DNA of 64,000 nt from an uncultured Acidobacteriota bacterium (GTDB lineage Bacteria > Acidobacteriota > Thermoanaerobaculia > Multivoradales > UBA5704), in the NCBI GenBank assembly GCA_963700145.1, contig OY969474.1, positions 1,952,001 to 2,016,000 on the forward strand, read 5' to 3'. Both the position numbers and the translations under genes were made by a program. Shown piece after piece: positions 1-64,000 of the stretch. The notes beneath the pieces were generated by a model. That model saw only the letters and a program-made list of their open reading frames with translations, searched no databases and had not been told where the DNA came from. Every line of letters starts with the position of its first letter. Positions within the stretch are counted from its first letter, which is position 1.

Positions 1-8
1 TCGGAAAC

Positions 9-431
9 ATGGTGACCGCGCTCAACCCGCAGCTCCGCGACCGCGGCTGTGAGGTCTACGCCAACGAGATGCGAGTGCGCATCCCGGCCACAAATTCCTA
101 TCTCTACCCCGACGTGGTTGTCGCTTGCGAGCCCCGCTTCGAGGATGCCGAGACGGACACGCTGCTAAATTCCAAGGTGATCGTCGAGGTCCGCTCGCCA
201 TCCACCGAAGCCTACGACCGCGGCATCAAGCTCGCCCATTACCGGACGCTCGAATCGCTCGCCGAGATCCTGTTGATCGCCCAGGACCGCGTGCACGTCG
301 AGCACTTCGTCCGCCAGGCCAGCGACCGCTGGCTGCTGATCGAGACCGACGACCTCGAAAGGGTGCTCGATCTCCCTTCGGTCGGCGCCCGCCTTTCCCT
401 GCGCGAGATCTACGACCGCGTGCTTTCCTGA
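9..431 (+). CDS. Uma2 family (PD-(D/E)XK-like) putative endonuclease, probably 5'-truncated by the window edge
   Basis: YPDVVVAC, IVEVRSPSTEAYDRGIK and terminal LSLREIY motifs typical of Uma2. Confidence 0.85.
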   Translation: MVTALNPQLRDRGCEVYANEMRVRIPATNSYLYPDVVVACEPRFEDAETDTLLNSKVIVEVRSPSTEAYDRGIKLAHYRTLESLAEILLIAQDRVHVEHFVRQASDRWLLIETDDLERVLDLPSVGARLSLREIYDRVLS

Positions 432-439
432 CCGCTGCG

Positions 440-940
440 TCAGAGGGCGAGCGAGCGCTGGAGGGCGCCTTCGAGCTCGAGGAGGTAGCGCTTGCGGTCG
501 ATGCCGCCGGCGTAGCCGGTCAAGGAGCCGGCGGCGCCGATCACCCGGTGGCAGGGGATGACGACGCCGATCGGGTTGTCGTGGTTGGCCCGCCCTACCG
601 CCCGCGCCGCGCCGGGCTTGCCGACGGCGGCGGCAAGCTCGCCGTAGGAGCGGGTCTCGCCGTAGGGGATGGCGAGGAGGGCGTCCCAGACGTCGCGCTG
701 GAAGGGGGTGCCGGTGGGGGCCAAGGGCAGCTCGAAGGCGGTGCGCTCGCCGGCGAAGTACTCGGCGAGCTGGCGGCGCAGGAGCGGGAAAGGGGCGGCG
801 TCGGGGTCCATCTCGCCGCCGCCGAGCGCCGCGCGCGCCGCCGCCTCGTCGGCGTAGAAGCTCAGCCCCACGAGCCGCCCCTCCCGCGCCGCTGCCAGGG
901 CGGTGCCGAAGGGGGTCGGGAAGAGGGCGTAGGCGCTCAG
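440..940 (-). CDS. ogt: Methylated-DNA-protein-cysteine methyltransferase; start proposed at the CTG overlapping the lexA stop
   Basis: PCHRV active site, GTPFQRDVW, IPYGETRSYG, ARAVG. The frame is open to CTG 940, adding a typical YALFPTPFG N-terminus. Confidence 0.9.
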   Translation of the reverse strand: MSAYALFPTPFGTALAAAREGRLVGLSFYADEAAARAALGGGEMDPDAAPFPLLRRQLAEYFAGERTAFELPLAPTGTPFQRDVWDALLAIPYGETRSYGELAAAVGKPGAARAVGRANHDNPIGVVIPCHRVIGAAGSLTGYAGGIDRKRYLLELEGALQRSLAL

Positions 941-1569
941 AATTTCCTCATGAGCCCGACCACGATCCCCTGCACGCGCACGTCGCGGGCCGGGACGTGG
1001 AGCGCCTGCATCGCCGGGTTGGCGGGCTGGAGGCGCACCGTCTCCCCCTCGGGGAAGAAGCGCTTCAGCGTGGCGTCGTCGCCGACCAGCGCGACGACCA
1101 TCTCTCCGGCCTCGGCGCGCTCGCGGCGCAGCACGACGACGTAGTCGCCGTCCTGGATCCCCTCCTCGATCATCGAGTCGCCGACCACGCGCAGCACGTA
1201 GTGGTCGCCGGCGCGGGTCGAGAGCAGGTGCGTCGGCACCGCCAGCCGCTCGTTGCCGGCCACGGCCTCGATCGGCCGCCCGGCGGCGATGCGGCCGAAG
1301 AAGGGGAGGTCCACCTGCGAGGCGGTGCTGCCGCCGCCCGGGATGGCGCGGATCAGCTCCATGCCGCGCTTCTGGTTCCAGTCGCGGCGCAGGTAGCCCT
1401 TGTCCTGCAGCAGGCGCAGGTGCTTGTAGACCGTGCCGTAGGACGAGAAGCCGAACCGCTCGCAGATCTCGCGGTGGGTGGGGGCGATGCCCTGGGTGCG
1501 CAGGAACTCCTGGATATACTCCAGGATCTCGCGCTGGCGCTCCGTCAGGTAGGCGGGTTTGGCGCTCAT
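937..1569 (-). CDS. lexA: SOS repressor LexA
   Basis: LTERQREIL wHTH, IAAG cleavage site, GDSM serine, ATLKR lysine. Start MSAKPAYL at 1569. Confidence 0.95.
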   Translation of the reverse strand: MSAKPAYLTERQREILEYIQEFLRTQGIAPTHREICERFGFSSYGTVYKHLRLLQDKGYLRRDWNQKRGMELIRAIPGGGSTASQVDLPFFGRIAAGRPIEAVAGNERLAVPTHLLSTRAGDHYVLRVVGDSMIEEGIQDGDYVVVLRRERAEAGEMVVALVGDDATLKRFFPEGETVRLQPANPAMQALHVPARDVRVQGIVVGLMRKF

Positions 1570-1599
1570 GGGAGAGAGGATAGGCGGAATCGAGGCGTA

Positions 1600-2892
1600 A
1601 TGCAAGCTCCCGGCGCGATCCTCCCCGATCTCACCTGCCAGCTCCACACTCTCGACAACGGCCTGCGGGTGGTCCTCCACCGCGAGCCGTCGCTGCCGCT
1701 GGTCGCCGTCAACCTCTGGTACCACGTCGGCTCGAAGAACGAGCGCCCCGGCCGCACCGGCTTCGCCCACCTCTTCGAGCACATGCTCTTCCAGGGCAGC
1801 GCCAACGTGCCGATCCACGAGCACTTCCGCCAGGTGCAGCGGGTCGGCGGCGTGCTCAACGGCTCCACCTGGTACGACCGCACCAACTACTACGAGACCC
1901 TGCCGGCGCACCACCTCGAGCTCGGGCTCTGGCTGGAGTCCGACCGCATGGGCTTCCTGCTGCCGGCGGTCACCCAGCAGAACCTCGACACCCAGCGCGA
2001 CGTGGTGATGAACGAGCGCCGGCAGCGGGTGGAGAACCAGCCGTACGGGCGGGCCACCGAGCGGCTGCACGAGCTGCTCTACCCCGCCGACCACCCCTAT
2101 CACTGGCCGGTCATCGGCTACCTCGACGACATCGCCGCCGCCTCGCTCGAAGAGGTGCGGGACTTCTGCCGCACCTACTACACGCCGAACAACGCGGTGC
2201 TGACGGTGGCCGGCGACATCGACCCCGCCGCCGCCCTGGCGCTCGTCGAGCGCTGGTTCGGCGACATCCCGCGCGGCCCGAAGCCGCCGCCGGTCGCCGC
2301 CGCCGACCCGCTGCCCCTGGACGGCGAGCGGCGCGAGGCGCTGCCGGACGACATCCGCCTCGCCCGCGTCTACTTCGGCTTCCGCGCGCCGCGCTACGGC
2401 GACGCGCGCTGGTACGCCGGCGACCTGCTGGCCGGTGTGCTGTCGGCCGGCAAGTCGAGCGTCCTCTACCGCGACCTCGTCTACCGGCGGCAGCTCGCCC
2501 AGGAGGTGGGCGTGCACCTCGACCCGACCGAGCTGGCGGGGACCTTCTACGTCGTCGCCACGGCGAAGCCGGGAGTCGAGCCGGAGGCGCTCGTCGAGGC
2601 GCTGTCCGAGCACCTCGCCGGCGCCGCCGCGGCGCCCCCCGCGCCCGAGGACTTCGAGCGAGCGCGCAACAAGGCGCTGACCGACATCTTCGGGGTGCTG
2701 CAGAAGCTCGACCACCGCGCCGACCTGCTGTCGCAGTACACGACCTACTTCGACGATCCGTCCGGCCTGGCGCGCGAGGCCGAGCGCTACGCCGCCCTGC
2801 GGCCCGAGGAGCTGGCGGGCTTCGCGGCCGAGGTCTGCCGCCCGGAGCGGCGCGTCGTGGTGACGGTCGTGCCGCGCGAGGCGGCGGCGTGA
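1600..2892 (+). CDS. M16 (pitrilysin/insulinase) zinc peptidase, catalytic subunit
   Basis: HLFEH (HXXEH) motif, LDNGLRVV, GSKNE, NGST..DRTNY. Confidence 0.92.
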   Translation: MQAPGAILPDLTCQLHTLDNGLRVVLHREPSLPLVAVNLWYHVGSKNERPGRTGFAHLFEHMLFQGSANVPIHEHFRQVQRVGGVLNGSTWYDRTNYYETLPAHHLELGLWLESDRMGFLLPAVTQQNLDTQRDVVMNERRQRVENQPYGRATERLHELLYPADHPYHWPVIGYLDDIAAASLEEVRDFCRTYYTPNNAVLTVAGDIDPAAALALVERWFGDIPRGPKPPPVAAADPLPLDGERREALPDDIRLARVYFGFRAPRYGDARWYAGDLLAGVLSAGKSSVLYRDLVYRRQLAQEVGVHLDPTELAGTFYVVATAKPGVEPEALVEALSEHLAGAAAAPPAPEDFERARNKALTDIFGVLQKLDHRADLLSQYTTYFDDPSGLAREAERYAALRPEELAGFAAEVCRPERRVVVTVVPREAAA

Positions 2893-4274
2893 GCGCCGAG
2901 GTCGCGCTCGATCGCACCCTGCCGCCGGAGCCGGGGACGCTCCGCGCCTTCGACTTTCCGGACTTCCTGCACACCGAGCTGCCGGGCGGGCTGGCCGTCT
3001 ACGCCGCGCGCCACGGCGACGTGCCGCTGGTCTCGCTCGAGCTGGTGACGCCGGCCGGCGGCCAGCACGACCCGCCGGGACGGCACGGCCTCTCGACCCT
3101 CACCGCCGGCCTCCTCGACGAGGGCACGGCGCGCGGCGGCGCGCTCGAGATCGCCGCCCGCGTCGAGCGGCTGGGGGGGTACCTGGCGAGCGGCGCCGAC
3201 TGGGACTCCTCGTATCTCGCGGCCGGCGTCCTGTCGCGCAACCTGCCGGCCGCGCTCGAGCTCCTGGCCGAGGTGGCGACCTCTCCCACCTTCCCGCCCG
3301 AGGAGCTGGAGCGGCTGCGGCGCCAGCGCCTGGCGGAGCTCCTCCGCCGCCGCCACGACCCGGCGATCCTGGCGGACGAGCGGGTGACCGAGGAGATCTT
3401 CCGCGGCACCGTCTACGGCCGCTCGCTCCTGGGCGACGAGGAGAGCGTCGCGGCGATCGCTCGCGACGATGTCGTCGCCCACTACCGGCGGCACTACGGC
3501 CTGCGCGACGCGGCGCTGGTGGCGGTCGGCGACCTCGACCCCGAGGCGCTGGTCGAGGCGGCCGAGCGGATCTTCGGCGGCGGCGGCGGCCCGCCTTCCC
3601 CGACGCCGCCGGAGGTGCGGCCGGCGCCGCTGCCCGGCGTCGTGGTCCACGTGGTGGACCGCCCCGGCGCCGCGCAGACCGAGCTGCGCCTCGGCCACGC
3701 CGGCGTCCCGCGCCGCCACCCCGACTACTCGCCGCTGGTGGTGCTCAACACACTCCTCGGCGGCCAGTTCACCAGCCGCATCAACTTGAACCTGCGCGAG
3801 CGCCACGGCTACACCTACGGCGCCCACAGCCGCTTCGTGGGTCGGCGGGGGCCCGGCCCCTTCCTGGTCTCGGCGGCGGTGGCGACGGAGGCGACGGGCG
3901 CGGCGGCGCGAGAGGTGCTCGGCGAGCTGGAGCGGCTGCGCGAGGAGCCGGTCGGGGCGGTCGAGCTGGCGGAGACGCGCGACTACCTGATCGGGGTCTT
4001 CCCCTACACCGTGCAGACGATCGGCGACCTGGCGAAGCGGCTGGAGATGCTGGCGACCTACGGCCTGCCGGACGACTACTTCGAGCGCTACATCGAGCGG
4101 GTGCGCGCGGTGACCGCCGAGGAGGTGCAGCGGCTCGCCCGCCGCCACCTCCACCCCGACCGGATCGCCATCGTCGCCGTCGGCCCCGCCGAAACCCTGG
4201 AGCGCCAGCTCTCGGCGCTCGGCCCCGTCACCGTGTGGAGCCCCGACGGGCGCGTGCCGGTGGCGGCGGCGTAG
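2889..4274 (+). CDS. M16 peptidase non-catalytic subunit
   Basis: GTGA overlap with the upstream gene; LGGQFTSRINLNLRERHGYTYG motif; no HXXEH. Confidence 0.9.
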   Translation: MSAEVALDRTLPPEPGTLRAFDFPDFLHTELPGGLAVYAARHGDVPLVSLELVTPAGGQHDPPGRHGLSTLTAGLLDEGTARGGALEIAARVERLGGYLASGADWDSSYLAAGVLSRNLPAALELLAEVATSPTFPPEELERLRRQRLAELLRRRHDPAILADERVTEEIFRGTVYGRSLLGDEESVAAIARDDVVAHYRRHYGLRDAALVAVGDLDPEALVEAAERIFGGGGGPPSPTPPEVRPAPLPGVVVHVVDRPGAAQTELRLGHAGVPRRHPDYSPLVVLNTLLGGQFTSRINLNLRERHGYTYGAHSRFVGRRGPGPFLVSAAVATEATGAAAREVLGELERLREEPVGAVELAETRDYLIGVFPYTVQTIGDLAKRLEMLATYGLPDDYFERYIERVRAVTAEEVQRLARRHLHPDRIAIVAVGPAETLERQLSALGPVTVWSPDGRVPVAAA

Positions 4275-4292
4275 CCCCGAGCGGAAGGACCG

Positions 4293-6368
4293 TCAGTAGA
4301 GCTGGGCCGTGACCCGGCCGCCGGCCGTGAGATGAACAGCCAGGCGGCGGGCGGCGCCGCCGGGGAGGGCGACCTCGACGACCTCGGCGGTGCGCCCTTC
4401 GGGCGTAACCAAAACCAGGAGCCGCTCGGTGCCGGCCGGCACCACGACGTTCTGCTGGAACCAACCGCCGCGCGCCCGCCGGCTCAAGAAGCTCCCCTCG
4501 CGGAAGTCGAAGCGCCGGTTGAGCAGGCTCTGCTGCCTGGTCCGCACCATCACCGTGCCGAGCGGCAGGTCGCTGCGGAACTCCACCGTCAGCGTCGCGA
4601 GCGCCGGCTGCTGCGGCTGCGGGACCGCGGGCAACGTCTCCGCCACCGCCGGCGCCGCGGCCGGCGGCGCGGCCTCGGTCGCCGGCACCGTCGGGCCCGG
4701 CCGCTGCGCGCGCTGCGCCGCCCCCTGCCGCTCGCGTCCGGCCACCGCCGTGCGCAGGATCTGCGGCGCCTCGGGATGGTGGGGGTCGAGCTCCAGGATG
4801 CGCCGGCCGGCCGCTTCGGCGGCGTCCCAGCCGCGGCGGCGCAGAGCGCCGTGCGCCTCCTCCAGGCGAGTGCCGATCTCCTGCTCGATCGCCTGCCGCC
4901 GCGCCAAGTCCATCGTCTCCCGCTCCGCGTCGCGGCGCAGCTTGCCGAGCACTGTCACGGCGGGGGCCAGCCGCTCGGCGCGGCCGAAGGCTTCCGCGGC
5001 CGCCGGCGCCTGGCCCGCCTCCCTGAGCGCGGCCCCCTCCGAGATCAGCGGCACGACCTGCGGATGGACATCCGGCGCCTCGGCGTTGGCGGGGACCGGC
5101 GGCTGGGTCCAGGCGAGGAGCAGGAGCGCCGCCGCCACCGCGAAGATCGGCACCGCCGCGGCGGCGGCGGTGAGGAGCGCGAGACGGCGGGGCGCCGGGG
5201 AGAGCGGCGCGCTGGCCGCGGCCGGCGGCGCCGGACGCACCGGCATCGGGTCGGGCGGGATGAGCGGCACGACGTCCGCCAGCTCGAGCCCCGAAGAGAC
5301 GGTCTCGTCGTCGCCCGGCAGCGGGCTCAGCACGACCTCGCCGCTCGGGATTTCGGCAGCGGCGGCCACGGCCGCCGGCGCCGCGGTGGACGGCATCGCC
5401 GCCGTTCGCTTGCGCGGCAGCAACCGCCTCCAGATCGGCACCACCGGCGCCGCCAGCGCCTCCTCGGCGAGCACCGCCGTCGCCGCCAGGCTCTGCGTCT
5501 CGTTGAGCGACTCGTGATCGGCGGCCGGCCGCTCCCCCACCAGGCGCTTGAGGTCGTCGGTCAGCTCGCGCGCCCGCTGGTAGCGCTCCGCCGGGTCCTT
5601 CGCCAGCGCCCGGGCGAGGATGCGCTCCACCTCCGGCGGCAGGTCGCGCACGTACTGGCGGGGCGGCGTGAACCCGTCGTAGACGATGCGGTGGGAGACG
5701 ACCGTCAGGTTCTCGCCCTGGAAGGGCTTGTGCCGGGTGAGCATCTCGTAGAGCACCACCCCGAGCGAGAAGAGGTCGGCGCGGTGGTCCACCTCCTTGC
5801 CCAGGATCTGCTCCGGCGCCATGTAGTTGGGGGTGCCGAGGAGCTGCCCCTCCTGGGTCAGGTTCGAGGTGTCGAGCCGCGCGATGCCGAAGTCGGTGAT
5901 CTTCACCCGGTTGTCGGCGGTGATGATGATGTTGGCGGGCTTGACGTCGCGGTGGACGACGCCGCGCGAGTGGGCGTAGTCGAGGGCCTCGCCGACCTGG
6001 CGCACGATCTCGGCCGCGAACGGCAGGCCGAGCGGCGTCCCGCCCTGCAGGAGCTGCTTCAGGTTGGTGCCGCGGACGTACTCCATGGCGATGAACGCCA
6101 CACCGTCCGCCCCTTCCTCGACGACGTCGTGGATGGTGACGATGTTGGGGTGCGAGAGGATGCCGGCGCTCTGCGCCTCGCGGATGAAGCGGGCGCGGAA
6201 CTGCTGCAGCTCGTGGTCCTTGACCGAGTAGCCGATGCGGAAGGTCTTGAGCGCCACCAGGCGCCCGATCAGCGGGTCGCGGGCCAGGAAGACCACCCCG
6301 GCCGCGCCCTTGCCGAGCTCGTCGAGGATCTCGTAGCGGCCGAGTCGGCTTGGGGTAGCAGGCAACAT
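4293..6368 (-). CDS. Hanks-type Ser/Thr protein kinase with TM segment and TPR-like extracytoplasmic region
   Basis: LGKGAAG, VALK, HRDVKPAN, DFG, GTPNYMAPE. Start placed at ATG 6368 because a consensus promoter lies at 6403-6431. Confidence 0.92.
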   Translation of the reverse strand: MLPATPSRLGRYEILDELGKGAAGVVFLARDPLIGRLVALKTFRIGYSVKDHELQQFRARFIREAQSAGILSHPNIVTIHDVVEEGADGVAFIAMEYVRGTNLKQLLQGGTPLGLPFAAEIVRQVGEALDYAHSRGVVHRDVKPANIIITADNRVKITDFGIARLDTSNLTQEGQLLGTPNYMAPEQILGKEVDHRADLFSLGVVLYEMLTRHKPFQGENLTVVSHRIVYDGFTPPRQYVRDLPPEVERILARALAKDPAERYQRARELTDDLKRLVGERPAADHESLNETQSLAATAVLAEEALAAPVVPIWRRLLPRKRTAAMPSTAAPAAVAAAAEIPSGEVVLSPLPGDDETVSSGLELADVVPLIPPDPMPVRPAPPAAASAPLSPAPRRLALLTAAAAAVPIFAVAAALLLLAWTQPPVPANAEAPDVHPQVVPLISEGAALREAGQAPAAAEAFGRAERLAPAVTVLGKLRRDAERETMDLARRQAIEQEIGTRLEEAHGALRRRGWDAAEAAGRRILELDPHHPEAPQILRTAVAGRERQGAAQRAQRPGPTVPATEAAPPAAAPAVAETLPAVPQPQQPALATLTVEFRSDLPLGTVMVRTRQQSLLNRRFDFREGSFLSRRARGGWFQQNVVVPAGTERLLVLVTPEGRTAEVVEVALPGGAARRLAVHLTAGGRVTAQLY

Positions 6369-6402
6369 CGACGTCGTCTGAAAAGCGCGAGTTGGAAGGG
6401 GC

Positions 6403-6431
6403 ATTGTAGGCTCCGAGCGGCCCCGAGTCAA
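6403..6431 (-). promoter_or_regulatory. Sigma70-type promoter for the kinase gene
   Basis: TTGACT-17bp-TACAAT on the minus strand. Confidence 0.7.
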
Positions 6432-6576
6432 ACCCGCGCGTGTGCCGCTAAGCGATTCTGCCGCTTGCGTTTAACCGCCGAAGCACGGGCCGGCGTCAAG
6501 CCGGGCTGCTATGGTATATCTTCGCGCTGCTCTCCCGGCCGGGAGCGCCGAGCCTACCCACAGGAGGTCCCCAGGC

Positions 6577-8667
6577 ATGCAGGTCGACAGTCCTGAGAAG
6601 ATCCGCAACCTCGCGGTGGCGGGACACAACGACACCGGCAAGACCACCCTCGTCTCGGCCCTGCTCTTCGCGGGGGGCGTGGTCAACCGGTTGGGGCGGG
6701 TCGAGGACGGCAACGCGCCGACGGACTTCGACCACGAGGAAGTGCAGCGCGGCATCTCGATCGGGCTCGGCACCGCCTTCGTGCCCTGGAAGGGCCACAA
6801 GGTCAACCTCATCGACTGCCCCGGCTACTCGATCTTCCTGACCGAGACCAAGGCCGGGATGCGGGCGGCGGACGCGGTCCTGCTCTGCGTCAACCCGGTG
6901 GCCGGCGTCGAGGTCACGACCGAGCGGGTCTGGAGCTTCGCCGAGGAGCTGGGGCTCCCCGTCCTCCTCCACCTCGCCAAGATGGACCGCGAGCGCGCCG
7001 ACTTCGACCGCGCCGTCGCCGGGCTCCAGGCGCGCTTCGGCCGCGGCGTCCTGCCGCTGCAGCTGCCGATCGGCGGCGAAGCGCGGTTCGAGGGGGTCGT
7101 CGACCTGGTGCAGAACCGCGCCTACCGCTTCGCGCGCGACGGCAACGGCCGCGCCGAGCCGGCTGAGGTGCCGGCCGAGCACGCCGCCGAGATCGACGCC
7201 TGGCGCGGGCGGCTGATCGAGGCGGTGGCCGAGACCGACGACGCGCTGATGGAAGGGTTCTTCGAGAGCGGCTCGCTCGAGCAGGCCGACTTCGAGGCGG
7301 GGCTGAAGCGCGCGATCGCGCGGCGGCAGGTCTTCCCGCTCACCCTCTCGGCGGCGGCGCACGGCATCGGCCCCGCGGCCCTCCTCGACGCGGTCGTCGC
7401 CCACGCCCCCTCTCCCGCCGAGCGCTCCGGCTTCCCGGCGACCAACGTCGGCGGCGACCCGATCGAGGCGCCGACGGGCCCCGGCGACCCGGCCGCGGCG
7501 CTGGTCTTCAAGACCATCAACGACCCGTTCACCGGCAAGCTGACGCTCTTCCGTGTGGTCTCCGGCACGCTGCGCTCCGACGCCACCGTCTACAACGCCC
7601 GCGAGGAGGAGACCGAGCGGCTCGGCCACCTGCTCGTCCTCCAGGGCAAGCAGACGGCGCCCGTCGGCCAGCTCGTGGCCGGCGACATCGGCGGCGTCGC
7701 CAAGCTCAAGCACACCCACACCGGCGACACCCTCTGCGCCAAGGAGCGGCCGGTGCGGCTGGCCTGGATCACGGTGCCGGAGCCGGCGATGGCCTTCGCG
7801 ATCAAGCCCAAGAGCAAGGGGGACGAGGAGAAGATCGGCGAGGCGATGGCGCGCCTGATGGAGGAGGACCTGACGCTGCGCGCCGGCCGCGATCCCGAGA
7901 CCCACGAGGTCCTGCTCTCCGGCACCGGCCAGCTGCACATCGAGATCGCGGTGGCGAAGCTCAAGCACCGCTACCACGTCGACGTCGAGCTGCACCAGCC
8001 GAAGGTGCCCTACCGCGAGACCATCCTGCGCCCCGCCGACGGCCACGGCCGGCACAAGAAGCAGACCGGCGGCCGCGGCCAGTTCGCCGACTGCCGGATC
8101 AAGATCGAGCCGATGCCGCGCGGCGGCGACTTCGAGTTCGTCGACGAGATCTTCGGCGGCTCGATCCCGCAGAACTACCGGCCGGCGGTCGAGAAGGGGA
8201 TCCAGGATGCCCGCCACCGTGGCTACCTCGCCGGGTACCCCGTGGTCGACTTCCGGGTCCGCCTCCTCGACGGCCAGTACCACGACGTCGACTCCTCGGA
8301 GCTGGCCTTCAAGATCGCCGGCTCGCTGGCCTGGAAGGACGCCATGCAGAGCGCCAAGCCGACGATCCTCGAGCCGATCATGAAGGTCGAGATCGCCACC
8401 AACGACGAGTTCATGGGCGACATCATGGGCGACCTCTCGCACCGCCGCGGGCGGCCGCTGGGGTTGGACTCGCAGAACGGCGCCCAGCTCATCAAGGCGC
8501 TGGTGCCGATGTCCGAGATGCTCAACTACGCCCCCGCCCTGCGCTCGATGACCCAGGGCCGGTCGAGCTTCACCATGGAGTTCTCGCACTACGAAGAGGT
8601 GCCGCGCCCGGTGCAGGAGAAGATCATCGCCGACGCGCAGAAGGCCAAGCAGGAGCAGGAGGCCTGA
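6577..8667 (+). CDS. Elongation factor G-like paralogue (EF-G2 type)
   Basis: Full EF-G architecture ([21 protein letters not shown]) with divergent G motifs GHNDTGKT and AKMD; AGGAGG upstream of ATG 6577. Confidence 0.9.
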   Translation: MQVDSPEKIRNLAVAGHNDTGKTTLVSALLFAGGVVNRLGRVEDGNAPTDFDHEEVQRGISIGLGTAFVPWKGHKVNLIDCPGYSIFLTETKAGMRAADAVLLCVNPVAGVEVTTERVWSFAEELGLPVLLHLAKMDRERADFDRAVAGLQARFGRGVLPLQLPIGGEARFEGVVDLVQNRAYRFARDGNGRAEPAEVPAEHAAEIDAWRGRLIEAVAETDDALMEGFFESGSLEQADFEAGLKRAIARRQVFPLTLSAAAHGIGPAALLDAVVAHAPSPAERSGFPATNVGGDPIEAPTGPGDPAAALVFKTINDPFTGKLTLFRVVSGTLRSDATVYNAREEETERLGHLLVLQGKQTAPVGQLVAGDIGGVAKLKHTHTGDTLCAKERPVRLAWITVPEPAMAFAIKPKSKGDEEKIGEAMARLMEEDLTLRAGRDPETHEVLLSGTGQLHIEIAVAKLKHRYHVDVELHQPKVPYRETILRPADGHGRHKKQTGGRGQFADCRIKIEPMPRGGDFEFVDEIFGGSIPQNYRPAVEKGIQDARHRGYLAGYPVVDFRVRLLDGQYHDVDSSELAFKIAGSLAWKDAMQSAKPTILEPIMKVEIATNDEFMGDIMGDLSHRRGRPLGLDSQNGAQLIKALVPMSEMLNYAPALRSMTQGRSSFTMEFSHYEEVPRPVQEKIIADAQKAKQEQEA

Positions 8668-9137
8668 CCCCACTTCGCACGCTGCGCCGCCGCCTCGTCC
8701 TGCTCCTCGTCGTCTACTTCTTCGCCGGGGGCGCCAGCCAGAAGCTGGTGCCCGGGGTGGACGAGATCTTCCCCTTCTTCGGCTGGTCGCTCTTCTCGAA
8801 GGTCCCCAACGACGAAAGCCGGTACTGGATCGTCATCGACCGCCACGACGGCCGGCCGGTCGAGCCTCCCGTCTCCTTCCTCCACGCCCCCGAGTCGATC
8901 GTCGGCGGCAACCGCTGGGTCGGCCGCAAGGTGATCCAGCGGCTGGGCCGGGCGTTCGACAAGGGCCGGACCGGCGAGGTCGCCGACCTCCGCCGGCTGC
9001 TCGAGCAGAACTACCTGCGGGGCCAAGTGCGCTACGAGCTCCTCTTCGGGCGCTACGACCCGCTGGAGAAGTGGAAGACGGGCGAGAGCCGAGAGACCAG
9101 ACGCCTGGCGAGCTTCGAGAGCGGCGACGCGGAATGA
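8664..9137 (+). CDS. Small membrane-anchored protein, SdpA/DUF5819-like partner of the HTTM-like gene
   Basis: Frame open from the CTG overlapping the EF-G2 stop; N-terminal RRRLVLLLVVYFF; GWSLFSKVP motif. Confidence 0.5.
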   Translation: MTPLRTLRRRLVLLLVVYFFAGGASQKLVPGVDEIFPFFGWSLFSKVPNDESRYWIVIDRHDGRPVEPPVSFLHAPESIVGGNRWVGRKVIQRLGRAFDKGRTGEVADLRRLLEQNYLRGQVRYELLFGRYDPLEKWKTGESRETRRLASFESGDAE

Positions 9138-10147
9138 AGCGCAAGGGCCGCCTCGAGGCGATCGCGGCGTTCTTCCGCCCGCGGCACGCCGTGCCGTGGG
9201 CGGAGCGGACGGCGCTCCTGGCGAGCCGGGAGAGGTTCGCCGCCGCCCGGGCGCTCGTCTCGGCCTTCTACGCCGTGCTGCTCTTCTTCGCTCTGAGCAA
9301 CCTCTTCTCCTGGCAGGACTTCCTCAACGCGACGGAGCTCACGCCCCGCTGGCCGCTCTTCTGGCTGCGCTTCGTGGACCTCCATGCCGGCATCGTCTTC
9401 GTCCTCTGGTTCCACCTCCTCGGCGGCCTTCTCGGCGTCGTCGCTCCCGGCTCCCGCCTCGCGCGCATCCTGGTCTTCTGCTCCTGGCTGGAGTTCCTGG
9501 CGCTCCGCTACTCGTTCGGGTCCATCAACCACGGCGACCACCTGGGGCTCCTCCTCACCTTCGTCCTCATCTTCCTGCCGCCGGGGTGGAGCTCCAGCCG
9601 GACGCCCGGGCGGTCCGTGCGCACCGCGACGCTGCTCGTCTTCTCCGGCTGCCAGGCGATGATCATGCTGACCTACAGCATGTCGGGGATGTGGAAGGCG
9701 GGCGGGGTGGTGCAACAGGCGATCGAAGGGGAGGTCACCTACCTCGCCCCCTCGGCGCTCGCCCGGCAGGTGGCGGCCAAGCTCCTCTCCGACGAGTCCT
9801 CCGGCCTCCTCGGTCCCTGGCTGATCGAGCACGCCTGGGTGGGCTGGCCGCTGATGATCGCCGCCCTCTACCTGGAGCTCTTCGCGCTGTGGGCCGTGCC
9901 GCGCCCGTCGCTGCACCGCGGCTGGGGCCTGGGCCTCATCCTGCTCCACGTCGCCACCCACCTGACGATGGGCGTCGGGTTCCCCCAGAACCCCCTCTGG
10001 CTCGCCCTCTTCCTCGTCTTCTCGCCGTTCCGCCCGCAGCCGTCGCCCGGCTGGCGCCGGGCCCTGCGCGATCTGCCCCTCGTGGGGCGGTGGCTGGGGC
10101 CCTCTGGTACTCTCGCGCCGGTGACACGCAAAAGCAGCTCTCTGTAG
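9134..10147 (+). CDS. Polytopic membrane protein, HTTM/SdpB-like
   Basis: Multiple TM helices; INHGDH, YSMSGMWK, LYLEL and ILLHVATHLTMG patterns; ATGA overlap. Confidence 0.55.
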   Translation: MKRKGRLEAIAAFFRPRHAVPWAERTALLASRERFAAARALVSAFYAVLLFFALSNLFSWQDFLNATELTPRWPLFWLRFVDLHAGIVFVLWFHLLGGLLGVVAPGSRLARILVFCSWLEFLALRYSFGSINHGDHLGLLLTFVLIFLPPGWSSSRTPGRSVRTATLLVFSGCQAMIMLTYSMSGMWKAGGVVQQAIEGEVTYLAPSALARQVAAKLLSDESSGLLGPWLIEHAWVGWPLMIAALYLELFALWAVPRPSLHRGWGLGLILLHVATHLTMGVGFPQNPLWLALFLVFSPFRPQPSPGWRRALRDLPLVGRWLGPSGTLAPVTRKSSSL

Positions 10148-10160
10148 GAGGTTTTAGCCC

Positions 10161-10718
10161 TTGGTTCAAGCCACTCAGCTCCGCGCCGGCATGTGCATCC
10201 TCTTCGAGAAGGACATCTGCCGCATCATGTCGGTCCAGCACGTCACCCCCGGCAACTGGCGGGGGTTCGTCCAGGCGCGCATGAGGAGCCTCAAGAGCGG
10301 CAACAGCTTCGAGCACCGCTTCGGCTCGACCGAGCGGGTGGAGCGGGCGATCCTCGACACCCACCCGATGGAGTACCTCTACTCCGACTCCTCCGGCCAC
10401 CACTTCATGAACCAGGAGAACTACGAGCAGGTGGCCCTCGAAGACGAGACGCTGGGCACCTCCATGCTCTACCTGCTGCCCAACACGGTCATCAAGGTGG
10501 ACTTCCACGAGGGTCAGCCGGTGGGCATCGAGCTCCCCAACACGGTCACCCTGGAGGTCGTCGAGACCGACCCGCCGCTGCGCGGCGCCACCGCCAGCGC
10601 CTCGTACAAGCCGGCCAAGATGGAGACCGGCCTGGTGGTGCAGGTGCCGCCCTTCATCGAGGTGGGGACCAAGATCCTCATCGACACGCGCGAGGACAAG
10701 TACCTGAGCCGCGGGTAG
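10161..10718 (+). CDS. efp: Translation elongation factor P
   Basis: HVTPGNWRGFV loop, KPAKMETGLVVQVPPFI, IDTREDKY; TTG start after AGGAGG. Confidence 0.95.
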   Translation: MVQATQLRAGMCILFEKDICRIMSVQHVTPGNWRGFVQARMRSLKSGNSFEHRFGSTERVERAILDTHPMEYLYSDSSGHHFMNQENYEQVALEDETLGTSMLYLLPNTVIKVDFHEGQPVGIELPNTVTLEVVETDPPLRGATASASYKPAKMETGLVVQVPPFIEVGTKILIDTREDKYLSRG

Positions 10719-10745
10719 CGCCCGGGCCACGTCCCGGGCGTTCTT

Positions 10746-11450
10746 ATGGACCCCAACCTCGTCCTCCTCGGCCTGACCTGGTTCGTGGTCTTCCTCTTCT
10801 CGACCACACTGCACGAGGCCGGGCACGCGCTGGCCGCCAAGAAGCTCGGCGACCCCACCGCCTACCACGGCGGGCAAGTCTCCCTCTCGCCGTTCCCGCA
10901 CATCAAGCGCGAGCCGTTCGGCATGGTGCTGGTGCCGCTGCTCTCCTTCGTCCTGTCGCGCGGCGGCTGGATGATGGGCTGGGCGAGCGCCCCCTACGAC
11001 CCCATGTGGGCGCACCGGCACCCGCGGCGCGCGGCGCTCATGGCGCTGGCCGGCCCGGCGGCGAACCTGCTGCTGGTGATCGTGGCCGGGGGGCTGATCC
11101 GGCTGGGGGTGGCGACCGGGGCCTACCGGGTGCCGGAGTTCGTGACCTTCACGGCCGTGACCCAGCCGGCGGCGGAGGGGCTGGCGGCGGCCGCGGTGCT
11201 GCCGCTCTCGATCTTCTTCACCCTCAACCTCGTCCTCTTCGTCTTCAACCTGCTCCCCCTACCCCCCCTCGACGGCAGCGCCGCCATCGCCATCCTGATG
11301 CCCGACGAGATGGCCCGTCGCTACCAGGAGTTCCTCCACAACCCCAGCTTCTCCTTCCTCGGCATCCTCATCGCCTGGCGCCTCTTCAACCCGGTCTTCG
11401 ACCCGGTGCACACGGTGGCGCTGCGGCTGCTATACCTGGGCGCGTTATAG
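10746..11450 (+). CDS. Site-2 protease family (M50) membrane metalloprotease
   Basis: HEAGH, LAGPAAN and FNLLPLPPLDG motifs. Confidence 0.92.
   Translation: MDPNLVLLGLTWFVVFLFSTTLHEAGHALAAKKLGDPTAYHGGQVSLSPFPHIKREPFGMVLVPLLSFVLSRGGWMMGWASAPYDPMWAHRHPRRAALMALAGPAANLLLVIVAGGLIRLGVATGAYRVPEFVTFTAVTQPAAEGLAAAAVLPLSIFFTLNLVLFVFNLLPLPPLDGSAAIAILMPDEMARRYQEFLHNPSFSFLGILIAWRLFNPVFDPVHTVALRLLYLGAL
11337..11379 (+). repeat. Left copy of an imperfect ~43-bp direct repeat (inside the M50 gene); right copy at 14659-14700
   Basis: CACAACC...CTTCTCCTTCCTCGGCATCCTCATCGCCTGGC vs CACAACC...CTTCTCCTTCCTCGGTACCCTTATCGCCTAGC (28/32 identical in the 3' block). Confidence 0.75.
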
Positions 11451-11465
11451 GGCGCTGCGCTACCT

Positions 11466-11505
11466 CTGCCGGTGACGCACCGTGCAGACGGTTCACTCGG
11501 GGCAG
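11466..11505 (+). other. 40-nt imperfect hairpin upstream of the RT (candidate ncRNA element or terminator)
   Basis: CTGCC/GGCAG, GGTGA/TCACT and ACCGT/ACGGT nested stems closing a GCAG loop. Confidence 0.5.
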
Positions 11506-11557
11506 CATCCAACATTGAAGGTCAAACCTAGAGACTCTAAACAAGGAAGCACTTAGC

Positions 11558-13183
11558 ATGGACGGAATCACGCCAGACATTGTTGCACGCCTCGATCTTG
11601 CGGCAGCGATGCAACAGGCTTGCGTTCCAAATGATCTACTGCCTTCGCGAGAGGAGGATCGCGTGGGCGGAGAACTCGGCAAGCGCTATGCGGAACACCT
11701 CCGCAAGCAGTTAGAGGAGGGGCGTTACGAACCCGACCCCGCCTCCTTTGTGCCAGTTCCCAAGCCAGGCTTCACATCCCGCCCCGCCGCACTCCTTACG
11801 CTGACCGATCGAGTGCTTTACGAGGCGCTCGTATCCCTTCTTCGCCCTCGTCTCGCGAAGGTCCTTTTGGATCCTGAGGTCGTTCTATGGCCTCGTGAAA
11901 CGTATGTGGAGAAGCGCTGGGCAGAGTTCGAAGGCGCCCCTCTCACCGTTTCTACTGCCTACGTCGTGCAAGCTGACGTAGCTGGTTTCTACGAGACGAT
12001 CAGTCACGACCAGCTTGAGGATGATCTCGTGCAATTGACTGGCGAGAGGCAGGTCGCCAAAGCCATTAGCGCGTTCCTTTCTCGCGTCATGAACTCTCCA
12101 CGCGGCCTTCCCCAGGGCCTCCTCCCATCGGACACACTCGCCACCACATATCTGCAACCTCTCGACGCTGCCCTCTTGCGACAAGGCTTCCACCACTGGA
12201 GGCACGGTGACGACATCCGCGTGGCCGCTGATACCATCCCCGATGCACGGGAAAGCATCGCGTTGATCGAGCACGAACTGCGAAACCGCGGACTCCTAGT
12301 GAGTGGCTCCAAGTGCGCCATTATCACTCGCGAGAACTACGAGGCAAGTCTGTTGGCTAGCGACGCTGCGCTTAGCGCAGCGCGCGAGAGCCTTCTGGCA
12401 GCAAGGATTGAGGAGGTCGCCAGTGATGATGAGGAGTTAATCTCTGCCATGGAGAAGGCGCAGCTCGACGAGGATGTGAGCTGGGCTCTGTTCTACCATA
12501 TGTCTATTTCGATCGACGAAGTGATCGACATGCTCCGAGAACATCTGCAGCCCACCGACATCGAGGTCGCACAAGAGGTCTTCTTGGAAACTGTCCGGCA
12601 TGGCCCCGGAAGTCAAGATCCGTTGCCGAAAGAGCAGTTTCATGCGCAAATCACCCGCTCGCTATTGCGCTTAGCCGCGGCCAGGTCTCCTGTTGGCCTG
12701 CGGAAGGCGGCATGGTTGACGGAAACATTTCCCGAGAAGACAGGGCTAGTATGCACCTACCTTCAAGCGATGATGCGATCACACTCGCTTCAGGCTGTGC
12801 GCCAAGCGGAGAAGGTATTGCTCTCTGCGGCGTTCACTACGGCGTGGCAGCAAGCGTGGCTTCTCAGGGTGTTAGGTCTCGGTTCGGAACGTATCGCACC
12901 TGCCACGGTCGAGCGCTTGGAGGCGATAGCCAACGACGAAGCTGCTCACTGGCTTGCCCGAGTAGAAGCAATGAAAGTGCTGGCTCGCCTTAACCGACTC
13001 GATCGTGACACCGTGCTTCGAAGCTGGAGACTAGCACCACGGCCATATAGGAGTGATCTGTTGGAAGCGACCGCCTTTCTGCGGGACTCGGAAGAATGGG
13101 CACGAAGGTTCCTCAAGGGAACGCAGCTGGATCCTGTCGAGAAGGTGGTCGTGAGTCACTTGACGAGCCAAGCGCGCACCTAA
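11558..13183 (+). CDS. Reverse transcriptase with C-terminal alpha-helical (HEAT-like) region; Abi/DRT/UG-type
   Basis: VPKPG..RP, ADVAGFYETISH, GLPQG, RHGDD in the YxDD position, GSK; helical C-terminus (WQQAWLL); lower GC than flanks. Confidence 0.88.
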   Translation: MDGITPDIVARLDLAAAMQQACVPNDLLPSREEDRVGGELGKRYAEHLRKQLEEGRYEPDPASFVPVPKPGFTSRPAALLTLTDRVLYEALVSLLRPRLAKVLLDPEVVLWPRETYVEKRWAEFEGAPLTVSTAYVVQADVAGFYETISHDQLEDDLVQLTGERQVAKAISAFLSRVMNSPRGLPQGLLPSDTLATTYLQPLDAALLRQGFHHWRHGDDIRVAADTIPDARESIALIEHELRNRGLLVSGSKCAIITRENYEASLLASDAALSAARESLLAARIEEVASDDEELISAMEKAQLDEDVSWALFYHMSISIDEVIDMLREHLQPTDIEVAQEVFLETVRHGPGSQDPLPKEQFHAQITRSLLRLAAARSPVGLRKAAWLTETFPEKTGLVCTYLQAMMRSHSLQAVRQAEKVLLSAAFTTAWQQAWLLRVLGLGSERIAPATVERLEAIANDEAAHWLARVEAMKVLARLNRLDRDTVLRSWRLAPRPYRSDLLEATAFLRDSEEWARRFLKGTQLDPVEKVVVSHLTSQART

Positions 13184-13188
13184 AAAGG

Positions 13189-14647
13189 GGGGTTGTCCCT
13201 CCCGCTGTTGAAAGAGCAATGAGGTGAAGGCGGCTCCTCGGCCCACCTGATCGAGAATCGGGTTGGTCGAATAACCGGCCCCGCCAGGGGGCCAAGGAGC
13301 CGTGATGAAGACGAGAGCAGAAAGGCGGGTGGTGTGGCAAGGGGGCCGTGCGGCGCGCATCAGCCACGGGCTACAAGCGCTGCTGCGGCCGATGGTCGAG
13401 GGCATCGAGGCCAGCCGCCAGGGGCTGCTGGAGCTGTTTCACGCCGCGGGCGTCGAGGCCCTGGGGCGGCAGCTCGCGGACGAGGTCGAGGCCGTCGTCG
13501 GTCCGAAGCGTCGGCGCAATCCGACCCGCGAGGCGTACCGCTGGGGCTCGACGGCGAGCGAGTTCGTGCTGGGTGGCCGCCAGGTGGCGCTGCCGCGACC
13601 GCGCGTCCGGCGACGCGACGGTGGCGAGATGAGCTTGCCTTCGGTGCGCGCCTTTCAGGACGAAGATCCCTTCACGGAGCGGGTGATCGAGCAGGCGCTG
13701 GTCGGCGTCTCGCAGCGCCGCTACGGTCGGAGCTTGGAGCCGCTCGCAGAGTCGGTGCCGGAGCGCGCGACGAGCAAGAGTGCGGTCCAGCGCCGGCTGG
13801 TGGCGGGGACGCGTCGTCTGCTGGGCGCGTGGCTGCGCCGAGACCTGTCGGACTTCCAGCCCCTGATCCTGATGATCGACGGGCTGGAGGTGGCCGGCCA
13901 CACCCTGGTGGTGGCACTCGGCATCGCGCGCGACGGGACCAAGCGGGTGCTCGGCCTGCGTGAAGGCGCGACGGAGAACGCGGCGCTCTGTACCGGCCTG
14001 CTCCAGGAGCTGTTGGAGCGAGGCCTCGCGATGCCGCCGCGCTTCTTGGCGGTGCTCGACGGCGGCAAGGGGCTGCGCAAGGCCGTGCGCGCCGTCTTCG
14101 GGGACGCAACCCACGTCCAGCGCTGCCAGCTCCACAAGCGCCGCAACGTCCGCGACCACCTGCCCAAGCAGCTCCAAGCCCGGGTCGACCGCCTGATGGT
14201 CGAGGCCTACCAGAGCGCTCGCTTCGACCTCGCCAAGCGTCGCCTCGAGCAGCTTGCCCGCTGGCTCGAGCACGCAGGCCACGCGGGCGCCGCGGGCAGC
14301 CTGCGCGAGGGCCTCGACGAGACCCTCACCGCCTTGCGGCTGAAGCTGCCCGACGCTCTGCGCCGGTTGCTCGCCTCGACCAACGCGATCGAGAACACGA
14401 TCGGCTCGATCCGTACGACGACGCGCAACGTCAAGCGCTGGCGCGGCGGCGACATGGTGCTGCGCTGGGTCGCCCTGGCGCTGTGTGACGCGGAGGCTGG
14501 CTTCCGGCGTGTCAAGGGACATCGGCACCTCGGGGCTCTCGAGCTCGCGCTCGCGGCGATCGAGGAACCGACGAACACCAAGGCCGTGGCATGATCAACC
14601 GAGCCGCTTTCCCTCTTTCGGCTTTCAACAGGGAACGGGGCATCCCC
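13189..14647 (+). mobile_element. Complete IS256-family insertion sequence
   Basis: Imperfect TIRs GGGGTTGTCCCTCCCGCTGTTGAAAG / rc GGGGATGCCCCGTTCCCTGTTGAAAG; 9-bp target duplication CTAAAAAGG at 13180-13188 and 14648-14656. Confidence 0.92.
13302..14594 (+). CDS. IS256 family (Mutator-type) DDE transposase
   Basis: MIDG, LDGGKG, QRCQLHK and STNAIE motifs. Confidence 0.95.
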   Translation: MMKTRAERRVVWQGGRAARISHGLQALLRPMVEGIEASRQGLLELFHAAGVEALGRQLADEVEAVVGPKRRRNPTREAYRWGSTASEFVLGGRQVALPRPRVRRRDGGEMSLPSVRAFQDEDPFTERVIEQALVGVSQRRYGRSLEPLAESVPERATSKSAVQRRLVAGTRRLLGAWLRRDLSDFQPLILMIDGLEVAGHTLVVALGIARDGTKRVLGLREGATENAALCTGLLQELLERGLAMPPRFLAVLDGGKGLRKAVRAVFGDATHVQRCQLHKRRNVRDHLPKQLQARVDRLMVEAYQSARFDLAKRRLEQLARWLEHAGHAGAAGSLREGLDETLTALRLKLPDALRRLLASTNAIENTIGSIRTTTRNVKRWRGGDMVLRWVALALCDAEAGFRRVKGHRHLGALELALAAIEEPTNTKAVA

Positions 14648-14658
14648 CTAAAAAGGTT

Positions 14659-14700
14659 CACAACCAGACTTCTCCTTCCTCGGTACCCTTATCGCCTAGC
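14659..14700 (+). repeat. Right, degenerate copy of the M50 gene segment 11337-11379
   Basis: Exact 15-mer CTTCTCCTTCCTCGG shared; the TGG codon is TAG here. Confidence 0.75.
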
Positions 14701-14748
14701 CCGGTAAGGCTTCCGGAACGCGCCGAAGGCTTGGCCAAGTGGGGGCGT

Positions 14749-15330
14749 TCAGCGGACGAAGTAGCGGTAGTGCCCGGTGACCTCGTAGGCGAAGAGGATG
14801 TCCTCGAGCCGCGTGCCGGCGCCGATGTTGTGGACGACGAGGCGGCGGTCGGTGCGCGCGACGGGGCGGTCGGAGGTGATGCCGACGTGGGGCACTCCCG
14901 AGGGCAGGCGCCAGGTGACGACGTCGCCCGGTAGATAGTCGGCGCCGCGGCTTGTGACCGGCACGGCCTTGCCGCCGCGGCGGAAGAAGGTGGCCAGGTT
15001 CGGCACGCGGCGGTGGTCGATGTTGGGATCGGGGCGGCGCAGGCCCCAAAGACGGGGGTAGGCGTCGAAGTGGGCCTTCATGTCCTCGTGCACGAGCACC
15101 TGCAGGTCGGTGCCGGCGCGGCGGAAGGCGCGGACGACGACGTCGGTGCAGACGCCGGTCGCGAGCGGCACGTCGCCGCCCGGGTAGGCGATACGGCGGT
15201 AGCTCGGGTCGTAGCCGGGGGTCCTCCCCACCTGCTCCACCGCCCCCGCGACCAGCGCGGCGACACCGGCCTCCTGCGCCAAGGCGGGGGCCAGCGCGAC
15301 GACGACCAGGAAGGCGAAGGCGCGCCTCAC
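14749..15330 (-). CDS. DUF1287 (YijF-like) exported protein
   Basis: YDPSY..IAYPGGDVP..GVCTDVVVRA, DPNIDHRRVPNL, HNIGAG; signal peptide. Confidence 0.9.
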   Translation of the reverse strand: MRRAFAFLVVVALAPALAQEAGVAALVAGAVEQVGRTPGYDPSYRRIAYPGGDVPLATGVCTDVVVRAFRRAGTDLQVLVHEDMKAHFDAYPRLWGLRRPDPNIDHRRVPNLATFFRRGGKAVPVTSRGADYLPGDVVTWRLPSGVPHVGITSDRPVARTDRRLVVHNIGAGTRLEDILFAYEVTGHYRYFVR

Positions 15331-15339
15331 AGGGGTTGA

Positions 15340-15531
15340 TCAGGAGGACCGGGGAGCCTCTCCGATAGGGGGCTGCGAGGCCTGGATCTCCGCCAGGTCG
15401 TCGGCAAAGCGAGGGTCCGGCGCGCCGAGCTGCCGCAGCCGCTCGACCAGCTCGCGAAGGGTGACGCGGCGGCTCGGCGACGCAGGCGAGAATCGTCTTG
15501 TGGCCTCGGTCGCGGTGACTCTTTTGTCCAT
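15340..15531 (-). pseudogene. Internally deleted Phd/YefM-type antitoxin (vapB-like remnant)
   Basis: MDKRVTATEATRRFS start joined directly to TLRELVERL..PDPRFADDL; central Phd region missing; no intact toxin downstream. Confidence 0.55.
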
Positions 15532-15538
15532 CACCACG

Positions 15539-15559
15539 ACGGTACTCTGAAGAATCAGA
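15539..15559 (-). promoter_or_regulatory. Leaderless-type -10 (TACCGT, 7 nt before ATG) with adjacent operator-like palindrome TCTGA-N4-TCAGA
   Basis: Seen directly upstream of the antitoxin remnant. Confidence 0.4.
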
Positions 15560-15613
15560 TTGCCGCAAGGCGCGGGACCGCCCTCCGGGCTGCGCCGGGG
15601 GGCCTCCGGCGCC

Positions 15614-15885
15614 GCCGGAAGCTTCCCCCTCGCCGCCGGAAGCTTCCCCCTCGCCTCCGGAGGCTTCCGCACCTGCTCCGGAAGCTTCCGCCCCGCCTCC
15701 GGAAGCTTCCCGTTCACCTCCGGAAGCTTCCGCTTCGCCTCCGGAAGCTTCCGCTCCTCCTCAGGAAGCTTCCCGGCCACGTCCGGAAGCTTCCCGCCCG
15801 CCTCCGGAGGCTTCCGCACCACCTCCGGAAGCTTCCGCCCCGCCCTGGGAAGCTTCCGCTCCTCCTCCGGAGGCTTCCGGAGGGG
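15614..15885. repeat. Tandem array of 13 x 21-bp units with palindromic core GGAAGCTTCC
   Basis: Units such as tccggaagcttccgccccgcc and tccggaagcttcccgttcacc at exact 21-bp period. Confidence 0.95.
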
Positions 15886-17583
<1,698 letters not shown>

Positions 17584-17674
17584 GCGCGGGGGATTCCTCC
17601 TAGGAACGGCCGGAGGCGCAATCGTAGGAGAGCTGTCCCATCGGAGCAACTACGGAGTCACCGAGAGCAGTAGA

Positions 17675-18103
17675 ATGAGCGATGCCATGATTGTCTTCAT
17701 CAGCCATTCGTCGAAGGATTCCAAGTGGGCGCAAGACCTCTCGCAGCGGCTCCGCCAAGAAGGTCTGGAAGTGTCCAACCCGAGCTCGGACTACGATCCG
17801 GGGAACAACTTCTTTCTCGAAGCCGCCAGGGCTCTCGACCGCGCCGACGCGATGATCGTGCTGATTTCTCCTGCCTTCGTTGGATCCGAATGGGCCGGGA
17901 AGGAACTCGAATACGCCCTCTTCTCGCAAAAGTTCAAAGACCGCTTGATCCCGGTCATCCTTCGCCCCGACGCAGAGATGCCGTGGATCCTGCGTCGTCT
18001 GCAGCCACTCGAGGCCCATGATCCCGCGACGGTCGACGAGATCATTCGCCGTCTGAAACAGCCGGACGCTCCACATTCGCGCGCACGTGCCGATTCCCGC
18101 TGA
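17675..18103 (+). CDS. Stand-alone TIR domain protein (TIR_2)
   Basis: VFISHSSKD, LISPAFVGSEWAGKELEYA, LIPVIL. Confidence 0.88.
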   Translation: MSDAMIVFISHSSKDSKWAQDLSQRLRQEGLEVSNPSSDYDPGNNFFLEAARALDRADAMIVLISPAFVGSEWAGKELEYALFSQKFKDRLIPVILRPDAEMPWILRRLQPLEAHDPATVDEIIRRLKQPDAPHSRARADSR

Positions 18104-18503
18104 GCTGTTCCTCTCCCATTCGGATCAGGATCGCGACTTCGCCGAAGCTTTGGGCGCAGTCCTCGGGCGCCACGGAGTGCCCTACTGGTACAGCCGGCGC
18201 GATCTCCGCGGCGCCGATATTTGGCACGACGAGATCGGTACCGCGCTGCATCGGTGCGACTGGTTTCTCCTCGCGCTCTCTCCCGCCGCCATCGATTCGA
18301 TGTGGGTGAAGCGGGAGCTCAACTTCGCATTGCGCGACCCACGGTACGAGGGGCACATCGTGCCCGTGCTTTACCAGCCCTGCGCCTACGAGAGCCTCTC
18401 GTGGACGCTCGGCGCGATCGAGAGGATCGACTTCACGGCCGGCTTTGACGAAGGCTGTCGCGAGCTGCTGCGCATCTGGGGCTTGGGCTACCGCCCAGCG
18501 TAG
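18087..18503 (+). CDS. Second stand-alone TIR domain protein (TIR_2)
   Basis: LFLSHSDQD, LSPAAIDSMWVKRELNFA, IVPVLY, IDF; overlaps the first TIR gene. Confidence 0.9.
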   Translation: MPIPAELFLSHSDQDRDFAEALGAVLGRHGVPYWYSRRDLRGADIWHDEIGTALHRCDWFLLALSPAAIDSMWVKRELNFALRDPRYEGHIVPVLYQPCAYESLSWTLGAIERIDFTAGFDEGCRELLRIWGLGYRPA

Positions 18504-18679
18504 ATGTCTTAGCGTAGCTCCCCACGAGCTCTCACCGTTCCCTACTCGAGCTAAGGCCTACACCTGCGTGCCGCCGCGGCGAGAAGACAAAGTCACCGAA
18601 GGACTAGCGGCTTGTTCGACGTGAACGGCTGAGTACTGTGTCTTCCGAGTGCGGACATGTGCCTCCGGAGTAGCCGCCG

Positions 18680-18772
18680 CCCAGATCCTTCGCTGTGCTC
18701 AGGATGACGAGAGTGCTCATGCCGGACACGACCCCATTTTGAGCGAAGCCTAGCGCAGCGAAGGATATTGGG
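18680..18772. repeat. REP-like inverted pair (CCCAGATCCTTCGCTGTGCTCAGGATGAC ... GCGCAGCGAAGGATATTGGG)
   Basis: Inverted arms; first arm 25/29 identical to the copy at 54715-54743. Confidence 0.65.
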
Positions 18773-18783
18773 GCTGACGCTTC

Positions 18784-21700
18784 TTAGCGGGTTCCGGCGA
18801 CTGGCGCTTGGCCGAGCGCCGCCAGGTCGGCGCCGTTCTCGCGCGCCTCCTTGGCGGCGCGCTGGTACTCCTCGCCCTTGCCCAGCGCCTTGGCGGCGAT
18901 CGCCAGGAGCACCTGCCCTTCGGTGCCCTCGATGCCGCCGCTCTCGATTCCCCGGCGCAGCCGCTTGAAGGCGCGGTCGTAGACGCCGCGCTGCATCTCG
19001 AGGCGCGACTCGAGGACCTTCATCTCGCGGCCGATCCAGCCGCCCATCCCCTCCTCGAGGGTGCGGTCGGCGCGCTCGAAGTCGGCCTGCGCCTCCGCGG
19101 TCCGCCCCTGGTCGAGGTGGAGGCGGGCGAGCCCCAAGTGGATCTGTCCGTCGAGGAGCCGCCGCTCGCGGCCGTCGTCCTCGCTCTCCTCGTCGCTGCC
19201 CTCGACCTCGCCTTCGACCGGCGCCGCCAGCGCCCGGGCGAACAGCTCGCCGGCGCGGGCCCCGTCGCCGCCCGCCGCGGCGTCCATCGCCTGGTACCAG
19301 AGCACCCGCTTGGGCGAGCGGCTCTCGTCGAAGAAGCGGCCGAAGACCTCCTCGTGGCGGTCCATCCAGAAGCCCTTCGGCTCGTGCTCGACCGCGATGT
19401 CGAAGTTCGAGGTCTCGCCGCGGATCAGGATGTGGGCGCGGCCGGTCAGGTTCGCCTGCTCCTTGCCGTCGCGCCGGGCCTTGCCGGCCGGCGGCTTGCG
19501 CGGGTCGTAGAGGGTCATCTCGACCGGCACGACCAGCGCCGAGTCGGCGACGGCGACCTGCTCCAGCCGCTCGCGCGCGACGTCGAAGCCGGCGGCGGTC
19601 TTGACCGCGCGGTAGCGGAAGCGGTAGGGCGCCTGCTGCCGCGCCGTGCCCTTGACCGCCCACCCCGCCTCGCCCTTCTCGAAGCGGTAGGTGTAGTACA
19701 CCTCGGGGAGGCCGGTGCCGTAGACGTACTGGTCGGCGAACCAGTCGAGCTCGCCGCCGGTCATCTTCTCGAAGAGGACGAAGAGGTCCTCGGTCGAGAG
19801 CGGCCGGTGCGCCACGACGCGCGCCGTCTCCTTGAGCATGCGGGCGAAGGTCTCCTCGCCGACGCTGCGCGCCAGCATGTCGAGGATCACTGCGCCCTTG
19901 TAGTAGACGATCGCCTGGTAGGCGGCGTCGGAGCGGCTCGACACCAGCCGGGCGCCGAGCACCACCGGCCCCACCGCCTCGACCGGCCGGCCGTCGTCGA
20001 GGGTCTCGGTCAAGGCGCGCTGCCAGCCGGTCGTCGGCCCGATGCGGGCGCGGTCCAGCCACTCCAGCTTGTTCTTGGCGTAGAGCAGGGCGGCGTAGTT
20101 GGCCAGGGCCTCGGAGAGCCACTGGTCGCGGTAGCTCGACCACCCCACCATGTGCCCCCACCACTGGTGGGCGATCTCGTGCGCCACGATGGTGCGCCGG
20201 TCCTCGAAGCCGAGCAGCTCCTGCAGCCAGTCGAGGTCGGCCATCATCAAGTTGGAAAGAGTGACGAAGCCGAGCATCGCCTGCGAGAACTCGCGCGGGC
20301 TGGTGACGACCGTCAGGTGGTCGAGCGGGTAGGGACCGAAGATCTCCTCGAAGTAGGCGAGCGACCCTGCCACCGCCTGCGCGATCTCCTCGCGCTCGGC
20401 GCGCCCGACGATGTCCTTGCCGGCGGCGTCGAAGGCGAGGGTGACGGTGACGTGGCCCGCCGGCACGGTCTGGACGTCGAAGTGCCCGACCTCGAAGGCG
20501 AAGCCGACGGCCGGGAGGTCGAGGGTGCGCCGCTCCCAGCGCGTTCCGCCGCGCTCGCCGCCGTCGGCGCGGACCCCGCTGGCCAGCAGGTCGAGCTGCT
20601 TCGGCCAGGTGAAGGTCGCGTCGTAGCGGGCGCGGTCGAGGGTGCCGGCGCGCGGGTACCAGTCCTGGGTGTCGAGCAGCTGGTAGGCGCGGCCGTCGCG
20701 GTGGAGGAGGTTGCCGGCGTACTCGACGACGACCGCCAGCGGCTCGCCGGCCTCGGGCGCCGCCGGCAGGAAGACGTTGAGCTCGCCCGCCGAGCGCAGG
20801 AAGAAGAGCGGCGCGCCGGCGCCGTCGGTCACCCGCTTGACCTCGAGGTCGCGCGACAGGCGCAGCGCCAGGTTGCGCGAGCGCAGCACGGGCTGGAGGT
20901 CGAGGCGGGCCTTGCCGACGAGCCGCTCTCCCTTCTCGGCGATCGTCACCTCCAGTGTGTACTTCTCGGGCTCGAAGGCGGCGGTGCCGGGCAGGGGCTT
21001 GCCGTCCTTGGCGCGCAGCGCCGCGGAGAGCCAGGTGTCCCACTGCCCCATGTCGTCGAGCTCGACGCCCATCAGGCGGCCGCGGCGCTGCTCGCGGTGC
21101 ACGGCGCGGCGCAGGCGCCGCTTCTCGCGCGCGCTCGCCTCCAGCGGCACGAAGCGGCCTAGCGTGACCTGCTCCTGCGCGTCGGGCTCGACCACGTAGA
21201 GGAAGTCCCCGAGCTCGCCGCCGCGGCACCAGGCGGCGAAGTAGCGCTGGTAGAGCGGATCGGCGGCGGCGTCCATGAAGACCCCGGCCTCGACGTTGAG
21301 GAGTCGCCGCTGCGCGCTCCCCTTCCAGGCAGCGTAGAACGCCTCGGCGGCCTTGACCGCCTCGGGCGGGAGCGCGGCGGCCTTGGGCTTCTTGAGCAGG
21401 GCGTCGACGGCGCCGTCCATCCCCAGCACCAAGACCGCCTCGGTGAAAGGCTGGTCGAAGCGGCCGTCGCCGGTGAAGAGCTCGAGCTGCCCGGCCTCGA
21501 TCCGGTCCGGCGGCTCGACCGTGATGCGGCCGCTGCCGCGGAAGACCATCTCGACCACCCGGCCGCCGACCGGCGTCGCCGGCAGGAGCACCCCGTCGTC
21601 GAGCCGCAGCGTGCCGATCCCGGCCTCCAGCTTGACGCGGCTGACCTGGACGGCGCCGGCCGGCTCCAGCCGCGCGGCGCGCACCTGGGCGAGGAGGGCC

Positions 21701-21795
21701 GCGGGGTCGGGCTCGGCGGCGCGCGCGGAGACGGGAGCGGACAGAGCGGCGGCGAGCAGGGCGAGGACGGCGGACGGGCGTCGTACGGCGGACAT
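18784..21795 (-). CDS. Exported M1 family aminopeptidase with C-terminal TPR-like region
   Basis: AHEIAHQWWG...WLSEALA (HEXXH-E), YYKGA; signal peptide. Confidence 0.9.
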   Translation of the reverse strand: MSAVRRPSAVLALLAAALSAPVSARAAEPDPAALLAQVRAARLEPAGAVQVSRVKLEAGIGTLRLDDGVLLPATPVGGRVVEMVFRGSGRITVEPPDRIEAGQLELFTGDGRFDQPFTEAVLVLGMDGAVDALLKKPKAAALPPEAVKAAEAFYAAWKGSAQRRLLNVEAGVFMDAAADPLYQRYFAAWCRGGELGDFLYVVEPDAQEQVTLGRFVPLEASAREKRRLRRAVHREQRRGRLMGVELDDMGQWDTWLSAALRAKDGKPLPGTAAFEPEKYTLEVTIAEKGERLVGKARLDLQPVLRSRNLALRLSRDLEVKRVTDGAGAPLFFLRSAGELNVFLPAAPEAGEPLAVVVEYAGNLLHRDGRAYQLLDTQDWYPRAGTLDRARYDATFTWPKQLDLLASGVRADGGERGGTRWERRTLDLPAVGFAFEVGHFDVQTVPAGHVTVTLAFDAAGKDIVGRAEREEIAQAVAGSLAYFEEIFGPYPLDHLTVVTSPREFSQAMLGFVTLSNLMMADLDWLQELLGFEDRRTIVAHEIAHQWWGHMVGWSSYRDQWLSEALANYAALLYAKNKLEWLDRARIGPTTGWQRALTETLDDGRPVEAVGPVVLGARLVSSRSDAAYQAIVYYKGAVILDMLARSVGEETFARMLKETARVVAHRPLSTEDLFVLFEKMTGGELDWFADQYVYGTGLPEVYYTYRFEKGEAGWAVKGTARQQAPYRFRYRAVKTAAGFDVARERLEQVAVADSALVVPVEMTLYDPRKPPAGKARRDGKEQANLTGRAHILIRGETSNFDIAVEHEPKGFWMDRHEEVFGRFFDESRSPKRVLWYQAMDAAAGGDGARAGELFARALAAPVEGEVEGSDEESEDDGRERRLLDGQIHLGLARLHLDQGRTAEAQADFERADRTLEEGMGGWIGREMKVLESRLEMQRGVYDRAFKRLRRGIESGGIEGTEGQVLLAIAAKALGKGEEYQRAAKEARENGADLAALGQAPVAGTR

Positions 21796-21834
21796 CGGAG
21801 CTCCTTGGCGCGACGGAGAAACTTCCGGATTTTA

Positions 21835-23031
21835 TCAAACCGGCCGCGCCGGGACCACGCGGCGCGGCGCCGCGACGGCGATGCCGGCGGCGGCGGCCAG
21901 GGCGAGGGCGGCGCCGAGGCCGAAGGCGGCGGGGGCGCCGGCGCGGTCCCAGACGAAGCCGAAGAGGAGGGCGGCGGGGAGGGCGCCGAGGCCGAGGGTC
22001 AGGTTGTACCAGCCGAAGGCGGTGCCGCGCCGCGCAGCGGGCACGAGGTCCGCGACCAGCGCCTTCTCGACCCCCTCGGTCAGGCCGAAGTGGACGCCGT
22101 AGGCGGCGAAGAGGGCCCAGACCTGCCACTCCGCCCGCGCCGCGCCCAGGCCGAGGTAGACGAGCGCGTAGAGCCCCCAGCCGGCGACCAGCAAGGGCTT
22201 TCTGCCCAGCCGGTCGGAGAGCGCGCCGCCGGGGGTGCTGGCCAGCGCCTTGACCGCGTGCAGGAGGGCCCAGAGGACCGGGATGAGCGGCGCCGCCACC
22301 CCGAGCTGCGCCGCGCGCAGCAGGAGGAAGGCGTCGCTGGAGTTGCCGAGGGCGAAGAGGAGGATGACCGCGAGGACGGCCCAGAAGCGGCGCGGGAGGG
22401 GGACGCGGAGGTCGGCGGCGGCGGGCGCGGCGGGCGAAGGCTCCGTCGCCCGCGGCGTCTCGCGCACGGCGACGATCAGGAGGATGACGGAGAGGACGCC
22501 CGGCACCGCCGACCAGAGGAAGACCTCGCGCAGCGGCATCCCGGTCCAGCTCAGGAGGGCGAAGGCCACCAGCGGCCCCACCACGGCGCCGGCGTGGTCG
22601 CCGGCGCGCTGGAAGCCGAAGGCGCGGCCGCGCACCTCGGGCGGGGTCGAGTCGGCGATCAGGGCATCGCGCGGCGAGGTGCGGATCCCCTTGCCGACGC
22701 GGTCGCCGAGGCGGATCGCCAGGACCTGCGCCGGCGCACGCGCCAGCCCGACGAGCGGCCGCAGCACGGTCGCCAGGGCGTACCCCAGGACGACCAGGGG
22801 CTTCCGCCGGCGCAGGCGGTCCGACCACCAGCCGCTGCCGAGCTTCAAGAAGGCGGCGGTCGATTCGGCGGCCCCTTCGATCGCCCCGAGCGCCGTCGCC
22901 CCGGCCCCCAGGACGCCGGTCAGGAAGAGCGGCAGGAGGGGGTAGATCATCTCGCTCGAGGCGTCGGTCAGGAAGCTGACCGCGGCCAGGGCGACGACGT
23001 TCCTGCCGAGGCGGGGGCGGACGGCGGGCAT
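21835..23031 (-). CDS. MFS transporter
   Basis: SDRLRRRK and SDRLGRK motif A, DRVGKGIRTSPRDALI; about 12 TM segments. Confidence 0.92.
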   Translation of the reverse strand: MPAVRPRLGRNVVALAAVSFLTDASSEMIYPLLPLFLTGVLGAGATALGAIEGAAESTAAFLKLGSGWWSDRLRRRKPLVVLGYALATVLRPLVGLARAPAQVLAIRLGDRVGKGIRTSPRDALIADSTPPEVRGRAFGFQRAGDHAGAVVGPLVAFALLSWTGMPLREVFLWSAVPGVLSVILLIVAVRETPRATEPSPAAPAAADLRVPLPRRFWAVLAVILLFALGNSSDAFLLLRAAQLGVAAPLIPVLWALLHAVKALASTPGGALSDRLGRKPLLVAGWGLYALVYLGLGAARAEWQVWALFAAYGVHFGLTEGVEKALVADLVPAARRGTAFGWYNLTLGLGALPAALLFGFVWDRAGAPAAFGLGAALALAAAAGIAVAAPRRVVPARPV

Positions 23032-23058
23032 GCGGGCGGTAGTATCCTTCACTCACAG

Positions 23059-23982
23059 ATGCCCCTCGAGATCGGCTCCGCCTGGCAGCGCGCCTGGGAC
23101 GGCACGGCGCGGCGGCTCTTCCGCCCCTTCGACTTCCGCACCTGGCTCTGGCTGGGGTTCTCGGCCTGGCTGGCCCACCTCCTCGAAGGCGGCACCGGCT
23201 CGGTCAGCTTCCCGGCCGACTTCCCCGTAGGCGCCGACGACGGGCCGGAGCTGGGGCGGGCGGGGGAGTGGATCGGCGAGAACCTGGGCTGCATCCTCGC
23301 CGTCGTCGTCCCGATCGTCCTGCTGCTGCTCGCGGTAGTGGTCGTCCTCTCCTACCTCAAGGCCCGCGCCGAGTTCGTCTTCCTCGACCAAGCGGTCGGC
23401 GGCCACATTCGCTTCGAGGGGCCCTGGCACGCCTACCGCCGCGAAGGGAGGTCGCTCTTCCTCTGGCGCTGGGGCCTCTTGGGGGTGACGTTCGCCGCGA
23501 TCGTGGTCCTCGTCGGGCTGGGCGTCCTGCTCTGGCTCCCCGCCCGCGACGGGCTCGACACCGGCCTCGCCGTCGCCGCGCGGATCGCGCTGACGGCGCC
23601 GATCGTCCTCCTCTTCACCCTCGCCGTGCTCGCCTGCGTGCTCGCCGACTTCTTCCTGAAGCACTTCGTGGTGCCGATCATGGCCAAGCACCACCTGACG
23701 GCGTCCGCCGCCTGGCGCCGCTTCCTGCCGCTCCTGCGCGCCAACGCCGGGGGGTTCGCCCTCTACGTCATCGTGACGCTGGCGGTGTGGATGGTGGTCG
23801 GCATGGCGGTCCTCTTCGCCGGCTGCATGACCTGCTGCATCGGCTTCGTCCTCCTCGCGATCCCGTGGCTCGGCATCCTGCCGCTGCTGCCGGCGCTGCT
23901 CTTCTTCCGGCTGCTCTCGGTCCACTACCTGGCCCAGCTCGGGCCGGAGTACGACCTCTTCGCCCAGACGCCGGCCGCCTGA
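23059..23982 (+). CDS. Hypothetical integral membrane protein
   Basis: Several TM helices, host-like codon usage, GCMTCC motif. Confidence 0.7.
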   Translation: MPLEIGSAWQRAWDGTARRLFRPFDFRTWLWLGFSAWLAHLLEGGTGSVSFPADFPVGADDGPELGRAGEWIGENLGCILAVVVPIVLLLLAVVVVLSYLKARAEFVFLDQAVGGHIRFEGPWHAYRREGRSLFLWRWGLLGVTFAAIVVLVGLGVLLWLPARDGLDTGLAVAARIALTAPIVLLFTLAVLACVLADFFLKHFVVPIMAKHHLTASAAWRRFLPLLRANAGGFALYVIVTLAVWMVVGMAVLFAGCMTCCIGFVLLAIPWLGILPLLPALLFFRLLSVHYLAQLGPEYDLFAQTPAA

Positions 23983-23983
23983 A

Positions 23984-24029
23984 ACGAGAACGGCCGGCGG
24001 GGTCGCCCCCCACCGGCCGTCGGTCTCGT
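23984..24029. terminator. GC-rich hairpin between convergent genes, probable end of the ribosomal superoperon
   Basis: ACGGCCGG..GGGG / CCCC..CCGGCCGT stem with outer ACGAGA/TCTCGT. Confidence 0.5.
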
Positions 24030-24045
24030 CGCGAAGCGGGCGCGG

Positions 24046-24699
24046 CTACTCTTCGGCCGCGTCATCCCGCTTGGCCGGCTTCTTCTTCGCCGGCTTCTTG
24101 GCGCCGCCGGCGGGCTTCGCCTGCTTCTGCTTGGCGGGCTTGGCCGCCTTGGCCGCGCCCTTGGCCTTCACCTTCCCCTTCCCCTTCCCCTTGGGCTCCT
24201 CCCCCTCCTCTGCCTCGGCCTCGGCGGCCTTGCCGCGGCGGCCCACCCCGGCCAGCCGCGCCGCCGCGGCCGCCATGGCACCGCGCTTGGCCGGCTTCTT
24301 CGCCGGCTTCCCGCCCTCCGCCGGCTCCGTCCCCGCCCCGTCCGCGCGCTCGACCAGCTCCAGCAGGGCCATCTCCGCGCCGTCCCCCTTGCGGGGGCCG
24401 AGCTTGACGATCCGCAAGTAGCCGCCCGGGCGCTCGGCGAAGCGCGGCGCGATCTCGTCGAACACCTTCCGGACCAGGTCGCGGTCGGGGATCCAGCGCA
24501 GCACCCAGCGGCGGGCGTGCACCGTGCCGTGCTTGCCGTGGGTGATCACCCGCTCGGCGATCGGCCGCAGCTCCTTGGCCTTCGGCAAGGTGGTCTTGAT
24601 CCGCTCCGCCGCCATCAGCGACTGCAGCTGGTTGCGGAAGAGCGCCTCGCGGTGGGCGGAGGTCCGCCCCAGCTTCCTGCCCTTGACGCCGTGACGCAT
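24046..24699 (-). CDS. rplQ: 50S ribosomal protein L17 with long Lys/Ala-rich C-terminal tail
   Basis: [25 protein letters not shown]. Confidence 0.97.
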
Positions 24700-24711
24700 G
24701 ATTTCCTCTCC

Positions 24712-25692
24712 TTAAGCCGAGGCGCCGACGCCGACGGGCCTGTCCGGCACGTCCATGCCGAGCGAGAGGCCCAGCTTGTCGAGGACTTCCTGCACCTCTT
24801 CGAGCGACTTCTTGCCGAAGTTCTTGGTCTCCATCATGTCGCGCTCGCTCCGGCGCACCAGGTCGCGGAGGGTGTGGATGTTGGCGTTCTTGAGCGAGTT
24901 GGCCGAGCGCACCGAGAGGTCGAGGTCGTCGATCGACTTGGCCAGCAGGGCGTCGATCCCAGCCAGCTCCTCGGAGGCGCCGGCCTCGCGCCGCAGCCCC
25001 TCCTCGGCGCCGAAGATGGCGAGGTGCTCCTGCAGCAGCTCCGCCGCCATCGACACCGCCGTCTCGGGGGTGATCGTGCCGTTGGTCCAGACCTCGAGGA
25101 TCAGCCGCTCGTAGTCGGTGGCCTGGCCGACGCGCGCCGCCTCGATCTTGTAGTTGACCCGCCGCACCGGCGAGTGGGCGGAATCGACCGGGATCCAGCC
25201 GATGCCCATCGACTCGTCGCTGTTGCGGTCGGCCGAGACGTAGCCGCGGCCGCGCTTGACCAGGGCCTGGAGCTTGAGCCGGCCCTCCTCGTTGAGGGTG
25301 GCGATGTGCACGTCCGGGTCCACCACCTCGAGCGTCGGGTCCTCGGTCATCTGGCCGGCCTTGACCGCGCCTTCGCCGTCGACGTCGATGACCAGCACCT
25401 TCGGCTCCTCGCCGTGGAGGAGGATCGGCACCTGCTTCAGGTTGAGGATGATGTCGGTGACGTCCTCGACCACGCCGGCCAGCGAGGAGAACTCGTGGAG
25501 CACCCCCTCGATGTGCACGGCGGTGATCGCCGCCCCCTCGATCGAGGAGAGCAGGCAGCGGCGCAGGGCGTTGCCGACGGTGGTGGCGAACCCGCGCTCG
25601 AACGGCTGCGCGGTGAAGCGGCCGTACGTCGGGGTCAGGGTCTCGGTGTCGATCTCGACCCGCTTGGGTCGCTGAAAACCTCTAGTCGTCAT
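24712..25692 (-). CDS. rpoA: RNA polymerase alpha subunit
   Basis: PFERGFATTVGNALRR, LSVRSANSL, NFGKKSL. Confidence 0.98.
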   Translation of the reverse strand: MTTRGFQRPKRVEIDTETLTPTYGRFTAQPFERGFATTVGNALRRCLLSSIEGAAITAVHIEGVLHEFSSLAGVVEDVTDIILNLKQVPILLHGEEPKVLVIDVDGEGAVKAGQMTEDPTLEVVDPDVHIATLNEEGRLKLQALVKRGRGYVSADRNSDESMGIGWIPVDSAHSPVRRVNYKIEAARVGQATDYERLILEVWTNGTITPETAVSMAAELLQEHLAIFGAEEGLRREAGASEELAGIDALLAKSIDDLDLSVRSANSLKNANIHTLRDLVRRSERDMMETKNFGKKSLEEVQEVLDKLGLSLGMDVPDRPVGVGASA

Positions 25693-25724
25693 GAAGGCTC
25701 CTTCTTAGTGGGCTCCACCCGGGA

Positions 25725-26354
25725 TTACCGGCTGTAGAGCTCGACGATGAGCTGCTCCTGGATCGGGAGCTTGATGTCCTCGCGCGCCGGCTCGCGCAGC
25801 ACCTTGCCGGCCATGTTCTCGGCGTCCAGCTCGAGCCAGTCGGGGACGCCCCGCCCGCGCGCCGTCTCGACGCTCTGGCGGATGAAGTCGTTCCCCTTGC
25901 TTCCCTCGCGCACGGCGATCGTCTGATTGCCGCGCACCTGGTAGGAGGGGATCGAGGTCTTCTTGCCGTCCACCAGCACGTGGCCGTGGCGCACGAACTG
26001 GCGCGCCTGGGCGCGCGAGGCTGCGAACCCCAGGCTGTAGACGACGTTGTCGAGCCGCCTCTCGAGCATCACCAGCAGGTTCTCGCCGGTGATCCCCTTC
26101 TTGCGGTCGGCCTCCCGGAAGTAGGTCCGGAACTGGGCTTCCAGCACGCCGTAGATGCGCTTGACCTTCTGCTTCTCGCGCAGCTGCAGGCCGTAGCCCA
26201 GGGTGCGCCGGCCGCGGCGCTGGCCGTGCTGGCCGGGCGGATAGCCCCGGCGCTCGATGGCGCACTTCTCCTTGAAACAGCGGTCCCCCTTGAGGAACAG
26301 CTTCATCCGCTCCCGGCGGCAGAGCCGGCAGACGGGTCCGGTGTATCTGGCCAC
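25725..26354 (-). CDS. rpsD: 30S ribosomal protein S4
   Basis: [24 protein letters not shown]. Confidence 0.98.
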
Positions 26355-26464
26355 TTGCTCTCTCCTTTACGTCCTCTCCGCGACGCTACGCGGACTTCGA
26401 CTCGGGAAGACGCCGGGACGCGGCCCCGGCGCGCCCGGGGCCCGGCGTCCCGCTTCCTGAACGG

Positions 26465-26860
26465 CTAGACGCGGCGGCGCTTGCGCGGCCGGCAGCCGTT
26501 GTGCGGGATGGGCGTGACGTCCTTGATCGACTTGACCTCGATGCCCGCCGCCTGCAGGGCGCGGATGGCCGACTCGCGGCCAGCCCCCGGTCCCTTGACC
26601 AGCACGTCGACCGAGCGCAGCCCCAGGTCCTTGGCCGTGTTGCCGGCCGCCTGCGCCGCCACCTGGGCCGCGAACGGGGTCCCCTTGCGGGAGCCCTTGA
26701 AGCCGATGCGGCCGGCCGACGACCACGCCAGCACGTTCCCCTCGGGGTCGGCCAGCGAGACGATCGTGTTGTTGAAGGTGGCCTGAATGTGCGCCACACC
26801 GTGGGGCACGATCCGCTTCTCCTTCTTCTTGCCGGCCTTCTTCTCACCCGGTTTTGCCAT
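26465..26860 (-). CDS. rpsK: 30S ribosomal protein S11
   Basis: [29 protein letters not shown]. Confidence 0.98.
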
Positions 26861-26870
26861 TGATGTCCCC

Positions 26871-27254
26871 TTACTTCTTCATTGCCTTCTTTTTGCCCGC
26901 CACGGCGCCGCGGCGCGGGCCTTTGCGGGTGCGGGCGTTGGTCTGCGAGCGCTGGCCGCGCACCGGCAAGTTCTTGCGGTGCCTGACCCCGCGGTAGCTG
27001 CCGATCTCCATCAGCCGCTTGATGTTCTGGCTGACCTCCTTGCGCAGGTCGCCCTCGACGCGCCCTTCGTCCTGGATCACCTTGCGGATCCGGCGCGCCT
27101 CGTCCTCGGTGAGGTCCCTCACCTTGGTGGTCGTCGGCACCGCCGCTTCGGCGAGGATCGCCTGCGCGCGCGAGCGCCCGATGCCGTAGATGTAGGTCAG
27201 CCCGACCCACACCTGCTTGTGCTGGGGGAGGTCCACTCCTGCGATGCGTGCCAT
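26871..27254 (-). CDS. rpsM: 30S ribosomal protein S13
   Basis: [27 protein letters not shown]. Confidence 0.98.
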
Positions 27255-27260
27255 ATGCGC

Positions 27261-27374
27261 TTACCCCTGACGCTGCTTGTGTTTGGCGTTCTCGCAGATC
27301 ACCCGCACGACGCCCTTCCTGCGGACGATCTTGCACTTGGGACAGATCCGCCTCACCGATGAACGTACCTTCAT
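27261..27374 (-). CDS. rpmJ: 50S ribosomal protein L36 (not in the ORF track)
   Basis: Hand translation [37 protein letters not shown]. Confidence 0.97.
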
Positions 27375-27399
27375 GACGCTTCCCTTTCCGTGCTCTCCA

Positions 27400-27621
27400 C
27401 TACTTCAGCCGGTAGACGATGCGCCCCCGGTTCAGGTCGTAGGGGGACAGCTCCACCAGCACCCGGTCTCCCGGCAGGATGCGGATGAAGTGCTTGCGCA
27501 TCTTGCCGGAGATGTGCGCCAGCACCTGGTGCTTGTTCTCGAGCTCGACCCGGAACATCGCGTTCGGCAGCGGCTCGACGACCGTCGCCTCGACCTCGAT
27601 CGCCTCCTCTTTCTTCGGCAC
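27400..27621 (-). CDS. infA: Translation initiation factor IF-1
   Basis: [31 protein letters not shown]; GTG start. Confidence 0.97.
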
Positions 27622-27680
27622 CTCCGCCGGCGCGGACCGCCGCGCCGCCGGCTTGCCGCGGGGCCGCCCGCCGCGCTGCC

Positions 27681-28478
27681 TCACGCCCGCGCCTCCGCGG
27701 CGGCCGGCTGCTCGGCCGTCGCGTAGTGGTACGCCGGGTCGGTGCCCAGCACCCGCGCCCCGGCGTCGGTGACCGCTACCGAGTACTCGAAGTGCGCCGA
27801 GAGCGACCCGTCCTCGGTGCGGGCGGTCCACCCGTCGGCGTCCATCACCACGCCGCTCGATCCGGCGTTGACCATCGGCTCGATGGCCAGCACCAGGCCC
27901 GGACGGAGCCGCGGCCCCTTGCCGGGCGGGCCGTAGTTAGGCACCTGCGGGTCCTCGTGCAGCGAGGTGCCGACGCCGTGCCCCGAGAACTCGCGCACCA
28001 CCGAGTAGCCGTGCTCCTCGGCGTGGCGCTGGACGGCGTGCCCGATGTCGGACAGCCGCCCCCCCGGCCGCACCTGCGCCACCGCCAGGTGGAGGGACTC
28101 CTCGGTCACCCGCAGCAGGCGCAGGGCGTCGTCGCCCACCCGCCCCACCGCGTAGCTGCGGGCGGCGTCGCCGTAATACCCCTTGTAGAGCACGCCACAG
28201 TCGATGCCGACGATGTCCCCCTCGGCCAGTTGGCGGTCGCCCGGGATGCCGTGCACGATCACCTCGTTGACCGAGATGCACAGCGTCGCCGGGTAGCCGC
28301 GGTAACGCAGGAAGGCGGGCACGCCACCGGCGTCGCGGATCATCCGCTCGGCCGTGCGGTCCAGCTCGCGGGAGGTGACGCCCGGGGCGATCCGGCGGCC
28401 CATCTCGTCGAGCACCCGGTGGACGATCCGGTTGGCCTCGTCCATCAGCTCGATCTCGCCCCGGGTCTTCAGGACCAT
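27681..28478 (-). CDS. map: Methionine aminopeptidase type I
   Basis: [33 protein letters not shown]. Confidence 0.96.
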
Positions 28479-29074
28479 CACCGGGGATCTCCGAGCGCCG
28501 CCAGGATGTTGGAGGTCACCTGCTCGATCGGATGGTGCCCGTCGACCTCGCACAGGAGACCCCTGCGCCGATAATAACCGACGAGCAGCGGCTTCGCTTC
28601 CCGGAAGACGTCGATCCGCGCCCGCGCCACCGACTCGCCGTCGTCGGCGCGCCCCCGGTCGGCGATCCGCTGCATCACCTCGTCCTCCGGCACCTGGATG
28701 AGCAGCGCCGCGTCGAGGGCCTCGCCGCGGCCGGCGAGGATCTCCTCGAGAGTCGCCGCCTGCCCCTCGGTCCGCGGGTAGCCGTCGAGGAGGAAGCCGC
28801 GCGCCGCGTCCGGCTGCGCCAGCCGCTCGCGCACCACCTCGGCCATCGTCGCGTCGTCCACCAGCGCGCCGTCGGCCAGGAACCCGGCGACCCGCCGCCC
28901 GAGGTCGCTGTCCGCCACCACGGCGGCGCGCAGCATCTCCCCGGTCGAGATCGCCGGCACGCCGAGCTCGGCGGCCAGGATCTGCGCCTGCGTGCCCTTC
29001 CCCGAGCCGGGGGGGCCGATCAGCACGAGCCGGCGCGGCCTTCCGCCGTTGCGCGAGGTGGTGATCTCAGCCAC
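28478..29074 (-). CDS. adk: Adenylate kinase (short-lid type)
   Basis: GPPGSGKGTQ, GFLLDGYPRT. Confidence 0.96.
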   Translation of the reverse strand: MAEITTSRNGGRPRRLVLIGPPGSGKGTQAQILAAELGVPAISTGEMLRAAVVADSDLGRRVAGFLADGALVDDATMAEVVRERLAQPDAARGFLLDGYPRTEGQAATLEEILAGRGEALDAALLIQVPEDEVMQRIADRGRADDGESVARARIDVFREAKPLLVGYYRRRGLLCEVDGHHPIEQVTSNILAALGDPR

Positions 29075-30449
29075 GGCGTCCCTTGATCCTGCTCCGACGC
29101 ATAAATCCTTCGTAGTTCCGCATGACCAACTGACTCTCGATCTGCTGGATCGTGTCCATCGCCACGCCGACCACGATGAGGAGCGAGGTGCCGCCGAAGT
29201 AGAAGTTGATCCCCAGCCCGCTGGTGAACCAGTCGGGCATGAAGGCGTCGAGCCGCGGGCCGATCCCGGGGATGCCGGCCACCTTGAAGCCGGTGAGCAG
29301 GAACTCCGGCAGGATGGACACCGCCGCCAGGTAGAGCGCGCCGACCAGGGTCAGCCGGGTGAGGATGCGGTCGATGTACTCCGCCGTCCGCTTCCCCGGC
29401 CGGATGCCCGGGATGAACCCGCCGTACTTCCGCATGTTCTCGGAGAGGTCGGCCGGGTTGAAGATGATCGAGACGTAGAAGTAGGAGAAGAAGAGGATCG
29501 CCACCGTGTAGAGCAGGTAGTAGATCGGCTGGCCCCAGGAGATGGCGTCGGCTACCCGGCGCACGTAGTCGTTCTCGATCATCCCCGCCACCGTCGCCGG
29601 CACCATGACCACCGAGCTGGCGAAGATGACCGGGATGACGCCGCCGGTGTTGACCCGCAGCGGCAGGTAGGTGCTCTGGCCGCCGTACACCCGGCGCCCG
29701 ACGACGCGCTTGGCGTACTGCACCGGGATCCTTCGTTGCGCTCGTTCCATGTAGACGATGAAGCCCACCACCGCCACCATGAAGACGATCAGGATCAGCA
29801 CCGAGATGATGTTGAGCGTGCCGTTGCGGATGGCGCCGTAGGTGTCGAAGATCGCCGGGATCAGCCCCACGACGATGCCGGCGAAGATGATCAGCGAGAT
29901 GCCGTTGCCGACGCCGCGCTCGCTGATCTGCTCGCCCAGCCACATGATGAAGGCGGTGCCGGTGGTGAGCGTGATGATGCTCATCAGCCGGAAGCCCCAG
30001 CCCGGATCGGGCACCAGCAGCGCCCCCGAGGGGGTCGTCTGCTTCTCGAGGAAGATGGCGATCGAGGTCGCCTGGATGATCGAGATGAGCACCGTGCCGT
30101 AGCGCGTCCACTGGGTGATCTTCCGCCGCCCCAGCTCGCCCTCCTTCGACAGTTTCTCGAGGTAGGGCCAGACCACGGTCAGGAGCTGGAGGATGATCGA
30201 GGCGGTGATGTAGGGCATGATGCCCAGGGCGAAGACCGCGACGCGCGACAGGCTGCCGCCGGTGAAGGTGTTGACGAAGCCCAGGAACGTCCCCTGCGCC
30301 GCCGCCATGAACTCGAGCAGCGCCTTGGCGTCGATGCCCGGCGTCGGGATGTGGCACCCGATCCGGTAGACCGCGAGCAGGCCGAAGGTGAACATCAGCC
30401 GCTTGCGCAGGTCCGGGATCGCGAAGACGTTGCGGAAGCTCTCGATCAC
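29067..30449 (-). CDS. secY: Preprotein translocase SecY
   Basis: [33 protein letters not shown]. Confidence 0.98.
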
Positions 30450-30895
30450 GCCGCCAGCTCCTCGCAGCGGCCGCCCGCCTGCTCGATCTTGGCGCGGGCC
30501 GACTTGCTGAACTTGTGGGCGGTGACGGTGAGCGCCGCGCTCAGCTCGCCGTTGCCGAGGACCTTGACCGGCAGCCCCTTGCGCACCAGGCCGTGGCGGG
30601 CCAGGATCTCGGGGGTGACGTCACCCGGCTCGGACGCGGCCAGCGCGGCGAGCTGCGACACGTTGATCACCGCGTACTCGGTCTTGAAGATGTTGGTGAA
30701 GCCGCGCTTGGGGACGCGCCGGATCAACGGCATCTGCCCGCCCTCGAAGCCGGGGCGGGAGCGGTAGCCGGTACGCGACTTCTGCCCCTTGTGACCCTTG
30801 CCGGCGGTCTTGCCGAGCCCCGAGCCGGGGCCGCGGCCGACGCGGCGGCGGGAGTGCTTGCTCCCCTTGGCCGGGGAGATGTCGTGCAGGTTCAT
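30446..30895 (-). CDS. rplO: 50S ribosomal protein L15
   Basis: [16 protein letters not shown]. Confidence 0.98.
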
Positions 30896-31099
30896 CTAGC
30901 CTTCCTCCTCGACTTCGAGCAGGTAGCCGACCTTGGCGATGGCGCCGCGCACCGCCGGGGTGTCCTGACGGACCACCTCGTGGCGGATGCGGCGCAGCCC
31001 GAGGCCGCGCAGCACCTCGCGGTGCCCGGCCTTGGTCGCGATGCCGCTCTTGACCTGGCGGATGCGCAGCAGTTTCGTGGCGCTCTTCTGCTCAGCCAT
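30896..31099 (-). CDS. rpmD: 50S ribosomal protein L30
   Basis: [16 protein letters not shown]; operon position. Confidence 0.95.
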
Positions 31100-31616
31100 T
31101 GCCTGCTTCCTTGACTTCCCCGGCGGCCGGCTTGCCGTCCAGGCCGCGCATGCGCATCACGTCGGCCTCGTGGCGCAGGGCCAGCAGGGCGTCGAAGGTG
31201 GCCTTGACCACGTTGTGCGGGTTGGCTGAGCCGAGCGACTTGGTGAGGATGTCCTGGATGCCCGCCGTCTCGACGACCGCGCGCACCGGGCCGCCGGCGA
31301 TCACCCCCGTCCCCGGCGAGGCGGGCTTGATCAGCACCCGGCCGGCGCCGAAGATCCCCAGCGCCTCGTGCGGGATCGTGCTCCCCTTCATCGGCACCTG
31401 GATCATGTTCTTCTTGGCGATCTCGATCCCCTTGCGGATGGCGGTGGGGACCTCCTTCGCCTTGCCGGCGCCGTAGCCGACCCGGCCGTTGCCGTCGCCG
31501 ATCACCACCAACGCCGAGAAGGAGAAGTTCTTCCCCCCCTTGACCACCTTGGTCACGCGGTTGATGTGGACGACCTGCTCGAAGAACTCGCTCTCGCGCT
31601 CGAACTCTCTTGCCAC
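31092..31616 (-). CDS. rpsE: 30S ribosomal protein S5
   Basis: [19 protein letters not shown]. Confidence 0.98.
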
Positions 31617-31643
31617 GGTTTCTCCTTAGCCCTCTGAACGCTC

Positions 31644-32045
31644 TTAAAACTCGAGGCCCTTCGCGCGGGCCCCCTCGGCGACCGCCTGCACCCGGCCGTG
31701 GTAGACGTAGCCGCCGCGGTCGAAGACCACCCGCTCGACGCCCGCCGCCTTGGCCCGCTCGGCCACCAGCTCGCCCACCGCCTTGGCGGCGGCGCGGTCC
31801 TTGGCCGACTTGCCGACGGGCTCGGCCGCGGCGAGCCGCCCCTTGACCTCGGCCTCGGCCGAGCTGGCCTGGGCGAGGGTGGCGCCGCGGCTGTCGTCGA
31901 TCACCTGCGCGTAGATGAAGCGCAGGCTCTTGTAGACCGACAGGCGCGGCCGCGCCTCGGTGCCGCGGACGCGGCTGCGCACCCGTAGGTGCGCGCGATG
32001 CCGGCGCTCCCGCTTCTGCTTGGTCTTCTTGACGACGTGGTCCAT
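31644..32045 (-). CDS. rplR: 50S ribosomal protein L18
   Basis: [21 protein letters not shown]. Confidence 0.97.
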
Positions 32046-32065
32046 GACACTCTATCTCCTCACCG

Positions 32066-32605
32066 CTACTTGGCGCCGGCCTTGCCGACCTTCCGCTTGA
32101 TCACCTCGTCGCTGTACTTGATGCCCTTGCCCTTGTAAGGGTCGGGCTTGCGCAAGCCGCGGATCTCGGCCGCGACCTGCCCGACCTGCTGGCGGTCGGC
32201 GCCCGAGACGGTGATCCGGTTGTTCTTGTCGATCTCGATCTTGATTCCCTGCGGGATGTCGTAGAGCACCGGGTGCGAGTAGCCGAGCGCGAACTGCACC
32301 TGGCTGCCCTTGACCTCGGCGCGGTAACCGACGCCGACGATGTCGAGCTGGCGCGTAAAGCCCGCCGACACCCCCAGCACCGCGTTGGCGAGGAGGGCCC
32401 GCAGCAGGCCGTGCTTGGCACGGTCGGGCCCCTCGTCACCGGGACGCGCGACGGTGACCGTCCCGTCCTTGACCTCGACCGGGAAGCCGGCGAAGAGCGG
32501 CTGCGAGACCTTCCCCTTCGGGCCCTCGGCGGTGAACCGGCCCTCCTTGACCTCGACCCGCGTCCCGCTGGGGACCGGGATCGGCATTTCTCCGATTCGC
32601 GACAT
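32066..32605 (-). CDS. rplF: 50S ribosomal protein L6
   Basis: MSRIG, PDPYKGKGIKY. Confidence 0.98.
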   Translation of the reverse strand: MSRIGEMPIPVPSGTRVEVKEGRFTAEGPKGKVSQPLFAGFPVEVKDGTVTVARPGDEGPDRAKHGLLRALLANAVLGVSAGFTRQLDIVGVGYRAEVKGSQVQFALGYSHPVLYDIPQGIKIEIDKNNRITVSGADRQQVGQVAAEIRGLRKPDPYKGKGIKYSDEVIKRKVGKAGAK

Positions 32606-32614
32606 GGCCTTCTC

Positions 32615-33013
32615 CTACCAGACCTCGCAGAGCAGCTCGCCGCCGACCCGACGCTCGCGCGCCTGAGCGTCGGAGAGGAGCCCTTGCGACGTGGACACGA
32701 TGCCGATCCCGAGGCCGCTGCGGATGGCCGGGAGCTCGTCGGCGTCGCGGTAGACGCGCCGCCCCGGCTTCGAGACCCGGCGCAGGTGGCTGATCGCCGG
32801 CGCGCCCTGGGCGTCGTAGCGCAGGAAGACGCGCAGCGTGCCGGCGCCCTGCCCCTCGACGTGGCGGACGTCCTTGATGAAGCCCTGCTCCTTGAGGATG
32901 CGGCAGATCTCCCCCTTCAGCCGCGAGGCGGGGAGGTCCAGCCGGTCCTTTTTCGCCAGGTGGGCGTTGCGGATCCGCGCCAGCAGGTCCGAGATCGGGT
33001 CGGTCGCGCTCAT
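32615..33013 (-). CDS. rpsH: 30S ribosomal protein S8
   Basis: DPISDLLARIRNA, SKPGRRVY, GGELLCEVW. Confidence 0.98.
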   Translation of the reverse strand: MSATDPISDLLARIRNAHLAKKDRLDLPASRLKGEICRILKEQGFIKDVRHVEGQGAGTLRVFLRYDAQGAPAISHLRRVSKPGRRVYRDADELPAIRSGLGIGIVSTSQGLLSDAQARERRVGGELLCEVW

Positions 33014-33028
33014 TCTCTTCTCCTGTCC

Positions 33029-33214
33029 CTACCAGCTCGCCTTGACGACGCCGGGGAGGTAGCCCTGGAGCGCCAGGTCGCGCAGGTGGATGCGGCAGAG
33101 CCCGAACTTGCGGTAGTAGCCGCGCGGGCGGCCGCAGACGCGGCAGCGGTTGCGCTGGCGCCCCGCGAACTTCAGGGTCTTGCGGGTCTTCGCGATCTTC
33201 GCGGTGGTCGCCAC
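33029..33214 (-). CDS. rpsN: 30S ribosomal protein S14, short zinc-ribbon type
   Basis: [29 protein letters not shown]; GTG start. Confidence 0.96.
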
Positions 33215-33266
33215 TCGGTCTCTCCTCCTAGGCGCGAAAGCTTTCGCGCCGGGCTCCAATCAACTC

Positions 33267-33878
33267 TTACTTGGCGAACGGCATGCCGAGCTCGCGCAGC
33301 ATGAACAGAGCGCGCTCGTCGTTGCCGGCCGTCGTCACGATCGTGATGTTCAGCCCCTTGGACTTCTCGACCTTGTTGTAGTCGACCTCGGGGAAGATCA
33401 GGTGGTCGCGGACGCCCAGGGTGTAGTTGCCGCGGCCGTCGAAGCTGCGCGCCGAGACGCCGCGGAAGTCGCGCACGCGCGGCAGCGCCACCGAGATCAG
33501 CCGGTCGAGGAACTCCCACATGCGGTCGCCGCGCAGGGTGACGCGGGCGCCGATCGGCATCCCCTCGCGCACCTTGAAGGCGGCGATCGACTTGTGGGCG
33601 CGGGTGATCGCCGGCCGCTGGCCGGCGAGCGCCGCGATCTCCTCGACCGCGTCGTCGAGCACCTTGATGTTCGCGATCGCCTCCCCCACCCCCATGTTGA
33701 GGTTGATCTTCTCGATCCGGGGGACGGCCATCGTGTTGTCGATGCCGAACTCCTTCTGGAGCTTCGGCACGACGTCGTCGCGGTACTGCCGCTTCAGCCG
33801 CGGCAGGTAGTCCGCGGGCGGCCGGGCGGTCTCGCCCGTCGGCGCCAGCTTGGTGGATTCGACCTTCTTCTTCGCCAT
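33267..33878 (-). CDS. rplE: 50S ribosomal protein L5
   Basis: [16 protein letters not shown]. Confidence 0.98.
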
Positions 33879-33897
33879 GGCTCTTTCTCTCAGCGGC

Positions 33898-34221
33898 TCA
33901 ACCGAAGGTGGCGCCGCACTTCTTGCACACCCGCGCGCCGCGGCCGTCTTCCAGCCGCTTGTGCCCCAGCCGGGTGGGCTCGCCGCACTCCGGGCAGACC
34001 ACCATCAGGTTGGCGACCCGGATCGGCGCTTCGCGCTCCAGGATGCCCCCCTGGATCCCCTTCTGGGGATTGGGGCGGGTGTGCTTCTTGATCATGTTGA
34101 CCCGCTCGACGACCGCTTTGCCGGACGCCGGCAGGACGCGCAGCACCTTGCCGCGCGAGCCGCGGTCGGCGCCGGAGATCACCAGCACCTGGTCGTTTCT
34201 CTTCACGTGCAGCTTCGACAT
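33898..34221 (-). CDS. rplX: 50S ribosomal protein L24
   Basis: KOW motif, [10 protein letters not shown]. Confidence 0.97.
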
Positions 34222-34222
34222 G

Positions 34223-34591
34223 TCAGATCACCTCCGGCGCCAGCGACACGATCTTCATGAAGCGGCGCTCGCGCAGCTCGCGCGCCACCGGGCCGAAGAC
34301 GCGGGTGCCGATCGGCTCGCCGGCGTCCGAGACCAGCACCGCGGAGTTGGTGTCGAAGCGGATGTAGCTCCCGTCCCGGCGCCGCTGCTCCTTGACGGTG
34401 CGCACGATGACCGCCTTGACCACCTGCCCCTTCTTGACCGTCCCGTCCGGCGACGCCTCTTTGACCGAGGCCGTGATGACGTCCCCCAGCCGGCCGTACT
34501 GCCCCGAGGAGCCGCCGCGCAGGTGGATGCAGGCGATCTTCTTGGCGCCCGAGTTGTCGGCGACGTCCAGCACCGTTCCCATCTGGATCAT
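34223..34591 (-). CDS. rplN: 50S ribosomal protein L14
   Basis: [20 protein letters not shown]. Confidence 0.98.
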
Positions 34592-34599
34592 GGCGTCAC

Positions 34600-34920
34600 C
34601 TACTCGGCCCGCTTCAGGATCTCGCGCACCCGCCAGCGCTTGCTGTGGGAGAGCGGCCGCGAGGAGACGATCTCGACCAGGTCACCGACCCGGCACTCGT
34701 TCTTCTCGTCGTGGGCGGCGAACTTCGAGGTCCGCTTCAAGGCCCGCTGGTAGAGCCGGTGGGTGACGGCAGTGCCCACCGCCACGATCACCGTCTTGTC
34801 CATCTTGTCGCTGACCACCTTTCCCACCTTGACCTGCCGGCGGCCACGTCCCGCAGCGGCGGGCTGCACGGCGGCCTCCTCGGTCGGGGTCGTCTCGGTC
34901 GTCTCCGTCGTCTCAACCAT
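34600..34920 (-). CDS. rpsQ: 30S ribosomal protein S17
   Basis: [18 protein letters not shown]. Confidence 0.97.
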
Positions 34921-34932
34921 CTCCAGCCCTCC

Positions 34933-35133
34933 CTACTTCCCGGCCTTCTCGCCGAGCACGGTCAGCACGCGGGCGAGGTCCTTGCGCACCTGCCGCACGC
35001 GCGACGGCTTCTCGAGCTGCCCCGTGACCTTCTGCAGGCGCAGCGCGAAGAGCTGCTCCGAGAGGTCCCGCTCGCGCTCGTGCAGCTCCTCGACCGTGCG
35101 GTCGCGGAGCTCGACTGCCTTCATCCCCTTCAT
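34933..35133 (-). CDS. rpmC: 50S ribosomal protein L29 (alternative start 35124)
   Basis: LFALRLQKVTGQL, VRKDLARVLT. Confidence 0.96.
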   Translation of the reverse strand: MKGMKAVELRDRTVEELHERERDLSEQLFALRLQKVTGQLEKPSRVRQVRKDLARVLTVLGEKAGK

Positions 35134-35137
35134 CGCC

Positions 35138-35557
35138 TTACCTCAACGCCTCGTGGCGCGACAGGAACCGCGTCTTGACCGGCAGCTTGTGGGCCGCCAG
35201 CTTCATCGCCTGCTCGGCGACCTCGTGGGTCACCCCTTCGAGCTCGTAGAGGATGCGGGCCGGCTTGACCACCGCCACCCACTCCTCGGGGTTGCCCTTC
35301 CCCTTGCCCATGCGGGTCTCGAGCGGCTTCTTGGTGATCGGCTTGTCCGGGAAGACCCGGATCCAGAGCTTGCCGCCGCGCTTGACCGCGCGGCTGATCG
35401 CGATGCGCGCCGCCTCGATCTGCCGCGCCGTCACCCAACCCGCCTCGACCGCCTGCAGGGCGTAATCGCCGAAAGCGATGTAGTCGCCCCCCTTGGCGTT
35501 GCCCGAGCGGCGGCCGCGCTGCTGCTTCCTGTACTTGACCTTCTTCGGCATCAACAT
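35138..35557 (-). CDS. rplP: 50S ribosomal protein L16
   Basis: [18 protein letters not shown]. Confidence 0.98.
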
Positions 35558-35588
35558 GGACGTGATTCCTCAGTGCCTTGGCGCGCCC

Positions 35589-36239
35589 CTAGGCTGTGGC
35601 GCGGCGGCTCTTCTCCTTGAGCAGGTCGCCCTTGTAGACCCAGACCTTGACGCCGATGACGCCGTAGGTGGTGCGCGCCTCGGCGAGGCCGTAGTCGATG
35701 TCGGCTTTCAGGGTGTGGAGCGGCAGCCGCCCCTCCTGGTACCACTCCGAGCGCGCGATCTCGGCGCCGCCGAGGCGGCCGGCGACCATGATCTTGACCC
35801 CCTTGGCGCCGAAGCGGAAGGCCGACTCCATGGCCTTCTTCATCGCCCGGCGGAAGGAGACGCGGCGCACCAGCTGGCCGGCGATCGACTCGGCGACGAG
35901 CTGGGCGTCGAGCTCCGGGCGCTGGATCTCCTGGATGTTGATGTGCACCTCGCGCCCCATCTGCTTCATCAGGTCGTCGCGCAGCTTGTCGACCTCGGCG
36001 CCGCGGCGGCCGATGATGATCCCCGGCCGCGAGGTGTAGATCGTCACCCGCAGCTTGTCGGCGGCGCGCTCGATGTCGATCTCCGACACGCCGGCGTGCC
36101 CCAGCCGCGCCTTGAGCTGCTTGCGCAGCGCCAGGTCCTGGTGCAGCGTGTCGGCGTAGTTGCTCTCGCCGTACCAGCGGGAGTGCCAGGTCTTGTTGTA
36201 GATCAGGCGGAAGCCGTACGGGTGCGTTTTCTGGCCCAC
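35589..36239 (-). CDS. rpsC: 30S ribosomal protein S3
   Basis: [23 protein letters not shown]. Confidence 0.98.
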
Positions 36240-36589
36240 TAGGTCGTCCCCTTGCGCGTGTCGAGCTTGATCTTGATGTGGCTGTACCGCCGCACGATGC
36301 GGAAGGCGCGTCCCATCGGCGCCGGCCGCACCCGCTTGAGCACCGGGCCGCCGTCGACCGTGATCTCCTTGACGTAGAGCCGGTCCACGTCCACCTTGTC
36401 CTCCCGGTTCTCGGCGTTGGCGATCGCCGACTTGAGCACCTTGCGCAGGTGCTGGGCCGCCACCCGGCGGGGAGTGGCCTCGAGGAGGTTCACCGCCTCC
36501 TGCACCCCCTTGCCGCGGATCAGGTCGGCCACCAGGCGCATCTTCTGCGCCGAGCCCGGGGCGAAGCGAAGCAGCGCTGTGACTTCCAT
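36239..36589 (-). CDS. rplV: 50S ribosomal protein L22
   Basis: [19 protein letters not shown]. Confidence 0.97.
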
Positions 36590-36619
36590 CGTGCGTTTCC
36601 TCTCGTCTCGCGCCGCGCC

Positions 36620-36913
36620 CTAAGTCCGGGGCTTCGCGCCCTTCTCGGCGGCCTTCTTGCCGCTGTGGCCGCGAAAGGTCCGCGTCATCGCGAACTCGCC
36701 GAGCTTGTGGCCGACCATGTTCTCGCTGACGTAGACCGGGATGAACTTCGACCCGTTGTGCACCGCCAGGGTGTGCCCCACCATCTCGGGGATCACCGTC
36801 GAGCGGCGCGACCAGGTGCGGATCACCCGCTTGGTCCCGGCGTTGTTCATCGCATCCACTTTGGCCCGCAGGTGGTCGTCGATGAAATAGCCCTTCTTGA
36901 GCGATCTGGACAT
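36620..36913 (-). CDS. rpsS: 30S ribosomal protein S19
   Basis: [16 protein letters not shown]. Confidence 0.98.
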
Positions 36914-36928
36914 GGCGCCTCTCCGTCC

Positions 36929-37756
36929 CTACTTCTGGTTCCGCCGGCGCACGATCATCGGCGTCGTGCGCTTGTTGTTGCGGGTCTTGAACCCCTTGGT
37001 CGGCACGCCCCAGGGAGTCGTGGGGTGGCGGCCGCCGGAGGTGCGCCCCTCGCCGCCGCCCATCGGGTGGTCCACCGGGTTCATCGAAACGCCGCGGTTG
37101 TGCGGCCGCCGCCCGAGCCAGCGCTTCCGGCCCGCCTTGCCGATCGAGACGTTCTCGTGCTCGAGGTTCCCGACCTGCCCCACCGTGGCGTAGCAGTCGA
37201 CGTGCACCCGCCGCACCTCGCCCGAAGGCAGCTTGATCTGCGCCCAGGAGCCGTCGCGCGCCATGAGCTGGGCGCCGGCGCCGGCGCTGCGCACCATCTG
37301 GCCGCCCTTGCCGATCTTGAGCTCGATGTTGTGGATCACCGTGCCCAGCGGGATGCGGCGCAGCGGCAGCGCGTTGCCGACGTTGACCTCGGCGGTCTCC
37401 CCGGCCACCACCTCGGTGCCCACGGCCAAGCCGTTCGGCCAGATGATGTAGCGCTTCTCGCCGTCGGCGTAGTGCAGCAGAGCGATCCGCGCCGAGCGGT
37501 TGGGGTCGTACTCGACCGAGGCGACCTTCGCCGGCACGCCGTGCTTGTCGCGCTTGAAGTCGATCGTCCGGTAGCGCCGCTTGTGGCCGCCGCCGCGGAA
37601 CCAGGAGGTGAGCTGCCCCTGATTGTTGCGGCCGCCGGACCGGCCCTTCCCCTTCACCAGCGGCTTGTGCGGCTCCGAGCGGGTGATCTCCTCGAACCCG
37701 AGGTGGCTCTGGAACCGGCTCGCCGGGTTGGTCGGCTTACGTTCTTTGATGCCCAT
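36929..37756 (-). CDS. rplB: 50S ribosomal protein L2
   Basis: [25 protein letters not shown]. Confidence 0.98.
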
Positions 37757-37774
37757 GTCGACTCCTAGACGTTC

Positions 37775-38065
37775 CTAGACGCTCTCGAAGAACTCGATCG
37801 GCTGCTCGCCCTCGGCGAGCCGCACGTAGGCCTTCTTCCAGTCCGGCTTGCGGCCGGCGTAGCGCCCCTGGCGCCTGGTCTTGCCGTGCATGTTGGCGAT
37901 CCGCACCTCGGCCACCTTGCGCTTGAAGTGGTGCTCGACCGCGCGCTTGACGTCGATCTTGTTGGCGTCGCGGTGGACCTCGAAGGCGACGACGTTGCGC
38001 TCGTCGCGCTGGCCGGTCGACTTCTCGGTGATCAACGGCCGGCGGATGATGTCGGTGATCCTCAT
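37775..38065 (-). CDS. rplW: 50S ribosomal protein L23
   Basis: [19 protein letters not shown]. Confidence 0.97.
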
Positions 38066-38685
38066 TTGTCGAGCACCTCCACCAGCCGGCCCAGGGCGTC
38101 CGCGGAGAGCACCAGGTAGCCGCGGGCGACGACGTCGTAGACGTTGACGCCCAGGGCGTCCACCGTCTTGAGCGCCCGGTTGTTGCGCGCCGCGAGCTGG
38201 AGGTTCTGGTTGTCGCGGCTGTCGACCACCAGGGCCTTGCCGTCGATCCCCAGCCCCGACAGGCTCCGCGCCAGGTCCTTCGTCTTGTGGCCCTCGAGCT
38301 CGAGGCTGTCGAGCACCAGGATGCGGTCCTCGGCGAGCTTCCGCGACAGCGCGGACTTGAGGGCGTTCTTCTTCTCCCGCACCGAAAGGTCCTTCTCGTA
38401 GCTCCGCGGCACCGGCCCGTGGACCGTGCCCCCCTTGCGCCACTTGGGATTGCGGATGTCGCCGGTGCGGGCGCGGCCGGTCCCCTTCTGGCGCCAGAGC
38501 TTGCGGCCCGAGCCCGAGACCTCGTCGCGGGTCTTGGTCTTGTGGGTGCCGCGCCGGCGCGCCGCCAGCACCGCCTGCACCGCCTCGTGGATCAGGTGCT
38601 CGTTGTAGGGGTACGAGAACACCGAGTCCGGCAGCTCGACCTCCCGCACCTGCTCGTTGGCGAAGTTCTTGACCCAGGTCTTCAT
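38062..38685 (-). CDS. rplD: 50S ribosomal protein L4
   Basis: [16 protein letters not shown]. Confidence 0.98.
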
Positions 38686-38688
38686 CGC

Positions 38689-39318
38689 CTAGCCCTTCTT
38701 GGCCCGATGGATCGTCAGGTAGCTGTTCTTGGCCCCCGGCACGGCGCCCCGCAGGTAGATCAGGTTCTGCTCGCCGTCCACCTTGACCACCTGGAGGTTC
38801 TTGACCGTGACCCGCTCGCCGCCCATGCGGCCGCCGGAGCGCATGCCCGGGAAGACCCGCGACGGATAGGCCGAGGAGCCGATCGAGCCCGGGGCGCGGT
38901 GGAACATCGAGCCGTGGGAGGCGCGGCCGCCGGCGAAGCCGTGGCGCTTGACCACTCCCTGGTAGCCCTTGCCCTTGCTCGTCGAGACCACGTCCACGTA
39001 CTCCTTCTCGGCGAAGATCGTGGCCTTGACCTCGTCGCCCGGGTTGGCGTCCTCGCCGGCGCCCAGACGGAACTCGGCCAGCCGCCGCATCGGCGGCACG
39101 CCCGCCTTCTTGAACTGCCCGGCGCGCGGCATCGAGACCTTCTTGGCCGGCCGCTCCTCGACGAGGCCGACCTGCACCGCCTCGTAGCCGTCGGCGGCGG
39201 CGGTCTTGCGCTGCACCACCAGACAGGGGCCGGCCTTGACCACGGTGACCGGCACGGCCGTGCCGTCCTCGCCGTAGATCTGGGTCATCCCCAGCTTCTT
39301 GCCCAGGATCCCTTGCAT
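38689..39318 (-). CDS. rplC: 50S ribosomal protein L3
   Basis: [16 protein letters not shown]. Confidence 0.98.
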
Positions 39319-39327
39319 CGCCGTCCT

Positions 39328-39645
<318 letters not shown>

Positions 39646-39681
39646 TGCTCCCTCTTTCGCGCGCTAAACCCTAAGAACGTC

Positions 39682-40875
39682 CTACTTGACGATGTCCGTC
39701 ACGGTGCCGGCGCCGACGGTGCGCCCTCCCTCGCGGATGGCGAACCGCACACCCTTCTCCATCGCGATCGGCGCGATCAGCTCCACCTCCAGGTTCACGT
39801 TGTCCCCCGGCATCACCATCTCCGTCCCCTCCGGCAGCTGCGCCACACCCGTCACGTCCGTCGTCCGGAAGTAAAACTGCGGCCGGTAGCCATTGAAAAA
39901 CGGCGTGTGCCGTCCACCCTCCTCCTTGGTCAGGATGTAGACCTCGCCCTTGAACTTCGTGTGCGGCGTGATCGAACCCGGCTTGGCCAGCACCTGCCCC
40001 CGCTCCACGTCGTCCTTCTTCGTGCCCCGAAGCAAGACCCCGATGTTGTCCCCCGCCTGCCCCTGGTCCAGGAGCTTGCGGAACATCTCGACGCCGGTGA
40101 CCACCGTCTTCGTCGTCGGCCGGATCCCCACGATCTCCACCTCGTCGCCCACCTTGACGATCCCCCGCTCCACCCGACCCGTCACCACCGTCCCCCGGCC
40201 CGCGATCGAAAAGATGTCCTCGATCGGCATCAGGAATGGCTTCTCGATGGCCCGCTCCGGCAGCGGAATGTAGCTGTCGACCGAGCCGATCAGCTCCATG
40301 ATCTTCTGCCCCGCCTCGCTCTCCGGGTCCCCGCTCTCCAGGGCCTTCAAGGCCGAACCCCGGATGATCGGGATGTCGTCGCCCGGAAAGTCGTAGGAGC
40401 TGAGCAGCTCCCGAAGCTCCAGCTCGACGAGGTCGAGCAGCTCCGGGTCGTCCACCATGTCCACCTTGTTGAGGAAGACGACCATCGACGGCACGCCCAC
40501 CTGCCGTGCCAGCAGGATGTGCTCCCGCGTCTGCGGCATCGGACCGTCCGCGGCCGAGACCACCAGGATCGCACCGTCCATCTGCGCCGCCCCGGTGATC
40601 ATGTTCTTGACGTAGTCCGCGTGTCCCGGGCAGTCCACGTGCGCGTAGTGCCGATTGTCGCTCGCGTACTCCACGTGCGCCGTCGCGATCGTGATCCCGC
40701 GCTCCCGCTCTTCGGGGGCCTTGTCGATCTGGTCGAACGCCACGAAGCTCGCCAGGCCCTTCTTCGCCAACACCTTCGTGATCGCCGCCGTCAACGTCGT
40801 CTTGCCGTGGTCCACGTGGCCAATTGTCCCCACGTTGACGTGCGGCTTCGTCCGCTCGAACTTCTCCTTGCCCAT
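39682..40875 (-). CDS. tuf: Elongation factor Tu
   Basis: [21 protein letters not shown]. Confidence 0.99.
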
Positions 40876-40887
40876 GGTCTCTCTCTC

Positions 40888-42963
40888 CTAGCCCGCCGCC
40901 TTGGCGACGACTTCCTCACTGACGTTCTTGGGCGCCTGCTCGTAGGCGGCGAACTGCATGCTGTAGTTGGCCCGCCCCTGCGACTCCGAGCGCAGGTCGG
41001 TGGCGTAGCCGAACATCTCCGCCAGCGGCACGCGGCAGGTGATGACCTGGACGCTGCCGCGCGCTTCCATCTGCTGGATGCGGCCGCGGCGCGAGGTGAT
41101 GTCGCCGATGATCTCCCCCATGTACTCCTCGGGGGTGACCACCTCGACCGCCATGATCGGCTCCATCAGCACCGGCCGGGCGCGCTTGCAGGCGTCCTGG
41201 AAGGCCATCGAGCCGGCGATCTTGAAGGCGATCTCCGAGGAGTCCACCTCGTGGAAGCTGCCCTCGTAGAGGTCCACCTCGATGCCGGTCGTGGGGTACC
41301 CGGCGACCGGCCCCGTCTCCATCGCCTCGCGGATGCCCTGGTCGATCGGCTTGATGAACTCGCGGGGGATGGAGCCGCCGACGATCTTGTTGTTGAAGAG
41401 GTAGTCCCCCTCGGCGAGCGGGCGGATGCGGATCTTGGCGTGCCCGTACTGGCCGCGGCCGCCGGTCTGCTTGACGTAGCGCCCCTCCCCCTCGGCCTCG
41501 GCGGTGATCGTCTCGCGGTACGCCACCTGGGGGCGCCCGACGTTGGCGCCGACGTTGAACTCGCGCACCAGCCGGTCGGTGATGATCTCGAGGTGCAGCT
41601 CCCCCATCCCGGCGATGATCGTCTGGCCGGTCTCCGGGTCGGTGTGGACGCGGAAGGTGGGGTCCTCCTGCATGAGCTTCCCGAGGGCGACTGAGAGCTT
41701 CTCCTGGTCCGCCTTAGTCTTGGGCTCGATCGAGACCGCGATGACCGGCTCGGGGAAGCTCATCGCCTCCAGCGCCACCGGGTGCTTGGGGTCGCAGATC
41801 GTGTCGCCGGTGGTGACGTTCTTGAGCCCCACGGCGGCGGCGATGTCGCCCGCCCAGACCTCCGAGATCTCCTCGCGCTTGTTGGCGTGCATCTTGAGGA
41901 GGCGGCCGATCCGCTCGTTGCTGCCGCGCTTGACGTTCATGACCGGCTGCCCGGACTCGATGTGCCCCGAGTAGACGCGGAAGTAGGCGAGGTGCCCGAC
42001 GAAGGGGTCGGTCATGATCTTGAAGACCAGCGCGGCGAACGGCTCGGCGTCGGCCGCCTGGCGGACGATCGTCTGCTCGCTGTGCGGGTCGAGCCCTTCC
42101 ATCGGCGGCACGTCGAGCGGCGAGGGGAGGTAGTCCACGACCGCGTCGAGCAGCGGCTGCACGCCCTTGTTCTTGAAGGCGCTGCCGCAGATGACCGGCT
42201 GCAGCTGCCCGGCCACCGTGGCGCGCCGCAGGCCGGCCTTGAGCTCGTCGTTGGTGACCTCCTCGCCCGAGAGGTACTTCTCGAGCAGCTGCTCGTCGGT
42301 CTCGGCGATCGCCTCGACCATCTGCTCGCGCGCCTTGTGGGCGCGGTCGAGGTGCTCCTCGGGGATGTCCACCAGCTCGTAGTCGGCGCCCAGGGTCTCG
42401 TCCTTGTAGAAGATCCCCTTCATCGCCACCAGGTCGATGACGCCGCGGAAGTTCTCCTCGCGCCCCCAGGGGAGCTGGATCGGCACCGGATGGGCGTTGA
42501 GGCGCGTGCGCATCATCGCCACGCAGCGCTCGAAATCGGCGCCGACGCGGTCCATCTTGTTGACGAAGGCGATGCGCGGCACCCGATACCGGTCGGCCTG
42601 GCGCCACACCGTCTCCGACTGCGGCTCGACGCCGGCGACGGCGTCGAACACCGCCACCGCGCCGTCGAGGACGCGCAGCGACCGCTCGACCTCGGCCGTG
42701 AAGTCGACGTGGCCGGGGGTGTCGATGATGTTGATCCGGTGGTTCCGCCAGAAGCAGGTGGTGGCCGCCGAGGTGATCGTGATGCCGCGCTCCTGCTCCT
42801 GCACCATCCAGTCCATGGTCGCGGTCCCCTCGTGGACCTCGCCGATCTTGTAGTTGACCCCGGTGTAGAAGAGGATCCGCTCGGTGGTGGTCGTCTTCCC
42901 GGCATCGATGTGGGCCATGATGCCGATGTTCCGGGTGTCGCTGAGGGGAGATTGCCGTGCCAT
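40888..42963 (-). CDS. fusA: Elongation factor G
   Basis: [23 protein letters not shown]. Confidence 0.99.
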
Positions 42964-43004
42964 GGTCGTAACTCGGAGCTAGGTTTCGCCGATCGCCTTT
43001 CTGC

Positions 43005-43896
<892 letters not shown>

Positions 43897-44087
43897 GCCT
43901 CGTAGCTCTCCTCAGGGGCCCCTCGGCCCCGCTCGTCCCCGCCGCCGCAAACAGAGCGGCGCGCCCCCTACCGTCGAGGGCGCCCGACGAGAACACTCTT
44001 CCCCTGAACCCAAGTTCAGAGATTGGTTACGGACGAAACGACCCCGCCCCGGTCCCGGGCGGGACCCTCGGCGGCGAAAACCCGCGG

Positions 44088-44187
44088 ATCGTAGCAGAGG
44101 CTAGGGCGCCCCGTCAAACCGGGAGCCGAGGGCCGGAGGCCGTCAGCGGGAGGGCGGAGTATAGGGGGAAGAGAAGGGCGGGCGCAA
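44088..44187 (-). promoter_or_regulatory. Two tandem sigma70-type promoters for the str operon
   Basis: TTGCGC-18-TATACT (44187-44158) and TTGACG-18-TACGAT with TGn extension (44117-44088). Confidence 0.6.
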
Positions 44188-44310
44188 GGGATGTCCCCTG
44201 GGTGGCGGAAATGCGGCAGGTTGGGCCGCCGAGCTCACAACGGGCGCCGGAAACGGACAGCATCAGGGCGGCACCAGGGACTCGCCACGGTCGGACATAG
44301 GCAGGCCGGA

Positions 44311-44335
44311 GTGGGCGCGAGGTTTACGCGCCCAC
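44311..44335. terminator. Perfect 9-bp stem hairpin downstream of the CHAT operon (terminator or REP-like)
   Basis: GTGGGCGCG-aggttta-CGCGCCCAC. Confidence 0.45.
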
Positions 44336-44468
44336 CAACCGAACGCTTAAACTGCCTTCGTCATTATCCGATTCAAATACATTTGCCATCCTACCTGACC
44401 GCTTGCAGATGCCACCGGTGTCAGGCTTCTGAGGTTACGCAAGAACTTCGACACAAGCCCCGCACACC

Positions 44469-45542
44469 CTATCCGTTCTTGCTCGGCCTAAATTGGCGAT
44501 GGTCGCACTCAGTGGCGAGGTGCGGCCACACAGGAGGAATCGCTACCTTCGATGCAGCCGTGGAGGTAATCACATTGTACTGGAATTCTTCGAGATCTTT
44601 CTCACACGAACCGGGAGATACTCCTTCCTCACGATACTCCTTGAACACACGGCGAGCAGCCCCAGAACTTCTGTCACTGAGGAGTTCGAAGAAGGCCTCT
44701 GAGTGGCGCTTAAGCATGGCACTGTAGCAGTTCGACGATGGTTGGGGGTTGTTTGGATTTTCCCAATGACCAACTAGAAGGGTTACCGTGCTGCTTCCGT
44801 GAGTGGGCCGCAGCGCCGCCGCCGCCTTTTGCGTTTCGCGGCCGAAGTCGAACGACTTGATTTCCACTTCGTCACCTTCGACGATCAATTCCACTACGAT
44901 CGCATCGGCCGCAGCCTGCGTGTAGTTTGGCACCAAGGTTCCGTCTGGCAACTTGAAGTTGAACGTAGCTATCCGATCTCGATCACCAGCCAGGTCAATC
45001 GTGTCGTGCAAAAGATGGCAAGTGCTGGCGCGGCCCCCCGTGATCTTGAAACGAGCACTGATCGGACAGGTCTTCGCCTCCGCAAGGCAATCCTCATTGA
45101 TCGCACCCTTCCCTGAGGTTAAGACATCCATCTCCGGTATCCAAGAGAAGTCGGAAGTCTGAATGACATCGCTTGGAAACTCTGCTGGCTTACCCTGCAC
45201 CTGAACTCTAGTCTTACGCTCCAAGGCAAAACCAGGCAGTGCTCCGTCGATTTCGAGGTGCTCTCCGTCGAGCCACCAACGAAGCTTATATCTAGCGCCC
45301 ATTTGCTCCAAAGGGCCCGGCAACCCAACTCCCGCCGCACGAACGCGCTCGGCCGCAGGTTCACGAAGACAGTTTCCGTAACATTCTCCCTCCAAAAGCC
45401 AGACCCGGGGGGCATGATCCGGAATGTGGCACTGACCCTCGTGCACTGTAGACGCCTTGATCAAAAGCGCCGTCATCCCCTTTTCGACCTGCTCATTTGG
45501 AACGAAGCCGATCAGTCCCCAAAAGATCACGCGAACGATCAT
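44469..45542 (-). CDS. Hypothetical Cys-rich protein coupled to the CHAT protease gene
   Basis: 357-aa ORF in a lower-GC region; ATGA overlap and AAGGAGG RBS at the end of the CHAT gene. Confidence 0.75.
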   Translation of the reverse strand: MIVRVIFWGLIGFVPNEQVEKGMTALLIKASTVHEGQCHIPDHAPRVWLLEGECYGNCLREPAAERVRAAGVGLPGPLEQMGARYKLRWWLDGEHLEIDGALPGFALERKTRVQVQGKPAEFPSDVIQTSDFSWIPEMDVLTSGKGAINEDCLAEAKTCPISARFKITGGRASTCHLLHDTIDLAGDRDRIATFNFKLPDGTLVPNYTQAAADAIVVELIVEGDEVEIKSFDFGRETQKAAAALRPTHGSSTVTLLVGHWENPNNPQPSSNCYSAMLKRHSEAFFELLSDRSSGAARRVFKEYREEGVSPGSCEKDLEEFQYNVITSTAASKVAIPPVWPHLATECDHRQFRPSKNG

Positions 45543-48500
45543 ATCGCCTCCTTCTTCGGTTGTGTTATCTGTGGAACTACAGCCGTATAAACCTGAAAAG
45601 CAGCCCAGTCCAGCGAACGTCGAGCGCTCTGAGGCTGCCTTTGAAGGAATTCAACCTGAGCGTGTCTAAGTGCGATGACTGGAGGAGCACCGGCGGTCAG
45701 GCGTTCATGGAATCGTTCAAGCAGGCGACGAGTACTCTGATCCTCTATGTTCCAGAGACTGGCGATCACTGTAGGCACGCCGCGCGCAAGAAGCGGCCAC
45801 ACTATCCCTCCAATCCCCTCACCGGCAGCTACTGCTCCTTCGGCGGAGCCGCAACTCGCCAGGATGACTAGCTCGGTGCCAAGTACAACGGGGCCAAGCA
45901 GTTCCCTCGAGTAGAGAACTCCCGTCCCGCTATCCCGATCCGGCGCTAAAAGCAGCATAGACTGAAGAGGCGTCCTCTTGTTGAGAACCGCATGGCCACT
46001 AAAATGAAGAATGCGATACTTGCCCAGCGCTCCCCGAAATGCGCCCCGGGTAGCATTTCGACAACACACAACACTGGGACGCCGATAGAGTCGCCCTATG
46101 CGAGTACCTTCTTCCAATGCTCCTTGCAGATCGTGGGCATCTGCGAACAGTGAACGTCGAAAGGCCGGGTTGGCTATCACGAGAATCGAACCATCCGCGA
46201 AGCCCTCGCGGGCAACGTGCTGCCCCGGCCGGACCAAGACATTGAGACTTGGCGCGACGGCAAATGGTCTCTCTTCGATCAGCGTCCGACCGGTCTGTGA
46301 ATTTACCAATGCAGCGAGCGGGAGAGAATAGAGGCTGCCATCAAGAACAAATGTGACAACCTCATCTTTCTGAAGAAGTCTGTTGAGCGGACGTATTAGT
46401 ATGTCATAGAGCCGAATGGCTTCAGGCCGAACGGCTAGTTCGTCTCTCCGAGCTAGTTTGTTGAGCCGATCAATCTGCCTCTCTAAAAGAGACGCCGTAA
46501 CCGGAATTCTTACCAACTGGACTGATGTCGATCGAACTACCCAAAGAAGCAATGTATCTCCAAGGATCTTGTAGCTAACAAGCACAAAGGGCTTATTTAG
46601 CCGCGACTGCAGGGCAGCCACGGGCCTCGGCTGAGTTGAAATATCAATCGCAAAATGGTCAAAATCATTGCCTCTGGGTAAGGCGGACAGCCAATCAAGG
46701 AGCACGCGCGCCCGGGCCCGCTCCGAGTAGTCGAAAGCAAGATCATTATCTCCTCTCTTCACCTGCAGGGCAATCATATCGTCAAACGCCGAAGCAGAGC
46801 GGCTAGAGAAAGCGAGCCTGTAACTCCCTTGTGGCAAGGAGTTACGCTCTCGTTCCAGGAGATCGATAGCCCGAGCAAGGTCCTTCACCGCGGCCGCTTC
46901 CTCATTGAGATGAAGAAACGCCTGGGCTCGCAAGCGTAGCGCGTGTGGAAGCCTGAGGTCATGCCTTCGGTACTCATGAAACCTGAGAGCGGCGCTCAGG
47001 GATGCAATTGCTCCAGCCGGGTCACGAGTCCTCCGCACCTCTCCGTCCGCCAGGAGCAAATCGGCGACCACATTCTCACGCACTGACTGATCCGCGATGG
47101 CGGAACTACGATGCCGAGCGTGCTCGAGGTCATTAAGGGCCGAACGGTACCTGCCAGCTTCAAAAAGAATTAGGCCTCGATTCAAAAGAGCCGTGGTTAG
47201 AGCAAGCGGCTCATTCGTCTTTCGAGCAAGATGTAGCGCCTCCGTTTGAATGATGACCGCCGCGTCGGTATGACCAGATTCAAGGCTGGCAAAGGCGGCT
47301 TCCGTGAGAGCGAGACGAAGGCGATTAGGATTAATAGGCTTAGCCAAAGCCTGAATAGCACGAAGGCGATGGCGCCAGGCAGCAGGAGAATCGCCGAGTT
47401 CGTGAAGGGCGCTGGCTAGAAGGATGTGCACCGCACTTTGATGTTCGCTTTCTCCAGTTTGCTGGAAGAGTGCCAAGGCAGATTGATAAGCGCGCAGCGC
47501 CTCAGCAGGGCGGGCAAGCCCTAGAAGTGCGCTGCCCAAAAGCCATTGTGACCGCCCGGCAAGAATGGGATAGCGTGATTCGTCGATATCCTTGAGAAGC
47601 GCCTTGGTCAGTCTGTAAGCGTTCGGTAGGTCCGAACGTTGGTACGCGCAGCGGGCGAGAAGGAACTCGATCCAAAGCCTGCATGGCATGCTTGGTCGGC
47701 TGCAATACGAGCGCGCGCGCGCCAATGAACTCTCAGCTTCCGAGAACTGACGTGCCTTAACGAGGGAAAGCCCTTTGCCATAATTATCGATGCCAAACAC
47801 CAGTAGTCTAAACTCCGAGCTACCCTCTTCAAGTTGATCGATAAACGCAATCATGTCGGCGACTGATCGATCACCAGAAGTCTCCACTACCTTTTCGCTG
47901 ATGACGCGGGCCGAACTGAGAGCTCTGGCCGCGGCTAATCGGTGCTCGTCCAACCAGAGGTGAGCCCATGCTAGCAAAAGACCTTCCTCCGCATATTCAC
48001 GGCTTTCCTGTCGAAAGGCATTAACTATTGAGTAAATGGCTTGTCCGTCATTGAGACGTATCGCAGCTTGGAGTCGCTGTTTTTCTTGATCCCACATCTC
48101 AGCACTCGAAAGGGATGAGCCGCCTTGCAGTGAAGCCGTAGCTTCTCTAGCCCAACCTGAGCTCCCATCGAGCTCCAAATAGCGCTGTAAAGCCTCCGCA
48201 GCCTGCGAGGGAAGAAAGAGCTTTCGACATGCCAGCGCGCGGTTAAAGAGGGCTTCCGGGCTACTGGAATCGAGGCGAGTCGCCTTTTCTGCGGCCGAAA
48301 GCGCTCCTACTAGGTTGATGGGCCGGTCGAGAGCCTCAGCGCTCGCGATGTAGGCTGCCGCAAGATCAGAGAGGATTGCGGCATTCTGGGGAACGCGTCG
48401 ACTCGCCTGTTCCAAAATAGGAACGGCCTTCTCAGGGCGGTTTGTGACGAGATATAGGAGGCCCTTTGCCTGCAGAGCTTCTGGAGTAGCTCGAAGAGAC

Positions 48501-48775
48501 GCTTCTTTATAGATCTCGCGAGCTGCCTTACGTACGGCCTGATTACCGGGGAGCGCAGAACGGCCCGAACGCAGAAATAGTCCCTGAAAGGTGGGCGCAT
48601 ACGAAAAGCCGCCTGTCAAGCGCGACTCAACCGGCCGCTCCCCACCCGCTGCTGCAACGAGAGCCCTATGGCCAGCGCCTCCGGGAGCCGTAGCAAGTAC
48701 TTTGTTTCGGGGTGGCACTAATCCACAGGCGCAGACTGCGAGACTCAGCAGCAGGGCCGAATAGCGCAATACCAT
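45539..48775 (-). CDS. TPR-CHAT (caspase-like) protease with N-terminal signal/lipoprotein-like peptide
   Basis: Long TPR region; ILHFSGHA (His) and LASCGS (Cys) dyad; IASLWNIED, ALRHAQ, WAAF. Confidence 0.92.
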   Translation of the reverse strand: MVLRYSALLLSLAVCACGLVPPRNKVLATAPGGAGHRALVAAAGGERPVESRLTGGFSYAPTFQGLFLRSGRSALPGNQAVRKAAREIYKEASLRATPEALQAKGLLYLVTNRPEKAVPILEQASRRVPQNAAILSDLAAAYIASAEALDRPINLVGALSAAEKATRLDSSSPEALFNRALACRKLFLPSQAAEALQRYLELDGSSGWAREATASLQGGSSLSSAEMWDQEKQRLQAAIRLNDGQAIYSIVNAFRQESREYAEEGLLLAWAHLWLDEHRLAAARALSSARVISEKVVETSGDRSVADMIAFIDQLEEGSSEFRLLVFGIDNYGKGLSLVKARQFSEAESSLARARSYCSRPSMPCRLWIEFLLARCAYQRSDLPNAYRLTKALLKDIDESRYPILAGRSQWLLGSALLGLARPAEALRAYQSALALFQQTGESEHQSAVHILLASALHELGDSPAAWRHRLRAIQALAKPINPNRLRLALTEAAFASLESGHTDAAVIIQTEALHLARKTNEPLALTTALLNRGLILFEAGRYRSALNDLEHARHRSSAIADQSVRENVVADLLLADGEVRRTRDPAGAIASLSAALRFHEYRRHDLRLPHALRLRAQAFLHLNEEAAAVKDLARAIDLLERERNSLPQGSYRLAFSSRSASAFDDMIALQVKRGDNDLAFDYSERARARVLLDWLSALPRGNDFDHFAIDISTQPRPVAALQSRLNKPFVLVSYKILGDTLLLWVVRSTSVQLVRIPVTASLLERQIDRLNKLARRDELAVRPEAIRLYDILIRPLNRLLQKDEVVTFVLDGSLYSLPLAALVNSQTGRTLIEERPFAVAPSLNVLVRPGQHVAREGFADGSILVIANPAFRRSLFADAHDLQGALEEGTRIGRLYRRPSVVCCRNATRGAFRGALGKYRILHFSGHAVLNKRTPLQSMLLLAPDRDSGTGVLYSRELLGPVVLGTELVILASCGSAEGAVAAGEGIGGIVWPLLARGVPTVIASLWNIEDQSTRRLLERFHERLTAGAPPVIALRHAQVEFLQRQPQSARRSLDWAAFQVYTAVVPQITQPKKEAI

Positions 48776-48856
48776 ATCGTTCGCTACCCTTCTCCCCGCG
48801 AAGCCCGGTTCTCAAGATTCAACGCATTCACTGCCGCTCCTCCCGAGACACCTAAA

Positions 48857-49930
48857 TCATTCGTTTGCAACCTGCACTATCATCGAGCTAGAAACAGAGT
48901 TTCCGCCATGATCCCAGACGGTGACTATGACCTCGTGTGGGCCACTTCGCGATTCTAGGGTATTCCAGGCTCTGTCCCTATCGCTCTGCGTGAGCACCCG
49001 CGAGCCGTCCATGTTTGTCGCAATAATGTAAAACTTGCGCTCGGTATAACTCCCCTCAGACCGCGCGCTCGCGTCATCCTTATAGAGAGTATGCACCGCG
49101 AAAGGATCCGAACCTAGTTCACCATCAAGCACCACTATGGAACGGTAAACTTCTTGGTTGTCCTCGCTTCGTCGTACTATTACATCAATCTTGTAGGGAG
49201 CTACGTGCAAGTTCCCGGCAATGGTGTCATGGGCGAGCGCAACGATGTCTAGCCTGCCCCTCAAACTCAAAGGTGGCTGACAAGTAGCAGTTTCATTTTC
49301 ACAAAAGAGCAAAAGGTCGGTGCCTGTAGCCAATTCAAAGCTGGGGTCCGAGGTGTCCGCGTTAGGGCTTAAGTATAAGATGGGATTATCGATAGGGAAT
49401 GCTCTACTCCATCTCTTTCCCCCAAATCCTCTAACCCTGCTAAGATGAAGATGGTCGAAATTTGGCTCTGGCCAAGCTACAATCTTGCCGAGGTACGCTC
49501 CCTTTTGTACCGACTCTTCAATCGTCACGGCGATGCTGCTCCCCTCCAAGTGACAATAGACGTAACCCTCGCCACCATCAACTGGCTCCCCTATCATGAC
49601 ACATGAAAAATACTCAGACTGTGTATTGACGTATGTGACAGTGCCGTCTTCGACCGCATAAACCTCTCGAGGAGCACCCGCCAGAATATCGATGCCGTTA
49701 TGATGGTAGGGCCTGCCTTCTGGGTTCTGGTACTCACCGTAGCTATTGCCGATGGGATAGACAACATCGCCAGGGTCGAAAGGCCATCTAATTGCGGACT
49801 GTGCATTAAGAGGTGCGAGCCCCGGTTGCACGATGCTTAAAATGACGACCACTCGAGCCAGCAGTGCGCAACTGTCTGTCCATGACCCAATTCTATTGCG
49901 GAATGGCAAGGACATAGGGCTCACCATCAA
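48857..49930 (-). CDS. Exported M23 family metallopeptidase domain protein
   Basis: HHNGIDI, VYAVEDGTV, YCHL and HLH motifs. Confidence 0.8.
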   Translation of the reverse strand: MMVSPMSLPFRNRIGSWTDSCALLARVVVILSIVQPGLAPLNAQSAIRWPFDPGDVVYPIGNSYGEYQNPEGRPYHHNGIDILAGAPREVYAVEDGTVTYVNTQSEYFSCVMIGEPVDGGEGYVYCHLEGSSIAVTIEESVQKGAYLGKIVAWPEPNFDHLHLSRVRGFGGKRWSRAFPIDNPILYLSPNADTSDPSFELATGTDLLLFCENETATCQPPLSLRGRLDIVALAHDTIAGNLHVAPYKIDVIVRRSEDNQEVYRSIVVLDGELGSDPFAVHTLYKDDASARSEGSYTERKFYIIATNMDGSRVLTQSDRDRAWNTLESRSGPHEVIVTVWDHGGNSVSSSMIVQVANE

Positions 49931-51008
49931 GAGTCATGAAGAGTTTGGTGTTATCAACAAATTCCACGGTTGGCGTCGTCCCCTTCCATTCTTGGAAGTC
50001 CACAATTTCACGCTCTTGAAGAGTGCCCAGAAGATCGAGAATCACTATCTCAGCCTGGGCACGGCCCATCCCTGTTGACGTACGTCGTGTACTTATGGCG
50101 AGCGTGCTTACGGCGATGCGTTTTGCATCTGGCCGGAAATCGACATCTTCAAAATAGGCATTGGGCTTGGCTCGTACGCGCGATATCATTTCCCCTGTCG
50201 TGGTTCGTAGGACATACAAGTTCTCAGGGTCAATGATGACAAGGAGTGTACCGTCGTTGGAAAAGTCTACATCCGACGCAATTTTCGCGGTCGGAATGAT
50301 TACAGGCGATGGCAATGTGTCGTTGACGACAGTGACCTCTTCGGGTCGGATCAGAGCGATCGAGCGCCCGTCTGGCGATAGGCCGAAATCGAGTGCGGAC
50401 TTAAAGCGCTGGCGAACCTCAGCCGTACGGTCAAGCACTACGAGTTCGTCTTGAGTATTAACGGCGATCCGGGTTCCATCATGGTTGAGGTCCACCTTTT
50501 GAATGCCGACCTGCGATCTTGAACCTAAGACCTCGCCTTCTTTGCCATAGATCGTTAGTCGCCCTGCCGTCGGCAAGTGAATATCGCGAAGGGTTTCAAC
50601 CACCGTTGAGCCATCGTCGCTAATAGAGAAATCGGAGAACCCAGGTACGGTGACGTTCCACACAGGAAGCCAGTTCTGTAGGAACTCAAAGGTAGATATT
50701 CGCTTGCCCTCAAGAGTTTGGTAGCTCACGCGCCCTAACTGAGTTCGGTCCCGAGAAACTATTAGGCGCTGATTGCGGTCGAGTGAAATCGCGCTGGCGA
50801 TGGCGCTGTAGACCGGTGCTTTTTGATCCTTAGACAAATGAAGGTAGACATGGCCATCGCGAAACTCGATGGCAGCAACGTTGGGAGAATCCTCGTCAGG
50901 GAAGACCTTTTCCAGAGCCGGAGATCCGAGGCAGAGGTTGGGGAGTAGCACGGCGGACGCTGCTACGCCGGCTGATGCCCTAATGATGAAAGAAGCCAGC
51001 CGCCACAT
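49893..51008 (-). CDS. Exported WD40-like beta-propeller protein
   Basis: Repeats ISDDGS, LNHDGTRIAV, LSPDGRSIAL, FSNDGTLL, FRPDAKRIAV; signal peptide. Confidence 0.7.
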   Translation of the reverse strand: MWRLASFIIRASAGVAASAVLLPNLCLGSPALEKVFPDEDSPNVAAIEFRDGHVYLHLSKDQKAPVYSAIASAISLDRNQRLIVSRDRTQLGRVSYQTLEGKRISTFEFLQNWLPVWNVTVPGFSDFSISDDGSTVVETLRDIHLPTAGRLTIYGKEGEVLGSRSQVGIQKVDLNHDGTRIAVNTQDELVVLDRTAEVRQRFKSALDFGLSPDGRSIALIRPEEVTVVNDTLPSPVIIPTAKIASDVDFSNDGTLLVIIDPENLYVLRTTTGEMISRVRAKPNAYFEDVDFRPDAKRIAVSTLAISTRRTSTGMGRAQAEIVILDLLGTLQEREIVDFQEWKGTTPTVEFVDNTKLFMTLDGEPYVLAIPQ

Positions 51009-51077
51009 GGAGGGGCGGTGCTCGTGCCCCTTCTGAGTCACGCTATGATGCCCATAAGGTCAGCCCCGCGGTCTGCC

Positions 51078-51836
51078 ATGGATACTGTCCAGCTCATCCT
51101 CGCCAATCTCCCAAAGATCGAGACGCTCAGCCAGTACGTCTGTCGTCGCCACCACTGTGGGACGGACGAGGCGGAGGAATTCTCGGCGCACGTGAAGGCG
51201 AAGCTGGTGGCGGACGATTACGCCATCCTCCGGAAGTTCCAGGGCAAGAGCCGGTTTGAGACCTACCTTACCACGGTGATCACGCATCTGTTCCTGGACT
51301 GGCGGAATCATCTTTGGGGGAAGTGGCGGCCGTCGGCGGAGGCGCGGCGGCTGGGGCCGGAGGCGCGGAAGCTCGAGGAGCTGGCGCGGGACGGGTACAC
51401 GTTCGAGGAGTCCTGTGAGCTTCTACGCACAAACCACAAGGTGGTTCTGTCGCGGGCGGAGCTGGAGGCGCTAGCGGCTCGGCTGCCGGTGCGGCTGCCG
51501 CGGAAGATGGAGGGGGAGGAGCGGCTGGAGGGGCTGGCGGCGGGCGAACTGGGGCCGGACGAGCGCATACTGGAGCGGGAGCGGCAGGAGGCGCGGAGTC
51601 GGGTGTGGGAGGCGCTTGGGCGGGCTTGGGCGAAGTTGCCGGACGAAGATCGTCTCATCTTGAAGCTGCACTTCCAGCAGGGGATGCAGGTGGTCGAGAT
51701 CGCCCGCACGCTTCACTTGGAGCAGAAACCGCTCTACCGCCGGGTCGACCGGCTGAGGGAGACGTTACGGAAGGACCTCGAGCGGGAGGGGATCGGACGT
51801 GATCTCGTCGCTGAGGTGCTTGGAGAGGGAAAATAG
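51078..51836 (+). CDS. ECF-type sigma-70 family factor
   Basis: Region 2 FQGKSRFETYLTTV..DWR; region 4 LPDEDRLILKL..EIARTL. Confidence 0.85.
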   Translation: MDTVQLILANLPKIETLSQYVCRRHHCGTDEAEEFSAHVKAKLVADDYAILRKFQGKSRFETYLTTVITHLFLDWRNHLWGKWRPSAEARRLGPEARKLEELARDGYTFEESCELLRTNHKVVLSRAELEALAARLPVRLPRKMEGEERLEGLAAGELGPDERILERERQEARSRVWEALGRAWAKLPDEDRLILKLHFQQGMQVVEIARTLHLEQKPLYRRVDRLRETLRKDLEREGIGRDLVAEVLGEGK

Positions 51837-51897
51837 AGGAACTTCGATGAGTTGGTCCGTCCAATGGGCGAGGGGGAAGTAGGCTGTAGGTGAACGA

Positions 51898-52992
51898 ATG
51901 CGCGAACTGAAATATGAAGGAGTTGGTGGCGGCAGCTTCGTACATCCGGAGCTGGAGGAGATCGCGGCCTATCTCGACGGCCAGCTCTCGCGTGCGGAGC
52001 GGGCGGGAATTACGCGGCATCTGTCCGTCTGTACGGAGTGCCTCGAGCTGTTCACCGAGACCGCGCACGTGCTGCGGGAGACTAGCGCCGAGACGGCTGG
52101 AGGGGACGTAGTCCCTTTCGTTAGGCCCTCCCGGCCTTCATGGCGATGGCTGCCCTACGCGGCGGCCGCGATGGTGCTGTTCGCGCTGGCCGTACCCACC
52201 TACCGGCTTCTCCCGGAGGCGACGATCGAGGCGGCGCGCCAGCGCTTCCGGCCGATCGTCAAGACACTCGCCTTCTGGGCAGGACGGGAGATGGAGGTGG
52301 CGGAGGTCTTGGAGCCGCTGACGGCAACCAAAGACTTGGAGCAGGTGCGGGCGGAGCTGGTGCTAGCGCGGGCGGATTCGGAGCGGCCGCCCGTGATCTG
52401 GAAGGGTGAGACCTATCGCGGCGGTGAACAGCCGGAGGCAGAGGCCTTCAGAGCGCTGCAAGTGCTCGTGGGAGCTCACTTGGTCGGCTTTCAGGAAGCC
52501 CTGGAGGCGGGCGATGCCATGGCTGCCGGCGATGCGGGACGGCGGGCGGCTAATTACATGATGAGCCAGGGCATTCTTCTCGAATCGGAGGAGAAGCGCT
52601 TCAGCGACGCGGTCATCGACCTGGAGGTCAAGGGAGCTCCGACGAGTCGCTACTCGCGACTGGTTGAGCAGACCAGCCAAGCGATCGAAGACAGCTTCGC
52701 CGGGCCCTCCTACGAACTGGGGAAGTGGGCGCAGGCCGGGTACATCGCCTCGCGGATCGGGAACGGCGCCTGGTTCGAGCGCCGGGTCAACCGGCGGCTC
52801 CTCTCCTACCTGCTGCGGCAGGACGACGAGATCGACCCGGAAGCCCGGAAGGCGCTGGAGAACATCCGGCAGGTCTGGGGCCGAGGGAAGCTGCGGCCAG
52901 CGGAGATCGCCGGGCTTTCGGGGCAGTTCCAGGCGATCCTGGACCGTTACGAGGATCTCAGCGATCAGGACACGCTCTTCTATGAAGATTGA
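51898..52992 (+). CDS. zf-HC2 anti-sigma factor with TM helix
   Basis: HP..EIAAYLDG.L..HLSVCTEC (HxxxCxxC) followed by a TM segment. Confidence 0.85.
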   Translation: MRELKYEGVGGGSFVHPELEEIAAYLDGQLSRAERAGITRHLSVCTECLELFTETAHVLRETSAETAGGDVVPFVRPSRPSWRWLPYAAAAMVLFALAVPTYRLLPEATIEAARQRFRPIVKTLAFWAGREMEVAEVLEPLTATKDLEQVRAELVLARADSERPPVIWKGETYRGGEQPEAEAFRALQVLVGAHLVGFQEALEAGDAMAAGDAGRRAANYMMSQGILLESEEKRFSDAVIDLEVKGAPTSRYSRLVEQTSQAIEDSFAGPSYELGKWAQAGYIASRIGNGAWFERRVNRRLLSYLLRQDDEIDPEARKALENIRQVWGRGKLRPAEIAGLSGQFQAILDRYEDLSDQDTLFYED

Positions 52993-53040
52993 GTCCCACC
53001 GAGCCGGTGTCCACGGGAGCGGACGTTCCATCCCAGGCGC

Positions 53041-53334
53041 CGGGAATTGACCTCCGAAGGCCGGGAAATAAGTCTCCGAGGCCTCAAGATCTATCTCCGG
53101 GTTCGGAAGATAGATCTCCGAGGCCTGGAGATGTATCTCGAACGCCCGGAGATATATCTCCAGGGCCAGAAGATCTATCTCCAAGGCCGGGAGATAGATC
53201 TCCGGCGGTCGGAGATAGATCTTCCGGCGCGGAAGATGTATCTCGGGCGGCTGAAGATACATCTTGGAGACCTGGAGATAGATCTCCAGCCCTTCCAGAT
53301 CTATCTCCAGCGCCCTGAGACTCCCCTGGAGGGC
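53041..53334. repeat. Tandem array of about 14 x 21-bp units with dyad core GGAGAT-NN-ATCTCC
   Basis: Units such as ccggagatatatctccagggc and ctggagatagatctccagccc at exact 21-bp period; degenerate terminal units. Confidence 0.95.
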
Positions 53335-54703
53335 TAGCGGGAGGACCTTGGCCACCCGGCGGGCTGGTCCGGTACTCCTCCAGGAGATCCTGGACCTGCC
53401 GGTAGACCTCCTCGCGCATTGTCCGGAGCTCCGCGGCCAGGCGGCCGCGGGTCCGGAGCAGGAGGTAGGCCCGCGCCTCGCGGGCGAAGTTGAGGCGGGT
53501 TTCATGGAAGCGGAGGGCAGCGTAGCCGGTGAGGGGGGCGGCGGCGACGGCCAGGAGGCCTAGCCAGGGACGGTCGAGCCAGGCGCCGACGGCGATGCCC
53601 TGGGCGATCCAGCAGAGGGGGTAGACGAGGAGGGAGGGGAAGACCTTCCAGGTCGCCACCTGGTCGGGGGCGTGGCTCACCCGGCGGGCGATGGCGGCGA
53701 CGAGGAGATATGGCAGGGCGTTGAGGGCTGTGCCAACGATGGCCACGGGCAGGTGGACGAGGAGGCGCAGCAGGCTCCGGCCGATGAAGCGCGCCACCCC
53801 CCCGGGCGGATACTTCGCCGCCACCTGGTCGTCGCGCACCCTCAGGACCCGCAGCAACCGGTCGTAGCGCCGCACCGCCTCGGCCGCCGCGGCCACCTTC
53901 TCGGGGCAGCGCTCCGCCAGCTCGCGGTAGCCGGCCAGGAGCGCCCGCCGCAGCTCGATTCCTTCCTCCAGGCTCCGCCGCCCGGGCAGCTCCAGCTCGG
54001 GCCGGCCGATCAGCTCCGCCGCCCGCGCGATGAGGCGCGCCTCTTCCCAGGAGGCGTAGTTGAGAGTCACCGCCCGCAGCCCGGCGTCGATCCGCGCCGT
54101 CAGCGCCCGCACCGCCGCCGCCCGCCCGCCCGGCTCCCCCGCCGCCCCGCGGTACGCCGCCGCCTCCGGCGCCGGGTCGATCGGCTCCCCCACCTGGGCG
54201 AACGCCCGCGAGCGGAAGCGCGGGCGGGCGTCGAAGAGGAGCCCCACCGGCACGATCCGCACGCCGAGGTCTCCGAAGCGCTCCTCGGCCTCCAGCGCGA
54301 TCCGCGCCGCGCCGGTCTTCAACGGCTGGAGGCCCGGCAGGTTGTGGCTGATCCCCTCCGGGAAGAGGGCGATCGAGCGTCCGGCCGCCAGCTCCTCGTG
54401 GCACCTGGCGAACGCCTCGACATTTTTCGCCGGGTCCACTCCTTCGTCCTGCCGCCGGTACACCGGGATCGCCCCGCCCGCGGCCAGCAGCGGCCCGAGC
54501 CCAGGCATCTTCCAGAGGGTGTGCTTGGCGAGGAACCGCGCCCGCACCGGCAGGGTCCCGAGGATTAGCAGCGGGTCGACCAGGGCGTTGACGTGGTTGG
54601 CGACCAGCACGAGCGGCCGCCCGCGCGGCAGGCGCTCGAGGCCGGCGACGCCGACTTCGCGGTAGAAGGCGCGGAGCAGGAGGCGGATTAGGCGGACGAT
54701 CAA
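53084..54703 (-). CDS. PlsC-like lysophospholipid acyltransferase with TM domain; C-terminus runs into the repeat array
   Basis: NHVNALVD, FLAK, IPVYR, FPEG motifs. Confidence 0.9.
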   Translation of the reverse strand: MIVRLIRLLLRAFYREVGVAGLERLPRGRPLVLVANHVNALVDPLLILGTLPVRARFLAKHTLWKMPGLGPLLAAGGAIPVYRRQDEGVDPAKNVEAFARCHEELAAGRSIALFPEGISHNLPGLQPLKTGAARIALEAEERFGDLGVRIVPVGLLFDARPRFRSRAFAQVGEPIDPAPEAAAYRGAAGEPGGRAAAVRALTARIDAGLRAVTLNYASWEEARLIARAAELIGRPELELPGRRSLEEGIELRRALLAGYRELAERCPEKVAAAAEAVRRYDRLLRVLRVRDDQVAAKYPPGGVARFIGRSLLRLLVHLPVAIVGTALNALPYLLVAAIARRVSHAPDQVATWKVFPSLLVYPLCWIAQGIAVGAWLDRPWLGLLAVAAAPLTGYAALRFHETRLNFAREARAYLLLRTRGRLAAELRTMREEVYRQVQDLLEEYRTSPPGGQGPPASPPGESQGAGDRSGRAGDLSPGLQDVSSAARDTSSAPEDLSPTAGDLSPGLGDRSSGPGDISPGVRDTSPGLGDLSSEPGDRS

Positions 54704-54714
54704 GCGTCCCTTCC

Positions 54715-54743
54715 CCCAGATCCCTCGCTACGCTCGGGATGAC
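54715..54743. repeat. REP-like element, second copy
   Basis: CCCAGATCCCTCGCTACGCTCGGGATGAC, 25/29 identical to 18680-18708. Confidence 0.65.
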
Positions 54744-54770
54744 ATTGCAAGGGGGAATCCGCGATCGCAG

Positions 54771-56105
54771 CTACGCCGCCGCGCCGCCGCCCGCCCCCCC
54801 TCCCGTCCGCTCCCACTCCTCGGCCACCCGCCGCCCGCGCGCCTCGTCGACCAGCGCCATGCCGAAGAGCCCGAGGAGGAAGAAGGCCGCCGTCGAGAGC
54901 ATCGCCACCCGCTGCGAGCTGGCCGAGGAGATGGCGCCGAAGACGAAGGGCCCCACCATGTAGGCGGCCTTCCCCGAGAGCCCCCAAAAGCCGAAGAACT
55001 CGCCGGCCTTCTGGACCGGCGCGAAGAGGCCGACGAGGGCCCGCGACGCCGACTGCAGCGACCCGATCCCCAGCCCGGCGAAGAGCGCCACGCCCCAGAA
55101 GAGCTGCTTGCCGTCGAGCCCCGCCACGATCTCCTGCCCCGGCACGCAGGCGTAGGCCCCCAGGCAGACCAGGATCCAGATGACCAGCGCCATGCGGATC
55201 GTGCGCACCGCCCCGAAGCGGTCCTGCACCCAGCCGAAGAGGAAGGCGCCCCCGGCCGCCGAGAGCTGCAGCAGCAGGAAGAGCTTGGTCAGCTCGGCGA
55301 AGGTGAAGCCCAGGCTCTGGACGGCGTAGATGCCGGCGAAGGCAACGACCGTCGTCAACCCCGCGTAGTAGACGAAGTAGACCCCCAGGAACTGCGCCAG
55401 CTCGGAGAAGCGGCGCACCTCGGCGGCGGTGGCCGCCAGCCGTGCGAAGCCGGCGCGCACGTACTCCAGCGGCGCCCGCCGCGTGCGCAGCGCCCGCTCG
55501 CGCAGGAAGAGGAATGTCGGCAGGCCGGCCACCAGGAAGAACAGCGCCGTCGCCACCCAGGCGAGGCGCAGGCTCCCCAGGTTCGCCGGCTCGAAGCCGC
55601 CGCGCAGGAGCGGCTGGACCAGGAGCAGCGACCCCAGCCCGCCGAAATAGCCGAGCCCCCAGCCGAACCCCGAGATCCGCCCGACGTTCTCGGGCGTCGA
55701 GATCTCCGGCAGGAAGGCGCCGGCCAGGTTCTCGCCGAAGGAGAAGCCGATGAACGACACGACGAGGAGCGCCACCCCCAGCCCCGCCCGCCCCGGCACC
55801 ACGAGCCAGAGCGCCGCCGTCCCCGCCACGCACAGGGCGTAGGTGGCGAAGAGGAACACCTTCTTCCGCCCCGAGTCGTCGGCGATCGCCCCGACGACCG
55901 GCGACAGCAGCAGGACGAACAGGTTCGCCACCAGGAGCCCCGTCCCCCAGAGGAAGTCCCCCCGCCCCGGCGGCGCCACCAGCGTGGTGAAGTAGACGCT
56001 GAAGGCGACGGTGACGATGATCGTCGTGTAGCTCGAGTTGGCGAAGTCGAACATCGCCCAGGCGAGGATCTCGCGCGGGCGCGGGGGCGTGGAGGGCTCG
56101 GGCAC
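54771..56105 (-). CDS. MFS transporter (UMF1/ATG22-like)
   Basis: AWAMFDFANS, GRISGFGWGLGYFG, EFFGFWGLSGK. Confidence 0.9.
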   Translation of the reverse strand: MPEPSTPPRPREILAWAMFDFANSSYTTIIVTVAFSVYFTTLVAPPGRGDFLWGTGLLVANLFVLLLSPVVGAIADDSGRKKVFLFATYALCVAGTAALWLVVPGRAGLGVALLVVSFIGFSFGENLAGAFLPEISTPENVGRISGFGWGLGYFGGLGSLLLVQPLLRGGFEPANLGSLRLAWVATALFFLVAGLPTFLFLRERALRTRRAPLEYVRAGFARLAATAAEVRRFSELAQFLGVYFVYYAGLTTVVAFAGIYAVQSLGFTFAELTKLFLLLQLSAAGGAFLFGWVQDRFGAVRTIRMALVIWILVCLGAYACVPGQEIVAGLDGKQLFWGVALFAGLGIGSLQSASRALVGLFAPVQKAGEFFGFWGLSGKAAYMVGPFVFGAISSASSQRVAMLSTAAFFLLGLFGMALVDEARGRRVAEEWERTGGGAGGGAAA

Positions 56106-56143
56106 GGGCGCGGCTATGCTACCCCGCGGATGGGCGCCCCGAG

Positions 56144-57016
56144 GTGAAACGCCGCCACCGCCGCGACGGCCGCCGCGCCGCCCCGCGCCCCGTCGCCGTC
56201 TCGCTGCGCGAGTACGCCCGCGGCGTCATCGGCGGCTTCCTCTTCAGCCTGCCGCTCCTTTACACCATGGAGGTCTGGTGGGCCGGCTTCCTCGCCGAGC
56301 CGCTCCACCTCCTCGCCTACCTGGCGGTGGGCTTCCTCCTCCTCCTCGGGTACAACCGCTACCTCGGCCTGCGCCAGGACAGCACCTGGGGCGAGGTTTG
56401 CATCGAGGCGGTCGAGGAGATGGGGCTGGGGATCGCGCTCGCGGCCGCGGCGCTCTGGCTGCTCGGCCGGATCACGGGGGCGATGCCGCTCTCCGAGATG
56501 CTGGGGAAGGTCGTCGTCGAGAGCGTGCCGGTGGCGATCGGCGTCTCCGTCGGGACCGCCCAGCTCGCCGGCCCCTCGAGCGGCGGCGACCCCGACAAGG
56601 GGATGGCGGCGGAGGGCGCGCGCGGCGGCTGGTGGTCGGAGCTGGTGCTCGCCGCCGGCGGCGCCGTCCTCCTCGGCTCCAACGTCGCGCCGACCGAAGA
56701 GGTCCTGGTGATCGCCAACGAGCTCGCGCCGTGGAAGGTCCTGCTGCTGGTCGCCGTCTCGCTGGCGCTCGCCGCGGTCATCCTCCACTACAGCGACTTC
56801 GCCGGCGCGCCCGCGGCGCGCGAGGCCGGTGTCCTGGCGCACGGCGCCGCCGGCGTCGTCGCCGATTACGGCGTGGCCCTGGTTTGCTCGGCCTTCATCC
56901 TCTGGTTCTTCGGTCGCTTCGCCGGCACCGCCCCGGCGCTCTGCCTGGCGCAGACGGTGGTGCTCGGCGTGCCGGCGACGATGGGCGCCGCCGGCGGGCG
57001 GCTCCTCCTGCGCTGA
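56144..57016 (+). CDS. TIGR02587/DUF2391-like membrane protein
   Basis: GGFLFSLPLLYTMEVW, NVAPTEEV, LGVPATMGAAGGRL. Confidence 0.85.
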   Translation: MKRRHRRDGRRAAPRPVAVSLREYARGVIGGFLFSLPLLYTMEVWWAGFLAEPLHLLAYLAVGFLLLLGYNRYLGLRQDSTWGEVCIEAVEEMGLGIALAAAALWLLGRITGAMPLSEMLGKVVVESVPVAIGVSVGTAQLAGPSSGGDPDKGMAAEGARGGWWSELVLAAGGAVLLGSNVAPTEEVLVIANELAPWKVLLLVAVSLALAAVILHYSDFAGAPAAREAGVLAHGAAGVVADYGVALVCSAFILWFFGRFAGTAPALCLAQTVVLGVPATMGAAGGRLLLR

Positions 57017-57022
57017 GCTGCC

Positions 57023-57439
57023 GTGACGAGCCCCGCCAAGCGCAAGCCGCAGGCCCGGGAAGGGAAGAACCCCCTCGAATGGGCCGTCTTCGGGGTCGGC
57101 CTGGTCCTCCTCCTCGCCACCGTCGGGGCGCTCGTCTGGGACGCGGTGCGCGGCGCCGACGATCCCCCCGAGCTGGCGGTCTCCCTGGGCGCGCCCCGGC
57201 GCACGGCCGGCGGCACCCACCGGGTGCCGGTCGTGGTCGTCAACCGCGGCGGCGAGACGGCGGCCGGGGCCCAGGTCGAGGTCGTGCTCACCGGCCCCGG
57301 CGGCGAGGAGCGCGAGCGGGCCGAGCTCACGCTCGACTTCCTGCCGCGCGACTCGCGCCGCGAAGGGGAGGTCTTCTTCCGCGCCGACCCCGCCGGCGGC
57401 CGGCTCGCCGCCCGCGTCGTTGGCTACCAGCTGCCGTGA
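57023..57439 (+). CDS. TIGR02588-like protein
   Basis: NPLEW..F, VNRGGETA, DFLP..S; usual partner of the preceding gene. Confidence 0.8.
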   Translation: MTSPAKRKPQAREGKNPLEWAVFGVGLVLLLATVGALVWDAVRGADDPPELAVSLGAPRRTAGGTHRVPVVVVNRGGETAAGAQVEVVLTGPGGEERERAELTLDFLPRDSRREGEVFFRADPAGGRLAARVVGYQLP

Positions 57440-57481
57440 TACCGTACGTCTCCTGCGCCGTCTCCTAGGTCGCCTCGAGCC

Positions 57482-59371
57482 GTGAGTCACGAGCCCGCGC
57501 GCGCAGCTCCCACCGGCCGCCAGCTCTTCGCCCTCGCCTTGGGCGCCGTCGGCGTCGTCTACGGCGACATCGGCACCAGCCCGCTCTACGCCATGCGGGA
57601 GTGCTTCCACGGCGCCCACGCCACGCTCGACCCGACGCGCGCCAACGTCCTCGGCGTGCTGTCGCTGATCTTCTGGTCGCTCATCCTCATCGTCTCGATC
57701 AAGTACCTGGTCTTCGTCATGCGCGCCGACAACCGCGGCGAGGGGGGGATCCTGGCGCTCCTCGCGCTGGTGCCGCACGACAGCCGCCCGCGCCGCGTCT
57801 GGGCGCTCACCGCGCTCGGCATCTTCGGCGCCGCGCTGCTCTACGGCGACGGCATGATCACGCCGGCGATCTCGGTGCTCTCGGCGATCGAAGGGCTCGA
57901 GGTGGCGACCCCCCTCTTCTCCCGCTGGGTCGTGCCGGTGACGATCGTCATCCTGGTGGCTCTCTTCGCCATCCAGCGGCGCGGCACCGCCGGCATCGGC
58001 GCCGTCTTTGGGCCGATCATGGTCGTCTGGTTCCTGACCATCGGCGCCCTCGGGTTCTCCTGGCTGGTGCGCGACCTGAGCGTCCTGGCGGCCCTCTCCC
58101 CCACCCACGCCGTCACGTTCTTCGTCCGCAACGGCGTGCACGGCTTCCTCACCCTGGGATCGGTCTTCCTGGTGGTGACCGGCGCCGAGGCGCTCTACGC
58201 CGACATGGGACACTTCGGCCGCCGCCCGATCCGGCGCGCCTGGTTCGTCCTCGTCCTGCCGGCGCTCTGCCTCAACTACCTCGGCCAGGGCGTGCTCCTC
58301 CTCCACGAGCCGGCGGCCGTGGACAACCCGTTCTACCGCCTCGCCCCGGACTGGGCGCTCTACCCGCTGGTGGCGCTGGCCACCATGGCCGCAGTGATCG
58401 CCTCGCAGGCCCTCATCTCGGGCGCCTTCTCGCTCACCCGCCAAGCCGTCCAGCTCGGCTTCATACCGCGCCTCGACATCGTCCACACCTCGAAGGAGGA
58501 GATCGGGCAGATCTACATCCCGACGGTCAACTGGGTCTTGATGCTGGCGACGATCGGGCTCGTCGTCGGCTTCCGCAAGTCCACGAACCTGGCCGCCGCC
58601 TACGGCATCGCGGTGACCCTGACGATGGTCATCACCACCATCCTCGCCTACGCCATCGCGCGCGCCCGCTGGGGGATGCGGCGCGCGGTCGTGCTCCCCA
58701 TCGTGCTCTTTTTCCTGGCCATCGACCTCGCCTTCTTCGGCGCCAACGCCGTCAAGGTGCTGCAGGGCGGCTGGTTCCCGCTGGTCGTCGGCTTCTTCGT
58801 CTACACCCTGATGTCCACCTGGAAGGCCGGCCGCCAGCTCCTCTCCGAGCGCCTGGCGCGCGGCGCCGTCCCCTTCGAGGAGTTCGTCAAGACGATCCAG
58901 CCGGGCTCGCCGCCGCGGGTGCCGGGGACGGCCGTCTTCATGTCGCGCGACGCCTTCGCCACCCCCGCCGCTCTCCTCCACAACCTCAAGCACAACAAGG
59001 TGCTCCACGAGCGGGTGGTGCTGCTGACCCTGCTGACCGAGGAGGTCCCCTACGTCGAGCCGGAGGACCGCGTCGACGTGGCCGACCTGGGGAACGGCTT
59101 CTACCGGCTCTGCGCCCGCTACGGCTTCCTGCAGAGCCCGGGGGTGCCGGACGTGCTCGAGCTGACGCGGAAGAAGGGGCTCGACCTCCAGACCATGCAC
59201 ACCACCTTCTTCCTCTCGCGCGAGACCCTCATCCCGAGCCGCAAGCGCGGCATCGCGATCTGGCGCGAGAAGCTCTTCTGGCTGATGGCGCGCAACGCCG
59301 TCCGCCCCACCGACTTCTTCCGCATCCCCCCCAACCGGGTGGTCGAGCTGGGGATGCAGATCCGGCTGTAG
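57482..59371 (+). CDS. kup: Potassium uptake permease Kup
   Basis: GVVYGDIGTSPLY, ADNRGEGG, EALYADMGHFG. Confidence 0.97.
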   Translation: MSHEPARAAPTGRQLFALALGAVGVVYGDIGTSPLYAMRECFHGAHATLDPTRANVLGVLSLIFWSLILIVSIKYLVFVMRADNRGEGGILALLALVPHDSRPRRVWALTALGIFGAALLYGDGMITPAISVLSAIEGLEVATPLFSRWVVPVTIVILVALFAIQRRGTAGIGAVFGPIMVVWFLTIGALGFSWLVRDLSVLAALSPTHAVTFFVRNGVHGFLTLGSVFLVVTGAEALYADMGHFGRRPIRRAWFVLVLPALCLNYLGQGVLLLHEPAAVDNPFYRLAPDWALYPLVALATMAAVIASQALISGAFSLTRQAVQLGFIPRLDIVHTSKEEIGQIYIPTVNWVLMLATIGLVVGFRKSTNLAAAYGIAVTLTMVITTILAYAIARARWGMRRAVVLPIVLFFLAIDLAFFGANAVKVLQGGWFPLVVGFFVYTLMSTWKAGRQLLSERLARGAVPFEEFVKTIQPGSPPRVPGTAVFMSRDAFATPAALLHNLKHNKVLHERVVLLTLLTEEVPYVEPEDRVDVADLGNGFYRLCARYGFLQSPGVPDVLELTRKKGLDLQTMHTTFFLSRETLIPSRKRGIAIWREKLFWLMARNAVRPTDFFRIPPNRVVELGMQIRL

Positions 59372-59374
59372 CGG

Positions 59375-60070
59375 TCAGGCTTCCTCTTCCAGCGGCTCGG
59401 CGATGAAGCGGTAGCCGACCCAGGGCTCGGTGACGATGTAGCGCGGGTTGGCCGGGTCGGGCTCCAGCTTGCGGCGCAGGGCGCCGACGTGGACGCGCGC
59501 CGCGTCCGGGCTGGAGTGCGCCGCCCCGCCGATCCGCTGGAGGATGAGGCGGGCGGAGATCGGCCGGCCGGCGTTGGCGGCCAGCAGCTCCAAGATCGCG
59601 AACTCCCGCGGCGTCAGGTGTACCTCGCGCACTCCCTGCGTGACCAGCCGCCGCTCGGAATCGATCACCAGGTCCGGGAAGCGCAGCAGCGGCCGTTCCG
59701 GCGCCGCGCGCCGGAGCTGCGTCCGCACGCGCGCCAGCAGCTCCGGCAGCGACACCGGCTTGGTCACGAAGTCGTCGGCGCCGAGGTCGAGCGCCCGCAC
59801 CTTGTCCGACTCGCCGCCGCGCACCGACAGCACGATGATCGGCGTCCGCGCCCGCCGCCGCACGCCGGCGATCAGGGCGAAGCCGTCGACGCGCGGCATC
59901 GCCAGGTCGGCGATGACGACGTCGGGCGGCTCGGTCTCGATCGACTCCAACGCCTCGGCCCCGTCCGCCGCCGCGCGCGCTTCGTAGCCCGCGGCCGCCA
60001 GCTCGGCGCAGAGGACGCGGCGGATCGCCGGGTCGTCGTCCACGACCAGCACGGCGCGCGGCCGGCTCAC
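59375..60070 (-). CDS. kdpE: KdpE-like OmpR-family response regulator
   Basis: VLVVDDD, KVRALDLGADDFVTKP, LRRKLEPDPANPRYIVTEPWVGYRF; GTG start 60070. Confidence 0.88.
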   Translation of the reverse strand: MSRPRAVLVVDDDPAIRRVLCAELAAAGYEARAAADGAEALESIETEPPDVVIADLAMPRVDGFALIAGVRRRARTPIIVLSVRGGESDKVRALDLGADDFVTKPVSLPELLARVRTQLRRAAPERPLLRFPDLVIDSERRLVTQGVREVHLTPREFAILELLAANAGRPISARLILQRIGGAAHSSPDAARVHVGALRRKLEPDPANPRYIVTEPWVGYRFIAEPLEEEA

Positions 60071-61146
60071 AGCCCCTCCTCCACCGCGGCGGCCGGCAGC
60101 AGCACCCACGCCGCCACCCCGCCCCCCGACCGCGGCTCCAGCCGCACCGACCCGCCGCTGGCGGCGGCGAAGCGCCGCGCGATCTCGAGGCCCAGGCCGC
60201 GCGGCAGCACCTCGGCCGCCGTCCCCTCCGCGCGCGGGCCGGCGGCGACGATGCCGTGGCCGCGGTCGAGCACCCCGAGCCGCACGCTGCCGTCGCTGCG
60301 CGAGGCCACCAGCTCGACCGGCACCCCCTCGGCGGAGGCGCGGTCGGCGTTCTCGACCAGGTTGACGACGATCTCGAGCGCCAGCGAGGGATCGACGAAG
60401 ACGTCCGGGCAGTCGGCGTCGACCGCCACGCGGAGCGGCCGGGAGAGCAGCGACAGGCTCTCGCGCGCGGCGCGGAAGAGGTCGGCGGCCGGGACCGGCT
60501 CCGGGCGCGGCGAGACGGTCCCGGCCTCGAGGCGGCCCAACGACAGGAGGTCCTCGATCCGCCGCCGCAGGCGCGACACCTCCAGTTCGAGATCGGCGAG
60601 CCGGGCGCGCGCCTCCTCGCCTTCGACCTGCCGCTTCAAGGCATCGACCTGGAAGCTGATCGCGGTCAACGGCGTCGAGAGGTCGTGCGAGACGGCGCGC
60701 AGGAGAGCGGTCTTCAGCTCCTCGCTCTCGCGCAGCGCGTCGATGTGGGCGGTCTCGCGCAGCAGCCGCTCGCGCTCGAGCGCCATCGTCTCCACCCGCC
60801 GCTGCCGGTCCTCGGCGCGGGCGGCCTGGGCGTGCGCTTGCGCCACCAGCCGGCTGGTCAGGACGGCCGACGTCAGGAAGGCGGCGAGCGCCACCCAGTT
60901 CTGCGGGTCGTCGAGGTGGAAGGCGCCGACCGGCGGCAGGAAGAAGAAGTTGAGGCAGGCGGTGGCGGCCAGCGACGCCGCGACGCCCGCCGCCAGCCCG
61001 CCGCGGGCGGCGGCGAGAAGCACAACGACGAGATAGACGAAGGCCGCGGTCAGCGGGTTGAGGGCGGCGAGCCGCGCCGCTCCCGTCGCGGCGAGGACGG
61101 CCGCGCCGGCGGCGGCGGCGCGCCAGGCGGCGGTGCGTCGGCTCAC
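60067..61146 (-). CDS. KdpD-like histidine kinase (4TM DUF4118 + HisKA + HATPase)
   Basis: NFFFLPP, VSHDLSTPL, NLVENA, DRGHG, GLGL. Confidence 0.85.
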   Translation of the reverse strand: MSRRTAAWRAAAAGAAVLAATGAARLAALNPLTAAFVYLVVVLLAAARGGLAAGVAASLAATACLNFFFLPPVGAFHLDDPQNWVALAAFLTSAVLTSRLVAQAHAQAARAEDRQRRVETMALERERLLRETAHIDALRESEELKTALLRAVSHDLSTPLTAISFQVDALKRQVEGEEARARLADLELEVSRLRRRIEDLLSLGRLEAGTVSPRPEPVPAADLFRAARESLSLLSRPLRVAVDADCPDVFVDPSLALEIVVNLVENADRASAEGVPVELVASRSDGSVRLGVLDRGHGIVAAGPRAEGTAAEVLPRGLGLEIARRFAAASGGSVRLEPRSGGGVAAWVLLPAAAVEEGL

Positions 61147-61155
61147 GAGGCGAGT

Positions 61156-63090
61156 CTAATCGACGGCCAGGGCGATCTGATTGGCGAAGGCCTCCAGCAG
61201 GTGGAGCTGCTCGGGGGTGACCAGCCGCTGCGGGTCGGCGGGGTGGACGCCGAGCACCCCGACGACGCCGCGCGGCGTGCGCAGCGGCACGTAGAGCCCC
61301 TTGGCGGCGGGGAGGGTGTCGGTCGTCTTGCCCGCCATCCGGCCGTGGTCGTAGACCCACTGCGCCACCGCCTGCTCGCGGCCGTCGAAGAGGTAGGTCA
61401 CGCTCTCGGCCGCGCGCTCGGCGAGACGCCCCGTCTCGTCGGGCAGCAGGAGCAGGACCTGGGAGAGGAAGACGGAGCTGATGTGGCGGGCGGCGGCCTG
61501 CAGGATGTCCTCGCTGCGCGAGGCCGCCGCCAGGTCGCGGCTCATGGCGTAGAGGGCCGCCGTGCGCGCCTCCCGCTCGCGTGCCGCCGCGGCCTGCTCG
61601 CGCAGGCGCACGGTCAGGGTCGAGATGACCAGGCCGGTGGCGAGCATGACGGCGAAGGTGAGCAGGTATTGGCTGTCCGAGACGGCGAAGGTCCAGTACG
61701 GCGGCACGAACCAGAAATCGAAGGCCGCCACGCTCAGCGTCGCAGCCAGCGCCGCGGGCCCGCGCCCCAGCCGCATCGCCACCCCGACGGTGCCGAGCAG
61801 GAAGATCATCACCAGGTTGGTGCGCTCGAAGTAAGGGAAGAGCAGGGCGCAGAGGCCGGTGCAGAGGGCGACGACGGCGGCGCTGGCGAGGTAGGGAGCG
61901 GCGGCGCGCGGGCGGCGCCGCCGCGCCGGCAACGGCCGGTCGTCCCCCTCGTCGCCGGCGATGACGTAGACGTCGATCTCGCCGCTGGCGCGCTCCAGGT
62001 CGTCCCGCACCGAGCCGAAGAGGACGTCCTTCCAGCGCGGGTGGATCGGCTTGCCGACGACGATCTTCGAGACGTTGCGCCGCTGCGCGTAGGCGAGCAG
62101 CGCCTCGGCCGGCCGCTCGCCGCTCAAGACCGCCGTCTCGGCCCCCAGGCGCTCGGCGAGCCGCAGCGTCTGCCAGACGCGGTCGCGCTCGGCCTCGGGC
62201 AGGCGGGCCTCGGCGGGGGTCTCGACGTAGGCCACCAGCCACTCGGCCCGCAGCGTCTCGGCGAGGCGGCGGGCGGCCCGCACCAGCCGCGCCGCGCCGG
62301 GTCCGGAGCTGACCGCCACCAGGATGCGCTCGGCCACCGGCCAGGTCTCGTCGATGCCGTGGAGCTGCCGGTAGCGCTGCATCTGCGCGTCCACCCGCTC
62401 GGCGGTCTTGCGCAGCGCCAGCTCGCGCAGGGCGATGAGATTGCCGGGGCGGAAGAAGCGGTCGATCGCCCGCTCGGCCTGCTCGGGGACGTAGACCTTC
62501 CCCTCGGCGAGGCGGGCGATCAGCTCCTCGGCCGGCAGGTCCACCAGCTCGACCCGGTCGGCGAGGTCGAAGAAGGAGTCGGGGACGGTCTCGCGCACGG
62601 CGACGCCGGTGATCTTGCCCACCAGGTCGTTGAGGCTCTCGAGGTGCTGGACGTTGATCGTGGTGTAGACGTCGATGCCGGCGGCCAGCAGCTCCTCGAC
62701 GTCCTGCCAGCGCTTGGCGTGGCGCGAGCCGGGGGCATTGGTGTGGGCCAGCTCGTCGACCAGGAGCACCGCCGGCCGGCGGGCGAGTGCGGCGTCGAGG
62801 TCGAATTCGCGCAGCGCGACGCCGCGGTGCTCGACGCGGCGCGGCGGCAGGACCTCGAGCCCGGCGAGCAGCGCCTCGGTCTCCTTGCGGCCGTGCGTCT
62901 CGACCCACCCAACCGCCACGTCGGCGCCGCGCCGCTGGAGCTCGCGCGCCGCCTCCAGCATGGCGTAGGTCTTCCCCACGCCGGCGACGGCGCCGAAGAA
63001 GACCTTCAGCTTGCCGCGCTTGGCCCGCTCCTCCTCGGCGTGCGCCAGGGCGAGGAGGGCGTCGGGATCGGGGCGGTCGTCGCGGGTCAC
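61156..63090 (-). CDS. kdpD: KdpD sensor portion (KdpD, USP, 4TM, GAF) lacking the kinase domain
   Basis: GVGKTYAML, LVDELAHTN, NVQHLESLND; stops at ANQIALAVD. Confidence 0.9.
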   Translation of the reverse strand: MTRDDRPDPDALLALAHAEEERAKRGKLKVFFGAVAGVGKTYAMLEAARELQRRGADVAVGWVETHGRKETEALLAGLEVLPPRRVEHRGVALREFDLDAALARRPAVLLVDELAHTNAPGSRHAKRWQDVEELLAAGIDVYTTINVQHLESLNDLVGKITGVAVRETVPDSFFDLADRVELVDLPAEELIARLAEGKVYVPEQAERAIDRFFRPGNLIALRELALRKTAERVDAQMQRYRQLHGIDETWPVAERILVAVSSGPGAARLVRAARRLAETLRAEWLVAYVETPAEARLPEAERDRVWQTLRLAERLGAETAVLSGERPAEALLAYAQRRNVSKIVVGKPIHPRWKDVLFGSVRDDLERASGEIDVYVIAGDEGDDRPLPARRRRPRAAAPYLASAAVVALCTGLCALLFPYFERTNLVMIFLLGTVGVAMRLGRGPAALAATLSVAAFDFWFVPPYWTFAVSDSQYLLTFAVMLATGLVISTLTVRLREQAAAAREREARTAALYAMSRDLAAASRSEDILQAAARHISSVFLSQVLLLLPDETGRLAERAAESVTYLFDGREQAVAQWVYDHGRMAGKTTDTLPAAKGLYVPLRTPRGVVGVLGVHPADPQRLVTPEQLHLLEAFANQIALAVD

Positions 63091-63091
63091 G

Positions 63092-63664
63092 TCACTGCCG
63101 GCGCGGTTGGAGGCCGTCGAGCGCGAGGTTGAGACGCAGGACGTTGACGCGCGGCTCGCCGAGCAGCCCCAGCGTCCGCCGCTCGACCCGCTCCTCGACC
63201 AGCCGGCGCACCGCCGCCGGATCGAGACCGCGGGCGGCGGCGACGCGGGGCACCTGGTAGAGGGCCGCTGCCGGGGTGATGTGCGGGTCGAGGCCGCTCG
63301 CCGAGGCGGTGACCAGGTCGACCGGCACCGGGCCGGTCCCGTGCGCCGCCCGCATGCGCTTCACGTCCGTTTGAATTCGGGTAAGGAGGGCCGGGTTGGT
63401 GGGCCCGAGGTTCGAGCCGCTCGAGGCGGAGGCGTTGTAAGGCGGCATCGTGGCCGAGGGCCGGCCCCAGAAGTAGCGGGCCCCCGAGAACGGCTGCCCG
63501 ATCAGCTCAGACCCCCTTACCTGGCCATCGACCTCCAGCAGGCTGCCGTTGGCGCGATCGGGGAACACGACCTGGGCGAGGCCGGTGACGGCGAGGGGAT
63601 AGAGCACACCCGTCAGCACGGTCATGACGAGGAGGAGAAGGACGGCGGTCGCGAGCTGGCGCAT
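63092..63664 (-). CDS. kdpC: K+-transporting ATPase subunit C
   Basis: [32 protein letters not shown]. Confidence 0.97.
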
Positions 63665-63666
63665 GG

Positions 63667-64000
63667 TCAGACGAGCCTCAGGACGGTGAGCAGGAGGTCG
63701 ATCAGCTTGATGCCGGCGAAGGGCACGACGACGCCGCCCAACCCGTAGATCAGCAGGTTGTCGCGCAGCAGGCGCGACGCCGAGTGGCGGCGGAACTTGA
63801 CGCCGCGCAGGGCGAGCGGGATGAGGGCGATGATCACCAGGGCGTTGAAGATGACCGCCGAGAGGATGGCGCTCTCCGGGCTGGTCAGCCGCATCAGGTC
63901 GAGGCGGTCGAGCGCCGGGTAGGTGGTGGCGAAGGCGGCCGGGATGATGGCGAAGTACTTGGCCACGTCGTTGGCGATCGAGAAGGTGGTCAGCGTGCCG
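63667..64000 (-). CDS. kdpB: K+-transporting ATPase subunit B, C-terminal part (cut by the window edge)
   Basis: [29 protein letters not shown]. Confidence 0.96.

What the first reader, a model, noticed from the sequence alone, without database searches (positions are those of the whole stretch)
11558..13183. Solo Abi/DRT-like reverse transcriptase with a non-canonical HGDD active site
Seen: complete RT palm motifs (ADVAGFYETISH, GLPQG, RHGDD), with His-Gly replacing the usual Y/F-x of YxDD. A ~280-aa helical C-terminus follows; there is no maturase/endonuclease domain, no retron VTG motif, no cas1 and no partner gene. GC is lower than the host. Established: RT plus helical-repeat proteins (AbiK, Abi-P2, several DRT/UG groups) are anti-phage polymerases, some template-independent and protein-primed. 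Inference: a possibly uncharacterised single-gene defence RT whose altered motif could change substrate or template use.
Basis: partly seen in the sequence, partly recalled or inferred. Interest (0 to 1): 0.75.

Follow-up and report, generated by a model that had tools for sequence, protein, structure and literature searches.

The report
Solo UG22 defence-type reverse transcriptase
This is an intact, recently imported single-gene reverse transcriptase of the named but untested UG22 group, whose unusual His-Gly-Asp-Asp active-site motif is a conserved trait of its branch rather than damage.

Summary
ORF 11558-13183 (+) encodes a 541-aa protein with the stated palm motifs, a helical C-terminal half and no partner gene.

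It is not an unclassified type. It matches PADLOC's RT_UG22 model end to end (375 bits), a Class 1 UG/Abi group named by Mestre et al. 2022 and never characterised.

RHGDD is not private decay. In a tree of 180 relatives, a 142-leaf clade (support 0.98) has xGDD in every member (H 130, N 4, Y 4, R 3, K 1). Outgroups within UG22 keep Y/F-[ASV]-DD.

The gene lies in a 1.83-kb low-GC cassette (GC3 0.63 versus 0.95-0.97 in neighbours). A same-genus genome has an empty site there, and 0 of 40 relatives carry UG22. An IS256-family element later landed on the RT stop codon.

The model (pLDDT 95.7) matches DRT6, DRT4 and AbiK over the whole chain. No ncRNA and no conserved neighbour was found.

The most likely mechanism, inferred and not shown, is an oligomeric, protein-primed, template-independent DNA polymerase for phage defence.

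By contrast, the canonical-YADD sister clade carries a conserved upstream gene resembling a Tse2-type ADP-ribosyltransferase toxin.

Verdict: a new member of a known, uncharacterised kind, of moderate interest.

The parts
11451..14748 (.). Whole 3298-bp insertion relative to a same-genus genome: the RT cassette plus an IS element
   Evidence: In G004 (L035) the M50 stop (= window 11450) and the DUF1287 stop (= window 14749) lie 12 bp apart.
11451..11557 (+). Upstream non-coding leader, with the AAGGAAG ribosome-binding site at 11543-11549
   Evidence: Sequence read. It gives no Rfam hit, its fold has z -1.08, and it holds no sigma-70-like site.
11558..13183 (+). UG22 (Class 1 UG/Abi) reverse transcriptase gene, 541 aa, intact
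   Evidence: Supported.
11630..11671 (+). N-terminal family signature at residues 25-38 (NDLLPxRxxD..G). D26, R31 and D34 are invariant.
   Evidence: Seen in alignment A1. A related DLLPPR block is conserved in the sister clade.
11690..12328 (+). Fingers and palm, residues about 45-257. This is the part that aligns with group II intron RTs.
   Evidence: GsI-IIC RT 6ar1 matches at E 2.8e-23 over query residues 45-257. Pfam RVT_1 covers 67-257.
11972..12007 (+). Motif A, ADVAGFYETISH (residues 139-150). D140, F144 and Y145 are invariant.
12104..12118 (+). Motif B, GLPQG (residues 183-187)
12200..12214 (+). Motif C, RHGDD (residues 215-219). R, G, D and D are invariant, and H is present in 137 of 154 core relatives.
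12329..13180 (+). C-terminal alpha-solenoid, residues 258-541. It carries the conserved Tyr261, Tyr313 and Tyr401.
   Evidence: The AF2 secondary structure is helical throughout. Whole-chain fold matches go to DRT6, DRT4 and AbiK.
13181..13188 (.). Left copy of the 8-bp target-site duplication TAAAAAGG, which contains the RT's TAA stop codon
13189..14648 (+). IS256-family insertion sequence, with its transposase ORF at 13302-14594. It is not part of the RT system.
   Evidence: Pfam Transposase_mut. There are 21 copies at 100% identity in the genome. The terminal inverted repeats are 13188-13229 and 14607-14648.
14649..14656 (.). Right copy of the target-site duplication TAAAAAGG
14657..14748 (+). 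Right-hand tail of the RT cassette. It contains a degenerate 42-43-bp copy (14659-14700) of M50 gene positions 11337-11379.
   Evidence: Its fold has z +0.83.

Best explanation
The gene is an intact, horizontally acquired, stand-alone member of the UG22 group of Class 1 UG/Abi reverse transcriptases, in the subclade whose motif C is R-H-G-D-D. This much is shown: family membership, a complete catalytic core, the RT plus alpha-solenoid architecture shared with DRT6, DRT4 and AbiK, the absence of any partner gene or cis ncRNA, and recent insertion as a 1.83-kb cassette. The following is inferred from the behaviour of every Class 1 member studied so far. The protein assembles into an oligomer. 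It primes DNA synthesis on one of its own conserved tyrosines (candidates Tyr401, Tyr261, Tyr313). It then makes protein-linked single-stranded DNA from dNTPs without a nucleic-acid template. Phage infection changes the amount or fate of that DNA and leads to abortive infection. His216 sits where DRT4's Tyr238 stacks on the 3' end of the product, and Gly217 opens space beside it. The HG pair therefore most plausibly tunes product or nucleotide handling rather than abolishing catalysis.
For: PADLOC RT_UG22 matches at 375.2 bits, E 1.4e-112, over residues 5-533 against model positions 2-474 of 476. The next best is UG21 at 183 bits.

The catalytic and dNTP-binding residues D140, D218, D219, R75, K252 and F144/Y145 are invariant in 94 aligned relatives of 33-64% identity.

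The AF2 model has pLDDT 95.7 and pTM 0.91, with an all-helical C-terminal half. Foldseek whole-chain matches are hexameric DRT6 9wy8 (TM 0.61/0.66), DRT4 9vdo (0.58/0.63), UG15 9l9s (0.55/0.55), AbiK 7r06 (0.53/0.48) and Abi-P2 7r08 (0.48/0.52).

Class 1 systems studied so far perform nucleic-acid-template-independent, often protein-primed synthesis (PMC13174585 passages; PMC9508834 passages; PMC12783706 abstract and sections 8-9).

No cis RNA was found. Rfam gives 0 hits over 11300-14800, the flank folds have z -1.08 and +0.83, and no conserved non-coding block flanks the gene in 21 loci plus the window.

No partner was found.

PADLOC matches at E<=1e-10 lie within 4 kb of the RT in 12 of 22 homologous loci. 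These include complete Thoeris (L005) and SIR2-HerA (L014) systems directly downstream.

Distribution is patchy: 0 of 40 relatives carry UG22 at E<=1e-40, a same-genus genome has an empty site, and GC3 is 0.63 against 0.95-0.97 in neighbours.

The homodimer prediction for residues 1-500 scored 0.66, with the best of 3 controls at 0.00. That mark was reached by 20 of 30 proteins solved as pairs of one chain and 1 of 23 solved as single chains. The runs agree in at least 95% of contacts and the partner's pLDDT is at least 84. My own alignment was used, so the counts hold only roughly. Like complexes are solved (DRT4, DRT6 and AbiK hexamers), so the pass may come from memory.
Against: No UG22 member has been tested, and Mestre et al. 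call the defence prediction for UG22 'inconclusive'.

In this genome the cassette sits between housekeeping-type genes (EF-P, M50 protease, DUF1287), not in a defence island.

The count of defence neighbours has no background control, and one hit (the ClpB-like ORF in L019) is probably housekeeping.

The fingers and palm are much closer in sequence to templated group II intron RTs (E 2.8e-23) than to UG15 (1.3e-8), Abi-P2 (8.6e-8) or AbiK (1.9e-3). Template use is therefore not excluded.

The position equivalent by spacing to DRT4's priming Tyr125 is Tyr in only 47 of 143 clade members, so the priming residue, if there is one, is unknown.

The predicted dimer interface includes residues next to the active site (69, 142-147, 247-255). 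Its biological meaning is unclear.
Confidence: 0.6

Rival explanations
1. The protein is a templated reverse transcriptase. It copies an RNA supplied in trans (a host or phage transcript, or an unlinked ncRNA) and the cDNA mediates defence, as in Class 2 DRTs.
For: The fingers and palm retain strong similarity to group II intron RTs over residues 45-257 (E 2.8e-23), including the region preceding motif A. The top Foldseek hit is the G2L4 RT 9d4s, E 6e-11.
Against: There is no conserved flanking non-coding block, no Rfam hit and no structured flank. The cassette has only 107 and about 92 nt of non-coding DNA. The whole-chain architecture matches untemplated Class 1 enzymes better (TM 0.58-0.66) than G2L4 or GsI-IIC (TMq 0.38-0.40). 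Class 1 members studied so far are untemplated.
Confidence: 0.2
2. The gene is a passenger with no role in this host. On this view it is a recently transferred, selfish or neutral cassette, possibly silenced by the IS element that landed on its stop codon.
For: Acquisition is very recent: GC3 is 0.63 and 0 of 40 relatives carry it. No sigma-70-like promoter was found in the 107-nt leader. The IS removed whatever lay immediately 3' of the stop codon. In 4 of 21 homologous loci the RT frame is interrupted (L004, L007, L021, L026).
Against: The ORF is intact and carries all 27 residues that are invariant in the family. The IS leaves the stop codon in place because TAA lies inside the duplicated target. 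The family is under clear purifying selection across at least six phyla. The promoter scan covers only the sigma-70 consensus.
Confidence: 0.12
3. The polymerase is catalytically disabled. On this view His-Gly in place of Tyr-x kills polymerisation, and the protein acts only as a scaffold or nucleic-acid binder.
For: The Tyr of YxDD stacks on the product's 3' end in DRT4 (Tyr238; PMC12783706 section 8). Losing it could impair primer positioning.
Against: Both aspartates, the motif A aspartate, R75, K252 and the F144/Y145 pair are invariant in 94 sequences. xGDD is kept in 142 of 142 clade leaves, which fits selection on an active site. From general knowledge and no call: -GDD is the normal motif C of active viral RNA polymerases.
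Confidence: 0.05

Closest known systems
UG22 group of Class 1 UG/Abi reverse transcriptases (Mestre et al. 2022, NAR; PADLOC model PDLC03760)
   Same: It gives a full-length best match to the family model (375 bits). The architecture is an RT plus a C-terminal alpha-repeat domain. Like the rest of the group, it is experimentally uncharacterised.
   Different: The paper predicts an associated HEPN-like neighbour ('cluster 79'). None is present here or in the 28 related loci. This protein belongs to a subclade with xGDD in place of the Y/F-x-DD kept by other UG22 branches.
DRT4 (UG15) and DRT6 (UG12), single-gene Class 1 defence RTs (PDB 9vdo, 9l9s, 9wy8)
   Same: These are the best whole-chain fold matches (TM 0.55-0.66). 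They are single-gene systems of similar size, with an RT plus a helical lobe. A homo-oligomer is predicted here too.
   Different: Sequence similarity is only remote (UG15 E 1.3e-8 over residues 179-292). DRT4 has a canonical Y238-x-D240-D241 and primes on Tyr125. Here the Tyr is His216, and the position equivalent by spacing (116) is not conserved. This genome's own DRT6-like RT (L030) shows 'RYVDE' at motif C.
AbiK and Abi-P2 (protein-primed, template-independent Abi polymerases; PDB 7r06, 7r08)
   Same: They share the two-lobed RT plus alpha-solenoid fold (TM 0.48-0.53) and the single-gene abortive-infection logic (PMC9508834, passages).
   Different: Sequence relation is very weak (AbiK E 1.9e-3). 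AbiK's priming Tyr44 lies in an N-terminal loop, whereas the conserved N-terminal block here (residues 25-38) holds no conserved hydroxyl residue.
DRT8 (UG7) and UG21, UG23, UG19, UG20, UG32 (neighbouring Class 1 groups)
   Same: These are the next-best PADLOC models and align over most of the length (UG21 183 bits, Drt8 115 bits over residues 13-536).
   Different: Their scores are two to three times lower than UG22's, so the protein is not a member of these groups.
Group II intron reverse transcriptases (e.g. GsI-IIC RT, PDB 6ar1)
   Same: These are the closest solved sequences for fingers and palm (E 2.8e-23, residues 45-257), and motif C aligns column for column (RhGDD on RYADD).
   Different: There is no maturase/X or endonuclease domain. 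NCBIfam group_II_RT_mat scores 78 bits against a cut-off of 300. No intron RNA was found (Rfam 0 hits). The C-terminal half is an alpha-solenoid.

Membership tests
UG22 (PADLOC RT_UG22, PDLC03760) | A full-length best match to the family profile, clearly above sister groups | tested here: met
   The match is 375.2 bits, E 1.4e-112, residues 5-533 on model positions 2-474 of 476. The next best is UG21 at 183 bits.
UG22 (Mestre et al. 2022) | The predicted association with a HEPN-like neighbour ('cluster 79') | tested here: not met
   The insertion contains only the RT and an IS. No neighbour is shared across the 28 related loci. No HEPN family appeared among the 52 neighbours scanned with Pfam. 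This is a predicted association and not a definition. The paper's neighbour tables were not among the supplements held.
Class 1 UG/Abi reverse transcriptases | An RT domain fused to a C-terminal alpha-helical repeat (alphaRep/HEAT-like) domain | tested here: met
   The AF2 model is helical from residue 258 to 540 at pLDDT 95.7. Whole-chain fold matches go to DRT6, DRT4, AbiK and Abi-P2. The definition comes from PMC9226505 and PMC13174585 passages.
Class 1 UG/Abi reverse transcriptases | Template-independent, protein-primed DNA synthesis | not testable with these tools
   This needs biochemistry. The only indirect support is the absence of a cis ncRNA and the presence of conserved Tyr261, Tyr313 and Tyr401.
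Defence-associated RT (DRT) | Demonstrated protection against phage | not testable with these tools
   No UG22 experiment is in the library searched.
Defence-associated RT (DRT) | Enrichment next to known defence genes | tested here: inconclusive
   12 of 22 homologous loci have a PADLOC match at E<=1e-10 within 4 kb, and 8 of 22 have one of at least 100 bits. No background control was run, and the window's own locus has none.
Group II intron RT/maturase | A family profile score above the cut-off, a maturase domain and an intron RNA | tested here: not met
   TIGR04416 scores 78.4 bits against a cut-off of 300. Pfam finds RVT_1 only. Rfam gives 0 hits.
Retron RT | A retron RT profile match, the VTG motif and an adjacent msr/msd RNA | tested here: not met
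   retron_St85_RT scores 19.4 bits against a cut-off of 235. The protein has no VTG. Rfam gives 0 hits.
DRT4, DRT5, DRT3, DRT2 (NCBIfam equivalogs) | A score above the curated cut-off | tested here: not met
   Drt3a scores 40.3 against 200, Drt5 34.2 against 550, Drt2 20.6 against 390 and Drt4 20.4 against 450.

The most novel reading that the evidence does not exclude
The His-Gly pair marks a functionally distinct branch of Class 1 polymerases. An imidazole at the product-stacking position, with a glycine beside the catalytic aspartates, would give these solo enzymes a defined, protein-dictated product (base-biased, homopolymeric or repeat DNA) or an altered nucleotide substrate. On this reading the change coincided with loss of the toxin partner still carried by the canonical-YADD sister clade, so that the RT product itself became the effector.
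Probability: 0.2. Interest if true: 0.7.

Novelty: new member of a known kind. Interest (0 to 1): 0.45.

Why it matters
UG22 is one of the 16 UG/Abi groups whose defence role Mestre et al. left 'inconclusive', and nothing has been published on it since in the library searched.

This locus is a clean test object. It is a 1.83-kb single-gene cassette with known insertion boundaries, no ncRNA and no partner.

Three observations here go beyond the published classification. First, xGDD (mostly HGDD) is fixed in a 142-leaf clade while the rest of UG22 keeps YxDD. Second, that clade is solo. Third, its YADD sister clade carries a conserved upstream gene resembling a Tse2-type ADP-ribosyltransferase toxin. 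Together they give a natural comparison for asking how Class 1 RTs couple DNA synthesis to an effector, and what the residue at the Tyr position of YxDD does in an untemplated polymerase.

The interest is moderate. The kind is known, the mechanism is inferred by analogy, and nothing here contradicts current models.

Tried and rejected
Private decay of motif C was rejected, because H216 is conserved in 137 of 154 core relatives and G217 in 154 of 154.

A conserved partner gene in the HGDD clade was not found. BLAST clustering and phmmer clustering of flanking ORFs gave no family shared beyond close relatives. The one 4-locus cluster consists of antisense ORFs overlapping the RT's own 5' end.

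A HEPN neighbour was not seen among the 52 neighbours scanned with Pfam. One locus, L006, has a DUF5677 gene downstream.

A Tse2-like partner for the window's RT was ruled out. A profile built from the sister-clade gene hit only the 8 sister-clade loci among 10746 translated frames of all loci and the window. PF18648 found nothing in the genome.

The search for a cis ncRNA was negative. A sigma-70 promoter or terminator in the cassette flanks was not found, although that scan covers only one promoter type.

Phage or plasmid carriage was not supported. There was no match in phage records and there were only 2 partial plasmid matches, covering 41-47% of the query at about 34% identity.

Expression could not be assessed, because no RNA holder was listed among 4 runs.

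BLASTP against this genome's DRT6-like RT gave no significant alignment (best E 0.84).

The literature search for 'HGDD' with 'reverse transcriptase' found 2 papers, both irrelevant.

The earlier-notes look-ups by place and by sequence returned nothing.

The supplements of PMC9226505 held only one file, a tree file that was cut when stored, with 246 occurrences of 'UG22' and no 'HEPN' or 'cluster 79'. The make-up of the reported neighbour cluster could therefore not be checked.
Full report
OBSERVATION. An AAGGAAG ribosome-binding site lies 8 nt upstream at 11543-11549. ADVAGFYETISH begins at residue 139, GLPQG at 183 and RHGDD at 215, and there is no VTG. Pfam sees only RVT_1, at residues 67-257. 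A profile of 94 relatives aligned to solved group II intron RTs places 'RhGDD' exactly on 'RYADD'. His and Gly therefore really do occupy the Y and x positions of YxDD. The AlphaFold2 model built from that alignment is very confident (mean pLDDT 95.7, pTM 0.91) and is purely helical from residue 258 to 540. The gene has GC 0.584 and GC3 0.631, against GC3 0.95-0.97 in the flanking genes.

WHAT FAMILY IT IS. PADLOC's RT_UG22 model matches from end to end (375.2 bits, E 1.4e-112, residues 5-533 on model positions 2-474 of 476). The next models are UG21 (183 bits), UG23, UG32, UG19 and Drt8/UG7 (115 bits). No NCBIfam equivalog (group II RT/maturase, Drt2-5, retron) comes near its cut-off. UG22 is a group of the Class 1 UG/Abi RTs defined by Mestre et al. 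2022 (PMC9226505; I read passages only). Class 1 means an RT fused to a C-terminal alpha-repeat domain. For UG22 the paper predicts an associated HEPN-like neighbour ('cluster 79') and calls the defence prediction 'inconclusive'. A full-text search for 'UG22' with 'reverse transcriptase' found 4 papers, of which only that one is relevant. A search for DRT11-DRT14 showed DRT11 in a paper on UG5 (search listing only) and no higher numbers. UG22 is thus named but uncharacterised in the library searched.

IS HGDD DECAY OR A TRAIT? The word-indexed search gave 104 relatives of 26-66% identity in the best local alignment. In 94 near-full-length ones, R215, G217, D218 and D219 are invariant and H216 is kept in at least 90%. 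Also invariant are D140, F144, Y145, R75, K252 and the P-Q-G of motif B. The exhaustive profile search found 821 cluster representatives at E<=1e-30 and 17325 at E<=1e-3. I aligned all 246 proteins in hand to the profile. In the core group (at least 380 bits, no N-terminal extension; 154 proteins) motif C is HGDD in 137, NGDD in 7, YGDD in 5, RGDD in 4 and KGDD in 1, so Gly is present in 154 of 154.

I then built a FastTree from 180 of the 246 proteins, keeping those with at least 85% profile coverage and motif C present. The tree is midpoint-rooted and the supports are FastTree's local values. It has a 142-leaf clade (support 0.98) in which every member is xGDD: H 130, N 4, Y 4, R 3 and K 1, with the non-His states scattered as several small nested groups. 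Outside it lie two groups. One is a 31-leaf clade (support 1.0) of 563-640-aa proteins with an N-terminal extension of about 100 aa and mostly canonical Y/F-[ASV]-DD. The other is a small group of about 500-aa proteins with mixed states. All of these subgroups still hit RT_UG22 best (16 of 16 tested). The Gly, and with it mostly the His, is therefore a derived, conserved character of one large UG22 subclade. It is not private decay. The occasional Y, N, R or K shows that the His is preferred but not indispensable. No paper in the library links 'HGDD' to an RT.

GENOMIC SETTING. The genome is one 5.46-Mb contig, and this is its only UG22 gene. UG22 was found in 0 of 40 relatives searched (same genus to same order) at E<=1e-40. 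In a same-genus genome (G004, M50 protease 98% identical) the M50 stop and the convergent DUF1287 stop are 12 bp apart. In the window they are separated by 11451-14748. That 3298-bp insertion holds two things.

One is an IS256-family element at 13189-14648. It encodes a Mutator-family transposase and has 42-nt imperfect terminal inverted repeats. It occurs in 21 copies at 100% identity in the genome, counting this one. It is flanked by an 8-bp duplication, TAAAAAGG, whose left copy contains the RT's TAA stop.

Removing the IS and one duplication copy leaves a 1830-bp cassette. It consists of a 107-nt leader, the RT gene and a 92-nt tail. The RT was therefore already solo before the IS arrived. 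The tail carries a degenerate 42-43-bp copy of M50 positions 11337-11379 (84-86% identity). I cannot explain this copy. It may be a scar of how the cassette integrated.

PARTNERS AND RNAs. Twenty-eight related loci from Gamma- and Betaproteobacteria, Myxococcota, Acidobacteriota, Gemmatimonadota and Actinomycetota share no flanking gene beyond synteny between close relatives. This held with BLAST and with phmmer. No non-coding block next to the gene is conserved. Rfam has no hit in 11300-14800, and neither flank folds better than shuffles (z -1.08 and +0.83).

The neighbours are, however, often defence or mobility genes. Pfam on 52 neighbours showed ThsB-TIR, SIR2_2, AAA_15/AAA_21, Schlafen, zeta toxin, C5 methylase, HNH, an integrase and several transposases. 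PADLOC on 144 approximate gene calls from 22 loci gave matches at E<=1e-10 in 12 loci, and matches of at least 100 bits in 8 loci. These include complete Thoeris (L005) and SIR2-HerA (L014) systems immediately downstream, plus LmuA, HmaA, STAND_TPR, type I and type II R-M components and a GajB-like helicase. For that call I dropped L022-L024, where the RT match is partial, and L017, L027 and L028 had been left out earlier. I ran no background control, and at least one hit (the ClpB-like ORF in L019) is probably housekeeping. I therefore count this as suggestive only. The window's own locus is not a defence island. No full-length relative is present in the phage or plasmid collections.

THE SISTER CLADE DIFFERS. 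To reconcile the published HEPN association with the solo loci, I fetched metagenome loci for the YADD sister clade. Ten loci hold a full-length match, and five of those are near-identical. In all 8 that have upstream sequence, a small gene of about 124-136 aa lies directly upstream on the same strand, abutting or overlapping the RT start. Of 5 copies scanned, 2 reach Pfam's cut-off for ADPRTs_Tse2 (30.7 and 30.2 bits against 26.6), 2 score below it (19.2 and 14.6 bits), and 1 gave no hit; that one was an over-extended ORF call. A profile of this gene finds nothing in the 28 HGDD-clade loci or in the window, and PF18648 finds nothing in the genome. I found no paper combining Tse2, ADP-ribosyltransferase, reverse transcriptase and defence. 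I could not tell whether this gene is what Mestre et al. scored as remotely HEPN-like, because their neighbour tables were not among the supplements held.

HOW IT MOST LIKELY WORKS. These things are shown: a complete polymerase core under purifying selection, and the two-lobed RT plus alpha-solenoid fold. The best whole-chain structural matches are hexameric DRT6 (9wy8, TM 0.61/0.66), DRT4 (9vdo, 0.58/0.63), UG15 (9l9s, 0.55/0.55), AbiK (7r06, 0.53/0.48) and Abi-P2 (7r08, 0.48/0.52).

Established for those relatives: they synthesise protein-linked ssDNA without a nucleic-acid template, primed on a tyrosine. That tyrosine is Tyr44 in AbiK, Tyr125 in DRT4 and Tyr666 in DRT3b. Phage factors such as SSB-like proteins or raised dNTP pools convert this into abortive infection (PMC9508834 passages; PMC13174585 passages; PMC12783706 abstract and sections 8-9; preprint 10.64898/2026.10.27.754916 abstract and section 7).

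Inferred for this protein: the same scheme applies. F144/Y145, five residues after the motif A aspartate, would act as the sugar gate that selects dNTPs (this role is from general RT knowledge and no call). In DRT4 the Tyr of Y238-x-D240-D241 stacks on the 3' nucleotides of the product. His216 occupies that place here, so it should touch the growing end.

Candidate priming residues are Tyr401 (142 of 143), Tyr261 (142 of 143) and Tyr313 (135 of 143), all in the C-terminal half. The position equivalent by spacing to DRT4's Tyr125 is Tyr in only 47 of 143. The 143 were chosen by motif and include one protein from outside the 142-leaf clade.

A two-copy prediction of residues 1-500 passed its controls. 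The score was 0.66, with the best of 3 controls at 0.00. That mark was reached by 20 of 30 proteins solved as pairs of one chain and 1 of 23 solved as single chains. The runs agree in at least 95% of contacts and the partner's pLDDT is at least 84. My own alignment was used, so the counts hold only roughly. Similar complexes are solved, so the pass may reflect memory. The interface is symmetric and uses residues 66-76, 142-147, 180-182, 226-255 and 424-428.

WHAT SPEAKS AGAINST THIS. No UG22 member has been tested. The fingers and palm are far closer in sequence to templated group II intron RTs (E 2.8e-23) than to UG15, Abi-P2 or AbiK (1.3e-8 to 1.9e-3), so use of a template supplied in trans is a live rival. 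The cassette is very recent and sits among housekeeping-type genes. No sigma-70-like promoter was found in its leader. No RNA data exist to show expression. Four of 21 related loci have an interrupted RT frame. These facts keep alive the possibility that the gene is a passenger in this host.

VERDICT. The locus is a new, intact member of a known but uncharacterised kind (UG22, Class 1 UG/Abi). Three points go beyond the published classification. xGDD, mostly HGDD, is a clade character. That clade is solo. Its canonical-motif sister clade carries a Tse2-like toxin gene. I did not test that note.

Noticed in passing
L040, L041, L043-L048 (for example L046:2853-3233, L044:3598-4008, L045:3600-3995, L047:1689-2063): In the canonical-YADD sister clade of UG22 (RTs of about 600-640 aa with an N-terminal extension of about 100 aa), a 124-136-aa gene lies directly upstream of the RT. 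It is on the same strand and abuts or overlaps the RT start, in 8 of 8 loci that have upstream sequence. Two of 5 copies scanned pass Pfam's cut-off for the Tse2-type ADP-ribosyltransferase toxin domain. This looks like a two-gene toxin plus RT system, and I found no paper describing it.
   Followed up: partly
window 13189-14648: An IS256-family element has 21 copies at 100% identity in the 5.46-Mb genome, which points to a recent burst. This copy inserted with its 8-bp target duplication (TAAAAAGG) spanning the RT's stop codon.
   Followed up: yes
window 14659-14700 versus 11337-11379: A degenerate 42-43-bp copy (84-86% identity) of a stretch near the 3' end of the M50 protease gene lies in the tail of the RT cassette. 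It may be a scar of the cassette's integration. It remains unexplained.
   Followed up: partly
L030:1102-2673 (+), own genome G000:C1, about 4.15 Mb: The genome holds a second Class 1 RT of 523 aa. Its best PADLOC match is Drt6 (497 bits), closely followed by Drt4 models (485 bits). A fragment printed by BLASTP shows 'RYVDE' at its motif C.
   Followed up: partly
window 44469-51041 (-): A second low-GC block (GC 0.51-0.60 against about 0.69) holds four co-directional ORFs. They are a 1078-aa TPR-CHAT protein, an M23-peptidase protein and two ORFs of 357 and 382 aa without a significant family. The two ORFs tested with PADLOC (1078 aa and 357 aa) gave no match.
   Followed up: partly
P0168, P0174, P0179, P0181, P0183, P0195, P0205, P0207, P0215, P0226: These are 650-734-aa UG22 proteins inside the xGDD clade, all with HGDD. 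They carry an N-terminal extension of 130-190 aa. In the 4 that were scanned it gives weak, below-cut-off hits to winged-helix families (MarR_2, TrmB, HVO_A0261_N).
   Followed up: partly
L004, L007, L021, L026: In 4 of 21 related loci the RT reading frame hits a stop well before the end of the tblastn match. This could be a frameshift, a pseudogene or an assembly error.
   Followed up: no
window 15340-15822 (-): A 160-aa ORF holds tandem 'G/RKLPE'-type peptide repeats, with internally repeated DNA around 15601-15881 that also varies between this genome and G004. It matches no Pfam family.
   Followed up: no
L036 (G003): In another same-genus genome the M50 protease gene lies about 18 bp from the amidohydrolase gene (window 15902-17000 equivalent). 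The DUF1287 gene and the repeat-protein gene are absent there, so this intergenic spot varies within the genus.
   Followed up: no
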